From: Deltaproteobacteria bacterium | Lineage (GTDB): Bacteria; Desulfobacterota; Binatia; UBA1149; SPBQ01 | Length of the DNA: 64,000 nt | NCBI GenBank assembly: GCA_029262375.1 | Contig: JAJCZM010000046.1 | Location: forward strand, 1,367-65,366 | Direction: 5' to 3' | Translations under genes and position numbers: made by a program | In this document: one piece after another, positions 1 to 64,000 of the stretch | How positions within the stretch are numbered: the first letter of the stretch is position 1 | How the letters are laid out: every line of letters starts with the position of its first letter | Notes under the pieces: model-generated | The model's database searches: none | What the model was told of the DNA's origin: nothing | The model's input: only the letters and a program-made list of their open reading frames with translations

Positions 1-804
1 GATCGACATGTTGTCGGTATTCATCACACCGTGCGCGAACCCCTCGCACTGCCAGGCAGCCAGCAAGGCCGCCGTTCGCTCGACGCAGCACGCGAGTAGC
101 CCCCCGTAATCGCCACTGTCGAGATGGTCCATGCTGCGTTCGATGACCGATTCGGCAAGGCATTCAAGATCGGCCCGCGCACCGGCGCCGCCGAACTGCG
201 CGAGGTACTGAAAGCTCCCGAAGCGAATATGGCTGCGCGCCATCCGCATGAGTACGGCGGCAGGCTCCACGTCTTCGCGATAGACGTTCAATGGACTGAC
301 GACGAGCGAGAGGGCACGCGTGGTCGCGATACCGAGTCCGGCCATCGCCTCGCTCGCCAGATACTCACGCACGCTCGAGCGCAGAACCGCTCGCCCATCG
401 AACCCGCGCGAATAGGCCGTGGGGCCGCTCCCCTTGAGTTGGATTTCCCATCTCAAGCCGTCGCTCTGGTCGGCTTCGGCTCCGACATCGCCAAGCAAAC
501 AGGCGCGGCCGTCTCCCAGTTGAGCAACGTAGCTACCGAACTGATGCCCCGCGTAGCCAAGCGCGCATGGACTGCTACCGACCGGCAACACGGCGCCGGC
601 AGTGACATCACGAAGCGCTTCGTCATCGAGAGTTGCATCGACGACTCCGATCAGCGCGAAGGCGTCGCAGCTCACCGCCGCGAGACGTGGATCGGGAACG
701 GGCTGCGGCACACACGCCGAGCGCATCCGCTCGGGCAGTCGGGTGTGCGAACTGCACCATCGCAGCGATGCGAATGAGGACGAGTTGGGTGAGGAGGCGG
801 GCAT
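1..804 (-). CDS. selO: Protein adenylyltransferase SelO (YdiU/UPF0061), N-terminal part; the gene continues beyond position 1
   Basis: Absent from the ORF track because it has no stop in the window. Manual minus-strand translation reads ...RLPERMRSACVPQPVPDPRL...LGYAGHQFGSYVAQLGDGRACLLGDV...WEIQLKGSGPTAYSRGFDGRAVLRSSVREYLASEAMAGLGIATTRALSLVVS...MARSHIRFGSFQ...WQCEGFAHGVMNTDNMSI. These are the hallmark SelO motifs. The ATG at 804 was chosen by comparison with the usual SelO N-terminus. Confidence 0.85.
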   Translation of the reverse strand, partial: MPASSPNSSSFASLRWCSSHTRLPERMRSACVPQPVPDPRLAAVSCDAFALIGVVDATLDDEALRDVTAGAVLPVGSSPCALGYAGHQFGSYVAQLGDGRACLLGDVGAEADQSDGLRWEIQLKGSGPTAYSRGFDGRAVLRSSVREYLASEAMAGLGIATTRALSLVVSPLNVYREDVEPAAVLMRMARSHIRFGSFQYLAQFGGAGARADLECLAESVIERSMDHLDSGDYGGLLACCVERTAALLAAWQCEGFAHGVMNTDNMSI

Positions 805-875
805 CGAACGGCGGTGCCGCGCACCGCTCGGCCACCGTGCCTTGCCACGCGTGCACCGGCAAGGCGCGCAGGAGC

Positions 876-953
876 CCATCGAAGCTGGCGGCTCGACCCA
901 GCCCGCCCTCGCGGCCATCGAAGCTGGCGGCTCGACCCAGCCCGCCCTCGCCG
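876..953. repeat. 39-bp tandem duplication (2 copies, 1 mismatch) in the selO-tetR intergenic region
   Basis: ccatcgaagctggcggctcgacccagcccgccctcgcgg at 876-914 is repeated at 915-953. Confidence 0.9.
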
Positions 954-1174
954 CCGGGGGCTGATTGGGAAGCGGACGGCGGTGTGGGCGGGAGGATCGA
1001 GACCGGGGTCAGGTTCTGCCAGGACCGTGCCGGTCATTGCGATGCGTCAATCGAGGCTGGGCAGGCTTTCGGCACGCGGCCCTCGTCAATAGACCGGCAC
1101 ACTCGTGATGCAGGGTGCGGCGTTTGGCTGACACCGCCCCGATTCGTGCATGCGTTGAGATATGGCCGCGTCTC

Positions 1175-1198
1175 GGATCGTGGGATCGTGGGATCGTG
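1175..1198. repeat. 8-bp tandem repeat ggatcgtg x3
   Basis: Direct reading: ggatcgtg ggatcgtg ggatcgtg. Confidence 0.9.
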
Positions 1199-1278
1199 TG
1201 GAATAGACGGCCGGCAAATCGGGCCCATCCCGGTCGGCTTCGGCACCGAGCGCGGCCGATTCCGGTTGACTGCTGCCG

Positions 1279-1300
1279 TTACTGACACTAATGTCAGTAA
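1279..1300. promoter_or_regulatory. Perfect 9-4-9 palindrome, candidate TetR operator
   Basis: TTACTGACA ctaa TGTCAGTAA. It is followed at 1302-1315 by TGACG tgaa CGTCA, which reuses the ACTGAC half-site. This is an AT-richer patch at the 5' end of the tetR gene. Confidence 0.55.
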
Positions 1301-1977
1301 CTGACGTGAACGTCACCGAAACCCAAAAACCGGTATCGGCCAGAGCGCGCAGTCGCATGGCAACCCGAGAACGGCTCGTTCGCAGTGCGCGCGAGCTGTT
1401 TGCCGCACGTGGGCTGTCGCGCGTTACCAGCCACGACATCGCGCGCGCTGCCGGCGTTGCTGCGGGCACCTTCTACCTGCACTTCGACGACAAAGAAGCG
1501 CTCTTCCGCGAGATCCTTTACGCGGCAATCACCGCGCTGCAGGCCGAACTCGCACAGACCATGGAAACGGCCACGGACGCTCCTAAGGGTATCCGTGCTC
1601 AGGCAGAGGCGCTCACGGCGTTCGCCGAGGCGAACCGCGATCTGATCCTCATCGTCTTCGGCCCCGACTCGGCCATCGCCGGGCTCGAAGCCGATGTTCT
1701 CGATTTCATGTCGGTGCAAGCCACCGAGGTTCTCCGCAAGCGCGCACCGGCGGGAGAGCTTCGCCGAGACATCGACCCCGCCGTCACCGCCCAGGCATTG
1801 GTAGGAATGAGCGCGCGCGTCGTGACGTGGTGGATCGCGGATCCAACGCGAAGCACGCGAGAGGCGGTCATCGAAACACTTACGAACATTCAGATCGGGG
1901 GCACGCAGCCCCCGGTGCAGATCGCAGGCACGCAGCCCCCGGTGCAGATCGCCGGCACGAAGCCCCCCGCTAAATAG
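1291..1977 (+). CDS. TetR/AcrR family transcriptional regulator
   Basis: N-terminal HTH signature TRERLVRSARELFAARGLSRVTSHDIARAAGVAAGTFYLHFDDKEALF. The start is uncertain: 1291 overlaps the palindrome, and ATG 1357 is the alternative. Confidence 0.85.
   Translation: MSVTDVNVTETQKPVSARARSRMATRERLVRSARELFAARGLSRVTSHDIARAAGVAAGTFYLHFDDKEALFREILYAAITALQAELAQTMETATDAPKGIRAQAEALTAFAEANRDLILIVFGPDSAIAGLEADVLDFMSVQATEVLRKRAPAGELRRDIDPAVTAQALVGMSARVVTWWIADPTRSTREAVIETLTNIQIGGTQPPVQIAGTQPPVQIAGTKPPAK
1891..1971 (+). repeat. In-frame 27-bp tandem repeat x3 at the TetR C-terminus
   Basis: cagatcg(g/c)(g/a/c)ggcacg(c/a)agcccccggtg x3, encoding QIGGTQPPV / QIAGTQPPV / QIAGTKPPA just before the stop. Confidence 0.9.
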
Positions 1978-1998
1978 CGACACTACGAGGAACGCCCG

Positions 1999-3114
1999 AT
2001 GTCAGATATCACCCGTGACGCCATCTACAACACCGTCGGACGCGACGACTTCGCGTCGATGATAGACGTAAACCGCTACAACGAACGCACCGACGCGTTC
2101 GACAAAATCATCTCGGCCACCGTCGATCACTTCTGGGATCCGACCGATACGCGCTACATCGATTTTGATGTTCCGTTCGACATGGACGCTGAGATGATCA
2201 TGCCGCCCGACTTCGCGCCGGAACTGTCGACGGCCGTTGCCGACAAACTCGACGAAGGCCAGCTCATTCGTCTATCGAACCAATCGACACGCTGGAGCCT
2301 GTCGGCGATCCTTCACGGCGAGCAGGGAGCGCTGTCGCTATCGGCAAGCCTGTGCCACATCCTGCGCGATCCCGGCGCGCTGGAGTACGCGGCCAATCAA
2401 GCGCGCGAGGAAGCACGTCACGTCACCGGCTTCTCGATGTACATCGCCAAACGATGGGGCACCGCCCTACCCTGCGGCAGCATGCTGGGCAGCCTGCTAG
2501 ACGAACTCGTCGCGGCGCCGGAGGTCTACAAGAAACTCGTCGGCATGCAGATGTTGGTCGAGGGACTTGCCATGGGCGCATTCGCGACTCTGCATTCGCG
2601 CACCAACGACCCGCTGCTGCGCCGACTTGTTCAACTCGTGATGACCGACGAAGCGTTCCACCACAAGTTCGGTAAGATCTGGGCCGATCGCACCATGCCG
2701 AAGCTCAACGAAGAGGAGCACGCGCGCGTGGAAGATTGGGCGGCCGCCTGCTTCGACAAGGTGCTGTTCAACCTCGTCAACCCGGAGCAGAAGCAGGTCA
2801 TCTATCGCGAGTTCGATCTCGACTGGAAATGGGTCAGTGCCGCCGTCGCGGAAGGGTTCACCGACGACCGACGCCGCGAGATGATGATGGACAGCACCAA
2901 CATCTTCCGCGTGCTCATCAAAACGATGTTGAAGGCCGGCATCATCACCGACCGTACGAGAGAGCGTTATTCGCTCTGGGTGGACATGGAAGAGCTCACG
3001 CTCGAAGACGACACGGTAGCCGGTCAAGATGTCGCCGACGAAGGACTCGCCGAGCTGTCTCGAATCAACGCCTCGCGTGACAAGATCGGACGCGCCTTCA
3101 AGCAAGCGAGTTGA
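1999..3114 (+). CDS. Ferritin-like diiron-carboxylate protein (AurF-like / diiron oxygenase superfamily)
   Basis: E...ExxH...E...ExxH ligand pattern: HGEQGAL, EEARHV, VEGLAMG, TDEAFHHKFG. It starts 22 nt after the tetR stop. Confidence 0.65.
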   Translation: MSDITRDAIYNTVGRDDFASMIDVNRYNERTDAFDKIISATVDHFWDPTDTRYIDFDVPFDMDAEMIMPPDFAPELSTAVADKLDEGQLIRLSNQSTRWSLSAILHGEQGALSLSASLCHILRDPGALEYAANQAREEARHVTGFSMYIAKRWGTALPCGSMLGSLLDELVAAPEVYKKLVGMQMLVEGLAMGAFATLHSRTNDPLLRRLVQLVMTDEAFHHKFGKIWADRTMPKLNEEEHARVEDWAAACFDKVLFNLVNPEQKQVIYREFDLDWKWVSAAVAEGFTDDRRREMMMDSTNIFRVLIKTMLKAGIITDRTRERYSLWVDMEELTLEDDTVAGQDVADEGLAELSRINASRDKIGRAFKQAS

Positions 3115-3138
3115 CCGACAGGCGCCGCGCGCGTGCTA

Positions 3139-4335
3139 CTAGCGCGTCGCTGCCTTGAATAGTCCGAACGACGACGTGTAGCCGTGAAGGAAGCTGCGGC
3201 CGCCGACCTCGCCTATTTCACCGTTGCAGAAGAAACCACCTATCGGCAGTTCGCCGAGGTGCCGCCGAAGCACGTCGCTATCGTGGCCTGACTTACCGTA
3301 CAGGCCTTCGCCTCGCCCCAAACACGAAAACAGAAGCGCCCCCTCCGGCCGAGTCCCCGAATTCGCAAACTCGGAAGACGCGTACGCGCGCAGCATGTCG
3401 TCGATGTCTTCCGCCGACGTCCGCGCATCGCGCAGGTGAAGTTGAACGACACTGTTCTCTTCGACCACCGCCGCGACCGACAGAGCCCCGGTCTTCTCGT
3501 CGACTCCAAGCAGGTTCCGAATGAGATAGTCGCCGCGGCCATAGGCCTGGCGGGAACGATCCATTACGATCCCGAAGAACAGCGAGTGCCGGAACAACTC
3601 TTTGTCGCGCGTATCGAGACCGGCGTATAGCTCGCGTAGCACATCGATGGATACTCGCCCGTCGATCTCGTGGACGATGTTGCCCGTCGCCGCCGTCACG
3701 AACATCGGATCTCCCACCGGGCGACACCCCTGCGCAACCACGGTGTCTACTTCTATGTTGCCGCGAAGCGCAACCCCGACGGCGCCCGACTGGTACACAC
3801 CCGCGCCCAGGAACAGCGCGTTGTCGCCGGGTTGGCTTCCGCCGCTGGCGAGCCCGCCCACGGTGCGCCCACCGGGATAGTGGATGTCCAGTAAGGACAG
3901 TAGCGGCTCCGCCTCGAAGCTGAACGGCTCGGGCAAAACAATGAAATGCACATCGTCGGCCGGCGCTACGCCGAGCACGCCACCGAGGCGCTGTGAGGCA
4001 TCGCCGGCGGCGGGCACGTCGTCGTTGTCGATATGGAATGGTGTGATCTCGATGTCGGGGAGAGACGCCGCGATCAGCGCGAGAGCCGGTTGATGCTCCA
4101 CCTCGGACCCACCGCCGATGACGCCGCCTCCCGAGCAGCCGAGCAGGACGCCCGACCCGAGCCCGCGGCGCACGAGCGTGGGCAGATAGGCATGCTCATC
4201 GCGATATCGATTCGAGACGAACGCAAGAACCAGATCCGCCGACTTGCCGGATAGACGCGCTGCGAGCATAGCGGTTGCCTCGGCGGCCGCGTCCTCGAGC
4301 GACGGTGCGATGGAAATACTGCTTGCCCAGTCCAT
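3139..4335 (-). CDS. FIST domain sensory protein (FIST_N + FIST_C)
   Basis: ADLVLAFVS...GVLLGCSGGGVIG and the C-terminal GGFFCNGEIGEVGGRSFLHGYTSSFGLF are typical of FIST. The start was trimmed to ATG 4335 (MDWASS), because the upstream part of the track ORF is Cys/Arg-rich junk. Confidence 0.8.
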   Translation of the reverse strand: MDWASSISIAPSLEDAAAEATAMLAARLSGKSADLVLAFVSNRYRDEHAYLPTLVRRGLGSGVLLGCSGGGVIGGGSEVEHQPALALIAASLPDIEITPFHIDNDDVPAAGDASQRLGGVLGVAPADDVHFIVLPEPFSFEAEPLLSLLDIHYPGGRTVGGLASGGSQPGDNALFLGAGVYQSGAVGVALRGNIEVDTVVAQGCRPVGDPMFVTAATGNIVHEIDGRVSIDVLRELYAGLDTRDKELFRHSLFFGIVMDRSRQAYGRGDYLIRNLLGVDEKTGALSVAAVVEENSVVQLHLRDARTSAEDIDDMLRAYASSEFANSGTRPEGALLFSCLGRGEGLYGKSGHDSDVLRRHLGELPIGGFFCNGEIGEVGGRSFLHGYTSSFGLFKAATR

Positions 4336-4741
4336 GGAATCCAGTGGCGCGTGCCTGGGCACCCGCCATCCTATTGTGACATCCGAGGCGACGTCACGAC
4401 AGCCGCAGCGGTAGATACGGCAGCACCCCGCCGACCACTGGCACAACCTCACAAGCACTGCCCCGCATCCACGCATACGACAGCTTGCACGATGAGACAT
4501 GGCGAGCGTCATGCGCCGTGTAGCCGGAGTGACGACATAGGCGTCAGTTTTGTCGCGCTTTGCCCGATCGGCCCCACAGTTGTCGGGGCATCGCACGTGC
4601 GGCGCCGCCCGAAGCTCCGCATGCGCAACCGCACCAGGGCCGTCTAGACGCAGACGGTCAAAAGCGTGGCATGCAACGTGCTCACTAGGTCAACGACGGA
4701 TGCCCTAGCGCGGCGGTTGTAGGACTGCCGGTTGCACCGTT

Positions 4742-7273
4742 TTGGTACAGGGGAGCGGAAACGAAACGATGAATGCGGGAACGAACACCATAGAGCCGAC
4801 CGAAGGACACTACCTGCACGCAGACATCGTCGAATCGACGTCGCTACTGGCTTCCCCTGCCGTTCGCATCTGGCTCACTCTATTACTGGTGATGTTCGGG
4901 TTGGGAGGACTCGGCGGATTCACGCAACTCGCTGAAGCCGTCGCGACGCTGGAACGCAGTAACCTGTCGGGCCTGTTCACGGCGCTCACGTCGATCACTG
5001 CACTCACAGCCTTCTCAATCGGCCACGCAGCGAGCACACCATCGCGCAGTGTCTCACGCGTTTCCATGAGCCAACGGCCGATGGAGCATCTCGCACTGCC
5101 GGCACGCCCATCGCAATCGAACGCCGGGCAAACGACGAGTGCGCAGCCCTCGGCCGCTAACGACGCCGGACACGAGCAGGTACCGGAGGACAAACGTCAG
5201 CTGCCCATAGCCGAATTGGGCGAGAATCGAAGCGGCCCCCGATGGTTGCTGGCGATCGACAATCTTCTCACACGCAAAGCCTCGCGGAGGACGGTGATCG
5301 CCACTGTCGCGCTGACGTCGGCCGTTTCTGCGTTCGTCACCTGGCGCTGGGTCGGCAACATAGGCGAGACGGTTACGGCGCTGATCGGCGTTGCCGTTCT
5401 CGCCGCATTGTTCTCGCGGTTGACGCAGACGGCCGCACAGAACCGCCAGGTAGCCAACGATCTACGCTCGACGAACAATCGCCTGGTCCAAGAAATCGTC
5501 GCACGCCGAGGACGAGACCAAGCAGCGGCGCGTGAGACCGGAGCTACCGAGCAATACCCGCTCGCGATGGACTTCGGCACCGCTGCTCTGCACGACCTCG
5601 AAGCACTACGCACGAAATTCCTCAACGAGGTCTCGCATGAACTGCGCGGACCGATCACGGCCATCAATCTTGCGGCGCGCATCATCATGAAGCACCACGA
5701 GTACGATCACGATGTCGTAGAGCGTTTCGGCTCGACGATCGTCGTCGAAGGCGACCGGCTCGCCCACATCGTGAACGAGTTCTTGGAACTCGCGAAGATC
5801 GAATCCGGCTGCGTGAAATGGAGCGAAGACATCGTCGATCCGGCCGAGATCGTCACGTCTGCAATATTCGCGAACGAAGCCGTTGCCGGCGAACGTGGCG
5901 TGGAGCTCACCCCCGAAGTAGAGCCGGGACTGCCGCCGATCAACGCCGATCGAGACCGTATTGTTCAAGCACTAACGATTCTCATATCGACCGCACTGCG
6001 CACGACGCCTGACAACGGCAAGCTCATCATCCACGCTCGAGGAGTCGGCACGGAAACCCTGTTCGCGGTCGAAGACGACTGCAGCGAGATCATCGAAACC
6101 AAATCCTTCAACATCTTCGGCGGTGTGAAGAAGGTCAAAACGCAGTCCGACGGCAAGGACAACGGCGGCCACGGACTCGGCCTATGCATTGCGAGTGAGA
6201 TCGCCGCACATTACGGCGGCGATACGTGGGCCGAAGGGCGCGAGGGAAAAGACGCCGCGTTCCTACTCTCCATCCCCAATGAAAGACGTGCTGCCAAGAC
6301 CAGCCGCGGCGACGATTCGGGCGCTGATAGCGCCGACGGTTCCGGTGGCTCTGCGGACGACGAAAATGAGAACCCGTTCCAGATACTCGAAGCGACCACG
6401 CCCAAGGCTGGTGACGCCACCGCACCGGTACTGCTCGACCCGACCAAAAGTGCCGTGCTGCCGAGCGTGTTCGCGCCTCTGAGCGGCGAGGTCCAAACCG
6501 CAGACTCGCTCGGCGATACACCACCGGTGACGCCGGACGCCGACGATGCAAGGTCCGTCTCGATCTCCAACGACGCAGACGCCGCCCCGGCCGAGATGGC
6601 CGATTCGCTAGGCAGCATCGCTACCGACGGCGACGATGCCGCGGCCGAATCGTGGGGACGTGAATTCGAACAGCCATTCGAGGCTGAGAAGCTCAGCATG
6701 CAAGAGCTAGACGACATGCTCTACGGGCGCACCGGCATCTTCAGTATCGACGATGACGACGATGACGAATCGGAAGCCGCGGCAACCCGCCGAGAGTTCG
6801 CGGCAGTGGACGCCGCCGCACCACACGCCGACGAAAAATTGGAGGCCGGCGCAGCACCGGTGTGTGACTCCCTGGGCGCTATCGAGGACACCTCACAGCC
6901 CACCAATACGAGTTCGCGCAACGCGCCGACGAACAGCGCCTTTGACGAGTGGCTCGCCGAGGGCCAAGCGGCGCAAGAGGGCGCCCACGACGCGTTCGAG
7001 AGCACATCAGTCGGCGACTCTCTGGAAGACGCTCTGGCGCAGCTCGGACGCTCCACCGCGACGCTAACAGCCGAGACCATCGATGCACCCGAGTCGCTCG
7101 CTGCGCTCGCCGCGTCGAGCGGCAGAGCCGAAGACCACAGCCGCGCAGCACGTACGGCGGCAACCTCCAGTCCGCGCGCGGCGAAGCACGACCCGCGCAA
7201 ACAACAAAGCGGATGGCAACTCGCGTCAGGCATAGGCGCGTCGCTCGTTCGAAAAACACCGCCGCGGCGCTAG
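4742..7273 (+). CDS. Membrane sensor histidine kinase with ~330-aa acidic low-complexity C-terminal tail
   Basis: TM segments, H-box FLNEVSHELRGPITAI and ATP-binding G-box GGHGLGLCIASEIAAHYGG. The track start is TTG 4742; ATG 4769 is the alternative. Confidence 0.85.
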   Translation: MVQGSGNETMNAGTNTIEPTEGHYLHADIVESTSLLASPAVRIWLTLLLVMFGLGGLGGFTQLAEAVATLERSNLSGLFTALTSITALTAFSIGHAASTPSRSVSRVSMSQRPMEHLALPARPSQSNAGQTTSAQPSAANDAGHEQVPEDKRQLPIAELGENRSGPRWLLAIDNLLTRKASRRTVIATVALTSAVSAFVTWRWVGNIGETVTALIGVAVLAALFSRLTQTAAQNRQVANDLRSTNNRLVQEIVARRGRDQAAARETGATEQYPLAMDFGTAALHDLEALRTKFLNEVSHELRGPITAINLAARIIMKHHEYDHDVVERFGSTIVVEGDRLAHIVNEFLELAKIESGCVKWSEDIVDPAEIVTSAIFANEAVAGERGVELTPEVEPGLPPINADRDRIVQALTILISTALRTTPDNGKLIIHARGVGTETLFAVEDDCSEIIETKSFNIFGGVKKVKTQSDGKDNGGHGLGLCIASEIAAHYGGDTWAEGREGKDAAFLLSIPNERRAAKTSRGDDSGADSADGSGGSADDENENPFQILEATTPKAGDATAPVLLDPTKSAVLPSVFAPLSGEVQTADSLGDTPPVTPDADDARSVSISNDADAAPAEMADSLGSIATDGDDAAAESWGREFEQPFEAEKLSMQELDDMLYGRTGIFSIDDDDDDESEAAATRREFAAVDAAAPHADEKLEAGAAPVCDSLGAIEDTSQPTNTSSRNAPTNSAFDEWLAEGQAAQEGAHDAFESTSVGDSLEDALAQLGRSTATLTAETIDAPESLAALAASSGRAEDHSRAARTAATSSPRAAKHDPRKQQSGWQLASGIGASLVRKTPPRR

Positions 7274-7397
7274 CAATGCCCCGCAAGGACCGCTCGAAAC
7301 GTCGGCAGCCGGCCCCGTCCGCTCGCTAAACTAATGAAGGAGTTCATCTCGCCTTGCGCAGGCTTATGCGCGGCGTGAAGCCCCGAGCGCAGAAACA

Positions 7398-9383
7398 ATG
7401 GCCGACCAAACCTATTCACAACCCACGCCGAAACCCGAGGCCGGCGGATTGTTCGACCGACTGGCAAGAGCGCTGACGGAGCTGCTCACGCGGCGGCCGC
7501 TACTCGTCGTCTCGATTATCGCGCCGTCGGCCGCTCTGGCACTCGCCTGGCATCTGTACCGCCTCGAAGCTGCGACCGTTACCGCCGCCCTGCCCGGCGT
7601 CGGCGCAACGATGGACGTGCTGATCATCGCCATGGTGATCGTCGTCGCGATCCTCTCGTTCCTGGTTGGGCAGCTCTCGACATCGCTGGCTGAAACCGAG
7701 CAATGGATCGGGGAAGCGGGCGAGGTCCGCGCTCACCTCAAACAACTCACGTCCGACAAACGCGACACCGAAAATGCACTCACCGCGGCCAACGAACGTC
7801 TAGCAACGACCACAGCGACGCTGGAACAGTGGGCGTCCGATCTCGAGAACGCGAACACCCGCCTGCGCGATCTCAACAACCTGAAGACCAAATTCGTCTC
7901 CGAGGTCGGTCACGAGCTACGCGCTCCGGTAACCGCGATTGTCTCGGCGGCGCGAATCATCGTACGCCATCACGACACCAAGCCGGAAGTCGTCGATCGC
8001 TTCGGCTCGACCATCGTTGGCGAAGGCGAACGGCTGACACGCCTGCTCAACGACCTGCTCGACTTGACGAAGATCGAAGCCGGCGGCATCGAATGGAAGG
8101 AGACCGACGTCGATGCCGGCGACCTCATCCGCCAGGCAATTCTCGGCGTCGAGCCCCTCGCTCTCGAGGAGCGCATTTCCGTCACTGCCGAAACACCGGG
8201 CGATTTACCGGCGCTCAAGGCCGATCGCGACAGACTGATTCAGGTACTCACCAACCTGCTGCACAACGCGATCAAGTACACACCGCGGGCGGGCAACGTC
8301 AGCGTTCGCGTCACGCGCAACGATCGCGAGTTCGTGTTCGCCGTTCGCGACACCGGCCCCGGAATCAATGAAGAAGACATCACACGGGTCTTCGAGCGTT
8401 TCGTCCAGGTGCGCGCGGCCGACAGTGACAACCTGCCTACGGAGGACGTCGCATCCGTCCCATCCAGCGGCCTTGGTCTGTGCATCTCTCGCGAGATCGT
8501 AGAGCACTATGGCGGCCGCATTTGGGCCGAGAGCAAACCCGGCAAGGGCAGCACCTTCTCGTTCACCATCCCGACGGGGCCGCGCCCCAGCGCCGACGAG
8601 ACACGCGGTGGGACGCCCAGCGCTATCTTGGATCCGGTGCGCGTACTCGCACTGCTCGAAAGGGACGAACTCGCCGACCGTGCCGTCGCCGTCGATCCAG
8701 CAACCGGCGTGGAATGCAGGACCTGCTCGAGCGTGTCCGAGCTGACGTCGATGCTCTCTTCGTACATGCCCGACGCAGTTCTCGTCTCCGCCAGCCTCGT
8801 TCCCGAGTCGAGCCAAGGACTTCTCGACGCCGTGCAAAGCCAAGGGATTAGCGAGTTGCTGATCCATTCACCCGACGGGCGCATTCGAGCGCGCGCGGTA
8901 CGCGATAGTTCCGTGATCGCCGTACGACGCCTACGTTTCCACGCCAGCCCGGGTTCTACGATCCTCGTCGTGGAAGACGACGAGCGCTACAGCCAGATCG
9001 TCGAGTTCGAGCTTCGCCACGCCGGTTACAACGTAATTCGTGCTCGCGACGGCCAAGAAGCGCTGACAATCATCGAAAACGAAACGCCCGATGCAGTCGT
9101 TCTCGACATTCTGATGCCTCACGTAGACGGACTCACCGTGCTGGAAGAACTCGCACGCAATGAAACGAAACTCCCTGTCCTCGTACTCACCGGCATGGGC
9201 GATGACGAGGTCGGCGAGACTGCCGCGTCACTCGGAGCCGTGGAGGTTCTACGTAAGGACGGTATCGGCCAGACCACAAGCGCTCCGACCTTCGTTCGGA
9301 TCCAGCGAGCACTCGGCCCGCTCTTGAGCGACGATCGCGACTACAACCCGGACGACGACCCCGAAGCGCCCTTCCCTTCGTAA
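7398..9383 (+). CDS. Hybrid sensor histidine kinase (HisKA-HATPase, degenerate receiver, receiver)
   Basis: H-box FVSEVGHELRAPVTAI, G-box SSGLGLCISREIVEHYGG and a C-terminal REC ILVVEDDERY...PDAVVLDILMPHVDG. The kinase core is paralogous to the upstream kinase (RFGSTIVGEGERL vs RFGSTIVVEGDRL). Confidence 0.9.
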   Translation: MADQTYSQPTPKPEAGGLFDRLARALTELLTRRPLLVVSIIAPSAALALAWHLYRLEAATVTAALPGVGATMDVLIIAMVIVVAILSFLVGQLSTSLAETEQWIGEAGEVRAHLKQLTSDKRDTENALTAANERLATTTATLEQWASDLENANTRLRDLNNLKTKFVSEVGHELRAPVTAIVSAARIIVRHHDTKPEVVDRFGSTIVGEGERLTRLLNDLLDLTKIEAGGIEWKETDVDAGDLIRQAILGVEPLALEERISVTAETPGDLPALKADRDRLIQVLTNLLHNAIKYTPRAGNVSVRVTRNDREFVFAVRDTGPGINEEDITRVFERFVQVRAADSDNLPTEDVASVPSSGLGLCISREIVEHYGGRIWAESKPGKGSTFSFTIPTGPRPSADETRGGTPSAILDPVRVLALLERDELADRAVAVDPATGVECRTCSSVSELTSMLSSYMPDAVLVSASLVPESSQGLLDAVQSQGISELLIHSPDGRIRARAVRDSSVIAVRRLRFHASPGSTILVVEDDERYSQIVEFELRHAGYNVIRARDGQEALTIIENETPDAVVLDILMPHVDGLTVLEELARNETKLPVLVLTGMGDDEVGETAASLGAVEVLRKDGIGQTTSAPTFVRIQRALGPLLSDDRDYNPDDDPEAPFPS

Positions 9384-9492
9384 GTCGGCGCATCCCCGCT
9401 ACAGTCAGCCCAACGAGTCCGCGTGCGCGTCGGCCCACGACGTGCACCTGGCGGGCGTAGAATGTCCGCCCCGTGCGGTCAGCATCCGGATC

Positions 9493-10998
9493 ATGTCGTC
9501 GAAGTCCGCAAAGAAGCGCGCGCGCAACCGCACCGAGGTACTGTACGACGGTGAATGTGCGATGTGCTCGAATCTCGCGCTGCGTATCAACACAACGCAA
9601 ACGCGCAAGACACTCGACACCAACGACATGCGCAGCGCGCAGCTACCGGCGGGCGTGAGCGCGGCGGATGTCGAACGCGAGCTGCATGTCGTCGATACGG
9701 CCGGCAACATCCACCGCGGCGCGAATGCGCTGCTGCGCATTCTCGAGGAGTACCCACGCTGGCGATGGCTGGCGCGCATAGGCCGCACGGCACCCATGCG
9801 ACCGCTGCTGGCGATAGGATACCGCTACGTCGCCGCCAACCGGGATCATATTTTCGGACCGAGCGCGCGCCTGTTCTGGAGCAAGCAGATCCTCTTGGTT
9901 GCGCTTCTCGCCGGGTTCGCCCTCTCGCCGAAACTGTGGATCTCGGCGCGCCCGTACCCCGTCGTTCCAGTACTCGCGCCGCTACCGTCGCTCTTGGAGT
10001 ACACCGCGCTCGCCGTCAGCGTACTCGCCGCAGGCGCCGCTCTGGTCTTGACGAAGCCACGCCCCGCACTGACTGCTCTACTGATCGCGGCAGCAACGCT
10101 GGCGATGGGCGACCAGACGCGCTGGCAACCCTGGTTCTACCAATACGCCGTCATGCTGGCCGTGCTGACGGCGTGGAACGGGCGCCCGAAGGACGTTAAA
10201 GCATCACTTGAACCCACTGCCGCCCTGCGCGCGGTGATGATCGGAATCTATCTCTGGAGCGGTATCGCGAAACTCAATGCGAGCTACCTCGGAGGCACGT
10301 TCGGCTGGCTGCTCGAACCTCTCGCCGCCGTGTTCCCGGCCTCGCTGCTGTCTGCGTTGGGCTCTATCGGCGTCGCCACACCGGTTGCGGAAATAGCCAT
10401 CGGATTGGGACTCGCACACCCACGGTCGCGACCGGCCGCCGTCGCCGCTGCGATCGCCATGCACACGCTCATCCTAGCCATGCTCGGCCCCTGGGCGCAC
10501 AACTGGAACAGCATCGTGTGGCCGTGGAACGCAGCCATGATCGCGCTGGTTGCCGTGCTGTTTGCGCGCGACCGACACACCCGCCCCGCCCGGATACTCG
10601 CGCCTCCCATGTCGGCAATGCGCGCCGTCGCCACGGCCGCCTTCATTGTGCTGCCGGCACTGAGCCTCATCGACCGCTGGGATCCGTACCTGTCGGCGAG
10701 CCTGTACTCGCGTAACCTCCGCCACGCAGCGATACGGCTTCGGTCCGACGCGCGTGAAGCACTGCCGCTGCAGCTGCAGCCGTACGCCGACGACGAGGAT
10801 GTCATGTGGCCGATGACATGGGCGCTGGACGCACTGAACGTCCCCGCCTACCCTGCGGTCAGAGTGTACAAAGGGATGGCTCGCGCCGTGTGCGCGGAGC
10901 TGCCTGATCCAACCGGCCTCATACTCGGAATAAGTAGCAAGCCGAGTATCACCACCGGTGAGATCACGGTAACCAACTACGGCTGCGCGGATCTGTAA
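9493..10998 (+). CDS. DCC1-like thiol-disulfide oxidoreductase (DUF393) fused to a polytopic membrane domain
   Basis: The N-terminal VLYDGECAMCSNLALRI CxxC motif is typical of the DCC family. It is followed by ~9 hydrophobic segments. Start trimmed to ATG 9493. Confidence 0.7.
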   Translation: MSSKSAKKRARNRTEVLYDGECAMCSNLALRINTTQTRKTLDTNDMRSAQLPAGVSAADVERELHVVDTAGNIHRGANALLRILEEYPRWRWLARIGRTAPMRPLLAIGYRYVAANRDHIFGPSARLFWSKQILLVALLAGFALSPKLWISARPYPVVPVLAPLPSLLEYTALAVSVLAAGAALVLTKPRPALTALLIAAATLAMGDQTRWQPWFYQYAVMLAVLTAWNGRPKDVKASLEPTAALRAVMIGIYLWSGIAKLNASYLGGTFGWLLEPLAAVFPASLLSALGSIGVATPVAEIAIGLGLAHPRSRPAAVAAAIAMHTLILAMLGPWAHNWNSIVWPWNAAMIALVAVLFARDRHTRPARILAPPMSAMRAVATAAFIVLPALSLIDRWDPYLSASLYSRNLRHAAIRLRSDAREALPLQLQPYADDEDVMWPMTWALDALNVPAYPAVRVYKGMARAVCAELPDPTGLILGISSKPSITTGEITVTNYGCADL

Positions 10999-11003
10999 CG
11001 AAG

Positions 11004-11765
11004 ATGCTTGCGGGGAAGAAAATCATCGTCGTCATGCCGGCCTACAACGCCGAGCATACGATCGCACGCACCTATCGAGAGATTCCTCACGATATCGTCG
11101 ATGAGGTTCTCGTCGTCGATGACCATAGTAGCGATGCAACCGCAGCGGTCGTAAGACAACTGGGCATTCAACTGGTCGTACACTCGAAGAACCGCGGCTA
11201 CGGTGCGAACCAGAAGACCTGCTACCAAGAAGCACTACGGCGCAACGCGGACATCATCGTGATGCTGCACCCCGACTACCAGTATCCGCCGCGTCTGATC
11301 ACCGCGATGGGTGCCATGCTGGTCGCCGACCAATTCGATATCGTTCTCGGATCGCGCATCCTTTCGGGCAGTGCGCGTGCCGGTGGGATGCCGCTCTACA
11401 AATACATCGCCAACCGATACCTCACGCTGTTCCAGAACCTGTTGCTCGGCCAGAAGCTGTCGGAGTATCACACGGGGTATCGCGCGTTCACGGCCGATGT
11501 ACTGCGCTCGCTACCGCTCGAAGAGAACTCCAACGACTTCCTGTTCGACAATGAGATCCTCGCCCAATCCATCCATTTCGGCTATCGGATCGGCGAGATC
11601 ACGTCGCCCGCGAGCTACCACGCACAAGCAAGTTCCATAAGCCTCCTGCCGGCGATTCGTTACGGCATCGGCGTGCTTCGCACGACGCTCGCGTTCGTCA
11701 CTGAGCGTAGCGGCTTGGTTCGTCATCCGATCTTCGATCGGGGCGGTCGAAAGCTCGAGGACTAG
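11004..11765 (+). CDS. Glycosyltransferase family 2 (polyprenol-phosphate glycosyltransferase-like)
   Basis: KIIVVMPAYNAEHTI...VLVVDDHSSDAT...MLHPDYQYPP. It starts 5 nt after the upstream gene. Confidence 0.85.
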   Translation: MLAGKKIIVVMPAYNAEHTIARTYREIPHDIVDEVLVVDDHSSDATAAVVRQLGIQLVVHSKNRGYGANQKTCYQEALRRNADIIVMLHPDYQYPPRLITAMGAMLVADQFDIVLGSRILSGSARAGGMPLYKYIANRYLTLFQNLLLGQKLSEYHTGYRAFTADVLRSLPLEENSNDFLFDNEILAQSIHFGYRIGEITSPASYHAQASSISLLPAIRYGIGVLRTTLAFVTERSGLVRHPIFDRGGRKLED

Positions 11766-13117
11766 CTCTCGGTGTCCTCGGCGGCCGCGCGACGTTCGAG
11801 TTCGCGCATCACTTCGATGTGCCGCTTGCGTGTAAGCGGGTACCCCCACGCGAACCACACCCCCAACGCCAGAAACAGTGCGGGCCCGAACGAAGTCATC
11901 GCGCGCACGGCGAACAGCGCAGTGTCGGATTGCTCGGCCCCCTTCTCGAGACCGGCGATATCGAGTAAGACAAATGCGATGAACACGGCAAGGCCGCCGG
12001 CGAGCTTACGAATGAAGGTGAACACACCATTGTACAAACCTTCGCGACGTTCACCGGTGAGTAGATCGTCTTCGTCTATCACGTCGCCGACCATCGCCCA
12101 CGGCATCAGATCGACCACCGCATAGCCCACCGCCAACAGCGGCGTCGACACGACCAACACCCAACGCGGCCAATCCGGCTGCACGGCGAAAAATAGGCAT
12201 TGCATGCACAGCCAACCGATAGAGCCGACGATGAAGACCTGTGATTTGTCACGGCCACGCGCGAATCGGATCCACGCCGGCAGAACCGCGATGACACCGA
12301 CGAGGAACGCAAGCATGACGACCTCGAAATCCTCGGACCGGCCGACCCAATAGGTGAAGAACGGCAGAAGCATCGCCGCCACGAGGTCCATCGAGATGCG
12401 CCCCGAAAGATACAGATAGGTCAGCTGTCGAAAAGTCCGATGCGCGAACGCGCTACGAAGTCCCGCCATGACGCCGGGCGTTGCCGCGCGCACGCGATAC
12501 GGCGTGCGCTCGAAGCTCGCGCGGTGCACGGCCAGCCAGCACGCGGCCGCAAAGACTCCCATGACGCCGGCCGCCCGCGTGTAGCCTTCAACCCCCTCGC
12601 CCATGTAGGCCGCAAGCGGCCGTAGCGCGAGCGCCAGCATGACCCCCAGTATCGACGCGCCGTTGAGGTAGCTCTGCATCGACGTTCGTTCGTCGTAGTC
12701 GGTTGCCATCTCCGGGACGAGAGCGAGATACGGGATGAGCGCTACAGTCAGTGCGATGCTGAGCAGCGAGTACGCTGCCGCGTGATAGGCAAACAGTACC
12801 CATTGTTCGTGTGTGGGGACGGGCAACCACAACAGCGTAAAGCTCATCGACAGCGGAATGCAGGCGATCAGGAAATAGGGCCTCCGCCTCTCGCCGCGGA
12901 TGCGCACCGTATCGGACAACTTGCCCATCAGCGGATCGGTCACTGCGTCCACGAAGCGACCGACCAGCGGTACAAGCGCCGCAAGTGCGGGTCGTAGACC
13001 GACGACCTCGAGAAGAAAGTACGGCAGGTACACGAGTTGAAGCGTTGCAAGTACGCCGCTCGCCGACAGGTTGCCGAGCGAGTAAACGATCTTTTTTGCG
13101 GTGGTGAGAATTTGCAT
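11762..13117 (-). CDS. GPH-family (MelB-like) glycoside/cation symporter, MFS superfamily
   Basis: Signature VGRFVDAVTDPLMGKLSDTVRIRGERRRPYFL and 12 hydrophobic segments. Start trimmed to ATG 13117. Confidence 0.8.
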   Translation of the reverse strand: MQILTTAKKIVYSLGNLSASGVLATLQLVYLPYFLLEVVGLRPALAALVPLVGRFVDAVTDPLMGKLSDTVRIRGERRRPYFLIACIPLSMSFTLLWLPVPTHEQWVLFAYHAAAYSLLSIALTVALIPYLALVPEMATDYDERTSMQSYLNGASILGVMLALALRPLAAYMGEGVEGYTRAAGVMGVFAAACWLAVHRASFERTPYRVRAATPGVMAGLRSAFAHRTFRQLTYLYLSGRISMDLVAAMLLPFFTYWVGRSEDFEVVMLAFLVGVIAVLPAWIRFARGRDKSQVFIVGSIGWLCMQCLFFAVQPDWPRWVLVVSTPLLAVGYAVVDLMPWAMVGDVIDEDDLLTGERREGLYNGVFTFIRKLAGGLAVFIAFVLLDIAGLEKGAEQSDTALFAVRAMTSFGPALFLALGVWFAWGYPLTRKRHIEVMRELERRAAAEDTES

Positions 13118-13245
13118 GAGCGAGCGGAAGTATAGTACCGACAGCGGGCCCGCATATGGCCTCACGCGCCGTCCTCGGTCAAGGTATTCATTCGACTCCG
13201 CGAGGTCCCGCGGTCAAATTGCGCTAACCGCACAGGAGCACCGCC

Positions 13246-14109
13246 ATGAAGATCGGAATCGCTTTCGCTAACGTAGGACCGTTCACGGATCCCGACAACC
13301 TCGCCCACCTCGGCGTCACCGCAGAGTCGGTCGGGATCGAATCGTTGTGGTCGGTGGAGCACGTGGTCGTCCCCATCGGCTACCAATCGGAGTACCCCTA
13401 CGATCGCAGCGGCAAGATTCCCGGCGGCGAAGACGCTGCGATCCCGGATCCTTTGTTGCCGTTGGCCTACGTTGCCGCCGTGACGAAGACGATTCGTCTG
13501 GCGACCGGTATTCTCATCTTGCCGCAGCGCCACCCCACCTACGTTGCCAAGGAAGCCGCGACGCTCGACGTCCTCTCTAAAGGGCGCGCCATCCTCGGAA
13601 TCGGCGTCGGCTGGCTACGCGAGGAGTTCGACGCGGTGGACATCGAGTTCGAAACGCGTGGAAGCCGGACGAAAGAAAGCGTGCGCGCAATCCGCAGCCT
13701 GTGGAGCAAGCAGCCCGAACCGTTTGAAGGACGCTTCTTCAACTGGGGCCCGGTCGCATCGCTTCCGAAACCGGTACAACCCGGTGGCGTGCCGATCGTC
13801 ATGGGCGGGCACTCGGAACTCGCCGCCAAACGCGCCGCACGCTACTGCAACGGTTTCTTTCCAGCGAAAGGCTCGCCGTCGGAGCTGGCACATCTCTTCT
13901 CGATCGTACGCTCGGAGTGCGAGAAACTCGGACGCGATCCGGGTGAAATCGAACTCAGCGCGAGTGCGCCCGCAATGGACCTGGACGCGATCAAATCGAT
14001 GGAGGATTTGGGCGTCTCGCGACTGCTCATCGGACCGCCGGGCTTTTCACGCGACGACATCGAGAAGAATCTCACGCGGCTCGGCGACGCGGTACTTTCG
14101 AAACTCTAG
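13246..14109 (+). CDS. Luciferase-like monooxygenase family oxidoreductase (probably F420-dependent class)
   Basis: MKIGIAFANVGPF...AESVGIESLWSVEHVVVP...ILPQRHP...LDVLSKGRAILGIGVGW. A CAGGAG SD precedes the ATG. Confidence 0.8.
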   Translation: MKIGIAFANVGPFTDPDNLAHLGVTAESVGIESLWSVEHVVVPIGYQSEYPYDRSGKIPGGEDAAIPDPLLPLAYVAAVTKTIRLATGILILPQRHPTYVAKEAATLDVLSKGRAILGIGVGWLREEFDAVDIEFETRGSRTKESVRAIRSLWSKQPEPFEGRFFNWGPVASLPKPVQPGGVPIVMGGHSELAAKRAARYCNGFFPAKGSPSELAHLFSIVRSECEKLGRDPGEIELSASAPAMDLDAIKSMEDLGVSRLLIGPPGFSRDDIEKNLTRLGDAVLSKL

Positions 14110-14963
14110 GCTGTGCGACGCATTCGATAGGGTTTGTAGGCCAGCGAAAGCACGAGCCCGAACGATGCACAGGCGAAGAAGTAGGCGGTGGGCGCTGCCA
14201 CCAGTTCGGGGCGCCCGAGCCCGCTGAGCGCAACCAACGTGGCCAATCCCATATTGCGGATGCTGGCCTCGATCGCGATCGTAAAGGCATCATCGTCGCC
14301 GCCGACGGTCGCTCTAGCGAGCAGGAAAGTCGGTACGGCGGTCATCGCGAACAGACCGAACGACACGATCAACGCTTGCACGAACCCCACGAACGGCGCG
14401 ACGCCGCCCTGGTAAAACAGGTAGGCGACGATCGCGTACACATAGACGTTCGCGGCGCGTACGTAACGTGGCCCATAGCGCTCAACCGCTAGAGGGCGCA
14501 GGCGACGGCACGTGATTCCGGCACCGATTGGAACGAGCACGGTGAAGATCAGCTGCCCGATCAACACTTCGATGGGAACGGTAAGTACTTCGCCGCCGCG
14601 CGCAAGAAGCAACAAGGCAGGCATCGTGACGACGGCCAGCAGCGTCGAGAACGTGGTCATCGTGATCGACAACGCGACGTTCGCGCCCGCGATCGACGTC
14701 AGGATATTCGAGAAGCCGCCGCTCGGGCAAGCAGCCATCAGTACGAAGCCGGCGGCGAGGCTCTCCGGCAAATCAAGCAGGGCAATGAGCGGTATCGTCA
14801 CCAGCGGAAACACAAGCATTTGCAGCGCCATGCCGATCGCAAGCGTGCGCCTGGCACGAAACACACGTCTGAAATCATCGATCTGCAGCTCTAGCCCGAT
14901 CCCGAAGACGATCATGAAGATCGCAAACGGCAGTGCGACGTCGCGCACGATCCCCGGGCCCAC
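14106..14963 (-). CDS. Bile acid:sodium symporter (BASS/SBF) family transporter
   Basis: AACPSGGFSNILTSIAGANVALSITMTTFSTLLAVVTMP and multiple TM helices. Confidence 0.8.
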   Translation of the reverse strand: MGPGIVRDVALPFAIFMIVFGIGLELQIDDFRRVFRARRTLAIGMALQMLVFPLVTIPLIALLDLPESLAAGFVLMAACPSGGFSNILTSIAGANVALSITMTTFSTLLAVVTMPALLLLARGGEVLTVPIEVLIGQLIFTVLVPIGAGITCRRLRPLAVERYGPRYVRAANVYVYAIVAYLFYQGGVAPFVGFVQALIVSFGLFAMTAVPTFLLARATVGGDDDAFTIAIEASIRNMGLATLVALSGLGRPELVAAPTAYFFACASFGLVLSLAYKPYRMRRTA

Positions 14964-15271
14964 CGCGAGCTACTCCTGATCCTTTGCTTCGCGTGCTGAT
15001 CGGGCGCCCGCTTGCTCTGCGTCTCTGAGTTGTTGGAGTCGGGCGATCAGGCTCGAAGTGTCCCACCGCCCACTTTCGCAAGCCGGCCGGATCCGTAAGG
15101 CCAAAGCTTTCGGTCTATTTCGCCGTGTCATGTAGAGAAGTCCGTCCCAGTAGCAGGAGTATCGGCTCTATCAGGTGTAACAGGGACGTGCGGACGAGGC
15201 ATCAGGGTGCGAACGAAGGCGTGACTTATTTAGTAGGCTCTTTCTCGCTGGACTGACATAGTACGCTCGCG

Positions 15272-16138
15272 ATGGGGCCCATTCTTCATTCGATCTCCAT
15301 GTTCGTGCTCGCGCTGTTCGTGTGGGCTTGTCTGCGCGCTGCCGCAGGCCGCGTCGCGCGTGCCGGCCAAGTCGAATTCGCGCTCTGGCTACTCGGCTCC
15401 AAGCGCGCAGCACCGTGGTGGAAGAACTACCCCACCGTTACCGCCGCCCTGCTCGATGCGACCCGGCCGCCGGCCGCTCAGTTGTTGGCCGCTATCCTCG
15501 CCGGGCTATGCGCGATCGTCGCGTCGTTCGCGCTTTGGGCGGCGTTGTCGTGGCGTGAGTTCCAGGCCTGGCTCTCGCTGTTGCTGGATTCTCCTGCCGC
15601 CAACTGGAGCCTGGTCGCCGTCCCCACTTTGTTCGTGATCACGGGCGTCTATGTCGTCGGGCGCAAGAGCGACCGCATCGCGATGTCGATGGCGCGCGCT
15701 AAAGGCGCCGGACTCGTCGTCGGCTGGCTCGTACTGGATGCGGCGCTCAGCATCGTCGTCAGCCTACTGGGATGGCTAGGATTCCTGACTTCGCTGTACG
15801 CGAGTGGTCGCGAGCGAGAGCTCGACCATTTACTCACTCGCGCGACGATGGAGATCTCTGCCGGATGGGCCACCGGCCTCACGCTCGGAGTCGATCGCAA
15901 CGGCTGGCCCTCATGGGGCGTATGGGCGTACGCGATTCTGCTTGTAGCGGTGTTGCCGTGGCTACATGGGCTGGGTGCGCTGGTGCTTCGCCGGGCGATT
16001 CGACACGCGCGATCGATCATCGAGCGCGTCGATGCACTGGGCCTTCTCGATCTGGAGGAGCGGCCCTTGGAGTCGATAGCCGCCGTAGCCGCGGCCGTTG
16101 CGGCCGCGTGCTACGGATTGACCATCATTCTCATCTAG
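15272..16138 (+). CDS. Hypothetical polytopic membrane protein
   Basis: Long ORF with ~7 hydrophobic segments and GC3-rich codon usage. No family recognised. Confidence 0.5.
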   Translation: MGPILHSISMFVLALFVWACLRAAAGRVARAGQVEFALWLLGSKRAAPWWKNYPTVTAALLDATRPPAAQLLAAILAGLCAIVASFALWAALSWREFQAWLSLLLDSPAANWSLVAVPTLFVITGVYVVGRKSDRIAMSMARAKGAGLVVGWLVLDAALSIVVSLLGWLGFLTSLYASGRERELDHLLTRATMEISAGWATGLTLGVDRNGWPSWGVWAYAILLVAVLPWLHGLGALVLRRAIRHARSIIERVDALGLLDLEERPLESIAAVAAAVAAACYGLTIILI

Positions 16139-16156
16139 CTCATCTAGCTCATCTAG
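16130..16156 (+). repeat. 9-bp tandem repeat ctcatctag x3 spanning the stop codon
   Basis: The last two codons plus TAG of the 15272-16138 gene are repeated three times in frame (LI* LI* LI*). Confidence 0.9.
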
Positions 16157-16160
16157 AAGA

Positions 16161-16547
16161 TCAGTTTACGGCGGACAGGCAGCCATCGACGATCGGGAGA
16201 CATGCTTCACGGCCGTCGACCATGCGCCCGGCCAGCGTCTCGTAGTAGAGATGCTCTACGTAGCCACGACGAAGCTGGAAGCTGGCTACACACGTCGACG
16301 CGCGCTTGTGCTTCTCGGACTCCGGATTCTCGATGACGTAAGAGACGGTCTCGCGCTCTCCACGTTCCTCGGCCCAATCGGGATTGCCGGCGCAGTCAAT
16401 CAATGTCGCGCGGCTAATGCCGACGAGATCGAGACGCGCAATATCGACGCGACGACGCGCTTGAGCGACGGCGCAGGCGCTGAAAGAAACGCTCACGAAC
16501 GCGGCAATGAGAACCGCAGAGACAATAGCCTTGAAAGAACGGTGCAT
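16161..16547 (-). CDS. Hypothetical lipoprotein
   Basis: MHRSFKAIVSAVLIAAFVSVSFSAC is a signal peptide with a lipobox-like FSAC. A GGAGG SD lies upstream of ATG 16547. Confidence 0.6.
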   Translation of the reverse strand: MHRSFKAIVSAVLIAAFVSVSFSACAVAQARRRVDIARLDLVGISRATLIDCAGNPDWAEERGERETVSYVIENPESEKHKRASTCVASFQLRRGYVEHLYYETLAGRMVDGREACLPIVDGCLSAVN

Positions 16548-16634
16548 GGGAACCTCCTGAGGACCTAAGCAGGCTATCACGCAGCCCGGCGGGCGACGGC
16601 ACAATCTCACCGCGCGCGCCGCCGTGTACAGCCG

Positions 16635-16661
16635 GGTTCAGGCAGGTTCAGGCAGGTTCAG
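16635..16661. repeat. 10-bp tandem repeat ggttcaggca x2.7 overlapping the stop of the GGCT gene
   Basis: On the minus strand this reads TGAACCTGCC TGAACCTGCC TGAACC, and the first TGA is the stop codon. Confidence 0.9.
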
Positions 16662-17179
16662 TTCTGTTCGCGTTCGTCCACCGCGAGTTCGAACGCTTGG
16701 AGGTACGCTATGTAGGTTGCAGGGAGCCCGTACTCGCGCGCACCGTCCAACAAGAGCCCGAGATATCGCGGAGAAGGCTTGCGCCCGTCCTTCCCGAGCG
16801 TGGACACGTAGGCGTGCGCGTCTACGATCGTGGCCGCGTCACAGCACACCTCGACCACCGCATGCTCGTAGACGCCGTGTTGCACGCCCTCGGTGCGATC
16901 GAGCTTCTCCAACTCGGCGCGGGTGATGCGATGCAGCACTCCGCAGACCGACGCCAGCGGATCGACCACGATGTTGGCAACACCGCGCTCTCCCTTGCCG
17001 ATCGCTAGATCGAACGTCAGCCGGTATCCCTCCAGGCGCCCCCAGGTACTCTTGTCGGGCCGCATGCCACGCCGGCCGATGAACGTCGCACGCTGCATGT
17101 TGCTGCCGTATGCGAAGTACCAGACTCGGCTCTCCGGACCGCTGCCGCCGGCGCCGCCATCACTACGAGTAGTCTTCAT
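16658..17179 (-). CDS. Gamma-glutamylcyclotransferase (GGCT/AIG2-like) family protein
   Basis: VWYFAYGSNMQRATFIGRRG...GYRLTFD is the YGSN motif of the GGCT fold. Start trimmed to ATG 17179 (MKTTRS). Confidence 0.75.
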   Translation of the reverse strand: MKTTRSDGGAGGSGPESRVWYFAYGSNMQRATFIGRRGMRPDKSTWGRLEGYRLTFDLAIGKGERGVANIVVDPLASVCGVLHRITRAELEKLDRTEGVQHGVYEHAVVEVCCDAATIVDAHAYVSTLGKDGRKPSPRYLGLLLDGAREYGLPATYIAYLQAFELAVDEREQN

Positions 17180-17225
17180 CGGACCGCCATTTTGCTTCCT
17201 CGCCGCGGTTGACCCAAAAGATCCC

Positions 17226-17888
17226 ATGTCGAAGCGAGCAGCCGATTCTCCGAACGTTTCCAAAGTACCGATGCAAGCAGATGCCCTCGAGGTCGCACGT
17301 ACGACCAAGGGCTTTCTCGACGAGGACGAAGGCACTCGCCTCTACGAACTTGCTCGCGACCACGCGTCGATCGGCCCGATCGTCGAAGTCGGCAGTTATT
17401 GCGGTAAATCTTCAGTCTACGTCGGCTCTGGTGCACGCACGGGCGGCGGCACATTAGTTTGCGTCGATCATCACAGAGGCAACGAGGAGCAACAACGCGG
17501 CGAGCTCTACCACGACCCCGACGTGTACGACGACGAAGCAGGTCAGGTGGACAGCCTACGATTCCTGCGGCACTCGATCCGCCGAGCCGCCCTGGAGCAC
17601 ACGGCGATATTGATGGTCACGTCAAGCGCAGCCGCGGCGCGCTTGTGTCCCGACGAACTCGGCATGGTGTTCATCGACGGCGGGCACACCCACGAAGCTG
17701 CAAACGCGGACTACGAACTCTGGTCGGGGAAAGTCGCGCGGAGCGGAATTCTGGCGATACACGATCTGTTCCCGAACCCCGAAGAAGGCGGTCAGGCACC
17801 GATCGAGATCTATCGCCGAGCGGTTGCCTCGGGCAACTTCGACGAACTCCCAACGGTTAAAACGCTCGGCGTTCTGCGACGCAAATAA
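17226..17888 (+). CDS. Class I SAM-dependent methyltransferase (Methyltransf_24-like)
   Basis: VEVGSYCGKSSVYVG...VFIDGGHTHEAANADY...LAIHD. Start trimmed to ATG 17226 so that it does not overlap the divergent GGCT gene. Confidence 0.75.
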   Translation: MSKRAADSPNVSKVPMQADALEVARTTKGFLDEDEGTRLYELARDHASIGPIVEVGSYCGKSSVYVGSGARTGGGTLVCVDHHRGNEEQQRGELYHDPDVYDDEAGQVDSLRFLRHSIRRAALEHTAILMVTSSAAAARLCPDELGMVFIDGGHTHEAANADYELWSGKVARSGILAIHDLFPNPEEGGQAPIEIYRRAVASGNFDELPTVKTLGVLRRK

Positions 17889-17914
17889 AAGATTGCCCGG
17901 CGCCTTGAACGCGC

Positions 17915-18994
17915 CTAGGACGCGATCGCCTGCACGCTCTCGCGCTCGTCGAGGTCGTCGCCCGACAAGGACAAGAAAAAGTCGGCCGTAGCAGACTTGC
18001 CCTTGAGCGTGTCGTCGACCATCAGCACGGTCGCCGGTGTGTAGGCGTTGCGCTCCGGCGGCCAACAGACGCGCTCGGGATCGACCATGCCGGTCTCGTA
18101 GCCGCCCTTGTCCGTACGGAACAATTCGCTCCAGGAGAAGATCTCCTCCGCACGCTCGACGAGCCCCACCGCGTGGTGCGCCAAGACCAATTCGCAGGTC
18201 TCAGCCAACGTGTACCAAGGCGCATCCGCGACACATCGGCAGCCCAAGCCGTCGAGCATGAACTTGTCGAGCGTATCGGAATCGAGAAGTCGTGCGCGCC
18301 CTTCTTCTCCACGGACGGCGCCGCCGAGAACAGGATAGTACCAGTCCATCGAGAAGCGACCGACCGGATCGGGCGATGCTTCGGCGGTGAATAGTTGCTC
18401 ATGATCGCGAATGGCCGTCCCCAATTTCTCGCGAGCCGCCCACCAACGCGGGCGATCGTGCGAAAGGAGATCGGCGATACGTTCGGCGCAAACCAGACTG
18501 CCGTGAATCGATGACGAGCCGGTGATCAGATAGGACTGCCAACGGATGCCGTTTTGGCGGCGCGCCCAACAGACGGTTCCGTCCGGCTCCTGCATATCGA
18601 CGACGAAGTCGATCGCGCGCTCTACGGTCGGCCACATCTCGGCGACGAAGCCGATGTCACCGGTCGCGACGTAGTAGTACCAGACACCGGTTGCGATGTA
18701 GGCGGCGTGATTGGTCTCGCTTTCGGGCTTCGTGACGATGCCGTCAACCTTCTCGGCTACCCATGTGCCGTCGGTGGCCTGGATACGCGCAAGATGGCGA
18801 AACGACGCGAGTGCCGGCTCGATATCACCTGCACAGATCAGACCCATGGCCGCCTGCACTTCGTCCCAGGCCTCCCACTTGCCACCTACGTACCAGGGGA
18901 TCTCGCCGTCGGCCGCTTGAAAAGTTTTGATCCACTCGGCCGTCGCTCCGATCTGTTCTCGAGTCAGCATCCTCAGGTCATCCTTTGACGGCAT
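17915..18994 (-). CDS. Prenyltransferase/squalene-oxidase-repeat ((alpha/alpha)6 toroid) protein
   Basis: Three QxxDGxW-type repeats: FQAADGEIPW, IQATDGTWV and MQEPDGTVCW. Confidence 0.55.
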   Translation of the reverse strand: MPSKDDLRMLTREQIGATAEWIKTFQAADGEIPWYVGGKWEAWDEVQAAMGLICAGDIEPALASFRHLARIQATDGTWVAEKVDGIVTKPESETNHAAYIATGVWYYYVATGDIGFVAEMWPTVERAIDFVVDMQEPDGTVCWARRQNGIRWQSYLITGSSSIHGSLVCAERIADLLSHDRPRWWAAREKLGTAIRDHEQLFTAEASPDPVGRFSMDWYYPVLGGAVRGEEGRARLLDSDTLDKFMLDGLGCRCVADAPWYTLAETCELVLAHHAVGLVERAEEIFSWSELFRTDKGGYETGMVDPERVCWPPERNAYTPATVLMVDDTLKGKSATADFFLSLSGDDLDERESVQAIAS

Positions 18995-19703
18995 AAAACA
19001 CGACGCTCTTCCCGATGAGCGGATTTAGGACCGCTTCGAGCATGCGAGTGAGTGCGGGACGAGCCATCATGTCCCAAACCAGTAGTCGGTGGTACGTACG
19101 CACCAGCCATGAATCTTCGTTGTCGATACCGACCACACACTTGATCCACCAATACGGTGAGTGCAGACCGTGGGCGAAGTGACGCACGATCACCGAGTAG
19201 CCGTGGCTCTCGATCTTCTCGCGCAGGGCATCGCGATCGTAAATGCGGATGTGGCCGCCCGGCTGCATCGCGTAGTCTTTCGAAAGCATCCAACACAGCG
19301 TTTCCGGCCCCTCACGCGGGACCGATGCCGCGAGCAGCGCGCCGGGCTTCATGATGCGATGGATCTCGGCAAGCGCGGCGTCGTCGTCGTGCAGATGCTC
19401 GAGCACCTCGGAGATGATCACGCAGTCGAACGTATCGTCGGCGAACGGAAGGCTATAACCACTGCCACGCACGACCATCCACGGGCCGGTGTCGCCCTGA
19501 GCACTGTTCCAGTCGGGATTCTCTTCCAGAAAACGCAGCGCCTCAGACGTCTTGCGCACTTCGCTCTCGCCAAGATCGAGCGCAACGCTGGTCACGCCGG
19601 AGTAGCGCCGCGTGTGGCGCACGTGGCGCCCTTCACCACATCCGAGGTCGAGCACGCGTGCGCCCTCGGCAAGCGGCAGCAGATCGAAATTCACCGTCAG
19701 CAT
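18978..19703 (-). CDS. Class I SAM-dependent methyltransferase (Methyltransf_11-like)
   Basis: VLDLGCGEGRH...ISEVLEHLHDDDAALAEIHRIMKPGALL. It overlaps both neighbouring genes. Confidence 0.85.
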   Translation of the reverse strand: MLTVNFDLLPLAEGARVLDLGCGEGRHVRHTRRYSGVTSVALDLGESEVRKTSEALRFLEENPDWNSAQGDTGPWMVVRGSGYSLPFADDTFDCVIISEVLEHLHDDDAALAEIHRIMKPGALLAASVPREGPETLCWMLSKDYAMQPGGHIRIYDRDALREKIESHGYSVIVRHFAHGLHSPYWWIKCVVGIDNEDSWLVRTYHRLLVWDMMARPALTRMLEAVLNPLIGKSVVFYAVKG

Positions 19704-21076
19704 GCGCGCTCTCTCTGCTCGGCCTCGTAGGCAAGCTGTGCAGCGCCCACGGCGTCGACAGCCGCCAAAGGCTCCACAGGCACCGCGTGTTCAGCGAGAA
19801 CTGCCGCCGGCGCGCGATCGGCGATCGCCTCGCGATAGTTTTCCAACGTTCGCTCGGCCGACTTGCGCCACGTGAACAGATCGAGCACACGCTTGCGCGC
19901 GGCCTTGCCCATGGCGAGCCGACGTTCTTCGGGCGCATCGAGCAATTCGCGAATCCCGGCGGCCAGCGCTTCCGGGTTGCCCGGCTCGACCAGTACTCCG
20001 GTCTTGCCATCGGTGCCCACGACTTCCGGCAGTGCACCGCCGGTGGTGGAAACAAGCGGTATCTCACAGGCCATCGCCTCACCCGCAGGCAATCCGAAGC
20101 CCTCATACAGCGATGCAACGACCGCGACGTAAGAGTGCGCGTAGGCCTCGGCGATTTCGTGCGCCTCGACTTTACCGGTGAACGTCAACGCGTCGCCGAC
20201 TCCGAGGCGCCGGATCATCTGCTTGGTGCCCGATCGAGGGCGAACTCGGCCGATGATCTTCAGATGCACCTCAGGCCGATCGCGGCGCAAGATGGCGAGT
20301 GCTTCGAGTAGGTAGCGTAGTCCCTTGAGCGGCACGTCGGCCGACAACGTCGTGATGAGCTGGTTCTTGTCACGCACAACGCCGGCGCGCGGCTGAAATA
20401 TTTCGGTATCGATGCCGATGCCGACCACGCGAAGTCGGTCACGCTCAACACCGAGTTCGCTGTGGATATCGGCGGCAGACGCTTCAGAAACAGTGAGTAT
20501 GCGATCGAGTCGGCACGCAACGCGCTTTTGCATCGCGAGAAAACTGTACCAACGCCAAAGTCCCCAACGTCGCTTCACGGCGTACAAAGGCATCGACTTC
20601 ATCTCGATCGTGTAGTCTTTCGTAATCGGATGATGGATGGTCGCGACGACCGGCATTCGCTTGTTCAGCTCCAGTAGCGCATCGCCGAGACTCTGGTTGT
20701 CGTGAACGATGTCGTAAGCGCCACCGTTGTCGCTGACGGCGCGAAATTTGCGATCGACGCGCTGCAGGAACGTCATCATCTCGGGAAACTGACCGGTCAT
20801 CGTCCGGCAGTACTCGACCCGGTTGATCGGATCCTTGAGCTCCTCGAGGCGCGGGACCTTACGAAGCTTGTCGCCCTTCCACAGATCCATGCTCGGGACT
20901 TTGACCAGGCCCACGCCTTCATCGAGCTCGGGGTACGGCGGGCCGCTCCACACATCGACCTGGTGCCCCATGTCGACGAGTTCCTTACTCAGCAACTTCA
21001 CGTAGATGCCCTGGCCTCCCGATCTGGGATTGCCTCGGTAGGTAAGCAGAGCGATGCGAAGCGGCTTTTCCGTCAT
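19697..21076 (-). CDS. Glycosyltransferase family 4 (GT-B, Glycos_transf_1)
   Basis: LRIALLTYRGNPRSGGQGIYV... and the C-terminal SLYEGFGLPAGEAMACEIPLVSTTGGALPEVV motif. Confidence 0.85.
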   Translation of the reverse strand: MTEKPLRIALLTYRGNPRSGGQGIYVKLLSKELVDMGHQVDVWSGPPYPELDEGVGLVKVPSMDLWKGDKLRKVPRLEELKDPINRVEYCRTMTGQFPEMMTFLQRVDRKFRAVSDNGGAYDIVHDNQSLGDALLELNKRMPVVATIHHPITKDYTIEMKSMPLYAVKRRWGLWRWYSFLAMQKRVACRLDRILTVSEASAADIHSELGVERDRLRVVGIGIDTEIFQPRAGVVRDKNQLITTLSADVPLKGLRYLLEALAILRRDRPEVHLKIIGRVRPRSGTKQMIRRLGVGDALTFTGKVEAHEIAEAYAHSYVAVVASLYEGFGLPAGEAMACEIPLVSTTGGALPEVVGTDGKTGVLVEPGNPEALAAGIRELLDAPEERRLAMGKAARKRVLDLFTWRKSAERTLENYREAIADRAPAAVLAEHAVPVEPLAAVDAVGAAQLAYEAEQRERAC

Positions 21077-21240
21077 GTTGACCGGGATCTTCCTCGACGA
21101 GCGAAATAGTGAAAGGAGAGATGCGCGTACGGACGCAGGCGCCGCTGCATCGACCGTGGGTCTACACGCCGGCTGAATTCGCTACGAAAGCCCGCGTTTT
21201 ATTGGGATAAATCGACTATTGCAACCTGTTGCAGCGGGCC

Positions 21241-22308
21241 TCAGCCCCAGGCGCTGTCTTGGACCCGGGCCAGCACTTCCTGCAGCGCCGAGGTCTCCTC
21301 GAACCAATAACGCTCGCTGCCGAAATCGGGGAAGGCACGCACAAATGCTGGATCTTCATAGCGTTTCGCGATCCACGCACTGAAATGAACGAGCCGTAGC
21401 CCTCGCAGCGGCTCGATCAGCCGCAGGTCCGCCCTGTCGAAATCGCGAAGCTGCTCATAGCCCTCGAGTAGGGATTCGCGGCGCACGAGTGCCTCGGCGT
21501 CGTAGCCGGGCACCAGCAGCCAGAGATCCTGCACGCAGGGGCCGCGGACCATATCGTCGAAATCGACGAGGAACGGCCCGGCGTCGTTCCACAGCACGTT
21601 GCCCGCGTGGCAGTCGCCGTGAATGCGTTGATAGTCGACTTGTTCGAACCAGGGAGCGGACATTTCACAGATTTGCTCGACCAACGCCTGGTAGCGTTCG
21701 GTCACACTCGCCGGCAACGCGTCGGCGTCTAGCAGCGAGTCCAAGTTGCCGTAGCCGTAGGTCTCGATATCGAGCCGCAGGCGCGACGGCGCGTCGCTCG
21801 CGACGCCGGTCTGGTGCAGACGCGCAACCAAGCGTCCCAACTGCGCAAGTTGATCGTTGTCCATCTCATCGGGCGCGCGACCACCGACTCGAGGGAACAG
21901 CGTCCACCAGATTCCCAGACCTGCGGCTTCGCCGAGAGTTCCGATTCCTTCGATCTGCTGGGGTGCAACGACGGGCACTTCGTCCTCGACCAGTTCTTCG
22001 AGGAAGCGATGTTCTTCGAGAATCTGCTCACGACTCCAGCGTCCGGGGCGGTAGAACTTGACGACACGAAACGCATCGCTCGCCGATTTCGGCTCTTCGT
22101 CGAGTTCGATCTCTACTTGGTAGACACGGTTCTCCATACTAGCGAGCTGGAGAACCCGACCGGTCGTGCGTACGCCCGCTTCCTCGACGGCATCGAGAAT
22201 TCTGTCAGGCGTGAGTTCGAAGAAGCAGCGTGCCTCTTCGCCGCCCCAGGGCGTATCGGGCGAATCAGGCGTCGTGTCGTCAGAACTCACGACATTTGCC
22301 CGGACCAA
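21241..22308 (-). CDS. srkA: Stress-response Ser/Thr kinase SrkA (RdoA/YihE family)
   Basis: LASMENRVYQV...VVKFYRPGRWSREQILEEHRFLEEL...IHGDCHAGNVLW...DFDD. Confidence 0.85.
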   Translation of the reverse strand: MVRANVVSSDDTTPDSPDTPWGGEEARCFFELTPDRILDAVEEAGVRTTGRVLQLASMENRVYQVEIELDEEPKSASDAFRVVKFYRPGRWSREQILEEHRFLEELVEDEVPVVAPQQIEGIGTLGEAAGLGIWWTLFPRVGGRAPDEMDNDQLAQLGRLVARLHQTGVASDAPSRLRLDIETYGYGNLDSLLDADALPASVTERYQALVEQICEMSAPWFEQVDYQRIHGDCHAGNVLWNDAGPFLVDFDDMVRGPCVQDLWLLVPGYDAEALVRRESLLEGYEQLRDFDRADLRLIEPLRGLRLVHFSAWIAKRYEDPAFVRAFPDFGSERYWFEETSALQEVLARVQDSAWG

Positions 22309-22332
22309 TCGTGCTACCGCGTCGCACCATCC

Positions 22333-22902
22333 CTACTCGACGACGATCGTCGCGCGCTCGATCGAAAGCGGCTCGCTCGTCTGGCCGCCGCCCGAACCGG
22401 CCTTTTCGAGCGCACCGAGCGTATCGAGACCGTCGACCACTTCGCCGAAGACTGTGTGGTTTCCATCGAGGTGCGGTGTGGGAACGAACGTCAGAAAAAA
22501 CTGAGAACCGTCGGTACCGGGCCCACGGTTCGCCATGCTGAGCTTACCCGGCGCGTCGTGCTTGGCGTCACCGAAGAATTCACCGTCATATTCATAACCG
22601 GGACCGCCGGTGCCCTGCCCGAGTGGACAACCGCCCTGAGCCATGAAGCCCTGAATGACGCGGTGAAACGACAATCCGTCGTAGAACCCCAGCTGCGTCA
22701 GATAAATGGTACTCGAGACGTGCATCGGCGCTTCGACGGTTAACAGTTTGACGCGCATGTCGCCCTTGTTCGTCGCGAGTTGCCAGTAGTAGTTTTTCGA
22801 CGAATCGAAACTGGCCTGCGGCGGCTTCGGCAGACTGGTGCGCCAGGCGGTGGCCGACGTGTCGATGTTTTGGGCTGCGATGAACTCTTCGATTTCCTTC
22901 AT
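22333..22902 (-). CDS. Cyclophilin-type peptidyl-prolyl cis-trans isomerase
   Basis: FHRVIQGFMAQGGCP...GKLSMANRGPGTDGSQFFLTFVPTPHLDGNHTVFGEVV. Start trimmed to ATG 22902, which has a GGAG SD. Confidence 0.9.
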   Translation of the reverse strand: MKEIEEFIAAQNIDTSATAWRTSLPKPPQASFDSSKNYYWQLATNKGDMRVKLLTVEAPMHVSSTIYLTQLGFYDGLSFHRVIQGFMAQGGCPLGQGTGGPGYEYDGEFFGDAKHDAPGKLSMANRGPGTDGSQFFLTFVPTPHLDGNHTVFGEVVDGLDTLGALEKAGSGGGQTSEPLSIERATIVVE

Positions 22903-23042
22903 TTCCGAGGTGCTCCTAACCGATCCTGGCGCAGGTTTGCTCCGATGCAATGCTCGGTTGCGCGTGGGATTTCATTCAAACGATAAGATGAGTCGTGGTA
23001 GCACGGCTAGCGGCCGCTGGCCAATTGCCATAAGTACCGCGC

Positions 23043-23483
23043 ATGTCGCTACCGCCCGAAAACGAGCGCCTACTCTTCCCGATCGACGCCGGATGCTTCG
23101 GCTGCTCACCGACGAGCGAAGCCGGGCTGCGCATGCACTTCTTCCGCGAAGGCGACGCAATATGCAGCCGCTATACGATCTCCGACCGTTTCCACGGTGC
23201 CCCCGGTGTCGCGCACGGCGGTATCGTCGCAACCGTATTCGACGAGGTCAGCTGCGGCACCGTATTTTTCCTGACCAACAGCGGAGTCGTCACGGGTGAA
23301 CTGACCGTGCGCTACATAGGACCCTGCCCTGTCGAACGCGAGTTGCTCGTGCGCGGCCGCATCGTCGACAATAGCCATGCGAAATACGCCACGGTCGAGT
23401 GCGAGATGCATGCCGACAACGAACTCGTCGCGCGCTCTAGCGGCAAGTTTTTCTATTCGCCGCTGGTCGGCCCGAACGAATGA
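23043..23483 (+). CDS. PaaI-family hotdog-fold thioesterase
   Basis: HGAPGVAHGGIVATVFDEV motif. Confidence 0.75.
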   Translation: MSLPPENERLLFPIDAGCFGCSPTSEAGLRMHFFREGDAICSRYTISDRFHGAPGVAHGGIVATVFDEVSCGTVFFLTNSGVVTGELTVRYIGPCPVERELLVRGRIVDNSHAKYATVECEMHADNELVARSSGKFFYSPLVGPNE

Positions 23484-24352
23484 GGCAACACGAGATGAAG
23501 GAATTGCGCGCGAACAACGAACAGACGGAATTCTGGGACGGACCTCACGGCGACGTCTGGGTCGGCAATCAAGAGCTCCTCGATCCACAGCTGGCACCGT
23601 TCGCGAAGGCCGCGCTTGAAGGCGCGCAACTCGCGCCGGGCATGACGGTACTCGACATCGGCTGCGGTTGCGGAGCGACAACCCTACTCGCCGCCGAAGC
23701 CGTCAGCGCCGAAGGCAATGCAGTGGGTGTCGATCTCTCGGGCGTCATGCTCGCGCGCGCGGTCGAACGTGCGAAAGCGGCCGGATTGACCAACGCAACG
23801 TTCCTTCAAGCCGATGCACAAGTTCATGCGTTCGAGCCCGCGAGCATCGACGCCGTGATCTCTCGCTTCGGCGTTATGTTCTTTGACGATCCGGAAGCAG
23901 CATTCACCAACATAGCTACGGCAATGAAACCCGGCGCTCGCATATCGTTCGCGTGCTGGCAGACCGTCGACCGCAACCCGTGGATGATGCTTCCAGTGCT
24001 CGAAGCATTGAGCTTGGTGCAGATCGAAATGCCGACCGATCCTCACGCGCCCGGGCCCTTCGCGCTCGCCGACAGCCACAGAACGAGCGAGATACTCGCG
24101 AAGGCCGGATTGAGCGAGATCCACACGCGCGCGTTCGAGCCCGACCTATCCGTGGCAGGCGGACGCGACATCGCGCGCAGCGCAGAGTTTCTCATGGAAC
24201 TCGGCCCGATGCGCCGCGCACTCATGGGTGCCGACGACGATCTTCGCGCCGCAGTCGCTGAAGCCGTCGCGGGTGCGATCGCACCGTTCGAGACCGGCAA
24301 CGGCGTGATCATGCCGTCCGCCGCGTGGATCGTCTCAGCCGTCAAGGCCTGA
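23480..24352 (+). CDS. Class I SAM-dependent methyltransferase
   Basis: VLDIGCGCGATT motif I. ATGA start/stop overlap with the upstream gene. Confidence 0.8.
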   Translation: MRQHEMKELRANNEQTEFWDGPHGDVWVGNQELLDPQLAPFAKAALEGAQLAPGMTVLDIGCGCGATTLLAAEAVSAEGNAVGVDLSGVMLARAVERAKAAGLTNATFLQADAQVHAFEPASIDAVISRFGVMFFDDPEAAFTNIATAMKPGARISFACWQTVDRNPWMMLPVLEALSLVQIEMPTDPHAPGPFALADSHRTSEILAKAGLSEIHTRAFEPDLSVAGGRDIARSAEFLMELGPMRRALMGADDDLRAAVAEAVAGAIAPFETGNGVIMPSAAWIVSAVKA

Positions 24353-24355
24353 GCA

Positions 24356-25252
24356 ATGTCCATCCCGCGTCGCATCCGATCGCGCATCGTCGAAGATAAC
24401 GTCGCGCCGTCGCGCGTGGGCATCGACGGAATCAAGATCTCCTATCGCCTGCGCCCGGGTAGCGGCGCGCCGGGCACACACACCGTGCTCGTACTGCACG
24501 GCTTCACGGGCCAAGGCGCGGATTGGGCTGCCGTTTGTGACCAGCTCGCCGCGGCTGGGCATGGCACAATCTGCCCGGATCACCCTGGACACGGCGGCTC
24601 CGACGCCCCCGACGACCCCGCGCACTACTCGATGGAGAGACTGGCCGACATGCACGCCGCGCTGTGCGCGCACTTGGACTGCACACCGGTTGTAGTCGTT
24701 GGCCATTCGATGGGTGGAGCGGCTGCCGAACAGTTCGCGATCCGCCATCGCCGCGCCGTCAGCGGGCTCGTGCTGGTTGATAGCATCGGCGGTAGGCGCA
24801 AAACCTCTTGGTCGCGTGTGCTCGCGAAGTACGCAACTCCTGAGCTGCGCACGATCGCCTTCGATCAAGGCATGGGCGCGCTGTACGACCATCAGGTCGC
24901 ACAGGGGTCACGCAGCCTCGAGCACATTCCGGAGGCGCTCAGGCCGGACATTCGAGCGCACTTCGCCGCGACATCAGCCACAGGATACTTTCACGCCGCT
25001 GCAGGGATGCGAGACCGCGTCGATACGCTCGACGCCCTTGCCGACTTCGACGGGCCGGCACTCGTCATGACCGGCGCCGACGAAGATCCGACATTCATAG
25101 AGGCGTCGCGTGAGCTTGACGGATGCCTCGCGGACAGTCGCTTCCGCTTCATCGAAGACGCCGCACACAACCCCCAGTTCGAGGCGCCCGATCGCATGGC
25201 CGAGCTCCTGCTCGAGTTCCTCGCCGGACTCGCAGACACGCTGACCGCATGA
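24356..25252 (+). CDS. Alpha/beta hydrolase fold protein
   Basis: VLVLHGFTGQGADW and the nucleophile elbow VVVGHSMGG. Confidence 0.85.
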   Translation: MSIPRRIRSRIVEDNVAPSRVGIDGIKISYRLRPGSGAPGTHTVLVLHGFTGQGADWAAVCDQLAAAGHGTICPDHPGHGGSDAPDDPAHYSMERLADMHAALCAHLDCTPVVVVGHSMGGAAAEQFAIRHRRAVSGLVLVDSIGGRRKTSWSRVLAKYATPELRTIAFDQGMGALYDHQVAQGSRSLEHIPEALRPDIRAHFAATSATGYFHAAAGMRDRVDTLDALADFDGPALVMTGADEDPTFIEASRELDGCLADSRFRFIEDAAHNPQFEAPDRMAELLLEFLAGLADTLTA

Positions 25253-25938
25253 AAACGCTCGACTTCTCGGCTACCGGCCAACGACTACTCGACACCGGTC
25301 ACGCCGTGATCAAGAACGCGTGCGCAGCGTCCGAGACGAAAGAACTAGCGGCGATGTGGAAGAAGCCCGAGCTATTCAGGAAGCATGTCGCGATGGGCCG
25401 ACATGCGTTTGGCGAGGGCGACTACGCGTACTTCGCGGATCCGCTTCCCGACGCAATCGCCGGATTGCGCTCGAAATTCTACGAAGGACTGCTTCCGACG
25501 GCGAATACGATGATGGAACGACTCGGGCGCGAGCATCGGTACCCCAAGACAATCGCGGCCTATCATCGAGAGTGCGCCGCCGCGGGCCAGACGAAGCCGA
25601 CCCCCCTGCTGCTGCGCTACGAAGAAGGCGGCTACAATCGACTGCATCGCGACCTGTACGGAGACCTACTGTTCCCGCTTCAGGTCACCCTCATGCTCAG
25701 CCGCCACGGTATCGATTTCGAAGGCGGGCAGTTTCTGCTCGTCGCCAACACGGCACGACAGCAAGCACGCGGTGAAGCGATCGAACTCGAGCGCGGCGAT
25801 GCGGTCGTGTTCCCCACCGCAGACTTCCCCACGCAAGGCGCGCGCGGTTGGCGACGCGCCGAGATGCGCCACGGGGTATCGACCGTCACGCGGGGAGTGC
25901 GGATGACGGCGGGCCTCATTTTTCATAACGCCGGCTGA
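25249..25938 (+). CDS. 2-oxoglutarate/Fe(II)-dependent oxygenase
   Basis: The HxD...H triad (LHRDLYG ... MRHGVS) and RGVRMTAGLIFH. Start trimmed to ATG 25249, an ATGA overlap with the hydrolase stop. Confidence 0.7.
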   Translation: MKTLDFSATGQRLLDTGHAVIKNACAASETKELAAMWKKPELFRKHVAMGRHAFGEGDYAYFADPLPDAIAGLRSKFYEGLLPTANTMMERLGREHRYPKTIAAYHRECAAAGQTKPTPLLLRYEEGGYNRLHRDLYGDLLFPLQVTLMLSRHGIDFEGGQFLLVANTARQQARGEAIELERGDAVVFPTADFPTQGARGWRRAEMRHGVSTVTRGVRMTAGLIFHNAG

Positions 25939-25980
25939 AGCCGGCTATGGCACAACGCCGGCTGAAGCCGGCTATGGCAC
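25927..25980 (+). repeat. 27-bp perfect tandem duplication spanning the stop codon, each copy carrying a GCCGGC-tgaa-GCCGGC hairpin
   Basis: aacgccggctgaagccggctatggcac x2, with a partial third copy from 25981. The TGA at 25936 lies inside copy 1. Confidence 0.9.
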
Positions 25981-26028
25981 AACGTCGAACGACGCCGGAC
26001 AACGCCGGATTCAGTCGGCTATATGTTT

Positions 26029-26637
26029 CTATTCGGGGACGGCCATTCCCTTTTGGACGGCTGGGCGCGCGGCGACGCGGTCCATCCATGCACTCAGGTT
26101 GCCGAAGTCGGTGAAGAAAGCTGCTTGCGCGTCGTGGGCGGCCTTCAGCCACGGATACGTCATGATGTCGGCGGCACTGTAGGTGCCCGCGAGAAATTCG
26201 CGGCCGTCGCCGAGAACCGTATCGAGCACACCGAAGACGCGCAGCGACTCGGTGAGGAAGATGTCGATCATCCCCTTGTTCTGCTCTGCCTCGGGCGCAT
26301 TGATCTGAGACGCCAGTCGGCCGAGGTTTGGACCGACATGCGCCGCCTGAAAAAACATGTATTGGAACGCTTGCGCGCGTCCGTGCGCGTCGCCCGGCAA
26401 CAAGCCGCCGTGCTTGTCATCGAGATAGAGAAGGATGGCGCCCGACTCCCAGACAATCTCATCGTCGTCGTCGATCATCGGAATCTTGCGATTCGGGTTC
26501 ATCGCGAGAAACTCGGGCTTGAACTGTTCTTCTTGATCCAGGTGAACCCAAACGGTCTCGTAGTCGAGGCCGAGCTCTTCCAGGGCGATAGAAACTTTGC
26601 GTCCGTTCGGAGTGGCCGCGGTGTAAAACTTGATCAT
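26029..26637 (-). CDS. Glutathione S-transferase
   Basis: MIKFYTAATPNGRKVSIALEELGLDYE...NPNRKIPMI. Start trimmed to ATG 26637. Confidence 0.85.
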   Translation of the reverse strand: MIKFYTAATPNGRKVSIALEELGLDYETVWVHLDQEEQFKPEFLAMNPNRKIPMIDDDDEIVWESGAILLYLDDKHGGLLPGDAHGRAQAFQYMFFQAAHVGPNLGRLASQINAPEAEQNKGMIDIFLTESLRVFGVLDTVLGDGREFLAGTYSAADIMTYPWLKAAHDAQAAFFTDFGNLSAWMDRVAARPAVQKGMAVPE

Positions 26638-26864
26638 GGCATGATTGCTCCTCTTTCTGCCTACGCGATATCGCCTGGTTTCGCTGCGCGCTAACCAGGC
26701 ACTCAACGCCTGCGCCGCGACTAAGTCCAGATTCGTCGATTGAATTGTCGAGCGATTGCTCGGCGGCTGGCTTCACGATGAAATCAACATATGCTCGCGG
26801 TCGAGCGACGCGCAGGACGACGGACCAGAACGATTGACCGGTTCGATTGACCAGGAAGATCAAG

Positions 26865-27728
26865 ATGACGACCACTCCCCACACGATGAGCGGACGAACC
26901 TGCGTGATCACAGGGGCGACCAGCGGTATCGGCCAAGCCGCAGCACTCGAACTCGCACGCCGCGGCGCTCGCCTCATCATCATAGGCCGCAATCGCGCGA
27001 AGACAGACCGACTGCTCGCAACGCTGCCTCCCACCGATCATCGCGCCGTGATCGCAGACCTGGAAATCATGGCTGAGGTGCGGCGCGCGGCCGCAGAGAT
27101 CGTCGACATGCAGGTTTCTGTCCACGTGCTTCTCAACAATGCCGGACTGGTCACTGTTGGCAGGACGACGACGATCGACGGCTTCGAGAAGACATTCGCC
27201 GTGAACCATCTGGCGCCGTTTTTACTGACGAACCTGCTGCGGGAGACCCTGTCGCGCAGCGCGCCGGCGCGCATCGTCAACGTCGCATCCGACGCACATC
27301 GTTTCACGGGTGGCCGCATCAACTTCAACAATCTTCAGGGCGAGCGCAGTTACAGCGCCATGCGCCACTACGGTCTCACGAAACTCTGCAACATGCTGTT
27401 CACGCACGAACTGGCGCGCCGACTCGAGGCCGACTCAGTCACCGCGAACTCGCTACACCCCGGAATGGTCGCAACGGCCCTCGGTACCGACAACGGCCTA
27501 CTCGGCAGGATCGGCATGAGTCTGGTACGCCCGTTCAGCCGCACGCCCGAACGCGGCGCCGAAAGCTCGATCTACTTGTGCTCGAGCCCCGAGGTCGCCG
27601 GCGCCAGCGGCGGTTACTACTACAACTGCAAGCCGTACAAGGCGGCCGGCTATGCATCGAACACCGACGACGCCGCCCGCTTGTGGAAAATTTCCTGCGA
27701 GCTTACCGGCCTTCCCGCCGACTCCTGA
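26865..27728 (+). CDS. Short-chain dehydrogenase/reductase (retinol-dehydrogenase-like)
   Basis: TGATSGIGQAAA Rossmann motif, NNAG, and YxxxK (YGLTK). Confidence 0.85.
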   Translation: MTTTPHTMSGRTCVITGATSGIGQAAALELARRGARLIIIGRNRAKTDRLLATLPPTDHRAVIADLEIMAEVRRAAAEIVDMQVSVHVLLNNAGLVTVGRTTTIDGFEKTFAVNHLAPFLLTNLLRETLSRSAPARIVNVASDAHRFTGGRINFNNLQGERSYSAMRHYGLTKLCNMLFTHELARRLEADSVTANSLHPGMVATALGTDNGLLGRIGMSLVRPFSRTPERGAESSIYLCSSPEVAGASGGYYYNCKPYKAAGYASNTDDAARLWKISCELTGLPADS

Positions 27729-27754
27729 TCGAACATCCGGCGTCGACGCGAACC

Positions 27755-28405
27755 TTAACCGCGCATGCCGACCGCAGCCGCCACTTCGTGGAGGCTTGCT
27801 TCGGCACTCGGGCGATCCGCCATGTGTGCGAACCAGGCCGACACGTTCTTCAATTCGGGGCGCACCGGCTGTCCGGCGCTCGCGAAGAAATCGAGCATTC
27901 CGAACAGGAAGACGTCGGCCATCGTCATGCGATCTCCGCACAAGAAGGTCCGTCCTGCCATCCAACCGTCCAGCTTGTCCAAGCCGCTCTGCGCGGTCGC
28001 CTTCAAGTCATCTGCGGCCTGCGGAATGCATATGAGCCGATCCTTGAAGAGTTCCAGACCTTCCGCGAAGCGAAACCCGTTGGCCATGGGCTCGCATATA
28101 TTGAGATCGACTTTGCGCGTCCACATGCGCGCCTCGGCACGCTCTTCGGGCGTGGAACCGACGAGCGACGGGCCGGAAGACTTCTCATCGAGGTACTCGC
28201 AGATCGCAGTGACTTCGGACACGAAAGCACCGTCATCGGTCTCGAGCGCCGGCAACTGACCACTCGGGTTCTTTTCCAAGAACGGTGCCTGACGATTCTC
28301 GGCCGACATCAGATCGACTTCGACCTTGTCGAGTTCGATGCCCTTCTCGATCGCGAACATGCGCACGATGCGCGGGTTGGGGCCGAGAGAATTGTGCAAC
28401 TTCAT
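27755..28405 (-). CDS. Glutathione S-transferase
   Basis: MKLHNSLGPNPRIVRMF...KNPSGQLPALE. Confidence 0.8.
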   Translation of the reverse strand: MKLHNSLGPNPRIVRMFAIEKGIELDKVEVDLMSAENRQAPFLEKNPSGQLPALETDDGAFVSEVTAICEYLDEKSSGPSLVGSTPEERAEARMWTRKVDLNICEPMANGFRFAEGLELFKDRLICIPQAADDLKATAQSGLDKLDGWMAGRTFLCGDRMTMADVFLFGMLDFFASAGQPVRPELKNVSAWFAHMADRPSAEASLHEVAAAVGMRG

Positions 28406-28902
28406 GAGCCGGCTCCTTTCGTGGGTTTCGCGCCGAATTTGTCGAGCGCTTCTTGCATGCCGCGCAGCAGACCGGCAGCGACAGCGGTGTTGTAGAAATA
28501 TTTGTACGTCTCGCGCTGCTCGTGAATTTCGGGATCGAGCGTTCCGTCGGGCGCAAGGAAGTACGTGCGCGGAATGTATTGCCCGTCAGGCGCGTACTTC
28601 GTACTCGTCTCGGCGTGCTCTTCCTTGTTGAGCCGAATCATCACGAATTTCTTCGACTCTGCGACCACTTTCTCGTCGTGAAAGACCGCACTGTACTTCG
28701 TGCAGTGTGGACACCAATCGGTATAGAAGATCAGACACACGGGCTTGCCCGACGTCTTCGCTTGAGCGAGCCCTTCTTCGTAACCGAGCCAGCTCATTCC
28801 GGCATCATTCCAATCGCCGCCTGCGCAGGCATCTGGTATCGGACCGAAGGTGAACAGAAGAGCTAACGTAAATGCGGCGGTTCTGATTAGGGGTCGTAAC
28901 AT
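28402..28902 (-). CDS. Secreted thioredoxin-fold protein (CPHC active site)
   Basis: Signal peptide followed by PVCLIFYTDWCPHCTKY. An AAGGAG SD precedes ATG 28902. Confidence 0.8.
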   Translation of the reverse strand: MLRPLIRTAAFTLALLFTFGPIPDACAGGDWNDAGMSWLGYEEGLAQAKTSGKPVCLIFYTDWCPHCTKYSAVFHDEKVVAESKKFVMIRLNKEEHAETSTKYAPDGQYIPRTYFLAPDGTLDPEIHEQRETYKYFYNTAVAAGLLRGMQEALDKFGAKPTKGAGS

Positions 28903-29050
28903 GGGCAAGAATACTCCTTTGGGTGCGATCATCGCCTGGCCCGGGTACGCGGCCGTTGCGGCCGGCGCGCCAACTCTCTACCTATAATGGGGCCCGCCGC
29001 TACAAGAAAGCTCCAGCCCCGCGACGAGCATTCGGAGAAGAGCCATCGTC

Positions 29051-30706
29051 ATGAGCGATACACACACGGTCATCAATCAAGTTCCCCTGCTCGAAGGCTA
29101 CAATCTGTTCACCAGCGACCAACCATTGGTCGAGGCCGTCGCCCGGGAGCAAGCAGAGCAAGGGGAGAATACCGAGTGGGCGCGCGATCTCCTCGTAGAT
29201 TACGGCGGCGTCGCCGGAAGCCAAGAAAGCTATGAATGGGGGAGGCTGGCCAACACCCACGAACCGCAGTTCATGAGCCACGATCGCTTCGGGAATCGTA
29301 TCGACGAAGTGACGTTCCACCCTGCCTGGCACGCGCTGATGCGCCAGTCGATGCGCTACTCGGTCCACAATCGGCCCTGGAACGACACGCGTGTCGGCGC
29401 CAACGTCGCACGCAGCGCGCAGCACTATCTTCTGGTACAGACGGAAGCCGGCCATGCCTGCCCCATCACCATGACGTTCGCCGCGCTCCCCGCTCTTCGA
29501 CATCAACCCGACGTCGCTGCCGAGTGGGAGCCTCGGTTGCTTGCGAACGAGTACGACCCACGGTTCATCCCGGCCGATCAAAAAACCTCGGCCACGATCG
29601 GCATGGCGATGACGGAGAAACAGGGCGGCTCCGACGTACGCGCAAACACGACGCGCGCCGAACCGATTGCGGGCGGCGGCCCGGGCGGTGAATACCGCCT
29701 GACCGGACACAAGTGGTTTTGCTCAGCGCCGATGTCGGACGCCTTCCTTACGCTCGCGCAAACCGACGCAGGCTTGAGTTGCTTTCTCGTTCCACGTTTT
29801 CGTCCCGACGGCTCGCGCAACGATATCCGCATCCAACGCCTGAAATCGAAACTGGGAAACCGATCGAACGCATCAAGCGAGATCGAATATCAAGACACGT
29901 GGGGACGCATGCTCGGCGAGGAAGCGCGCGGCATCAACACGATCATCGAGATGGTCCATCACACGCGTCTCGACTGCATCAGTGGCAGCGCCGGGATCAT
30001 GCGACAGGCGCTCGCCCAAGCAGTCCACCACGCGCGCCACCGCAGCGCGTTCGGCAAGCGCCTGCGCGATCACGACCTGATGGCATCGGTACTGGCCGAC
30101 TTGTCGCTGGAACTCGAAGGCGCGGTTGCGCTGATGGCGCGTGTCGCGCGCGCGTACGACGCCGCCGACGACGAGCACGAACGTGCGTTCGCGCGTATTG
30201 CGACGGCCATCGGGAAATTCTGGGTCTGCAAGCGCGCGCCTCACATGATCTACGAGGCAATGGAGTGCCTCGGCGGCAATGGCTATGTGGAAGAATCCAT
30301 GCTGCCGCGGCTCTATCGAGAAGCGCCCGTGAACGCGATCTGGGAGGGATCGGGCAACGTGATTTGCCTCGACGTGCTACGTGCGATCGCGCGCGAGCCC
30401 GAAAGCCTCCCAGCCCTGCTCGCGGAAATCCGCCTGGGTACCTCCGGTCACGCCGATCTCGAGCGAGAGCTCGCCGAATTGCAGTCGCAGCTGGCGCAGC
30501 GCGATGGCATAGAACGACGCGCTCGCACGATCGTCGAAAAGATGGGCGTACTGCTGCAAGCGTCGCTGCTCGTGCGCCACGGCCCGGCGGCCGTCGCCGA
30601 CGGCTTTCGCGCCGCACGCCTCGGTGGGTCCGGACGAATCTACGGGACCATGCCGGCAAGCATCGACTGCGACGCCATTATCGAGCGCGCCACACCGACG
30701 AATTGA
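29051..30706 (+). CDS. aidB: AidB-like acyl-CoA dehydrogenase
   Basis: MTEKQGGSDVRANTT signature and a typical ACAD C-terminal domain. Confidence 0.85.
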   Translation: MSDTHTVINQVPLLEGYNLFTSDQPLVEAVAREQAEQGENTEWARDLLVDYGGVAGSQESYEWGRLANTHEPQFMSHDRFGNRIDEVTFHPAWHALMRQSMRYSVHNRPWNDTRVGANVARSAQHYLLVQTEAGHACPITMTFAALPALRHQPDVAAEWEPRLLANEYDPRFIPADQKTSATIGMAMTEKQGGSDVRANTTRAEPIAGGGPGGEYRLTGHKWFCSAPMSDAFLTLAQTDAGLSCFLVPRFRPDGSRNDIRIQRLKSKLGNRSNASSEIEYQDTWGRMLGEEARGINTIIEMVHHTRLDCISGSAGIMRQALAQAVHHARHRSAFGKRLRDHDLMASVLADLSLELEGAVALMARVARAYDAADDEHERAFARIATAIGKFWVCKRAPHMIYEAMECLGGNGYVEESMLPRLYREAPVNAIWEGSGNVICLDVLRAIAREPESLPALLAEIRLGTSGHADLERELAELQSQLAQRDGIERRARTIVEKMGVLLQASLLVRHGPAAVADGFRAARLGGSGRIYGTMPASIDCDAIIERATPTN

Positions 30707-30744
30707 GCAGCCTCGGGAGGCCGAGCAAGTCAGACGAGTTCGTA

Positions 30745-30780
30745 GTAACGTCGGTAGCGTCGGTAGCGTCGGTAACCTGC
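30745..30780. repeat. 9-bp tandem repeat gta(a/g)cgtcg x3-4
   Basis: gtaacgtcg gtagcgtcg gtagcgtcg gtaacctgc, located between aidB and msrB. Confidence 0.85.
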
Positions 30781-30821
30781 GCCCCCAACGCCCGTATTTA
30801 GGTGCGTAAGGAGAAAGCGTC

Positions 30822-31394
30822 ATGAAACCTGGCCTATTGTTTTTCTTCGCAATCGCGGCCTCTGGATTCGTCGCGTCGATGGTCGTTACTCGAATCGGCG
30901 CCAGCCTGGAGGGCCCGGTCGAGTTGCCTTCGGTGCACGCACAAGAGAGCGCGCCTAGTGAAGCAAACGTGACATCCAGCGAAAAATCCCCGGACAAGAA
31001 CTGGAAGAATCTCTCGAAAGACGAGTGGCGGGAACTGTTGGACGACAATCAGTTCTACGTGCTGCGTGAGGCCGGAACCGAACGGGCGTTCAGCGGCGCG
31101 TATTGGAACGAGAAGACGCCGGGCACCTATGTCTGCGCAGCATGCGGTCAGCCTCTGTTCGACGCGAGCACGAAGTTCAAGTCAGGCACCGGCTGGCCGA
31201 GCTTCTGGACACCGATCTCGCCGGCATCAGTCGATGAACATACCGATACGAAGTTCTTCGTATCGCGAACGGAGGTTCGTTGCAGTCGTTGCGATTCGCA
31301 TCTCGGACACGTCTTCGACGACGGCCCGGCGCCGACCGGTCAGCGCTACTGCATCAATTCGGCAGCGCTGGATCTGCAGGCGGAAGCGAAGTAG
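30822..31394 (+). CDS. msrB: Peptide-methionine (R)-S-oxide reductase MsrB with N-terminal signal/anchor
   Basis: YVCAACGQPLF...GTGWPSF...RCSRCDSHLGHVFDDGP...RYCINS. Confidence 0.9.
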   Translation: MKPGLLFFFAIAASGFVASMVVTRIGASLEGPVELPSVHAQESAPSEANVTSSEKSPDKNWKNLSKDEWRELLDDNQFYVLREAGTERAFSGAYWNEKTPGTYVCAACGQPLFDASTKFKSGTGWPSFWTPISPASVDEHTDTKFFVSRTEVRCSRCDSHLGHVFDDGPAPTGQRYCINSAALDLQAEAK

Positions 31395-31408
31395 AGCGCG
31401 TCGCGCAC

Positions 31409-33967
31409 TCAGTGCCGAATGGGCACCGACACGGTGACGCTGGTTCCCGCGTCAGGGCGTGATTCAATCTGTAACACACCGCCGAGCATTCGCAGTCGCT
31501 CACGGATACTGAAGAGCCCATAACCGCCGTCGTCGACGGCCGCGTTCTCAACCGATGTCGGCTCGAAGCCGATGCCGTCGTCGACGACGCGCACGACGAC
31601 CCGCGAGGGTCCGCCCGAGATCGCGACACGCGCTGATCCGGCGCAAGCATGCTTGCCGACGTTCGCCAGTAGCTCGCGTACGGTTTGAAAGAGTACGAGT
31701 TGCGCATCGTCGTCCAGCGCGCGCGGCTCGCCATCGTCGCTCACGGTGCAATGCACGCCGTACTGCGTTTCGGTTTTCTCCGCCAACCAGTCGACAGCCG
31801 CCTCGAACCCGAGTTCGTTGAGCACCGGCGGGCTGATCTCCGACAGGAGTGCACGTGCGTCTTGGATCGTGGCATCGACGATCTCCGCTAGCTCATCGTA
31901 CGCAGCCGATTGACCGCCTTTGGCGGCGGACTCGCGCAGCGCGCCGAGCTTCACCTTGGTCACGCCGAGGTTCTGGATGGTGCGGTCGTGGAGCTCGGCA
32001 CCGATCCGCCGTCGTTCCTTTTCGCCGGCGAGCGCGGCGCGCGTGGCGAGATGTCGCAGCTGCGCTTGATGATGTTCGATCGCGAGCTGGGCCATGCGCT
32101 GATCGTGGATGTCTTGGCTCGAGCCGACGACGCGCGTCCCCGTACCGTCTTCGCTGCGGGTTGCTCCTCCGCGCGCTCGGAACCAACGGTACTCGCCCGA
32201 GGACGTTCGCAGCCGGTGCTCGATGTCGAACTCTCCATCGCCTGCAACGTGCCGCTGCAGACACTGCACGACCGCATCGACGTCGTCGGGGTGGATGTGA
32301 TCGAGGACTACCCAGCTCGAGAACTCGAGCGCGCCGGTTTGGTAGCCAAGCAATCGCAGATATCCGTCCGACAGCCAGAACAGTTCTTCGTCGATGTTCG
32401 GCCAGTCCCACAAGCCGTCGTTGGTACCGCGAGCGGCCAGCTCGAAGCGCTCTTCGCTGCGGCGGAGCGCGCGCTCGGCATCGCGCAGCTCGGTGACGTC
32501 CTGCGCCGTAGCGAACACCCGTACGACATTGCCCGACTCGTCGGTGAAAACTCTACCGTCGATCTTCAGGTCCCGCTCTCTCCCATCGAGCGTCTTGATA
32601 CGGTACATCGTGCCGGGCGCGGCTTTCCCGCCGGCTACCAGCGCGCGCCCCTCGGCCACCCGTGCTCGCTCGGTCTCACCGACGATCCGATCGAGAAACG
32701 CCGCTAAACCGGGTTCGAGGTCGCCCGGCTCGGCACCTAGCAGGCGGTATAGCTCGTCGGACCACACCTCACGCCCCGACGCGACATCCCAATCGGAATG
32801 CCCGATGCTGGCTATCGCTTCGGCGTCGACGAGTCGCTCGCGACTCTCGCGAAGCGCCTGCTCCTCGTGTCGCCGTTCAGTGACATCCTGCAGGGTACCG
32901 CTAATCCGTACGATACGACCACGCTCATCGAAATCGACGTCACGTTCCGCCTGAATGTAGCGAACCTCGCCGTCCGGTCTCACGATCCGACGATCCTTGA
33001 CGCGCCGCACCTTTGAGCGAACCAATTTATTCCAATCGCGCACGAAGCCATCACGATCATCCGGATGTAAGAAATTCGCCCCGAACTCCTCAACTGACGG
33101 TTTAGGCGCGCCCACAGGGAGTCCGACGATCCGATACATCTGCTCGGACCAACGAATGTCGTTCGACTCCGCCTCCCAGACCCAGCTGCCGAGCTGCGCT
33201 AGACTCTGCGCGCGCGATAGAAACGCTTCGGTCTCTCGCAACGCAGCCTCGGTGTTTTTCTGCGCCGTGATATCCGTTCCGATAGCGGCGTAGCCAAGCA
33301 GCTGCCCTCGGTCGTCAAAGTATGGACGCCCGCGCGCAAGGATCTCCGCGTACCCGCCATCGGCTCGACGAAGCCGGAACTCAAGCTCGTATGAACGTAT
33401 CCGTTCGAGATGATCCTTGCTGACTGCCACCACTCTCGAACGATCGTCAGGATGGAGCATCTCGTCCCAACTGCCGCCGACTTCTTCATCCGGCCCGATG
33501 CCCACCAGCGCGCGTCCATAGGCGTTGAAGTACACCACACCAGCCGTGGGATGAACGATCCACAAAACTCCGGGTAAGGCCTCCGCGACCCCCCGAAATC
33601 GCTGCTCGGCTGCGACGGACGCCGACGCGGCGCTCTTGCGCAGCACGACCACGCCCGCAGTCGCCACCACCGCACCGATTGCCAATGCGCGATTGGCGAG
33701 GTCCTGCCAGGCGTCGCCGCCCGACGGGGAGAGAGCATGCCCCAGTACAGTCAGCGCGCTGCCGACGATCGCAAACGCGATCGTCACGGAGACGCCGCGG
33801 ATCCAGAGGGTGAGAAGAACCGGTAGCATGTGGGCAACAGCACCGGCGAATCCGAGAGGAAGCGCTACGTCGGCCGCCAACGTCGCCGACGACAGCGCGA
33901 GGGCGATGGCCATGGGCCATGCGCTCGCAGACTCATCGCGCGTGGGGATTGTGGGGGCGGTCGGCAT
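31409..33967 (-). CDS. Multi-PAS sensor histidine kinase (HisKA_3 + HATPase_c, NarX/DegS class)
   Basis: N-terminal TM region, at least four PAS-like units (WIVHP, WVWEAE, DWD, LWDWP cores), the H-box ERRRIGAELHDRTIQNL and the C-terminal GYGLFSIRERL. Confidence 0.85.
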   Translation of the reverse strand: MPTAPTIPTRDESASAWPMAIALALSSATLAADVALPLGFAGAVAHMLPVLLTLWIRGVSVTIAFAIVGSALTVLGHALSPSGGDAWQDLANRALAIGAVVATAGVVVLRKSAASASVAAEQRFRGVAEALPGVLWIVHPTAGVVYFNAYGRALVGIGPDEEVGGSWDEMLHPDDRSRVVAVSKDHLERIRSYELEFRLRRADGGYAEILARGRPYFDDRGQLLGYAAIGTDITAQKNTEAALRETEAFLSRAQSLAQLGSWVWEAESNDIRWSEQMYRIVGLPVGAPKPSVEEFGANFLHPDDRDGFVRDWNKLVRSKVRRVKDRRIVRPDGEVRYIQAERDVDFDERGRIVRISGTLQDVTERRHEEQALRESRERLVDAEAIASIGHSDWDVASGREVWSDELYRLLGAEPGDLEPGLAAFLDRIVGETERARVAEGRALVAGGKAAPGTMYRIKTLDGRERDLKIDGRVFTDESGNVVRVFATAQDVTELRDAERALRRSEERFELAARGTNDGLWDWPNIDEELFWLSDGYLRLLGYQTGALEFSSWVVLDHIHPDDVDAVVQCLQRHVAGDGEFDIEHRLRTSSGEYRWFRARGGATRSEDGTGTRVVGSSQDIHDQRMAQLAIEHHQAQLRHLATRAALAGEKERRRIGAELHDRTIQNLGVTKVKLGALRESAAKGGQSAAYDELAEIVDATIQDARALLSEISPPVLNELGFEAAVDWLAEKTETQYGVHCTVSDDGEPRALDDDAQLVLFQTVRELLANVGKHACAGSARVAISGGPSRVVVRVVDDGIGFEPTSVENAAVDDGGYGLFSIRERLRMLGGVLQIESRPDAGTSVTVSVPIRH

Positions 33968-34042
33968 CGAATCGAATCGTCCGCACGAATTGTAGTCGCC
34001 GCGACGCCGTCACGAAAGCGACCGCGCCAGATTGCCGATGGA

Positions 34043-35434
34043 TCAGTTCTCGCCAGTCAGACGATCGACGGCAGCCAGCAGGTTCTCGCACTGCTTGCGC
34101 ACACTGAAACCGGACTCCGCCAACCGCTGCGCATTCGCGCCCTTCGTCTGCTTCCAGTTCTCGCCGAGTGCGCGCGTGATCGTGGCGGCTAGAGAATCGG
34201 CCAACAGCTTACGATCGTCGGTCTCCGGTACGAGCGCCCCGACCTCGTCGGACACGAAGTCGCGTGGACCACCGGAATCCGCACCGATCACCGGTGTCCC
34301 GCAGGCCATGCATTCGATGAACACCAACCCGAACGGCTCCTTATAGGAAGGAAAACAGCCTACATCGGCGGTGTTGTACAACACCGCGAGCTCGTCTTGC
34401 GGACGCGGGCCCAAGAAGAAGACATTGCGCAGTCCCAGTTGCTCGTAAGCGAGATCTTGCATCTTCACCTGATCTTCGTGTGGCCCCGATCCCACGACCA
34501 ACGTCGCGACATTGCCAAGCTTCTCGTATTCGACGGCGGCCTGTAGCACGCAGTCCAGACGCTTCCAGTCGGCGAACTTGCCGCAGAATATGACGACCTT
34601 CTCGATACCGCCGTCGATCGCGACCGGACCGGCATTGCGTGAGCTCCCCTCGTACGGAGCGGTCGTGAAGCCGGCGAGCACATTGTCTCGGTCGGCGTAG
34701 AGATCCGTAGGAGTGTCGATGCGACGGAACGCCGAGTGGTTGTACCCGTTCGGAGATAGCACGACACGTTCCCGCGGAAATTCAGGGAAGATCTCGGCCA
34801 ACGCTTCGATCTGCTGGTTCGAGATCGCCGCGCACAAATCGACACCAACGCGGGAGCGATTGGAATAGTCGAAGACCCCGGATCGACGCATCATGGGCAA
34901 GAAGCGCTCAGGGAAGTGTTCGGGATCACGACCACCCTTCTCGTGCGCGAACATCTTCAGGGCGGTACCGTGCACGAAGCACAGGAGCGGGATGCGGCGC
35001 TTGCCCTCGGCTACCCGCGCCTCGAGCACATCGCTCAAAACGAGTGGGTTGAGAAAAGAGTGATGCGCAACCGCCAGTGAGAACTCCGCGTTCTCCTCGC
35101 GTTCGACGGCGTTCATATACTCGAGCACCTCTCGGGTCAGACGCGTGCGATAGGCCGCGAACTCCTCGTCGCTCATCGAGTGCCAGCGATACGAGCTGGT
35201 CGGCGAGATCGATTCGCAGATGGGAATGTCATGCTCGAGCTCAAAAACGCGCACGTCTGCGTCACGCGTCGTCTGCTTACTCGACGGATACATCGAATAG
35301 CTCGCCGTCCCCGCTAGATCGTTGTAGGCGAGGTGGTGCGACTCGTGCAGAATCCCTGACCCCGGCGCGTACTCGCCACCGCGTTGCCAGTTGTTCGTTC
35401 CGAGTTGAAAGATCAGTCTGCGCACCTTCGACAT
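34043..35434 (-). CDS. Glycosyltransferase family 4 (GT-B) with atypical N-terminal half
   Basis: C-terminal motif YKEPFGLVFIECMACGTPVIGADSGGPRDFV. The ATG is at 35434. Confidence 0.75.
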   Translation of the reverse strand: MSKVRRLIFQLGTNNWQRGGEYAPGSGILHESHHLAYNDLAGTASYSMYPSSKQTTRDADVRVFELEHDIPICESISPTSSYRWHSMSDEEFAAYRTRLTREVLEYMNAVEREENAEFSLAVAHHSFLNPLVLSDVLEARVAEGKRRIPLLCFVHGTALKMFAHEKGGRDPEHFPERFLPMMRRSGVFDYSNRSRVGVDLCAAISNQQIEALAEIFPEFPRERVVLSPNGYNHSAFRRIDTPTDLYADRDNVLAGFTTAPYEGSSRNAGPVAIDGGIEKVVIFCGKFADWKRLDCVLQAAVEYEKLGNVATLVVGSGPHEDQVKMQDLAYEQLGLRNVFFLGPRPQDELAVLYNTADVGCFPSYKEPFGLVFIECMACGTPVIGADSGGPRDFVSDEVGALVPETDDRKLLADSLAATITRALGENWKQTKGANAQRLAESGFSVRKQCENLLAAVDRLTGEN

Positions 35435-35614
35435 GAGCACCCCCGAGCGGCGCAGCCGGCCGCATCACGACATTCTACCAAACCGCCCCCTCAGCGGGGG
35501 CGTTTGCACTAATCCGGCGCTCGGGGCCGCGCAGGTCTTCGATCGCGCACATATATGTGCGACCCTAGGCAGATATCAGCGCGCTCCAACGAGCGCCGGG
35601 AGACCACCTACTGC

Positions 35615-36994
35615 ATGAAGCACCTGTTCACCGCCGCCCTCACTCTACTTCTTCTCGCCACAACATCTCTCACCGCCTCAGCGTCGAACTGCGGTCAGCC
35701 CGTCAGTGACGGCGACGCCCCGCGAGCCGTCGACGCGCTGCACATTCTGCGTTCCTCGGTCGGAGATCGTGATTGCACGCTCAGGGCCTGCGACGTAAAC
35801 GGCGACTGCCGCGTCAGTGCCGGCGATGCCCTGCGGACCCTGTCAGCTGCCGTGGGCTTCAACTCCGGCGGCTACTGCGACGCCGAATGCCCGGCCGAGA
35901 AACGCTGCGAATCCTCCGGCGCCCCCATGTGCAACGGCACGTGCCCCGCCGGTTACGTCTGCACGGCCGATCTCACCGACGAGGTCGAGCCGGACGTGCG
36001 CGCGACGATCTGCCACGTGCCGCCTGGGAACCCTGAGAACGCGCACAGTCTGCTCGTGGGACTCGATGCGGTTGCCGCTCACCTGGCACATGGAGACTAC
36101 CTCGGGCCCTGCGACAACGACGGCCGCTTCGAGGCCGATCACAAGCGCGACAAGGATCACGACAGCGACTCAGATTCCGACAGCGACAGCGACTCCGATT
36201 CTGACGACAACGAGTTCGTAGAGTGCATCTGCGAACCGCGCATGGTCTCCACGACGACGCTGCCGGTCGCAACGACGACCACGACGACGCTCGACGAGGC
36301 AACGACGACGACGACCACGACTACGACCTCGACCACACTCGAGGCCGGTGACGATTCGGACAACGACGGTCTCGGCGACGACGTCGATCCGTGTAACGAC
36401 GATGCTCGCAACGCCTGCTTCGGCGAGGCCGCCGTCGACGCAGCAACGGGGAACGTCATCCGCATCAATGCGAACCCCTCAACCAGCGACGAATGCGCGG
36501 GCGAGCGTGTCGATTGCAACGGGCAGACCTGGAACGCCGACTTCGGCTTCAACGACGCGGGCGACGGCAACGGCGCGTGCTCGCTAGGCGGCGGCGAGCC
36601 GAACTGTGTGATCACCGGAATCACAGAGATATTCGGGTGCGAAGACGATGCGACCGAAGATCTGCTGCAATGCGAGCACTTCGACCGACCGGCCGACCCG
36701 GAACTCAGATACTCCTTCAACGTGCCCAACGGCAGCTACCTCGTGAACCTCTTGTTCGCGAACACGTTCGAAGAAACGGCCGCGCCGGGCGCCCGCGTCT
36801 TCGCCATCACGGTCGAGGGCAATGTCGTTTACCCCGCGTTCGACCAGGTGGTCGCGGCGGGCGGCAGCGGGCGCGCGGTAGTGCGATCGGTTGTGGTTTC
36901 GGTCGACGACGGTGACGGTCTGTCGATCGAATTCGGGCACATCACACAAAACCCAAGCGTGAAAGCCATCGAAATTCTCGTGGCAACTCCATGA
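35615..36994 (+). CDS. Secreted modular protein with signal peptide, Cys-bracketed dockerin-like module, CHxPPGNP..AHLAHGD motif, SD-repeat, poly-Thr linker, TSP3-like Ca site and malectin-like domain
   Basis: Signal peptide MKHLFTAALTLLLLATTSLTASA. Dockerin-like CDVNGDCRVSAGDALRTLSAAVG. Linkers DSDSDSDSDSDSDSD and TTTTTTTTTS. TSP3-like DDSDNDGLGDDVDPC. Malectin-like IRINAN...YSFNVPNGSYLVNLLFANTF...GARVFAITVEGNVV...DGDGLSIEF...PSVKAIEIL. Confidence 0.8.
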   Translation: MKHLFTAALTLLLLATTSLTASASNCGQPVSDGDAPRAVDALHILRSSVGDRDCTLRACDVNGDCRVSAGDALRTLSAAVGFNSGGYCDAECPAEKRCESSGAPMCNGTCPAGYVCTADLTDEVEPDVRATICHVPPGNPENAHSLLVGLDAVAAHLAHGDYLGPCDNDGRFEADHKRDKDHDSDSDSDSDSDSDSDDNEFVECICEPRMVSTTTLPVATTTTTTLDEATTTTTTTTTSTTLEAGDDSDNDGLGDDVDPCNDDARNACFGEAAVDAATGNVIRINANPSTSDECAGERVDCNGQTWNADFGFNDAGDGNGACSLGGGEPNCVITGITEIFGCEDDATEDLLQCEHFDRPADPELRYSFNVPNGSYLVNLLFANTFEETAAPGARVFAITVEGNVVYPAFDQVVAAGGSGRAVVRSVVVSVDDGDGLSIEFGHITQNPSVKAIEILVATP

Positions 36995-37015
36995 TTACGT
37001 TGTAGTTAGCGCGCG

Positions 37016-37042
37016 CAGGCCCCGTGAGTGCACGGGTGCCTG
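37016..37042 (+). terminator. Hairpin downstream of gene 35615-36994 (terminator-like)
   Basis: CAGGCCCCGTG agtg CACGGG(t)GCCTG, followed by an A/T-richer stretch. Confidence 0.45.
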
Positions 37043-37123
37043 TGCTAAGTAAAGTTTACCGCAGGCATTCTGGATGGGACTCTGTTGGGGTGGCTAGCTC
37101 TTCGTAGGGCTGCCTCCACCTAA

Positions 37124-38428
37124 ATGCAGAGAAATTTTGCCGCAGCCATCGTCTTCGAATGTCTGCTTGCGTGCTTCGTCACGCTCCTACATCCAACCCA
37201 CGGCCAAGCCGGCTGTGGCACTCCGGTGAGTGGACAGTCTTCGCCCCGGGCTACCGACGCGTTGCGCATCCTGAGCGCATCGGTGGGCACGTCGACTTGC
37301 ACGCTCGGGTCTTGCGACGTCAACCGCGACTGCGTCATCAGTGCCAGCGACGCACTCAACACGCTCCTGGCCGCGATCGGTACGCCTGCCATGCTCGATT
37401 GCAGCGCGGCCTGTCCGAGCCCGACGCCCTGCGAAAGCGCGGCCTCGAACATCTGCAACGGCACTTGCCCCTACGGCATGGCCTGCGCCGCTTCTGAGAG
37501 CAGCAGTCTGGCTCCCGACCCGCGTGTCACCGTCTGCCACGGTGTACCTCGGCGAACCTCCACCGTACCGCTCGGCGCGCTCGACGATCATCTTGCTCAC
37601 GGTGATGCCCTGCGCGCCTGTGAACAAGCGAATTCGCAAAGCGCTGCGCCCGTTCTCAGCAACTCGCTTGGCGGCGCCTCGGGCACGGTGAGTGCGTGCA
37701 GCTGCGTGGTGGTAGAGGTTCCCACTACCACCACCACCACCACGAGTACCTCGACATCCGTCACATTGCCGGCCGCTCCGGCCGACGACAGCGACAACGA
37801 CGGGCTCGTTGATAGCGAAGACCCCTGCCCCACCGAGCCACTCAACGAGTGTTTCGGCCACGTCGCCATCGACACGAGCACACAGTTGCCCGTACGTCTG
37901 AACGCCAATGCCGCCGACCTCACCGAATGCGGCGGCAACCGCATCGATTGCACCGGCCGCGTCTGGCTCGCCGACTTTGGCTACAACAAGCGATTCACCG
38001 GTTCGGATTGCGACATCAATATCGCCGGCCAAGGCTGCTCGATCAGGAACACGTCCGACATCTTCGGCTGCTCTAACAAATCGACGGAGGACGTTCTGCT
38101 CTGCGAGCACTTCGATCGTGCCCCCGAGCCAAACCTCATCTATTCCTTTAACGTCCCTAACGGCCGCTACCTGGTGAATTTCCTGTTCGCCAACACGTTC
38201 AAGGAAACTCGCACCGTGGGGAGCCGACTATTCAACGTCGCCATCGAGGGGGCGATCGTCCTGGAGAACTTCGACCAAGTCGCGACTGCCGGCGGTAGCC
38301 GGATCGCAATCGTTCGGTCTATCGTCGTAGAGATCTCCGACGGCGACGGAATGCAGATCGAATTCGGACATGTCGTCGAGAATCCGACGGTAAAGGCCAT
38401 CGAGATCCTCACTAATTCCGCCTTCTGA
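37124..38428 (+). CDS. Secreted dockerin-like + malectin-like protein (paralog of 35615-36994)
   Basis: Same order of modules as the upstream gene: CGTPVSGQSSPRATDALRILSASVG...CDVNRDCVISASDALNTLLAAIG, VCHGVP...DDHLAHGDALRAC, TTTTTTTSTSTS, DDSDNDGLVDSEDPC, VRLNAN...YSFNVPNGRYLVNFLFANTF...VKAIEIL. Confidence 0.8.
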   Translation: MQRNFAAAIVFECLLACFVTLLHPTHGQAGCGTPVSGQSSPRATDALRILSASVGTSTCTLGSCDVNRDCVISASDALNTLLAAIGTPAMLDCSAACPSPTPCESAASNICNGTCPYGMACAASESSSLAPDPRVTVCHGVPRRTSTVPLGALDDHLAHGDALRACEQANSQSAAPVLSNSLGGASGTVSACSCVVVEVPTTTTTTTSTSTSVTLPAAPADDSDNDGLVDSEDPCPTEPLNECFGHVAIDTSTQLPVRLNANAADLTECGGNRIDCTGRVWLADFGYNKRFTGSDCDINIAGQGCSIRNTSDIFGCSNKSTEDVLLCEHFDRAPEPNLIYSFNVPNGRYLVNFLFANTFKETRTVGSRLFNVAIEGAIVLENFDQVATAGGSRIAIVRSIVVEISDGDGMQIEFGHVVENPTVKAIEILTNSAF

Positions 38429-38700
38429 GCGAACCGCAACGGCAATGCCTGCGCGTCTGCTTCGCCGTTCGCCCTACACTAGTGCGCAACACGGACGTCA
38501 AAGCGGCGGCCGAGTGTCATCAGCGTGGCGCAGGCGTCTACCTCCGCCTTAGAAAAGTCGCGGAAAACACAGATGTCAGGCCTACGTTCTTCCGGCCGCA
38601 TCTTTGCTCTACTAGCCCCGCTCGGCCCATTCAGGTCGAAGCCCACAAGGGAAAGCTCATCACCAACGCCGAGAGCGTGTGACGAGGGGGAACACTAGGG

Positions 38701-41310
38701 ATGCACAATTTGTTGCGCAAGATCATGACACTGACCGCCATTGCGGCAGTGATTACACTAACACTCGCTCCACGAGTCGAGGCCGCATGCGGCGACTTCG
38801 ACGGCAGCGGTTCGGTCACAGCGACCGATGCCCTGGGGATTCTGAGCACCGCGGTCGGCATCTCCGACTGTGCAATGGCTCGCTGCGATATCGATTCTAG
38901 TGGCGCCGTCACTGCAACCGATGCACTCGCGGTGCTTGGCAGCGCGGTTGGCCAGCCAATATCGCTGGTTTGCCCCGGAGTGGCGGTCACCCAAATCAGT
39001 GAGCTCCCTCGTGCCACAGGCGCGGTGGTTCCGGCTGACAACGCGGCCGGCTTTACCGCCAGCCTCGCCGAAGGTGATGCCCCGAGCGGTATTCTTCTGG
39101 GAGCGATCAGCGAGAACTTCGGAGCTGGGAGCTCAATGGCAGCTTGCCAGATCGCCAACATGACGAGCATTGCCATGACGTCGGCCGCCGAGGCCGACAA
39201 AATCCTTTGCTACATCCAAGCGGCATTCGACGGCATCGAGTCGCTCGAAGGCGGCACGATCGACATCTACGACGGCGAGTACCACACATTGGCACTCGAC
39301 ATCATCAACGATGACTTCGGTCCCGGCGGCCCGGGCGGTCCTGGCGGTCCAGGCGGCGGCGGTCCCAGCCTGATCAAGATGAAGCTCGAACGCAGCGGCG
39401 AGTCGATCACCGGCTTCGAACTGTTCGCATGCGAAGATCGCGACGGCGAGTCCGTTCAGAGCGAGTACATCAGCCAGAACATCAGCAGCACCGACTTCTC
39501 GATGGTCGCCAAAGGCCTGCGCGAAGACGACTGGGGCAGCAACGCCCACCAAGTCGTGGTCAACGGCGACCTCAATGACGCCGGCCTGTTCGTCGGCACC
39601 AAGCTGATCACGATGAGTTACTCGAGCGCATGGGGTGAGGAAGCCGAAGGCTATGGTCGCATGGTAGTCGGCCAAGGCGCCGGCACACTCGACCTTGACG
39701 GCTTCGATGCGGGATCGCACCAGAATCCTTTCGAGGACGAGGAACAGGTCTACTCGCACCGAGTAACCTCGGATGCAGAACTCTACGACCACAACGTTGC
39801 AGGCGACGACTACGAGATCGGCCTGCTGGCGATTGGCACGGGCGCGGCAAAGATCGGCTCGCGCCACGGTACGCGCTATTCCTGGCAAGACTTCACCGAG
39901 GTCGAAGGTTGGGACGGCGAGACCACGCTGATCGACTACGATCTCGCGGAAGCTTTCGTGGATCTCGTACTTGATACCGACCTGCCTGAGGTCGAGGACG
40001 TAGAAATCGCGTTCGCCGAAACGGAGTCTTTCGGCTGCGACGAGGCGCCCGAGGCCACCGTCACGATCGACATGGCGGTGACGCAGACGATGTGTAACCA
40101 CCTCGAACTCGAGAAGGAATGGTTCGACTGTTGGAACACAGTCAACGGTAACGGCGGTCCCGTCGGTGAGCCCGGCCCCGGCCCTGGTCCCGGTCCCGGC
40201 GACGGCGGCCCCCCGCTCTGCGAAGGTGAAGGCTGCAGTTGCTCCGAAGCCGGCATTTGCGGCGGACAAGCCCCCGGCGGTTGTTGGTGCGATGCGGCGT
40301 GCTTCGATAGCGGCGACTGCTGCTTCGATGCCTGCGACACCTGCGGGTCCTGCGGCGGCGGCGGCGGATGCCCGCCTGAAGACCCGAATTGTGGCGGCGG
40401 ATGCCCGCCCGAAGACCCGAACTGTGGCGGCGGCAAATGCGGCGACGGCTACTGCGAGGAGTGGGAAGACGGCTGGAACTGTCCGGAGGACTGCGGATTG
40501 CCTTGCGATCCTTCGGTCGATCCCGACTGTTTCCCGTCCTGCGACCCGAGTGTAGATCCCGACTGCTTCATGCCGTGTGAGCCTGGTGATCCGGAGTGCT
40601 TCCCGGGATGCCCGCCTGAGGACCCCGCTTGCGACGCCTACTTCTGCGGTGACGGCCTTTGCGACGTCGGCGAAGATGGTTGGAACTGTCCGGAAGATTG
40701 CGGTCAAGCCTGCCCTCCCGGCGACAGCAGCTGCGAGCCGCAGTGCAATCCGGACATCGACCCACAGTGTGCGCCCAGCGACTGCGGTGACGGTCACTGC
40801 GACGAGTACGAAGACGAGTGGAGTTGCCCGATGGACTGCAGCGACGGCACCGGTTGCGATCCGGCGACCGATCCGGATTGCGGCCCCCCGCCCTGCGGCG
40901 ATGGCTACTGCGATCCGGGCGAGGACGACTGGAGTTGCCCGATGGATTGCGGCGACGGCACCGGCTGCGATCCGGCGACCGATCCCAATTGCGGACCTCC
41001 GCCCTGCGGCGACGGGATCTGTGAGCCGGGCGAGGACGACTGGAGTTGCCCGAGCGACTGCAGCTTCGATCCGGGTTGCGATCCGGCGACCGATCCCAAC
41101 TGCGGTGTCGCGGCCTGCGGCGACGGCTACTGCGAGCCCGGTGAGGACGAGTTGAACTGCCCGAGCGATTGCAGCTTCGATCCGGGTTGCGATCCGGCGA
41201 CCGATCCCAACTGCGTACCGCCGCCTGCCGACCACTGCGGAGACGGCGTCTGCGATCCGGCATGGGATGAGGGGGAGGCCAACTGTCCGGTCGATTGCGG
41301 CCCGCAGTAG
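38701..41310 (+). CDS. Large secreted protein with a canonical-looking double dockerin-like module, an unassigned ~400-aa central region and a C-terminal array of Cys-rich mini-modules
   Basis: Signal peptide. CGDFDGSGSVTATDALGILSTAVG...CDIDSSGAVTATDALAVLGSAVG has two DxDxSGxxxxxD loops each followed by a DAL helix. GPGG/GPGP linkers are present. A GAGGGGG SD lies upstream. Confidence 0.8.
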   Translation: MHNLLRKIMTLTAIAAVITLTLAPRVEAACGDFDGSGSVTATDALGILSTAVGISDCAMARCDIDSSGAVTATDALAVLGSAVGQPISLVCPGVAVTQISELPRATGAVVPADNAAGFTASLAEGDAPSGILLGAISENFGAGSSMAACQIANMTSIAMTSAAEADKILCYIQAAFDGIESLEGGTIDIYDGEYHTLALDIINDDFGPGGPGGPGGPGGGGPSLIKMKLERSGESITGFELFACEDRDGESVQSEYISQNISSTDFSMVAKGLREDDWGSNAHQVVVNGDLNDAGLFVGTKLITMSYSSAWGEEAEGYGRMVVGQGAGTLDLDGFDAGSHQNPFEDEEQVYSHRVTSDAELYDHNVAGDDYEIGLLAIGTGAAKIGSRHGTRYSWQDFTEVEGWDGETTLIDYDLAEAFVDLVLDTDLPEVEDVEIAFAETESFGCDEAPEATVTIDMAVTQTMCNHLELEKEWFDCWNTVNGNGGPVGEPGPGPGPGPGDGGPPLCEGEGCSCSEAGICGGQAPGGCWCDAACFDSGDCCFDACDTCGSCGGGGGCPPEDPNCGGGCPPEDPNCGGGKCGDGYCEEWEDGWNCPEDCGLPCDPSVDPDCFPSCDPSVDPDCFMPCEPGDPECFPGCPPEDPACDAYFCGDGLCDVGEDGWNCPEDCGQACPPGDSSCEPQCNPDIDPQCAPSDCGDGHCDEYEDEWSCPMDCSDGTGCDPATDPDCGPPPCGDGYCDPGEDDWSCPMDCGDGTGCDPATDPNCGPPPCGDGICEPGEDDWSCPSDCSFDPGCDPATDPNCGVAACGDGYCEPGEDELNCPSDCSFDPGCDPATDPNCVPPPADHCGDGVCDPAWDEGEANCPVDCGPQ
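40200..41307 (+). repeat. Cys-rich repeat array with 7 copies of CGDGxCxxxE(D/E)xxxCPxDC, interleaved with CDPATDPxC, CDPSVDPDCF and CPPEDPNCGGG units
   Basis: Read from the translation: CGDGYCEEWEDGWNCPEDCG, CGDGLCDVGEDGWNCPEDCG, CGDGHCDEYEDEWSCPMDCS, CGDGYCDPGEDDWSCPMDCG, CGDGICEPGEDDWSCPSDCS, CGDGYCEPGEDELNCPSDCS, CGDGVCDPAWDEGEANCPVDCG. Confidence 0.85.
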
Positions 41311-41376
41311 CGCGCAACGAACTGAGAGGGGTGTAGCCATCGGCTTCCGAGCCGCCTGACTACCTAGCCCGCCAAC

Positions 41377-41416
41377 GGGCGGTGCTCCACACGAGCACCG
41401 CCCGTTTTTCTTTTTG
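41377..41416 (+). terminator. Rho-independent terminator after gene 38701-41310
   Basis: Perfect 11-bp stem GGGCGGTGCTC cacac GAGCACCGCCC, followed by gTTTTTcTTTTTg. Confidence 0.85.
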
Positions 41417-41432
41417 TGCTAACCTATGCGGG

Positions 41433-42578
41433 ATGCGCCGCGCCGGACGGACCGTAGTATTCCTCGTATTCCTGGTCGCGGCGGCGACCTGGTCATCGAG
41501 TTCGATGTTCGCTCTGGGCAACATCGTGCATCCCGACCGCCCTGTCATGGCGGTGACCGTTCCGAGCGCACTGGTCCGGCCCCTCAACACTCTCGCGATC
41601 CACAGCAGACGACCCCGCTCGATTTCCGTAGCGCTGCTGAGCGATTCGACGGCGATCGCTTACCCCGAGGGCAAGCGTATCCACGATCGCTTGTCGCAAA
41701 ATCTCGCCTCTCGCTGGACAGGCCGAGCATCCGTCTACGTTGCGTCGCTCAGTTCCTTGGGCATGACGCCGGCGGGCTTCTACCTCCTAGCCGATCCGAT
41801 CACGGCTGCGCATCCCGATGTCGCGATCGTGACCTTCAATCTCGGGCTGGCGCGTAGTCGGCTTGCCGCCAGCCTGCAGCGTCCCGAGTTGGCGGGCTGG
41901 GTGCTTGCGCGCCGCTGGTGGCAGACGCTGATTGAGCTCGACCTGCATAAATATGGTGTCACCGCAGACCGCCTTCTCCTGTACCGCCTCTTCGTGCTCA
42001 GCGGTCAGACAAGTCGCTGGCTCGAGCAGAGCTCGCAGCAGGCACGGCTGGGAGCTTTGCGCCAAGCGGTAGAACAACTGTTTGCAGATCGATTCGACTT
42101 CACGGGCGACCTCGCCGCACGCCGAGCGCGCGCGACGCTCACCTACATGGAGGAGATGGCGCCGGGTTTGCCCCCGCGTCGCAGCGCGCGAAGCGCACAA
42201 CGGTACTACAGCGAAGTCATGGACGGACTCAGCGAAGACCACTGGGTCGCCGAGATAACTCGCGCGCTACTACAACAACTCGCACGCGCCGGCACACAGA
42301 CAATTCTCTACGTTCCGCCCATCAATGTAGAGTACGCGAAGTCGCTCGGAGCTTACGATGAGGCCGGTATTGGGAGAACGCTCGCAATGCTCGAGCAGTT
42401 GGCGCTCGATACGGGAGCAGAGTTCGCCGACCTGCACGACTTACTTCCGGATGTAGCGTTTCGCGATACCGGCGGGCATTTCACGCACGAACCACCGTAC
42501 GACGGTCCACAACTGGTCGCTGAAGCCTTGACCCCGTACGTCGAGCTTCTGGTGCGAGACGTGTCCACGAATCGCTGA
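41433..42578 (+). CDS. Membrane-anchored SGNH/DltD/AlgJ-like putative O-acyltransferase partner
   Basis: N-terminal anchor. VALLSDSTA resembles block I (GDS) and RDTGGHFT resembles block V (DxxH). Its stop overlaps the MBOAT start by 1 nt. Start trimmed to 41433, downstream of the terminator. Confidence 0.5.
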   Translation: MRRAGRTVVFLVFLVAAATWSSSSMFALGNIVHPDRPVMAVTVPSALVRPLNTLAIHSRRPRSISVALLSDSTAIAYPEGKRIHDRLSQNLASRWTGRASVYVASLSSLGMTPAGFYLLADPITAAHPDVAIVTFNLGLARSRLAASLQRPELAGWVLARRWWQTLIELDLHKYGVTADRLLLYRLFVLSGQTSRWLEQSSQQARLGALRQAVEQLFADRFDFTGDLAARRARATLTYMEEMAPGLPPRRSARSAQRYYSEVMDGLSEDHWVAEITRALLQQLARAGTQTILYVPPINVEYAKSLGAYDEAGIGRTLAMLEQLALDTGAEFADLHDLLPDVAFRDTGGHFTHEPPYDGPQLVAEALTPYVELLVRDVSTNR

Positions 42579-44002
42579 TGCTTTTCAATACGCTACAGTA
42601 TGCGCTCTTCCTCGGCCTGGTGCTGCTCGGCCTACGCGTGCTTCCGGCGCGCATGCGCACCGGCTTACTGCTGGTGGCAAGCATCCTGTTTTACGCACTC
42701 TGGCTGCCGGCGTACCTGATCCTGCTACTGGTAGACCTCGGCGTGAACTATGCGTTGCTGCGCGCGATGCTCGTCGGCAAGCGACCGCGCGCGTACCTCA
42801 CGGCGTCGGTCGTGTTCACCCTCGGGCTACTCGCATGCTTCAAGTACGCCGCATTCGTGATCGAATCGCTGCTTGCCGTTCTTCCGGCCGTCGGACTGAG
42901 CGGTCTAGCGACCGCTTGGTCGCCCGATCTACCCGACTTCTTTTTGCCTCTCGGGATTTCCTTCTACAGTTTCCAGATGATCGCGCTCGCGGTGGACACG
43001 TATCGGCGCGACATCGAACCGGTAGAGAGCTTCTCTCGCTACGTGCTGTTCATTTCGTTCTTCCCGCAGCTCATCGCCGGGCCGATTCTACGCGGAGCGG
43101 AAATGCTGCCGCAGCTCGCGCGCGGCGGCGAGATGACACCGCAGCGCACGCGTCGTGGCGGCTGGCTGCTGGTGTCGGGGCTTCTCAAGAAAGTGGTGTT
43201 CGCAGACTATCTGCTCGCGCCGTTTGTCGACGATGCCTTCGGCGCACCCGCTGTCGGGTCGGCCGCGTATCACTTGATCGTAACGTACAGCTTCGCTTTT
43301 CAGATCTACTTCGATTTCTCCGGCTATGTAGACATGGCGCGAGGGTCGGCACTACTGATGGGCTTCGAGATCCCGACCAATTTTCTCGAGCCATACCTCT
43401 CGCGCAATCCGGCTGAGTTCTGGCGACGCTGGCACATCACGCTCTCCACTTGGTTGCGCGACTACCTCTACATAGCACTAGGCGGCAATCGTCTCTCGGC
43501 CGCACGAACCTACTTTAACCTGTTCGCAACGATGCTACTGGGCGGACTGTGGCACGGCGCCGCTTGGACGTTCGTCATTTGGGGCGGCCTGCACGGAGTC
43601 CTGCTGGCAGGCCATCGCCTGATGGGCGGAACCGCCGGCGACATCGATCGGCCGATCACGCTGCGCGACCTTCCGGGCCTGCTGTTCACCGCCCACGCAG
43701 CGGCACTTCTGTTCGCCGTGTTTCGGGCGCCAACGGTCGGCGACGCCGGTCTGTTCTTCTCGGGCTTCATGACCATGGACTTCCTGTCGGGATGGCCGGC
43801 GGTCCAGACGATCATCGTTGTGGTGTGTATCGGCTCGCATCTCGTCGAGCGCGCGGTTCGCCCCCGAGTGGGCCGACTCCAGCAACTAGCGGCCCACACG
43901 GCCTGGGGCCCTGCCGTAGAGGGCACGCTGGCCGGCCTACTGATCGGACTCGCCTACGCCGTTGCCGGCGCCGGCGGCGAGTTCATCTACTTCCAGTTTT
44001 AA
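42578..44002 (+). CDS. MBOAT family O-acyltransferase (AlgI/DltB/PatA-like)
   Basis: MLFNTLQYALFL..., FWRRWHITLSTWLRDYLYIALGGNR with the conserved His, and GGLWHGAAWTFVIWG. Confidence 0.9.
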   Translation: MLFNTLQYALFLGLVLLGLRVLPARMRTGLLLVASILFYALWLPAYLILLLVDLGVNYALLRAMLVGKRPRAYLTASVVFTLGLLACFKYAAFVIESLLAVLPAVGLSGLATAWSPDLPDFFLPLGISFYSFQMIALAVDTYRRDIEPVESFSRYVLFISFFPQLIAGPILRGAEMLPQLARGGEMTPQRTRRGGWLLVSGLLKKVVFADYLLAPFVDDAFGAPAVGSAAYHLIVTYSFAFQIYFDFSGYVDMARGSALLMGFEIPTNFLEPYLSRNPAEFWRRWHITLSTWLRDYLYIALGGNRLSAARTYFNLFATMLLGGLWHGAAWTFVIWGGLHGVLLAGHRLMGGTAGDIDRPITLRDLPGLLFTAHAAALLFAVFRAPTVGDAGLFFSGFMTMDFLSGWPAVQTIIVVVCIGSHLVERAVRPRVGRLQQLAAHTAWGPAVEGTLAGLLIGLAYAVAGAGGEFIYFQF

Positions 44003-44108
44003 CTCGACACTGAGGGCTCCACTTGTCTGACCAGGCCGGTGCGCCTATTTTGTCGCCACTAGAGCGCGCCGTCTGACGCCGCTCTTCGGAACTCAGCAGG
44101 AGGAACTC

Positions 44109-44741
44109 ATGGCCATTCGACTCGGAGACGAGGCACCCAATTTTCAAGCCGACAGCACCGAAGGAAGGATCGACTTCCACGAATTCATCGGCGACGGCTG
44201 GTGCGTACTCTTTTCGCACCCAAAGGACTTCACGCCGGTTTGCACCACGGAACTCGGCTACATGGCCAGCATCAAGCCGGAGTTCGATAAACGGGGCGTA
44301 AAGATCATCGGACTCAGCGTCGATCCCGTCGCCGATCACGTGAAGTGGTCGAAAGACATCGAAGAGACCCAAGGCACTGCGCCTAACTATCCGCTGCTTG
44401 CCGATCCGGATCGCAAAGTCGCAGACCTGTACGACATGATCCACCCGAACGCGCTCGACACGCTCACCGTACGTTCCGTGTTCGTGATCGGCCCCGATAA
44501 GAAGGTCAAGCTCATGCTCACCTACCCCGCGAGCACCGGCCGCAACTTCGACGAGATCGTGCGGGTGATCGACTCGCTTCAGCTGACGGCGAAGCATCAG
44601 GTCGCCACACCCGTCAACTGGAAGGACGGCGAAGACGTCATCATCGTACCGGCGCTTTCCGACGAAGACGCGAAGAAGAAATTCCCGAACGGATGGAAGA
44701 CGCTCAAGCCGTACCTGCGTCTCGTTCCCGACCCACGCTAA
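44109..44741 (+). CDS. 1-Cys peroxiredoxin (Prx6 type)
   Basis: GDEAPNFQADST...WCVLFSHPKDFTPVCTTELG. An AGGAGG SD lies upstream. Confidence 0.9.
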   Translation: MAIRLGDEAPNFQADSTEGRIDFHEFIGDGWCVLFSHPKDFTPVCTTELGYMASIKPEFDKRGVKIIGLSVDPVADHVKWSKDIEETQGTAPNYPLLADPDRKVADLYDMIHPNALDTLTVRSVFVIGPDKKVKLMLTYPASTGRNFDEIVRVIDSLQLTAKHQVATPVNWKDGEDVIIVPALSDEDAKKKFPNGWKTLKPYLRLVPDPR

Positions 44742-44814
44742 CGCAACCTGCACGACAGCAGCTGCCATGGTCCCGCATTGCCGCGGGGCCATGGCCCGGA
44801 CTCCCGAGACCCCG

Positions 44815-45330
44815 ATGAGCAATTCCAGAAATCCTAAAATGCCCACCACCAACCGCGGCGTCGCAGTCACCGTGACCAGGTCCGCAGTGTTCGCGACGGC
44901 CATCACGTTCGCCGGTTTCACCAGTTTCATCATGTGGCCGACGCCGGCAGGCGCCGAAGAGAGTTCCGACGCGCGCAGTGCGACGGAAACGACTCCCGCC
45001 ACCGAGGCAGCGGCCGAAGCGGCCGACCCGGATTCGAAATTCGCGTTCGCGTTGGACGATCTCGGCGACGGCACGCGCCCGGACGCCACCGGCACCCCGC
45101 GTCCGATCACCTACGAGTACTGCATCCCCAAGCAGCCGCAGTCGATCTCGATGGTGGGCAGCACGGACCCGACCGGAACTGTCGAGCCACGCGAAAAAGG
45201 AACCATCGGCTGCAGCGACGACGAGTTGCTCGCCCGTGGGCACACGGGCCAGCCCGACTACCTAAGCGTCATGCGCCGAATCGCAAACAACGACTTCGTC
45301 AAGAAGCTGATTATAGTAGACACGCAATAA
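44815..45330 (+). CDS. Hypothetical exported protein
   Basis: Hydrophobic segment AVFATAITFAGFTSFIMWPTPAGA. No family recognised and the start is uncertain. Confidence 0.45.
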   Translation: MSNSRNPKMPTTNRGVAVTVTRSAVFATAITFAGFTSFIMWPTPAGAEESSDARSATETTPATEAAAEAADPDSKFAFALDDLGDGTRPDATGTPRPITYEYCIPKQPQSISMVGSTDPTGTVEPREKGTIGCSDDELLARGHTGQPDYLSVMRRIANNDFVKKLIIVDTQ

Positions 45331-45373
45331 GCGTGGCTTGTGTCGGTCTGCGACGGGGTCTAGTGCTGGCCGT

Positions 45374-45988
45374 ATGGCCCGCCGCATCGTCCACTACTTC
45401 GACTACAAGAGCCCGTACGCGTTCCTGGCGCAGAGCGACGCGTTCGCCTTGTCCGACTCGCTCCCCGAACCGATCGAGTGGCTCCCCTACACGCTCGACA
45501 TTCCGAAGTTTCTGGGTGCTGCCGAGCTCGACGGCGACGGCAACGACACGATGGGAAGCAGAACCGAGCATCAGTGGCGTCGCGTTCGATACCTGTACAT
45601 GGACTGCCGTAGGCTCGCCAACGAGCGCGGCCTGACGCTGCGCGGACCCCAGAAAGTTTTCGATACATCCATCGCGCACATCGGCTTCTTCTACGCGCGC
45701 GCACACGGCGACTTTCGCGCGTACCACAACGAAGTCTTCACACGGTTTTGGCGCCGCGAGCTCGATATCGAAAACCCCGACGTCATCGCGTCACTGCTCG
45801 ACCAATCCGGTATCGATGCATCGGGCTTCGCCGAGTACCTGGGCGGCGAGGGCCGCACCGTCCACGACCGCAATCAGGCGGATGCCGAAGCCCACGGAAT
45901 CTTCGGCGTACCGAGTTACCTGGTCGGCGACGAGCTCTTCTGGGGAAACGAACGCTTTGATCGCGTAAGCGATCTCGCACGGTCATAG
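45374..45988 (+). CDS. 2-hydroxychromene-2-carboxylate isomerase / DsbA-like family protein
   Basis: IVHYFDYKSPYAFL...GIFGVPSYLVGDELFWGNERFD. Confidence 0.8.
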   Translation: MARRIVHYFDYKSPYAFLAQSDAFALSDSLPEPIEWLPYTLDIPKFLGAAELDGDGNDTMGSRTEHQWRRVRYLYMDCRRLANERGLTLRGPQKVFDTSIAHIGFFYARAHGDFRAYHNEVFTRFWRRELDIENPDVIASLLDQSGIDASGFAEYLGGEGRTVHDRNQADAEAHGIFGVPSYLVGDELFWGNERFDRVSDLARS

Positions 45989-46029
45989 CAGGGCCTTGGC
46001 AGAGCCTTAGCAGGTATTAGGCAAGCTCC

Positions 46030-47367
46030 ATGAGTTACGAACCGGAAACGCGGTACGCCAAAAACGGCGACGTCTACATTGCTTATCAGGTGATCGGCGA
46101 CGGCCCGATCGACCTCGTCGTCGCCACCGGCTTCACACATCACATCGAGCTGACCTGGGAGAATCCGGCGTCAGCGGCGTTCTTCCAACGATTCGCATCG
46201 TTCGCACGCGTCATCATGTTCGACAAGCGCGGCACCGGCCTATCCGACCGCGTGCCGAACAACGAACTGCCTGATCTGGAACAGCGCATGGACGACGTGC
46301 GCGCCGTGATGGATTCAGCCGGTTCCGAGCGCGCGGCCCTTCTCGCCTTCTGGGAAGGAGGACCCATGTGCGCGCTGTTCGCGGCGACCTACCCGCAACG
46401 CACGAGCTCTCTCATGCTCTACGCGACGCCCGTGGCTTTCACTCCCAGCGACGACTACCCGTGGGCGAACAATCCGGAGACCTACGAGGCCTTCATCGAG
46501 GCATTGGGCGACCGCTGGGGCCGCGGCGAGATCTACAGCATGCTCGCACCGTCGTGGGCCGACGATCCGGTCGCCCAACGGTGGCTCGGGCGCCTCGAGC
46601 GCATGGGTGCCAGCCCCGGCGCCGTGATGGCGCTATGGCGTATGAACTCCGAATTGGACGTAAGGCATCTGCTGAGCGCGATTCGTGTCCCGACACTCGT
46701 GATGCATCGTCGCGACGATCCAATGCTCGACATCAATGCCTCGCGATACATCGCAGAGCGCATTCCGGGCGCCAAGATGGTCGAGCTCGAAGGGCGTGAT
46801 CACCTACCGTGGGTCGGCGACTCAGACGCGATCTCGCGCGAGGTGCAAGCGTTCGTCACCGGCGCCCGCGCGGAGACCTTCGTGGACCGCGTACTCGCGA
46901 CCGTGCTGTTCGTCGATATCGTCGGCTCAACGCAGCAGGCCGCCGAGATGGGCGACGCCGCATGGCGGTCACGGCTCGACGGATTCTATGACGGGATGCG
47001 ACGGACACTCGAGCGCTACCGAGGGATCGAGGTCAACACGACCGGCGACGGATTCCTCGCACGCTTCGACGGACCCGCGCGCGCGATACGCTGCGCCGAA
47101 GAAATCAGTTCGCAGAGCGCGCAAATGGGACTCCGTGTTCGCGCTGGGCTGCATACTGGCGAATGCGAACTGCGCGGCGACGACCTCGGTGGACTGGCCG
47201 TGCACATCGGCGCACGAGTCGCCGACCACGCCGACGGCGGCGAAGTCTTGGTTTCGAGTACCGTGAAAGACTTAGTCGCCGGGTCCGGAATTGAATTCAC
47301 CGACCGCGGCGAGCACACACTAAAAGGCGTGCCGGATAGCTGGCGGCTGCACTGCGTCGCGGCCTAG
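46030..47367 (+). CDS. Alpha/beta hydrolase fused to a class III adenylate/guanylate cyclase domain
   Basis: The N-terminal part has MFDKRGTGLSD. The C-terminal part has VLFVDIVGSTQ...TTGDGFLARFDGPARAIRCA...GLHTGECE...GLAVHIGARV...LKGV. Confidence 0.85.
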   Translation: MSYEPETRYAKNGDVYIAYQVIGDGPIDLVVATGFTHHIELTWENPASAAFFQRFASFARVIMFDKRGTGLSDRVPNNELPDLEQRMDDVRAVMDSAGSERAALLAFWEGGPMCALFAATYPQRTSSLMLYATPVAFTPSDDYPWANNPETYEAFIEALGDRWGRGEIYSMLAPSWADDPVAQRWLGRLERMGASPGAVMALWRMNSELDVRHLLSAIRVPTLVMHRRDDPMLDINASRYIAERIPGAKMVELEGRDHLPWVGDSDAISREVQAFVTGARAETFVDRVLATVLFVDIVGSTQQAAEMGDAAWRSRLDGFYDGMRRTLERYRGIEVNTTGDGFLARFDGPARAIRCAEEISSQSAQMGLRVRAGLHTGECELRGDDLGGLAVHIGARVADHADGGEVLVSSTVKDLVAGSGIEFTDRGEHTLKGVPDSWRLHCVAA

Positions 47368-47420
47368 GCCGGAGCCGGTGTGGCCATGGGACGGAGTGAA
47401 CCGGTCTACACGGCCCGACT

Positions 47421-48551
47421 CTACACGTCAGGCAACGACGCGTTGAGCCGATCGATCGCTTCCACATACTCCGTCAGCAAACCGCGCATCACTTCGCGGC
47501 ACGACTGCACGCGATCTATCTGCCCCACGACCTGCCCGATCGGATTGAACGCGACCTGCTGCGTCTCGCCCACGCCGGCATAGCGGTGCGTGCGCTTGAT
47601 GGCATCGAACGTCACCATGCCCTGTAGAGGCATACCGAGCGGTTTCGGATTGCCTTCGGCCTCCCACGCTTGCGTCCATTCGTTGCGCAGCATGCGACAC
47701 GGTTTGCCGGTGTAAGAACGCGACCGAACGGTGTCTTCGCTGGTGGCCGTAAAATACGATTCCTTCTGCGCAGGCTCGGCCGCCGCTTCCTCGACCGCAA
47801 GCCAAAGAGACCCCGTCCAAACGCCCGCCGCGCCCATCGCCATGGCTGCCGCCATTTGCTTGCCGTTGCCGATACCGCCCGCGGCCAATACCGGTGTCGG
47901 CGCAACCGCCTCGATGATCTGCGGCCACAATACGATACTGCCGACTTCGCCTGTGTGGCCTCCGCCTTCGTAGCCCTGCGCGATGATGATATCGACGCCG
48001 GCCTTTTTGTGGGCGAGCGCCTGCTTCACTTTGCCGCACAGTGCGCCGACCAAGCGACCGCTAGCATGAATCTCTTCAATGATATCGACGGGCGGCGTTC
48101 CCAACGCGTTCGCGATCATGCGCATGTTCGGTCGGCCCAGCGACGCTTCGAGAAGCGGTCGGGCCGTTGCTTCCGTCCAACCGGCGAGTCCGCCCTCGAT
48201 GGTGCCGTCGTCTTCGATACCGGGGACGCCGTGGTCGCTGAGCAGTTTCTCGGCGAACACGCGGTGCTCGGCGGGGATCATGCTTTCCAGCTGTTCCAAC
48301 AGCTTGCCGGCGTCCATCTCGCCCATGCCCTCGTATTTCTGAGGGATGACGATATCGACACCGTACGGCTTGTCGCCGATGTGTTCGTCGATCCAGTTCA
48401 GTTCTTCGATGAGTTGCTCGACGGTGAAGCCCACCGCGCCGAGCATGCCCAGGCCGCCCGCCTTACTGACCTCGACGACAACATCGCGGCAGTGCGTGAA
48501 GGCAAAGATCGGATATTCAATTCCCAGTTGCTCGCAGATGGCGTTCTTCAT
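47421..48551 (-). CDS. Nitronate monooxygenase (NMO, FMN-dependent)
   Basis: LGIEYPIFAFTHC...GGLGMLGA...IIAQGYEGGGHTG. Start trimmed to ATG 48551. Confidence 0.85.
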   Translation of the reverse strand: MKNAICEQLGIEYPIFAFTHCRDVVVEVSKAGGLGMLGAVGFTVEQLIEELNWIDEHIGDKPYGVDIVIPQKYEGMGEMDAGKLLEQLESMIPAEHRVFAEKLLSDHGVPGIEDDGTIEGGLAGWTEATARPLLEASLGRPNMRMIANALGTPPVDIIEEIHASGRLVGALCGKVKQALAHKKAGVDIIIAQGYEGGGHTGEVGSIVLWPQIIEAVAPTPVLAAGGIGNGKQMAAAMAMGAAGVWTGSLWLAVEEAAAEPAQKESYFTATSEDTVRSRSYTGKPCRMLRNEWTQAWEAEGNPKPLGMPLQGMVTFDAIKRTHRYAGVGETQQVAFNPIGQVVGQIDRVQSCREVMRGLLTEYVEAIDRLNASLPDV

Positions 48552-48575
48552 GACCAGCCAAGATTTACGAAGAAC

Positions 48576-48603
48576 GGGGGGCGAAGCAATAGCTTCGCCC
48601 CCC
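48576..48603 (-). terminator. Perfect 12-bp GC hairpin (terminator-like) after gene 48668-50440
   Basis: GGGGGGCGAAGC aata GCTTCGCCCCCC. On the minus strand it is followed by GTTCTTCGTAAATCT. Confidence 0.55.
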
Positions 48604-48650
48604 GGCTTTGGCCACACGACGCCAGGCACGTCGTGCTGTCCGCCAAACTA

Positions 48651-48670
48651 GTCGGCCTTAGTCGGCCTTA
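48651..48670. repeat. 10-bp tandem repeat gtcggcctta x2 (plus a diverged third copy) spanning the stop codon
   Basis: The minus strand reads ...AAGGGTGAC TAA GGCCGAC TAA GGCCGAC TAG. Confidence 0.85.
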
Positions 48671-50440
48671 GTCACCCTTGGCCTTGAACTGGGCCGGATC
48701 GTTCTTCGACGGAGAAGACATCGGCACTTCGAAGCACAGGGTGCCGCCGTCGTCGATGATGAACTGGGCGGTCACCGTCGGCGTCAGTGGCAGCCCCGGC
48801 GCCGCAAAGTTCAGACCCTTCATCTTCACTTGGATCTGAGACTTGCCGGCCGTTCCTTCTTTGAATTTCACTTGTTGGATTCCATCAGGAGTGCCGGTCT
48901 TGTCTTTGTGCTTGAAGCCCTTCGTCCCTGCGGCCTTCCAGCAAGGCTTCGTCCCGCAGGTTCCGCCCGGCAACACGCCGGCTTCGAGAAGGGGCTGCGG
49001 AGTCGCCGAGGTGTCCCACACACACAGACGGTAGTCGGCCGTGCCGCCGACCGGATCGGCGAACTCGAGCAACGTCGTCGCGTCGCCCTTGTTGTACTTG
49101 AACTTGAGTTGGTTCTTCGACGGATCGCTCGCCTTGAGCTTGATCTGCATCTGCGACTTGCCCGACACGGCGGTACGACAGCCGACGATCGGAGCAGGAC
49201 CACATAGAACCGGCAAGGTCGTGGTCGTCGTGGTGGTGGTTGTAGTGGTCGTCGTCGATGTCGTGGTCGGAGGAGGAGCGATGGCGCCGGTCAGATCGGC
49301 CGCCGCCATATCGTCGGAGGCTCCCGTAATCGGGTTGGGGCCGCAGAACCGGCCCGACCACAGACCGATATCATCTTGTGCGACGACGATGCAGGGGATG
49401 CCGGGGGCACCGAAAGGACCGCCCTCCGTGAGCAGATCACCTTCTTGAATCGGCAGCCCGGCGCAGTCGAAGGCGCCGATCGCGAAGGAAAAAGGTGATA
49501 CCGAGTAGAGGATCATGTCCGCGGGCGGCGCGTAGGCACCGTCGCCGGCGACGTCGAGTACGATGAGCGCGTCCACGTCGTCAGCAGGAGCGCCCAGGCC
49601 GAGCGCGGGACCAGGCGCGTACAGACCGAAGCCGCCTCCGAAGGCAACGAAGATGTCCGACGGCAACGCGCCGAGGGCCGCAGCAGTCGGAGGATCGACG
49701 GAGAAGTAGACCGGAACGTCCGGCAGGGTATCTCCCGTGGGATCCCAAGCGCCGATCGGTGCGGCATCAAAGGCATCAACGGCATCGATGAACGGACCCG
49801 GCTCGATCAGGGGGATTGCCGGCGCGGTCGGCAATCCGAACGGGATCGACGGGAGGCCGTTGCCGTCGAAGCCCTGATAGTTCGGGCTTGCACCCGGTGT
49901 GATGGCACCCGGAACCAGCCACGCAGTGCCGTTCGGTGCGGTAATGAATACGTCGGAAGCGGCCTCACTCGATCCGCCGCCGAAGAGGTCGGCAGATTCG
50001 GCGCCCACGTCGGTCACCGTGAAAGGACCTGGGGTACCCGGAGCGCAGGCGCCCAAGGGATCGCCGGTCACGAGATCACCCACGCCGAAGAGCAGCGAGG
50101 TCGTCCCTGCCGGATACGGAAACGCGACACCCACGAGCGGACTCAGTCCGCTCGAGAATGCGTTGACGTTGTAAGGACCGCCGGTGGCCGGCCAACCCAG
50201 CCCGCAGCCGGGAGGACCCATCGGGACGCTGTAAGGCGTCCCCGGACCGAAGATGTCTCCGTCGATCGAGAAGCCGGCACCAAAGCACGGCGGGCCCGCG
50301 GGCGGCGGCGGCGGCGGCGTGGCGCCGGTAAAGGAATTAGACATCGACTGCGCGAGAACACGATTAACACTCACGGAAAACATCACTGCGATGGCAGTGA
50401 GGCAGGCGAGCAGTAGGCGGACATTGCGGTTTGATTGCAT
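48668..50440 (-). CDS. Secreted Gly/Pro-rich protein with poly-Thr linker and the shared FKAKGD C-terminal domain
   Basis: Signal peptide MQSNRNVRLLLACLTAIAVMFSVSVNRVLA, linker TTTSTTTTTTTTTTTTT, and a C-terminal ~179 aa homologous to the C-terminus of 56117-57856. A GGGGG SD precedes ATG 50440. Confidence 0.75.
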   Translation of the reverse strand: MQSNRNVRLLLACLTAIAVMFSVSVNRVLAQSMSNSFTGATPPPPPPAGPPCFGAGFSIDGDIFGPGTPYSVPMGPPGCGLGWPATGGPYNVNAFSSGLSPLVGVAFPYPAGTTSLLFGVGDLVTGDPLGACAPGTPGPFTVTDVGAESADLFGGGSSEAASDVFITAPNGTAWLVPGAITPGASPNYQGFDGNGLPSIPFGLPTAPAIPLIEPGPFIDAVDAFDAAPIGAWDPTGDTLPDVPVYFSVDPPTAAALGALPSDIFVAFGGGFGLYAPGPALGLGAPADDVDALIVLDVAGDGAYAPPADMILYSVSPFSFAIGAFDCAGLPIQEGDLLTEGGPFGAPGIPCIVVAQDDIGLWSGRFCGPNPITGASDDMAAADLTGAIAPPPTTTSTTTTTTTTTTTTTLPVLCGPAPIVGCRTAVSGKSQMQIKLKASDPSKNQLKFKYNKGDATTLLEFADPVGGTADYRLCVWDTSATPQPLLEAGVLPGGTCGTKPCWKAAGTKGFKHKDKTGTPDGIQQVKFKEGTAGKSQIQVKMKGLNFAAPGLPLTPTVTAQFIIDDGGTLCFEVPMSSPSKNDPAQFKAKGD

Positions 50441-50709
50441 GGTAGTTACCCCCGAAACGGTTGTCGGCCGTGCGCCCGGCACACGGCGAGTTCAGGTTGT
50501 TCAAAGTTGCGCCCTGAAGGAAGGCGAAGACATGGAACGGGCCCGCCGTGACAGGCGATCCGCCCGCAAGGCGGAGGTTTCACGGACTGATCACCTGTCA
50601 CAGCGAAGCTCATGTCACGTGGTACGCGAGAGCGGCGACGTCGGATGAGAAAAAGTGTCAGATCGGCGGCGATTCGGGCGAATCGTTCAAAATGCGGGGA
50701 ATTCGGCCC

Positions 50710-51168
50710 TCAGTCGGGCTTCTTTTGGCCCTCTCGGACCTTGATCCATTCGCCGACCATGGTCGCGAAATGGGCCGGATTGTAGACGTCCTCTTCGTAG
50801 GACCACTGCATGTTGCCGGCGTATTTGAGGAGCGTGAAGTTGTAGGCCTGGTGCAGACTGCCGTCGCCCGGATCGACCATGCGGTTCCAGACCTGGCAGA
50901 CGACCCAACCGCGCTGCTCGTCGATCATGTACCACTCCATCGGGAAGTACTTCATCTCGCAGTTGATGGGCTCGGCCATGGTCTTGGAGATCCAGTTGCG
51001 GATCGCCTCGCGGCCACCGAGCGTGCCGTACAGATGCTCGACGTAGGTGGCATCTTCGGTGAACTGATCGGCCCACGGATCCCAATCACCGCTGGTGCCG
51101 GCCTCGAGCGCCAGGCGCTGATAATTGTCGAATGCTTGTTCGAGTTCTTCGCGAGTCCACTTGCCCAT
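50710..51168 (-). CDS. SnoaL-like / NTF2 superfamily protein
   Basis: MGKWTREELEQAFDNYQ...DATYVEHLYGTLGGREAIRNWI. Confidence 0.7.
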   Translation of the reverse strand: MGKWTREELEQAFDNYQRLALEAGTSGDWDPWADQFTEDATYVEHLYGTLGGREAIRNWISKTMAEPINCEMKYFPMEWYMIDEQRGWVVCQVWNRMVDPGDGSLHQAYNFTLLKYAGNMQWSYEEDVYNPAHFATMVGEWIKVREGQKKPD

Positions 51169-51263
51169 GGGATCGAGTTCTCCGTTCGTATGGATGCGCA
51201 GTAGGCCCGGCGCGCCGAGCACAGCACCTGGCTGCGCTCGGCGCGCTCGGCGTTCTCAAATTG

Positions 51264-51644
51264 CTAGTCGTTGCCGTCCACGCTCCAGATACCGGCACCC
51301 TTGGCCGATATGTAGAGGAAGGCGAAGCAGTAGATCACGGCCAACTCACCGTGGTTTTGGATCGGCAGCAGCGCCTTCGTGCCATGCGCCATCCAGTAGG
51401 CCGCGGCCATGAGGCCACTGCAGACAAACGCCGCCCAACGGGTCATGAAGCCCGCGGCAATCGCCAAACCGCCGACCAGTTCGAGGCCACCTGCAACATA
51501 GATGACGAACGCCGGCGCATCGGGTGGCGGCGGCACCGGGAAACCGAACAGCTTCGAGCTTCCGTGAACGGCGAACAACAGTCCCAAGACGATACGCATG
51601 ATTGCGTAGGTCTCGTCGTCGTATGATTTCATAAAACCGGCCAT
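51264..51644 (-). CDS. DoxX family membrane protein
   Basis: YAIMRIVLGLLFAVHGSSKLFG and four TM segments. A GGAGG SD precedes ATG 51644. Confidence 0.8.
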   Translation of the reverse strand: MAGFMKSYDDETYAIMRIVLGLLFAVHGSSKLFGFPVPPPPDAPAFVIYVAGGLELVGGLAIAAGFMTRWAAFVCSGLMAAAYWMAHGTKALLPIQNHGELAVIYCFAFLYISAKGAGIWSVDGND

Positions 51645-51857
51645 GACTACCTCCTCGGCGGCTGGGCTGAACCCGAGCAGCAAGAACAACTGCTGAGCTA
51701 AACCCACGTACGTAGGTGCAGCAACCACGCGGCGCGGCAACCGGCTCACAGCAACGCCCATCGGCCGATACTAGGCTAGCCATGGCTAGCCGCGGCTAGA
51801 CACAGCTCGACTATGTAACGCGATGCGCGCACAGTGATCGCCCTCCCGCCAAAAGAA

Positions 51858-53675
51858 ATGAAACGAATCCTGTTCATCGGTATCGGCATCCCCTTGATGC
51901 TCGCCGCACTCGTAGGCCTCGTAGGTCTCGCTACGACACCGCCGAGCGCCGCAATCCGTACGATTTTCATTGCCGACAATATCGTGACGATGGCCGACGC
52001 AGGACCGTCGGGCGAACGAGATCAGACAATCAACGCCGTCTACGTAAACGACGGAGTGATCCGCGGACTCGGCGCTCTCGACGACATGCGCCGGCTCGCC
52101 GGGGCCAATGCCGACGAGATCGATTTGCGACCCGCGACCCTGCTTCCCGGGTTGATCGAGGTCCACACCCATCCGATCGCGGCGGCACTTCTCGGAGCCA
52201 CGGTCGATGTCAGCGGCTTCACCCACGACTCGCGCGAATCCGTCATGGCGGCGCTCGAGTACGCCGCCGCCAGCTTCTCGCCCAGTCCTTGGCTTCTCGC
52301 GTTCGGCTGGGACCCGGTGATGATCGACGATCTCGAGGCCCCTACCCTCGCCGAACTCGATGAGATCTCGCCGGACCGACCGATGGTCATCCTCACGCAG
52401 ATGATGCACGACGCCTACGCGAACTCCGCCGCGCTCGCCGCGGCCGCCATTGACGACGACACCGTCAATCCACCGGGCGGCGAGTTCGTTCGTGACGAAG
52501 ACGGACGCCTCACCGGAACCGTGCGCGAGATCGCGGCCATCGACCGCCTGCTCGACGCCATGCCGCCCGCACCCGCCGGAGCGGCGGATCTGCTGCTCAG
52601 TCTGCAATACGCGAAGTATGCGCGTGCTGGCTACACGACTCTGGCCGTGCTCGGAGCAACCGGGAAACAACCGAAGTCGATCGAGATGATGGCCGCACTG
52701 GCCGAAGACGAACACGTACCCGTGCGCACGGTGGTCTACGGCCTGCCCGAGCAACTCGACGCAGGCAATTGGAAGGCCCGCTCGGGGAACTCTCGGTTCA
52801 CGATTCGCGGCGTGAAGTTCTGGATGGACGGCTCGCCGTTCGCGGGCGGCGCCGCCTGGGCCGGGCCGTACGAGAATACGCCGCTTACGCTCGAACGCTT
52901 GCATCTCGGCCGCGATCATCGGCCCGAATTGACGCACGACGAAGCAAGCTTCGAACGCGAGTTCGCACGCTTCCACGAAGCCGGATTTCAAGTCGCCGTA
53001 CACGCGCAGGGCGAGCGCGCGATAGACCGGGTGCTCGATGTCGCCGAGCGCGTACAGGCGCGCTCACCGCGCCCCGACGCCCGCCATCGCCTGGAACACA
53101 ATGCCCTGATCACGCGGGCTCAGCTCTCTCGTGCCCTAGAGCTGGGCGTCACCCCGAGTTTCTTCATCGATCACATTAGGTTTTACGGCCATCGCTTACC
53201 CGAGATCGTCGGCGCCGAACGCACCGAGCGCTACATGCCGATCGCGACCGCCCTGGCGCTCGGGCATCGCGCGACGCTGCACTCCGACAATCCGGCGACC
53301 CCGATCGCACCGATGCGGGTCTTGCAGACGGCCGTATCGAGAAAACCGCGCAGCGCAGACCCGGGCGGCGGCGATGTCGTCATTGGCGCGCACGAACGCT
53401 TGACGATCGAACAGGCTCTACGCGCTATCACCATCGACGCCGCCTGGCAGCTCGGGTTGGAAGCGACGATCGGTTCACTCGAAGTCGGTAAAGCGGCCGA
53501 CTTCACCGTGGTCGATCGCAATCCATTCGACGTGACGCCGGAAGCACTGACGGATCTCTCTGTCGTAAGTACGTGGCTCGACGGACAGCCGGTCGATACG
53601 CGCCCGTGGCGCCGCGCGAACGTCGCGTTGGCGTGGACGGCTTTGAGAAGCGTGCTGTTCGAAGGCGAGGACTGA
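51858..53675 (+). CDS. Amidohydrolase family (Amidohydro_3) metal-dependent hydrolase with signal/anchor
   Basis: LLPGLIEVHTHP metal-binding motif, FQVAVHAQGERA and LHSDNP. Confidence 0.85.
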   Translation: MKRILFIGIGIPLMLAALVGLVGLATTPPSAAIRTIFIADNIVTMADAGPSGERDQTINAVYVNDGVIRGLGALDDMRRLAGANADEIDLRPATLLPGLIEVHTHPIAAALLGATVDVSGFTHDSRESVMAALEYAAASFSPSPWLLAFGWDPVMIDDLEAPTLAELDEISPDRPMVILTQMMHDAYANSAALAAAAIDDDTVNPPGGEFVRDEDGRLTGTVREIAAIDRLLDAMPPAPAGAADLLLSLQYAKYARAGYTTLAVLGATGKQPKSIEMMAALAEDEHVPVRTVVYGLPEQLDAGNWKARSGNSRFTIRGVKFWMDGSPFAGGAAWAGPYENTPLTLERLHLGRDHRPELTHDEASFEREFARFHEAGFQVAVHAQGERAIDRVLDVAERVQARSPRPDARHRLEHNALITRAQLSRALELGVTPSFFIDHIRFYGHRLPEIVGAERTERYMPIATALALGHRATLHSDNPATPIAPMRVLQTAVSRKPRSADPGGGDVVIGAHERLTIEQALRAITIDAAWQLGLEATIGSLEVGKAADFTVVDRNPFDVTPEALTDLSVVSTWLDGQPVDTRPWRRANVALAWTALRSVLFEGED

Positions 53676-53727
53676 GACGGGCGTTCTCCTCACCCAAACG
53701 GACGAGGAGAACGCCGCTGGTTCTCAG

Positions 53728-55908
53728 TTAGATCTGCTCCTCGTAGAGCATGGTCGTGGAAGTCGTGGGTGGCTCGACGATCGTGGTTGACGTACTCGTC
53801 GATGTCGTTGTGGACGTGCTCGATGTCTCGCACGTCCCCATCTCGATGACGATGTCGTCGATAGCACCCGAGCCGAACAGGCTCACGATCATCGACCAAA
53901 CGCCCTCGACGCGGTCGAACTCGACGACGGTAACGCCGTTGTTGCCGACCTGCGGCAACGCGACCGAGCTGAGCAACTCGCCCTCGGCGCCGTACAGTTC
54001 GACGACCGCCGGATCTTCGGTGGTCTCGACGTCGAGCAGCCTGAGCGACTTGACGACAACCGGCCCGATGGCCGTGAAGTCGAGATGCGTTGCTACCGGG
54101 CGTGCGTTGCCCTGGTCAGACGGATTGTCGACCAAGCCGTCGGCCGGAGCGACGTCGATCAGGTTGTGGGCGACGATCAGAATGTTGCCCTGCGCGACCG
54201 AGTTCTCGAACTCGGCGCCGGCTTCACCGCCGACACCGATGCCGGGGCCGTCGAACGTCTCGTTCGGTGTACCGAGATCGTCGTCGCCACCGCTGCAGCT
54301 CCCTGACGAACATGCGCTGTCGTAGATCACTGCAGCATTGTCGCCGGGAAGACGCTCGATGTTGTCACCGTACACGCCGACCGGGCCCATGCCGCCATCA
54401 CAGTAGACTTCCGAAAGGATCGTGCCTTCAGCGTGCCCCTCGAAGCTGATGACATCGACCGAGCCAGCGGCCATGCCGTCGTAGGCACAAGCATCGACTT
54501 CCTCATCGCACCGATCTTGCGTGCACTCGTCGTCGTCGGAGCAAGCGGGCGCCTCACCGGCGCTGCAGCCCAGCTCGGCGTCGCAGCGTTCCTCGCCGTT
54601 GCAGAACTGGCCGTCGTCGCAGACAAGCGCCTCGCCCGCCAAGCAGCCGAGCTCGGCGTCGCAGGTCTCTTCACCATTGCAGACGTCGTTGTCGCTACAC
54701 GCGACCGGGCCGTAGGTGCAGCCTTGGTCTTGGGAGCACGAATCAACTGTACAGGCATCGCCGTCATTGCAGTCCATAGCCGCGTGGGCGCACCCCTCGA
54801 GCGCATCGCAGCTATCGACGGTGCAGTTGTCCTCGTCGTCGCAAACGAGCGCAGCGCCGGCCATGCAGCCCGCAGCCGCGTCACACGACTCGTCGCCGTT
54901 GCAGACGTCGCCATCGTTGCAGACCAGAGGCTCGCCTTCGACACAGCCCGACTCCGGGTCGCAGCTCTCCATACCGTTGCAGACGTCGCCGTCATCGCAG
55001 CTGATGGGCTCGTTAAGGCAACCGCCCTCGGCCGAACAGCTATCCATGGTACAAGCGTTGCCGTCGTCGCACTCGACGGCGCTGTGGCTGCAGCCCTCGA
55101 CGGGATCACAGCTATCGACCGTGCAGTCGTCGAGATCCTCGCAGGGCGCGGCGTCGCCGTCGATACAGCCGAGCTCGGCATCACAGTCTTCGACGCCGTT
55201 ACACACATCGCCGTCGTCGCAGACGAGCGCTTCGCCTTCGACGCAACCGGCGCTCGGATCGCAGGTCTCAGTACCGTTGCAGGTGTTGCCGTCGTCGCAG
55301 ACGATCGGCTCGTTGCTGCAACCGTCGGAGTCGTCGCAGAGATCGTCGGTACAGGCGTTGCCGTCATCGCAATCGCGCGGAGCGGCTTCGACACAACCGG
55401 ACGTCGCATCGCAGGTCTCTTCGCCGTTACAGACGTTTTGGTCGTCGCACTGCAGTGCTTCGCCTTCCATGCAGCCCGACTGCGGATCGCAGGTCTCGGC
55501 GCCGTTGCACACGTCGCCGTCGTCGCACATCACGGCGTCGCTCATGCATTCGCCGGGACACAAGATGTTCGACTGCAAGCCGATGGCGCCGGCCATGACG
55601 CGCAACGCGTCCGTGGCACAGACCACGCCGTTCGAGTCGACGTCGCAAACCGCGGGGCGGCAGGAACTCGATAGGCCGGTGCCAAAACGCAGTATATGCA
55701 GCGCGTCGCTGGCCGTCAGAGCGCCGGACTCATTCGGATCACCGCACATGCCGTCGGCAATGAAGCAGGTATCGGTCGTGCAAGCATTGTCGTCGTTACA
55801 GTCGACGGCGGTGTCACAGGGGATGAAGGTTGGCTGGGCCCACGCGGGCGTCGCCATGAACAAGGTCAGCGCGGCCGCGGCGACATAGCGTAATACTGGG
55901 TAATTCAT
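53728..55908 (-). CDS. Secreted protein with ~15 four-Cys repeats (CDDGxxCNGxExCDxxxGC / CDDGNACTxDxCxxxxGC), an embedded dockerin-like module, an unassigned C-terminal domain and a Ser/Thr tail
   Basis: Signal peptide MNYPVLRYVAAAALTLFMATPAWA. Dockerin-like CGDPNESGALTASDALHILRFGTG...CDVDSNGVVCATDALRVMAGAIG. The repeat units were counted by eye. Confidence 0.8.
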   Translation of the reverse strand: MNYPVLRYVAAAALTLFMATPAWAQPTFIPCDTAVDCNDDNACTTDTCFIADGMCGDPNESGALTASDALHILRFGTGLSSSCRPAVCDVDSNGVVCATDALRVMAGAIGLQSNILCPGECMSDAVMCDDGDVCNGAETCDPQSGCMEGEALQCDDQNVCNGEETCDATSGCVEAAPRDCDDGNACTDDLCDDSDGCSNEPIVCDDGNTCNGTETCDPSAGCVEGEALVCDDGDVCNGVEDCDAELGCIDGDAAPCEDLDDCTVDSCDPVEGCSHSAVECDDGNACTMDSCSAEGGCLNEPISCDDGDVCNGMESCDPESGCVEGEPLVCNDGDVCNGDESCDAAAGCMAGAALVCDDEDNCTVDSCDALEGCAHAAMDCNDGDACTVDSCSQDQGCTYGPVACSDNDVCNGEETCDAELGCLAGEALVCDDGQFCNGEERCDAELGCSAGEAPACSDDDECTQDRCDEEVDACAYDGMAAGSVDVISFEGHAEGTILSEVYCDGGMGPVGVYGDNIERLPGDNAAVIYDSACSSGSCSGGDDDLGTPNETFDGPGIGVGGEAGAEFENSVAQGNILIVAHNLIDVAPADGLVDNPSDQGNARPVATHLDFTAIGPVVVKSLRLLDVETTEDPAVVELYGAEGELLSSVALPQVGNNGVTVVEFDRVEGVWSMIVSLFGSGAIDDIVIEMGTCETSSTSTTTSTSTSTTIVEPPTTSTTMLYEEQI

Positions 55909-56023
55909 ACTGGGTTCACTTCTCCTAAGGGCGTTCGTGGGAGCGTTCGTGAACCCGACAGTGGCGCTCGATCGAGCGCTTAGCACGCTCAGGTGAGGCG
56001 GCGTTTATAGGCTGATATATCAT

Positions 56024-56043
56024 CCCCCCCCATGGGAGGGGGG
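56024..56043 (-). terminator. C-run/G-run hairpin between two minus-strand genes (terminator-like)
   Basis: ccccccccatgggagggggg, followed on the minus strand by ATGATATATCAGCC. Confidence 0.35.
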
Positions 56044-56116
56044 CCGCGCCGGTTCTACGACGCGCTGCGCCTGCCACCCGAAAGGGGGGTACAAGCGGTG
56101 CAAGTGGGTGGGCGGG

Positions 56117-57856
56117 TCAGTCGCTCTTGGCCTTGAACGACTCGCCTTCGTTCTTCCTCACGCCGACCCCGGAGAACGACGCCGACCAGCAGATTCCCGA
56201 ATCCGAATGCAGTTGAACCTCCACCGGAAGCGCCGTTGGAAGCGGCGGGAGCACCGGCAGCGTGAGCGCTTTGCCATCGGCTTTGAGCTTGAGCTTCGCC
56301 TTGGCATCGATGCCCACACCGAGTCTGAGCTGCGAGACCCCGTGCGGCGTCAGCAGCTTGTCCTTATATAGATAGCCCTTCGCGCCGGGCGGATTGCCTT
56401 TCGCGCGCCAGCAATCCTTCGAATTCGCACAGATGTCTCCGGCCGGGATTTCGGCTTCGAACACAATCGCAGGCGCGCCCGAGGTATCGAACACGCACAG
56501 CCTCAACGAATCGCTCACTGTGGGATCGCCGTAATCGGCGGCATCGGTCTGCTCGCCCACCCATCTGAAATCCAAGCGATCGAGCGTGTCGGGACTGCGA
56601 TCTCTGAACGAGAACTGTGCCTTGCCGGAAGCGAGGGGCTCTCTGCAATCGGCGCGCGGCACGACGATACCGGTGCACTCGCCCGCCCCATCGCACTCGC
56701 CTACGGCGCAAAGACTGCCTTCGAGCGCGCACGAGGTAGCGGCCGCCTCGACCGTGCAGTCGGCGGCGCAGCAATCGCCGTTGGTTCGATTGCCGTCGTC
56801 GCATTGCTCGCCGCAATCGAGTCGGCCATTGCCGCAGCCGAGCCACAGCGCCATCGCGTTGCCCTCCGCCTGGAAGTTCTCGGCCGGATCGTTCCACGGA
56901 TCGGCACCCTTATCGCCAAGCCAGCCATACGGATCGATCACGTTGGCAGCACTGGATTCCGGACTGCCCGCGGGCGGATGCCGCCGTACCTCGAAGTGCA
57001 GATGCGGCGCGAACGTGCCGAAGTTCCCGACGGTACCGACCTGCTGGCCGGCAACCACCGGCGCGCATTGCCCGACGAGTAGATCGGTCAGCGGGTTGCC
57101 GCCTGTATCGGTCCCCGCGAGATCGGCGGCGTGCAGGTACCACGACGCGTAGCCGTGATCTCCCACCACGCCATGGTCGATGTAGAACGTATGAAACTTC
57201 TCCCACCCGCTCGACGCACCGAAGTGACCGTTGATGGGGTCCTCCTGTGCCTTGCAGAGACTGCCGTCGGCGGTGGCCACGAGCGGCGTCCCCGCCTGGT
57301 AGCGATAGTCGTAGCCGGCGTGGCTCGCGTAACTGAGCACGCTCGGATTCGACAGCGCACCTTCGTAGTTCCCGTTGACCACGTACGAGGAGCCGTCGGC
57401 GCTGTAGTAGCCGCAGATGCACAGCGTGTTGAGAAAACACGCCGGGAAGTCGGGCTCCGCCGGGCACAGTTCATTGACGACACCGCGCTCGGCACTCTCG
57501 CCCGTGTAGGCCGTGATCTGCGTATCGCAGCAGCGTTGGTAGAACGGCCCGGTGTGATCCATCACCGAGATCATCGGCGCCGAGTACGCGTCTTGGCCGA
57601 GCCAGTCGACCGGAAACGCTGGAAGAATAAAGCCGTCGCCGCAAACACCCGAGTGGCATTGTTCCGGACCGGTACAAGGATCGGCGTCGTCGCAATCGTC
57701 GTTCGTCACGCAGGCCGGGCCGGCGTATGCCGGCGGCGCCCACAGCGCGGCCGGCTGAAGAACAGCCAACGCAAGGGCACCAACGACGGCGAGCATCTGC
57801 GCGACCTGCGCGCCCCGCACGATCCACGCTCTCCTTTTCAGGCTGGTCGGCCGCAT
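56117..57856 (-). CDS. Secreted M23 (LytM-type) metallopeptidase with Cys-rich N-terminal region, one Myxococcus-type Cys-rich repeat and the shared FKAKSD C-terminal domain
   Basis: HxxxD as SHAGYDY and HxH as APHLHFEV. Cys-rich repeat CGNGRLDCGEQCDDGNRTNGDCCAADC. The C-terminal ~177 aa are homologous to 48671-49207. The ATG is at 57856; the track used TTG 57859. Confidence 0.8.
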   Translation of the reverse strand: MRPTSLKRRAWIVRGAQVAQMLAVVGALALAVLQPAALWAPPAYAGPACVTNDDCDDADPCTGPEQCHSGVCGDGFILPAFPVDWLGQDAYSAPMISVMDHTGPFYQRCCDTQITAYTGESAERGVVNELCPAEPDFPACFLNTLCICGYYSADGSSYVVNGNYEGALSNPSVLSYASHAGYDYRYQAGTPLVATADGSLCKAQEDPINGHFGASSGWEKFHTFYIDHGVVGDHGYASWYLHAADLAGTDTGGNPLTDLLVGQCAPVVAGQQVGTVGNFGTFAPHLHFEVRRHPPAGSPESSAANVIDPYGWLGDKGADPWNDPAENFQAEGNAMALWLGCGNGRLDCGEQCDDGNRTNGDCCAADCTVEAAATSCALEGSLCAVGECDGAGECTGIVVPRADCREPLASGKAQFSFRDRSPDTLDRLDFRWVGEQTDAADYGDPTVSDSLRLCVFDTSGAPAIVFEAEIPAGDICANSKDCWRAKGNPPGAKGYLYKDKLLTPHGVSQLRLGVGIDAKAKLKLKADGKALTLPVLPPLPTALPVEVQLHSDSGICWSASFSGVGVRKNEGESFKAKSD

Positions 57857-57984
57857 CAAGTCGAGAGTGAATCGCCGAGGCAGTCTAAGTCAAGATGGGA
57901 TCGTGCCTTGCGAATCCCGACGGCGCCTCACATGGTGGCGCGAACGCGGACCCAAGCGGGCCAACCGAGGCGCGACGAGACGAA

Positions 57985-59268
57985 ATGAAGCGATTGCTCT
58001 ACATCGGCCATGTGTGGCCCGAGCCGAGATCGTCGGCGGCCGGTGGGCGGGTCTTGTCGATCCTCGCAGCATTCGAGCGTGACGATTGGCACATCACGTT
58101 CGCGAGCGCGGCCGAACCGGGCCCGCGCTCGGAAGGGCTCGACGGGCTCGTAGACGAAACCGCGTCGATCGTTCTCAACGACGCGAGCTTCGACGGCTTC
58201 GTACGCAGCGCCGCACCCGACGTCGTGATCTTCGATCGCTTCATGATCGAAGAGCAGTTCGGCTGGCGGGTCGAAGCCGAGTGCCCCGATGCGTTGCGCG
58301 TGCTCGACAGCGTGGACCTACACTGCCTGCGTCGCGTGCGCGGCGCCTCCAAACCCGCCGGCCGAGACCAGGCGAGCAACGCCGGACCTCACGACCAACA
58401 GCTGCGCGACGCGCTGCTGCGAAGCGACGACGCCAAGCGGGAGATCGCGTCCGTATTGCGCTCGGATCTGACGCTCGTGATCTCGCGCTTCGAGCTCGGT
58501 CTGCTCACACAATGCTTCTCGGTGCCGCAGCGATTGCTGCACTACGTCCCCTTCATGCTTGAGGCCGACCCCTCACGCGCAATGCCGTCGTTCGAAGCGC
58601 GATCGAACTTCGCGACCATCGGCAATTTCATGCATGCGCCGAACGCCGATTCGGTTCGCTGGTTACACGACGAGATCTGGCCGCTGCTGCGCAAGCGATT
58701 ACCGCAGGCCGAGCTGCTCGTCTACGGCGCGTATACACCGACAGCCATCGAACGACTCGACAACGCGGCCACCGGGTTTCGTGTGAAGGGATGGGCACCT
58801 GACGCGCTCGCGGCTCTTTCGCAGGCACGCGTTTGCCTCGCGCCGCTTCGATTCGGAGCCGGACTCAAAGGAAAGATCGCCGACGCGATGTCGGCGGGCA
58901 CACCGACGGTGACGACGCCTGTCGGCGCCGAGGCGATGCACAGTTGCGAAACGCACACCGCGCGCGCGTTCGAGAACTGGCCGGGCGCTATCGCCGACGA
59001 CCCTCGCGCAATCGCAGATGCGGCGGCTGCGCTCCATGACGATTGCGACCGATGGCAGCGCGCGCAACGCCTCGGCTTCGATCTAATAGCTGAATGTTTC
59101 GACGAGAAGGCGCACTCGCGCGATCTGCTCGCCGCCATCGACGATGCACGCACGCATTGCCAAGCGCGCCGCGACGAGAACTTCACGGGAGCAATGCTGC
59201 GTCATCATCATCACAGGGCCACGGAGTTCATGGCGCGCTGGATCGAAGCGAAGAATCGATCGTCTTAG
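57985..59268 (+). CDS. Glycosyltransferase (GT-B fold, family 1/4-like)
   Basis: MKRLLYIGHVWPEPRSSAAGGRV... and the C-terminal GLKGKIADAMSAGTPTVTTPVGAEAM. Start trimmed to ATG 57985. Confidence 0.65.
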   Translation: MKRLLYIGHVWPEPRSSAAGGRVLSILAAFERDDWHITFASAAEPGPRSEGLDGLVDETASIVLNDASFDGFVRSAAPDVVIFDRFMIEEQFGWRVEAECPDALRVLDSVDLHCLRRVRGASKPAGRDQASNAGPHDQQLRDALLRSDDAKREIASVLRSDLTLVISRFELGLLTQCFSVPQRLLHYVPFMLEADPSRAMPSFEARSNFATIGNFMHAPNADSVRWLHDEIWPLLRKRLPQAELLVYGAYTPTAIERLDNAATGFRVKGWAPDALAALSQARVCLAPLRFGAGLKGKIADAMSAGTPTVTTPVGAEAMHSCETHTARAFENWPGAIADDPRAIADAAAALHDDCDRWQRAQRLGFDLIAECFDEKAHSRDLLAAIDDARTHCQARRDENFTGAMLRHHHHRATEFMARWIEAKNRSS

Positions 59269-60011
59269 GCGTCGACCGCCGACGCGTCTTCGACGTGGCG
59301 TGCGAGCGCCGACCAGAAGGCGATCATGCCCGCGCCGTACTTGACGAGATCGGCCTTCGCGAAACGTGCGGCCTCCGCCGAGATCGGTTTCGCATCGCGC
59401 ACCTTCATGTGCGCCTCGGCGACGCGCTCCATCTGAATGAAGCTGCCGACGCACTCATCGACCGCGTTGGCCACGGTCAACAGGCCATGATTGCGCAAAA
59501 TGATCGCGCGGTTGTTGCCAAGCGCATCGGCAATGCGAGCACCGGCCTCCGTGCTTTGCACCTGCACTTCTTCGTCGTCGAAGATCGCGTGATCCTCGAA
59601 GAAAATGCAGGACTCCTGTGTGATGGGTTCGATCGGGCGGACTTCGGCCGAGAACGGAGTGCCCCAGCCCGTGTGTACGTGCGTGGCACTAACGGCGTCG
59701 GGGCGCGCCGTTAGAATCGGATGATGGATGTAATAGGCCGCCATGTTGACGATCCCCTCGCCTTCCACGAGCGAACCGTCCGGTCCCATCAGCACCAGAT
59801 CTGAGACGCGAGCCTTGTGATAGGAGATGCCGAACTTGAGCATCCAGAAGCAGTCGGTGCGCTCGGGGTCGCGGGCACTGATGTGCCCGTCCCCAAGATC
59901 GCCCCAACGCTGCGCAGCGAGCAGCCGGTAGCCCAAGGCAACCTGCTGCTTGCGCTGCGCGCGGATGGTTTCGTTCGACGGTTGCTCGGCCTGACCTGCT
60001 GCGTTCGCCAT
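59265..60011 (-). CDS. Class II aldolase/adducin domain protein
   Basis: GDGHISARD...AVSATHVHT...AIILRNHGLLTVANAVDE. Confidence 0.8.
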   Translation of the reverse strand: MANAAGQAEQPSNETIRAQRKQQVALGYRLLAAQRWGDLGDGHISARDPERTDCFWMLKFGISYHKARVSDLVLMGPDGSLVEGEGIVNMAAYYIHHPILTARPDAVSATHVHTGWGTPFSAEVRPIEPITQESCIFFEDHAIFDDEEVQVQSTEAGARIADALGNNRAIILRNHGLLTVANAVDECVGSFIQMERVAEAHMKVRDAKPISAEAARFAKADLVKYGAGMIAFWSALARHVEDASAVDA

Positions 60012-60020
60012 CCCGAGTGC

Positions 60021-62639
60021 TTAGTCGACCGGCGCGAGACAAGCCATGGCGCTGCACACATCTACAACCGCACCGCCCGTCTTCAGGAACTCCGATTTCT
60101 GCGTGCGCGCTGCCGGCTGGCGTCGCGGGCACTCGTGCGGATCGGAACCATGGTTCATCGCACACAGCTGAAGATCGGCCCATTCGGGATCGGCAGGAAC
60201 AATCGTGCTCGGCTCGATGTTACCGATCGGAGGCGCCGGGTTGCCGCTGTCATAGATGACGAGCGCAGAGCCGTCATACGGGTACGACGTGATCGGCGGG
60301 ATGTCGTAGTACGGAGTCACCTCGGGCACGACCTTGCCGACCGACAGCGTCGGCGTATGAATCAGCGCGCCCGTCGAGCGGGCCGCGATCTCTGCCGTCA
60401 CCGGCGCGACCTGATGATCGCCGAACGCCACTTGGGAGAGCAGCTTCTTCGCCGGCGTGCCGGGGTACGGATCCGCAGTCACGTGATTGATGTGCCCGCT
60501 CGGATCGGTGCGGTCCCACAGGATCTGCGCGGTGGCAAACAGCACGCTGCGATCGAGCGAGCTCGGATAGGCATTGGCAAGCGTCACACCGAACGCGCTG
60601 AAATCAACGCTTCGGTTGAGCAGCGTGCTGTAGTTGATGCCGGGTACGCCGAGCACGAACCGCTCGATGTCTTGAGAGATGGCAGCCAACACACCGCCGA
60701 GGATGCCTCCTTGGCTGTTACCGTCATAGAAGAGTTCGCTCGGATCGATGACCGACTGACCGCCGACCTGGAACGCCGGGTCGCTGGCGAAACCGGAGAG
60801 GTGCGTCATCAAACGACCGAGAAATTGGAAATTGAGGACGCCCTGGTGCTGCCGATCGATGAACGCCGGGAACGCCGAGAAGTTATTGAGAATACCGAGC
60901 ACAACCAACGTGTCTTCGTTGGCGAAGCCCGTCCAATCCGTGCCGCACATCACGAAGTTGTGCTCGCTCGAGAAATCGCGAACGTGACTGGAACTGGTCT
61001 GGCCGCCCGTACCCAGCAGACCGTGACCGTACAGTGACGGACGCGCGGGAACCGCGGGTGCGAAGCCGCCGGTCGTCGCGGCGTAAGGGATGATGCAGCG
61101 ATAGGTCGCGGTGAAGAAGTCCCCCGTGTTAAACGGCACCTGATCATCGTCCACGCGCAACGTCGATCCCGGAACACCGCCGAGGGTCATATAGAGAGGC
61201 ACCTGATAGGTCCCCTCGACCATACGGAAGATGTTGGCGTCGAGCGGTTCGGTGATCGTGTCTACGGTGAAGGCCGGCGCCGCTGCGCCCAAGATGTTGT
61301 CGAAAGCGTCGTCGCGCATCGCCAGGTGGCGACTCGACGTGCTCTCGTCGCTCTGCGTGGTGAAATCCCAAGCCAGGTAGAGATCGCCGCGCGTGATGCC
61401 GAAGCCTTCGAGCGTCGTGAAGAGCTCTTCCATATGCGCACGGTGCGCTTCGACCGGCACGAGACCGGTGGGAGTATTGTCGCGATAGGCCGCAAACGTG
61501 GGGCTCGATGCCAACGTCACACCGCCGGCGTCTTTCACGCCGCGCATCGCAACGATGTAACGACGACCGTTGATGAGATTCTTGCCGACTCGACCAATGA
61601 GTGCCTGATCGGCGGCCGTCGCGCCGCGCTGATCACGTTCCATCCAGATCAGCTGCTGATCGCCGGTAAGCGCATCGACCAGCACGACCGGAGCGCTCGG
61701 AACGAGCGAAGCCGCCAGGTCGGTGATCGGAGTTGCGCCCGTCATGGCCAGATCGACGTCTTCGTTCGCGGTCAGTAGCATCGGGCCGATGCTGAAGCCG
61801 TCGGCAAGATTCCATTGATCGGGAAGGACCGGATCGCCCGAATCGTTGGCCGGTAGCGCGCCCGGTCCGAAGTTGAGTCGACGACCGCTCGGCGTACTCG
61901 TATCGGGAAGGCTGAAGTAATCGTTGGGGAACGGGAAGAGGCAGCGCGTGTCGTCGGTGGGATCGCAGATCGAAGCAACCGACGACGGGATTTGATCGAC
62001 GGCGGCATCGGCGAACGCCGCGTCGCTGTAACCGGTGAGCGCTGAGAGATCCACACAGAGCTTGCCCAGCTTGGCAGTGGCCTTGGCGGCGAGCTTGGCG
62101 ATGTCGGCCTGCACGTCAACCGTGTCGCATGCGGCGCCGCCGCATTTGCCGAGCAGCTTGGCCCCCTTGCTGATGGTCTTGCCGGCTTCTTTGCCCGCCT
62201 TCTGCAGGCACTTCTTGCCGTCGGCATCGGCAGCCGTGTAGTTCGAGCCATCGGGAGCGAACGTGCGCTTGACGGCTGCAAGGGCATGCCGTTCGCAGAC
62301 ATCGTTCATGTGGTCGCTCAACTCGGTGGGCGTCAGCGGGCCGTAACCGGCCGCGGCAATCGTGGGCTCGTCGAAGCAAGCCTTTTCAATCTTCTTCTTG
62401 GATGCCGCGTAGGTCGCCGGAATTTTCGGATCGAAGATGCACGCCGCGTCGGTCTTCTTGTAGCATTTCACGTGAGTCCCGACGATTTTCTTCACGCACG
62501 ACGACGACGACTTCGCGATGGTCTGTCCGCATTTTACGTCGGGTGTGGTGGCGGCGTATGTCGCCGGCGCAGCGAGCGCGAGAGAAAGGCCCATGCCAAG
62601 CGCGAGCGAGAAGGAGAGCTTGAATCCATAGTGCGACAT
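60021..62639 (-). CDS. Large secreted putative serine hydrolase (alpha/beta fold) with Lys/Cys-rich helical N-terminal region
   Basis: Signal peptide MSHYGFKLSFSLALGMGLSLALAAPATYA. KC..I.K/KKC..K spacing occurs in the first ~200 aa. Nucleophile elbow FYDGNSQGGILGG. Candidate acid/His AFGDHQV. Start trimmed to ATG 62639. Confidence 0.6.
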   Translation of the reverse strand: MSHYGFKLSFSLALGMGLSLALAAPATYAATTPDVKCGQTIAKSSSSCVKKIVGTHVKCYKKTDAACIFDPKIPATYAASKKKIEKACFDEPTIAAAGYGPLTPTELSDHMNDVCERHALAAVKRTFAPDGSNYTAADADGKKCLQKAGKEAGKTISKGAKLLGKCGGAACDTVDVQADIAKLAAKATAKLGKLCVDLSALTGYSDAAFADAAVDQIPSSVASICDPTDDTRCLFPFPNDYFSLPDTSTPSGRRLNFGPGALPANDSGDPVLPDQWNLADGFSIGPMLLTANEDVDLAMTGATPITDLAASLVPSAPVVLVDALTGDQQLIWMERDQRGATAADQALIGRVGKNLINGRRYIVAMRGVKDAGGVTLASSPTFAAYRDNTPTGLVPVEAHRAHMEELFTTLEGFGITRGDLYLAWDFTTQSDESTSSRHLAMRDDAFDNILGAAAPAFTVDTITEPLDANIFRMVEGTYQVPLYMTLGGVPGSTLRVDDDQVPFNTGDFFTATYRCIIPYAATTGGFAPAVPARPSLYGHGLLGTGGQTSSSHVRDFSSEHNFVMCGTDWTGFANEDTLVVLGILNNFSAFPAFIDRQHQGVLNFQFLGRLMTHLSGFASDPAFQVGGQSVIDPSELFYDGNSQGGILGGVLAAISQDIERFVLGVPGINYSTLLNRSVDFSAFGVTLANAYPSSLDRSVLFATAQILWDRTDPSGHINHVTADPYPGTPAKKLLSQVAFGDHQVAPVTAEIAARSTGALIHTPTLSVGKVVPEVTPYYDIPPITSYPYDGSALVIYDSGNPAPPIGNIEPSTIVPADPEWADLQLCAMNHGSDPHECPRRQPAARTQKSEFLKTGGAVVDVCSAMACLAPVD

Positions 62640-62652
62640 GTCGATACCCCTT

Positions 62653-62685
62653 TGATCTGAAAATGATCTGAGAATGATCTGAAAA
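62653..62685 (-). promoter_or_regulatory. 11-bp direct repeat x3 in the leader of gene 60021-62639
   Basis: tgatctgaaaa tgatctgagaa tgatctgaaaa. This is an AT-rich patch ending 13 nt from the start codon. On the mRNA strand it reads TTTTCAGATCA x3 followed by AAGGGG. Confidence 0.5.
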
Positions 62686-63110
62686 CGTGTACCCGCGCAC
62701 AGGTGCGCCGGTTGGTCATCGAATATAGACCGGGAACCGCGCCGTTGCCCAGCCCTTTCCGTGCAGCCGATCCGGCTGTCCAGCCCAGAACGGACGAGTT
62801 GCGCAGCCGTGACGGCGAAAACGAGAGTGAGCCCCCCCGGGAGGGTGAACCGCGGGTCGAGGGAACGACCCAACATGCCCCGCACGGTCATCGCTCAGAT
62901 GCACCTTCATGACCTGGAACCGGGGGGTCGACCAGCCGCGCCATCGCACGCCGGCCGAGACACCGCGCTCGGCAACCTGACCGACTCGCTCGTTCCAGTT
63001 CCTGCACGCCCTCGCTTGTCCGCCTCGTGGACCGCGATATAGCTGGCTCTAAGCGTGTATTGCCAGGCCCGAATTGCCGGGCGGGCCGGCGCGCACGCCC
63101 CGGAGAGACC

Positions 63111-63863
63111 ATGGCACAAGAATCCCTGATCGCAGTATTCGTCGATTTCGAGAACGTCGCCATCGGTGCGAAAGACGCCAAAGTAGAATTCAAGGTGGAC
63201 CTGCTCATGCAGCGCCTGCTGCAAAAAGGGCGCGTCGTCTTCAAGCGCGCGTATTGCGACTGGAGTCGCTACCGCACTGCGGTGCGCGCGTTTCACGGCG
63301 CCGGCATCGAGTTGGTCGACATCCCGCAGAGCAAAATGAGCGGCAAGAACAGCGCCGACATCCGCATGGTCGTTGACGCGCTGGACCTCTGCTACGCAAA
63401 AGACCACATTGACACGTTCGCGCTGATTTCGGGCGATAGCGATTTCTCGCCGCTGGTCTCGAAGCTCAAAGAGAACGACAAGCGCGTCGTCGCATGCGGG
63501 CTGCGCAACTCGACGTCGGACCTCCTGATCAGCGGCTGCGACGAATTCATCTACTACGACGATCTGATTCGCGAAGAGAAACGCTCGAAGGCACCGCGCA
63601 AACGTGCACCGAAGACCACCGACAAGAAGCGCGAATGCATGGAGCGACTCTCGACCACCGTGACGTCGCTCATGGCCGACTACGATCCGGTGTGGGGGTC
63701 GCTGGTCAAGCAAACCATCAAACGCGTGTACCCGGGTTTCAGCGAGAGCTACTACGGCTACACGACGTTCGCCGACTTGCTCGAAGCGGCGGAGGCCGCC
63801 GGCATCATCAAATTGGAACTCGACGAGGCTCGCGGAAACTACAAGGTGAGCACGGCCGAGTAG
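63111..63863 (+). CDS. NYN (LabA-like) nuclease domain protein with C-terminal OST-HTH/LOTUS domain
   Basis: IAVFVDFENV...AYCDW...GKNSADIRMVVDALD...FALISGDSDFSPLVSKLKENDKRVV, then WGSLVKQTIKRVYPGFSESYYGYTTFADLLEAAEAAGIIKLE. Confidence 0.85.
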   Translation: MAQESLIAVFVDFENVAIGAKDAKVEFKVDLLMQRLLQKGRVVFKRAYCDWSRYRTAVRAFHGAGIELVDIPQSKMSGKNSADIRMVVDALDLCYAKDHIDTFALISGDSDFSPLVSKLKENDKRVVACGLRNSTSDLLISGCDEFIYYDDLIREEKRSKAPRKRAPKTTDKKRECMERLSTTVTSLMADYDPVWGSLVKQTIKRVYPGFSESYYGYTTFADLLEAAEAAGIIKLELDEARGNYKVSTAE

Positions 63864-64000
63864 CCGGCCGGCACAGTCTTCGTCGCAACCCTTGCACTAG
63901 CCGCCGCCCGCCTTTTTGGTGAGCCGGTGCGAACGAAGAACAATCCCATTCGACGACTGCTCGCTGCGCCGGCCATGCCGGCCACGCTTGCCACGCTTGC

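Follow-up and report, generated by a model that had tools for sequence, protein, structure and literature searches.

Two exported proteins sharing a C-terminal domain

The 64,000-nucleotide stretch of DNA analysed here (the window) carries two minus-strand genes whose products share a C-terminal domain (CTD). The longest open reading frame of gene A (48668..50482) would encode an exported protein of 604 aa. Its true start is likely the ATG at 50440, which gives a product of 590 aa beginning MQSNRNVR, and the alignment with the orthologue P0050 begins at residue 16. Inspection of the sequence revealed a signal-peptide-like N-terminus (MQSNRNVRLLLACLTAIAVMFSVSVNRVLA, followed by Q; 50351..50440), after which comes a Gly/Pro-rich cargo region (49277..50350) with no match in Pfam or NCBIfam. 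A Pro/Thr linker (PPPTTTSTTTTTTTTTTTTT; 49217..49276) connects this cargo to CTD copy A (48671-49207), a stretch of 179 aa with six conserved Cys residues, a net charge of +8 and a pI of 9.2, which ends in QFKAKGD immediately before the stop codon.

Gene B (56117..57859, minus strand) was identified from the open reading frame list, Pfam and NCBIfam as encoding an exported M23 metallopeptidase of 580 aa that bears the same domain. Following a signal-peptide-like N-terminus (…KRRAWIVRGAQVAQMLAVVGALALAVLQPAALWAPPAYA, followed by G; 57722..57859), the Peptidase_M23 catalytic domain spans residues 179-294 (56978..57325; PF01551, E 7.9e-10, 39.2 bits against a cutoff of 28.7 bits). The cysteine-rich spacer that comes next (56651..56836) comprises a TIGR02232 / DUF4215-type repeat (residues 342-372; NCBIfam TIGR02232, E 9.4e-8) and a second Cys-rich stretch (residues 373-403) abutting the CTD; repeats of the TIGR02232 / DUF4215 type also lie upstream of the domain in many other family members. 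CTD copy B (56120-56650) has 177 aa, six conserved Cys residues, a net charge of -1 and a pI of 6.2, and ends in SFKAKSD before the stop codon.

Both copies were characterised by BLASTP, tblastn, a family HMM and AlphaFold. BLASTP of gene A against gene B returned one significant alignment (A 431-604, B 401-580; 32% identity and 49% positives over 185 aa, E 2e-18) and no significant similarity outside the CTD. The claim of an earlier note on this DNA that the two C-termini are homologous along their length is thus borne out, and the boundaries that it gave for the two copies were reproduced exactly by residue-to-coordinate mapping. The motifs that it quoted are likewise present, namely SGK(S/A)Q, RLCV(W/F)DTS, CW(K/R)A, KG(F/Y).(H/Y)KDK, TP.G and the terminal FKAKGD or FKAKSD, and the upstream parts are unrelated, as it had stated, with a Gly/Pro-rich region and linker in one protein and Peptidase_M23 and a TIGR02232 repeat in the other.

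A tblastn search of each CTD against the whole window recovered just these two copies (E 2e-17 and 7e-22), which lie less than 8 kb apart, all remaining matches having E>1. The family HMM matched them at 5e-73 and 2e-58. Rfam and tRNA scans detected no RNA genes in the window.

A large family on varied extracellular cargos

At E<=1e-3, the profile search that had been suggested for the domain recovered 7,970 representatives, each standing for a cluster at 50% identity (~8,000 in all), of which 3,440 reach E<=1e-30. The cargos are varied exported proteins. The hosts are chiefly Candidatus Binatia, ‘deltaproteobacterial’ or Polyangiaceae-type MAGs. One MAG holds four CTD genes in a tandem array together with a fifth copy, and second copies occur in the flanks of several loci. 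In agreement with the view that the domain belongs to no named family, neither window copy matched Pfam or NCBIfam at E<=1, no model covered the CTD in 74 family members scanned against Pfam or 68 scanned against NCBIfam, and phmmer and profile searches of PDB sequences gave noise alone. Our search of the literature on Binatia/Binatota secreted proteins, secretion systems and DUF4215 found no account of it. The CTD is a large family so far without a name or description.

Position, cargo and charge were tabulated for a sample made up of the 150 best-scoring representatives and 50 others. In 190 of the 200 proteins the domain lies at the very C-terminus. For 162 of 193 copies (84%) the protein chain stops at one and the same profile column of the domain. 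The end carries a conserved motif, Q-F-K-[AD]-K-x-[DP]-stop, whose last residue is D in 64% and P in 27%. The domain is C-terminal in the great majority, and in a minority it lies elsewhere or is arranged differently; internal copies are what the earlier note had named as evidence against a sorting role. Genuine internal copies are found in P0084, P0102 and P0117; P0043 has an N-terminal copy, in the order signal peptide, domain, linker and Lcl_C; P0019, P0035 and P0021 carry two copies in tandem; and P0086 consists of a signal peptide and the domain alone.

Signal-peptide-like N-termini were found in 97-119 of 174 proteins by a crude heuristic, many of the others being fragments. The region upstream of the CTD is a T/P/S-rich linker in 59 of 183 proteins and a set of Cys-rich repeats in 68 of 183. 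The cargos, all extracellular in type, include by Pfam beta-propeller lactonase/SGL, subtilase, M43, phospholipase C, lysyl oxidase, GH114, CBM96, cadherin and DUF4215 repeats, and most are not peptidases.

Predicted fold, cysteines and charge

The AlphaFold models of the two window copies, obtained independently, are both all-beta with 12-13 strands (copy A, pLDDT 93.5, pTM 0.90, 13 strands; copy B, pLDDT 94.0, pTM 0.89), matching the beta-rich structure that had been anticipated. The CTD is accordingly predicted to be an autonomous fold of ~175-180 residues. Of 189 copies, 186 retain the full set of six Cys residues, and these near-invariant residues probably form three stabilising disulfides, with Cys1-Cys2, Cys4-Cys5 and Cys3-Cys6 as the predicted pairs.

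Foldseek searches of both models against the PDB gave nothing at E<=1e-3 (best E 0.016 and 0.045, TM <=0.42), and a search of one model against BFVD gave nothing at the same threshold. Resemblances to Ig-like, archaellin and GH2-sandwich folds were rejected, a TM of <=0.42 reflecting generic beta-sandwich likeness; Ig-like chains in particular aligned at TM 0.25-0.38 with E>0.01. The models thus suggest a fold without a solved counterpart. A lectin or CBM family match, which the earlier note had named as grounds for dropping an anchoring role, was looked for in Pfam, NCBIfam and Foldseek and none was found. An apparent GKSQ.Q.K repeat raised the idea of an internal duplication, which was discarded after hhalign of the two halves (probability 1.9%).

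The domain is usually basic, with a median pI of 9.0, a mean net charge of +5.6 and 88% of copies positive, whereas the cargo regions of the same proteins have a median pI of 4.2. Window copy B is not basic, so any electrostatic argument fails for some members.

Exchange with other C-terminal modules on M23 peptidases

Close homologues of the M23 cargo (43-62% identity) carry other C-terminal modules in the place of the CTD. Six of them end in PEP-CTERM-like tails, a call that refers to visible motifs, the HMM score of 13.5 bits being below the cutoff of 20.7, and seven end in other tails made of a hydrophobic helix and basic residues. A dockerin occupies the slot in the homologue P0176 (PF00404, E 1.7e-7). 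TSP3 repeats (five homologues) and another Cys domain (six homologues) also occur there, neither of which is an established anchor. In a tree of the M23 catalytic region, CTD-bearing members fall in at least four separate places. This alternation of the CTD with PEP-CTERM-like tails and a dockerin gives comparative support for a role in anchoring or localisation.

The gene A cargo offers a narrower comparison. Only eight homologues were found, each of ~600 aa, and the CTD is present in the five that were scanned, including P0050, P0169, P0173 and P0167 (P0050 and P0167 by alignment).

No conserved neighbouring machinery was found around CTD genes in the loci examined, the window included, as would be expected of a self-sufficient binding module. 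One gene A orthologue has as its neighbours another CTD gene and a cluster resembling T2SS/T4P (T2SSE, T2SSF, N_methyl). Neither the window nor two other orthologous contexts contain such a cluster, so we judged the link incidental.

Comparison with known C-terminal modules

The T9SS CTD (Por_Secre_tail, PF18962 / TIGR04183) is similar in being a folded beta-domain that forms the very C-terminus of unrelated Sec-exported cargos, is encoded several times per genome and has a conserved last strand. T9SS CTDs are seven-strand Ig-like sandwiches of ~70-100 aa. The new CTD, in contrast, is about twice as large (177-179 aa, 12-13 predicted strands), would contain three conserved disulfides, matches neither the PF18962 nor the TIGR04183 HMM, and occurs in Binatia-like or deltaproteobacterial MAGs rather than in Bacteroidota. 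It is also found internally, N-terminally, in tandem and alone, arrangements that are not known for T9SS CTDs. None of the T9SS core components (PorK/L/M/N, Sov, PorU/V) was detected among the window neighbours examined.

Dockerin (PF00404) and SLH modules are closer in behaviour, being modular, linker-attached, mostly C-terminal on varied secreted proteins, and occasionally internal or duplicated. Type I dockerins consist of two ~22-residue Ca-binding loop-helix repeats in ~60-70 aa. The CTD is far larger than a dockerin, with no similarity to it in sequence or fold, no Ca-binding EF-hand-like repeats, no known counterpart of cohesin as a partner and no PF00404 match in the Pfam scan.

PEP-CTERM, MYXO-CTERM and LPXTG signals share with the CTD a broad cargo range, and at least six M23 homologues have a PEP-CTERM-like tail in its place. 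These signals are, however, ~25-35 aa long and built from a motif, a hydrophobic helix and a basic cluster, whereas the CTD is a 178-aa globular domain with an FKAKxD end. The window copies end in ...PSKNDPAQFKAKGD and ...RKNEGESFKAKSD, with neither a hydrophobic stretch nor a basic tail, and match neither PF07589 nor TIGR03901; a regex scan of window open reading frames of >=150 aa found no PEP-CTERM/LPXTG-type tails.

Outer-membrane beta-barrel C-terminal domains, such as those of autotransporters, are ~250-300 aa long, end in the aromatic residue of the beta-signal and are usually Cys-free. The CTD differs from them in its 178 aa, six invariant Cys residues and last residue of D or P, and Foldseek returned no barrel matches to the models.

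Proposed function

Taken together, we tentatively favour the CTD as an autonomous, non-covalent localisation module, an anchor or tether that would retain secreted proteins at the cell surface or matrix, even though we hold this with somewhat less than even confidence. The non-C-terminal copies, the lack of a hydrophobic helix and basic tail, and the size of the domain are easier to reconcile with a module for binding or anchoring than with a signal that is recognised and cleaved off. Of the sorting or anchoring role proposed earlier, the anchoring part is thus strengthened by the exchange on M23 peptidases, while a cleaved sorting signal is unlikely. The domain family is new, and the functional kind, a localisation module, is already known.

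In the mechanism that we propose, CTD proteins would be exported through the Sec pathway, as their signal-peptide-like N-termini suggest, and the six invariant Cys residues point to folding of the domain in the oxidising periplasm or the exterior. The CTD would then form the far end of unrelated cargos, suspended from linkers rich in Thr/Pro or from cysteine-rich repeats. The usually basic domain may attach to some constituent, probably anionic, of the envelope or the extracellular matrix, and a usually very acidic cargo would thereby stay tethered at that place. By analogy, it would work like a dockerin, an SLH domain or another surface-retention module rather than as a cleaved sorting peptide.

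Should this reading be right, a domain family of ~8,000 clusters is missing from present annotation resources, and it marks a substantial share of the exported proteome in the uncultured, widespread Binatia and their relatives. A family model would then at once identify ‘hypothetical’ proteins in their thousands as extracytoplasmic cargo associated with the surface, and would permit phylogenetic profiling for a receptor or sorting machine. The repeated replacement of one another by the CTD, PEP-CTERM-like tails and dockerins within a single lineage of M23 peptidases would likewise constitute a clean natural experiment on the ways in which bacteria swap their means of surface localisation.

A dedicated secretion or sorting tag comparable to the T9SS CTD, by which an outer-membrane machine exports the cargo and might cleave or attach it, is in our judgement improbable, though it has real points in its favour. 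The prevalence of the extreme C-terminus, the shared terminal column with its conserved motif, the many unrelated cargos and several copies per genome, the slot held in common with PEP-CTERM-like signals and the single adjacency to a T2SS/T4P-like cluster would all suit such a tag. It is difficult to reconcile with the genuine internal, N-terminal, tandem and cargo-less copies, or with a domain of ~178 aa and three predicted disulfides, which is far above known sorting tags in size; moreover, the CTD resembles none of the sorting domains modelled in Pfam or NCBIfam, the T2SS adjacency is missing in the other contexts, and the loci examined contain no candidate machinery. The more specific proposal, slightly less probable again, is that a dedicated machine in the envelope reads the CTD, with its conserved ...QFK[AD]Kx[DP]-COOH end, as the recognition tag of a new display or secretion system of Binatia-like diderms; a parallel with T9SS CTDs or PEP-CTERM/exosortase would explain why the domain swaps with such signals on one cargo. 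It also weighs against the tether reading that a pure binding module would not need the precision with which 84% of copies end at one exact column, an exactness that would also suit recognition of a free C-terminus by a sorting machine.

We consider it similarly improbable that the CTD is a CBM- or lectin-like substrate-targeting module, which would bring an enzyme to its substrate by binding an external polymer, such as the wall of prey cells, a polysaccharide of plants or algae or some other matrix, and would not hold it on the producer cell. Like CBMs, lectin-type beta-sandwiches and PPC domains, the CTD is a beta-rich accessory domain that Thr/Pro linkers connect to secreted enzymes and whose position varies in a minority of cases; internal and tandem copies are common among CBMs. 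The fold, size and linker-attached architecture of the CTD are typical of CBMs, hydrolases (M23, subtilase, GH114, a Pel9A-like beta-helix, phospholipase C) are among its cargos, and its basic charge suits anionic polysaccharides or cell walls. The cargos are nonetheless much too varied for a single class of substrate and extend well beyond carbohydrate-active enzymes or proteases, to non-enzymatic propellers, cadherin-like and Cys-repeat proteins, lysyl oxidase and lactonases; no CBM or lectin was matched by sequence (Pfam) or by fold (Foldseek against the PDB); and on M23 peptidases the modules that take turns with the CTD, PEP-CTERM-like tails and a dockerin, are anchors to the producer cell rather than binders of substrate.

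It is very improbable, finally, that the CTD is a folding or stability extension with no targeting function (an intramolecular chaperone, pro-domain or inhibitor, or a PPC-like domain), since, although it is compact, disulfide-rich and C-terminal on secreted proteases (M23, S8 and M43), PPC (PF04151) and the other Pfam models match neither the window proteins nor the family members across the domain, proteases are a minority among the cargos, the domain also occurs alone and in tandem, and the long flexible linkers argue against close contact with the cargo.

Two exported proteins share a C-terminal domain

Genes A (48668..50482, - strand) and B (56117..57859, - strand) end in the same ~178-aa domain with six cysteines, referred to here as the CTD. 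The longest ORF of gene A (604 aa) begins at GTG 50482; its orthologue P0050 matches it only from residue 16 onward, which, together with the position of the signal peptide, indicates that translation probably begins at ATG 50440. Gene B is an ORF of 580 aa. BLASTP of the two products returns one significant alignment (A 431-604 / B 401-580; 32% identity, 49% positives, E 2e-18), extending to the final residue of both. This confirms the shared C-termini proposed in the earlier note, and residue-to-base mapping recovers exactly the coordinates it gave, 48671-49207 (-) for copy A and 56120-56650 (-) for copy B. A tblastn search with each C-terminus against the full 64-kb window detected no further copies.

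The upstream parts had also been read correctly, as judged by sequence reading and family scans. In gene A, a signal-peptide-like N-terminus is followed by a Gly/Pro-rich region, which has no family match in Pfam or NCBIfam, and a PPPTTTSTTTTTTTTTTTTT linker. Gene B combines a signal-peptide-like N-terminus with Peptidase_M23 (E 7.9e-10) and, directly upstream of the CTD, a TIGR02232 'myxo_disulf_rpt' cysteine repeat (E 9.4e-8).

A large family without a name

Copy A, used as the query in a word-indexed search, brought up 18 relatives. The profile made from them (A1) was run against 1.84 billion representative proteins and retrieved 7,970 at E ≤ 1e-3, of which 6,764 reach E ≤ 1e-10 and 3,440 reach E ≤ 1e-30; the CTD family is large. 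In neither window protein is the CTD covered by a Pfam or NCBIfam model, and the same holds for 74 members scanned with Pfam and 68 with NCBIfam. Searches of the PDB by sequence and by profile gave no CTD match, and no description of the domain was found in the literature searched. The CTD is an undescribed domain family, probably with a familiar type of job, the C-terminal localisation of exported proteins. The family is large, clean and unannotated in an uncultured lineage; the comparative case for its function is good, and the possibility of a new sorting system is open to testing. Accessory beta-domains are, on the other hand, common on secreted proteins.

Host range was sampled using the exact peptide GTCGTKPC in one genome per GTDB species, a scan that covers a sub-family only and gave 32 confirmed loci. 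About 10 lie in Candidatus Binatia MAGs and about 10 in 'uncultured delta proteobacterium' MAGs; the remainder include Polyangiaceae MAGs, one Thermodesulfobacteriota MAG and a few single matches on short contigs of other phyla. The GC content (60-66%) and gene content of the window are in keeping with this MAG group. Several copies per genome occur: one MAG (loci L014, L015 and L016) carries four large CTD paralogues in tandem plus a fifth copy elsewhere, and additional copies flank loci L027, L029, L033 and L036. The L014/L015 array (CAVWBS010000003.1, about 375.5-392.4 kb) comprises four genes of ~1,230-1,500 aa with the variant terminus ...QFGDKTD; their orthologues lie at L017, in a Binatia MAG, and at L016, on another contig of the MAG that has the array.

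The window neighbours are metabolic genes (NMO, SnoaL-like, DoxX, amidohydrolase, glycosyltransferase, aldolase), and no conserved CTD neighbourhood or machinery was found in the window and the orthologous contexts examined. At one locus (L033/L034, 337-9771; ena:ERZ27248688:k141_457788; jgi:3300032138 Ga0315338_1000359), a 68%-identical gene A orthologue directly follows another CTD gene (581 aa), and a T2SS/T4P-like cluster (T2SSF, T2SSE+MshEN, an N_methyl pseudopilin and several unassigned small genes) lies ~400 bp away. Since the cluster is absent from the window and two other orthologous contexts, we treat it as incidental.

Placement within proteins

A local CTD HMM was run on 200 CTD-containing proteins (166 from databases, 32 from genomic loci and the two window proteins). 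In 190 of them no more than 12 residues separate the end of the CTD from the C-terminus, and 162 of 193 copies (84%) stop at the identical profile column, with the consensus Q-F-K-[A/D]-K-[G/S/A]-[D/P] before the stop codon; the final residue is D in 64% of copies and P in 27%. The extreme C-terminal placement put forward earlier is therefore the rule, but it has exceptions, and these are real rather than gene-calling artefacts. In the database proteins P0084, P0102 and P0117 the CTD is internal, followed by Thr/Pro linkers and more Cys-containing domains, while P0043 runs from signal peptide and short linker to CTD, long TP linker and Lcl_C. P0019, P0021 and P0035 carry two copies each, with DUF4215/disintegrin-like repeats between them, and P0086 consists of a signal peptide and a CTD alone.

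Predicted fold and conserved cysteines

Predicted models of copy A (pLDDT 93.5, pTM 0.90, from a 17-sequence alignment) and copy B (pLDDT 94.0, pTM 0.89, from 68 sequences) are all-beta folds of 12-13 strands with a single short helix, in line with the beta-rich fold that had been expected. Foldseek against PDB and BFVD returned nothing at E ≤ 1e-3, and neither database holds a close solved counterpart. The top PDB matches had E values of 0.016 and 0.045 with TM ≤ 0.42, and kinship with Ig-like, archaellin or GH2 sandwiches was rejected, these being generic sandwiches only (E ≥ 0.016). From these models, the CTD is probably a new fold. Internal duplication of its halves was ruled out (hhalign probability 1.9%).

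All six cysteines are kept in 186 of 189 full-length copies in the alignment. The sole copy missing two lacks Cys4 and Cys5 together (the C-G-T-K-P-C loop), and this joint loss suggests a disulfide pairing of 1-2, 4-5 and 3-6. Also nearly invariant are W.W, Y..C.YD, G.C....CW, several G and P, Q, CW, N and F.

Cargo and exchange of the C-terminal module

The segment preceding the CTD in 183 members is a T/P/S-rich linker (59), cysteine-rich repeats (68) or other (56). Cargo, the part of the protein upstream, is extremely varied and always of extracellular type (Pfam, 74 members). DUF4215 repeats (10) and 7-bladed lactonase propellers (7) recur, as do DUF5122, CBM96, SGL and Dicty_CTDC (4 each); subtilase, peptidase M43, phospholipase-C-type phosphoesterase, lysyl oxidase, GH114, a cadherin-like domain, Laminin_G_3 and a virginiamycin-B-lyase-like protein were each seen once. 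Signal-peptide-like N-termini were scored in 97-119 of 174 proteins by a crude hydrophobicity test, many of the others being metagenomic fragments. The CTD is usually basic (median pI 9.0, mean net charge +5.6, 88% of copies positive) and the regions upstream strongly acidic (median pI 4.2, about -6.5 charges per 100 residues). Copy A matches this pattern (+8, pI 9.2), whereas copy B is near-neutral to acidic (-1, pI 6.2).

Gene A cargo has only 8 homologues, all ~600 aa, with the CTD present in each one checked. The M23 region of gene B has 71, and its close homologues (43-62% identity) have varied endings after a conserved M23 and Cys-repeat region. The CTD follows in P0194, P0202, P0205 and P0206, and partially in P0210, P0211 and P0214. 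PEP-CTERM-like tails (PEP, 15-20 hydrophobic residues, Arg cluster) end P0190, P0195, P0199, P0201, P0203 and P0208, assigned by the visible tripartite motif; PF07589 stays sub-threshold (13.5 bits, cutoff 20.7), as do the NCBIfam PEP families (E about 0.1). Other hydrophobic-helix-plus-basic tails occur in P0175, P0177, P0179, P0192, P0209, P0212 and P0216; a true dockerin in P0176 (PF00404, E 1.7e-7, 31.8 bits); dockerin- or EF-hand-like tails in P0189 and P0197; TSP3-type repeats in P0178, P0180, P0183, P0186 and P0200; and very short endings in P0174, P0182, P0185 and P0187. P0181, P0188, P0191, P0196, P0198 and P0207 end in an unassigned ~100-aa Cys domain with conserved cysteines, a DWRND...PRDCR motif and a TSP3-like DADGDGE..D.CP segment ahead; P0188, when scanned, had no Pfam match to it.

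In a neighbour-joining tree of the catalytic region, built without bootstrap, CTD-bearing members fall at no fewer than four separate places among the other classes, which implies that the C-terminal module of this lineage has been swapped repeatedly. NCBI 'choice-of-anchor' family names follow the same logic of alternation. On this logic, a domain that alternates with established surface anchors on orthologous cargo is likely itself a localisation device.

Proposed role of the CTD

The earlier note had proposed a C-terminal sorting, anchoring or secretion-recognition domain. Anchoring or localisation is supported by the breadth of cargo, the position statistics, the presence of more than one copy in a genome and, most strongly, the exchange of the CTD with PEP-CTERM-like tails and a dockerin in the same slot. 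The reading we tentatively favour is a non-covalent tethering module: the autonomous, disulfide-stabilised and usually basic CTD would bind an envelope or matrix component and so retain acidic exported cargo, much as a dockerin or SLH-type module does. The CTD resembles dockerin, SLH and T9SS-CTD modules in usage but differs in sequence and fold, and it has none of the tested defining features of T9SS CTDs, PEP-CTERM/LPXTG-type signals, dockerins, CBM/lectin families, PPC or autotransporter barrels.

A dedicated sorting tag would fit the 84% of copies that end exactly at ...QFK[A/D]Kx[D/P]-COOH. The strict form of the proposal, in which a C-terminal signal is recognised and then cleaved, is nevertheless weakened by the internal, N-terminal, tandem and cargo-less copies, a kind of evidence the earlier note itself had named as contrary, and further by the size of the domain, its three disulfides and the lack of conserved machinery nearby; we regard a dedicated sorting tag as unlikely. 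The CTD might instead be a CBM-like module that targets substrates, but most cargo is not carbohydrate-active and on M23 cargo the CTD alternates with anchors to the producer cell, so that this too seems improbable. A folding or pro-domain role is very improbable indeed.

Other features of the window

Between genes A and B, a 752-aa exported protein (53728-55986, -) contains six Dicty_CTDC cysteine repeats (E 1.8e-23) and, at residues 82-131, a sub-threshold dockerin-like segment (E 8e-4, 20 bits, cutoff 22.9). It terminates in ...TSSTSTTTSTSTSTTIVEPPTTSTTMLYEEQI-stop, just past a Ser/Thr linker of the usual pre-CTD kind and with no terminal domain, and may have lost a C-terminal module. The 956-aa ORF at 60021-62891 (-) has no Pfam match and no CTD; an internal Met precedes a signal-peptide-like stretch, MSHYGFKLSFSLALGMGLSLALAAPATYA, and the N-terminal region is rich in Lys and Cys. 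Its product is probably exported. No tRNA genes or Rfam families at gathering threshold were detected in the window (1-64000). At 46030-47367 (+), an alpha/beta-hydrolase fold (PF00561, E 4e-16) is fused to an adenylate/guanylate cyclase catalytic domain (PF00211, E 1.8e-12).
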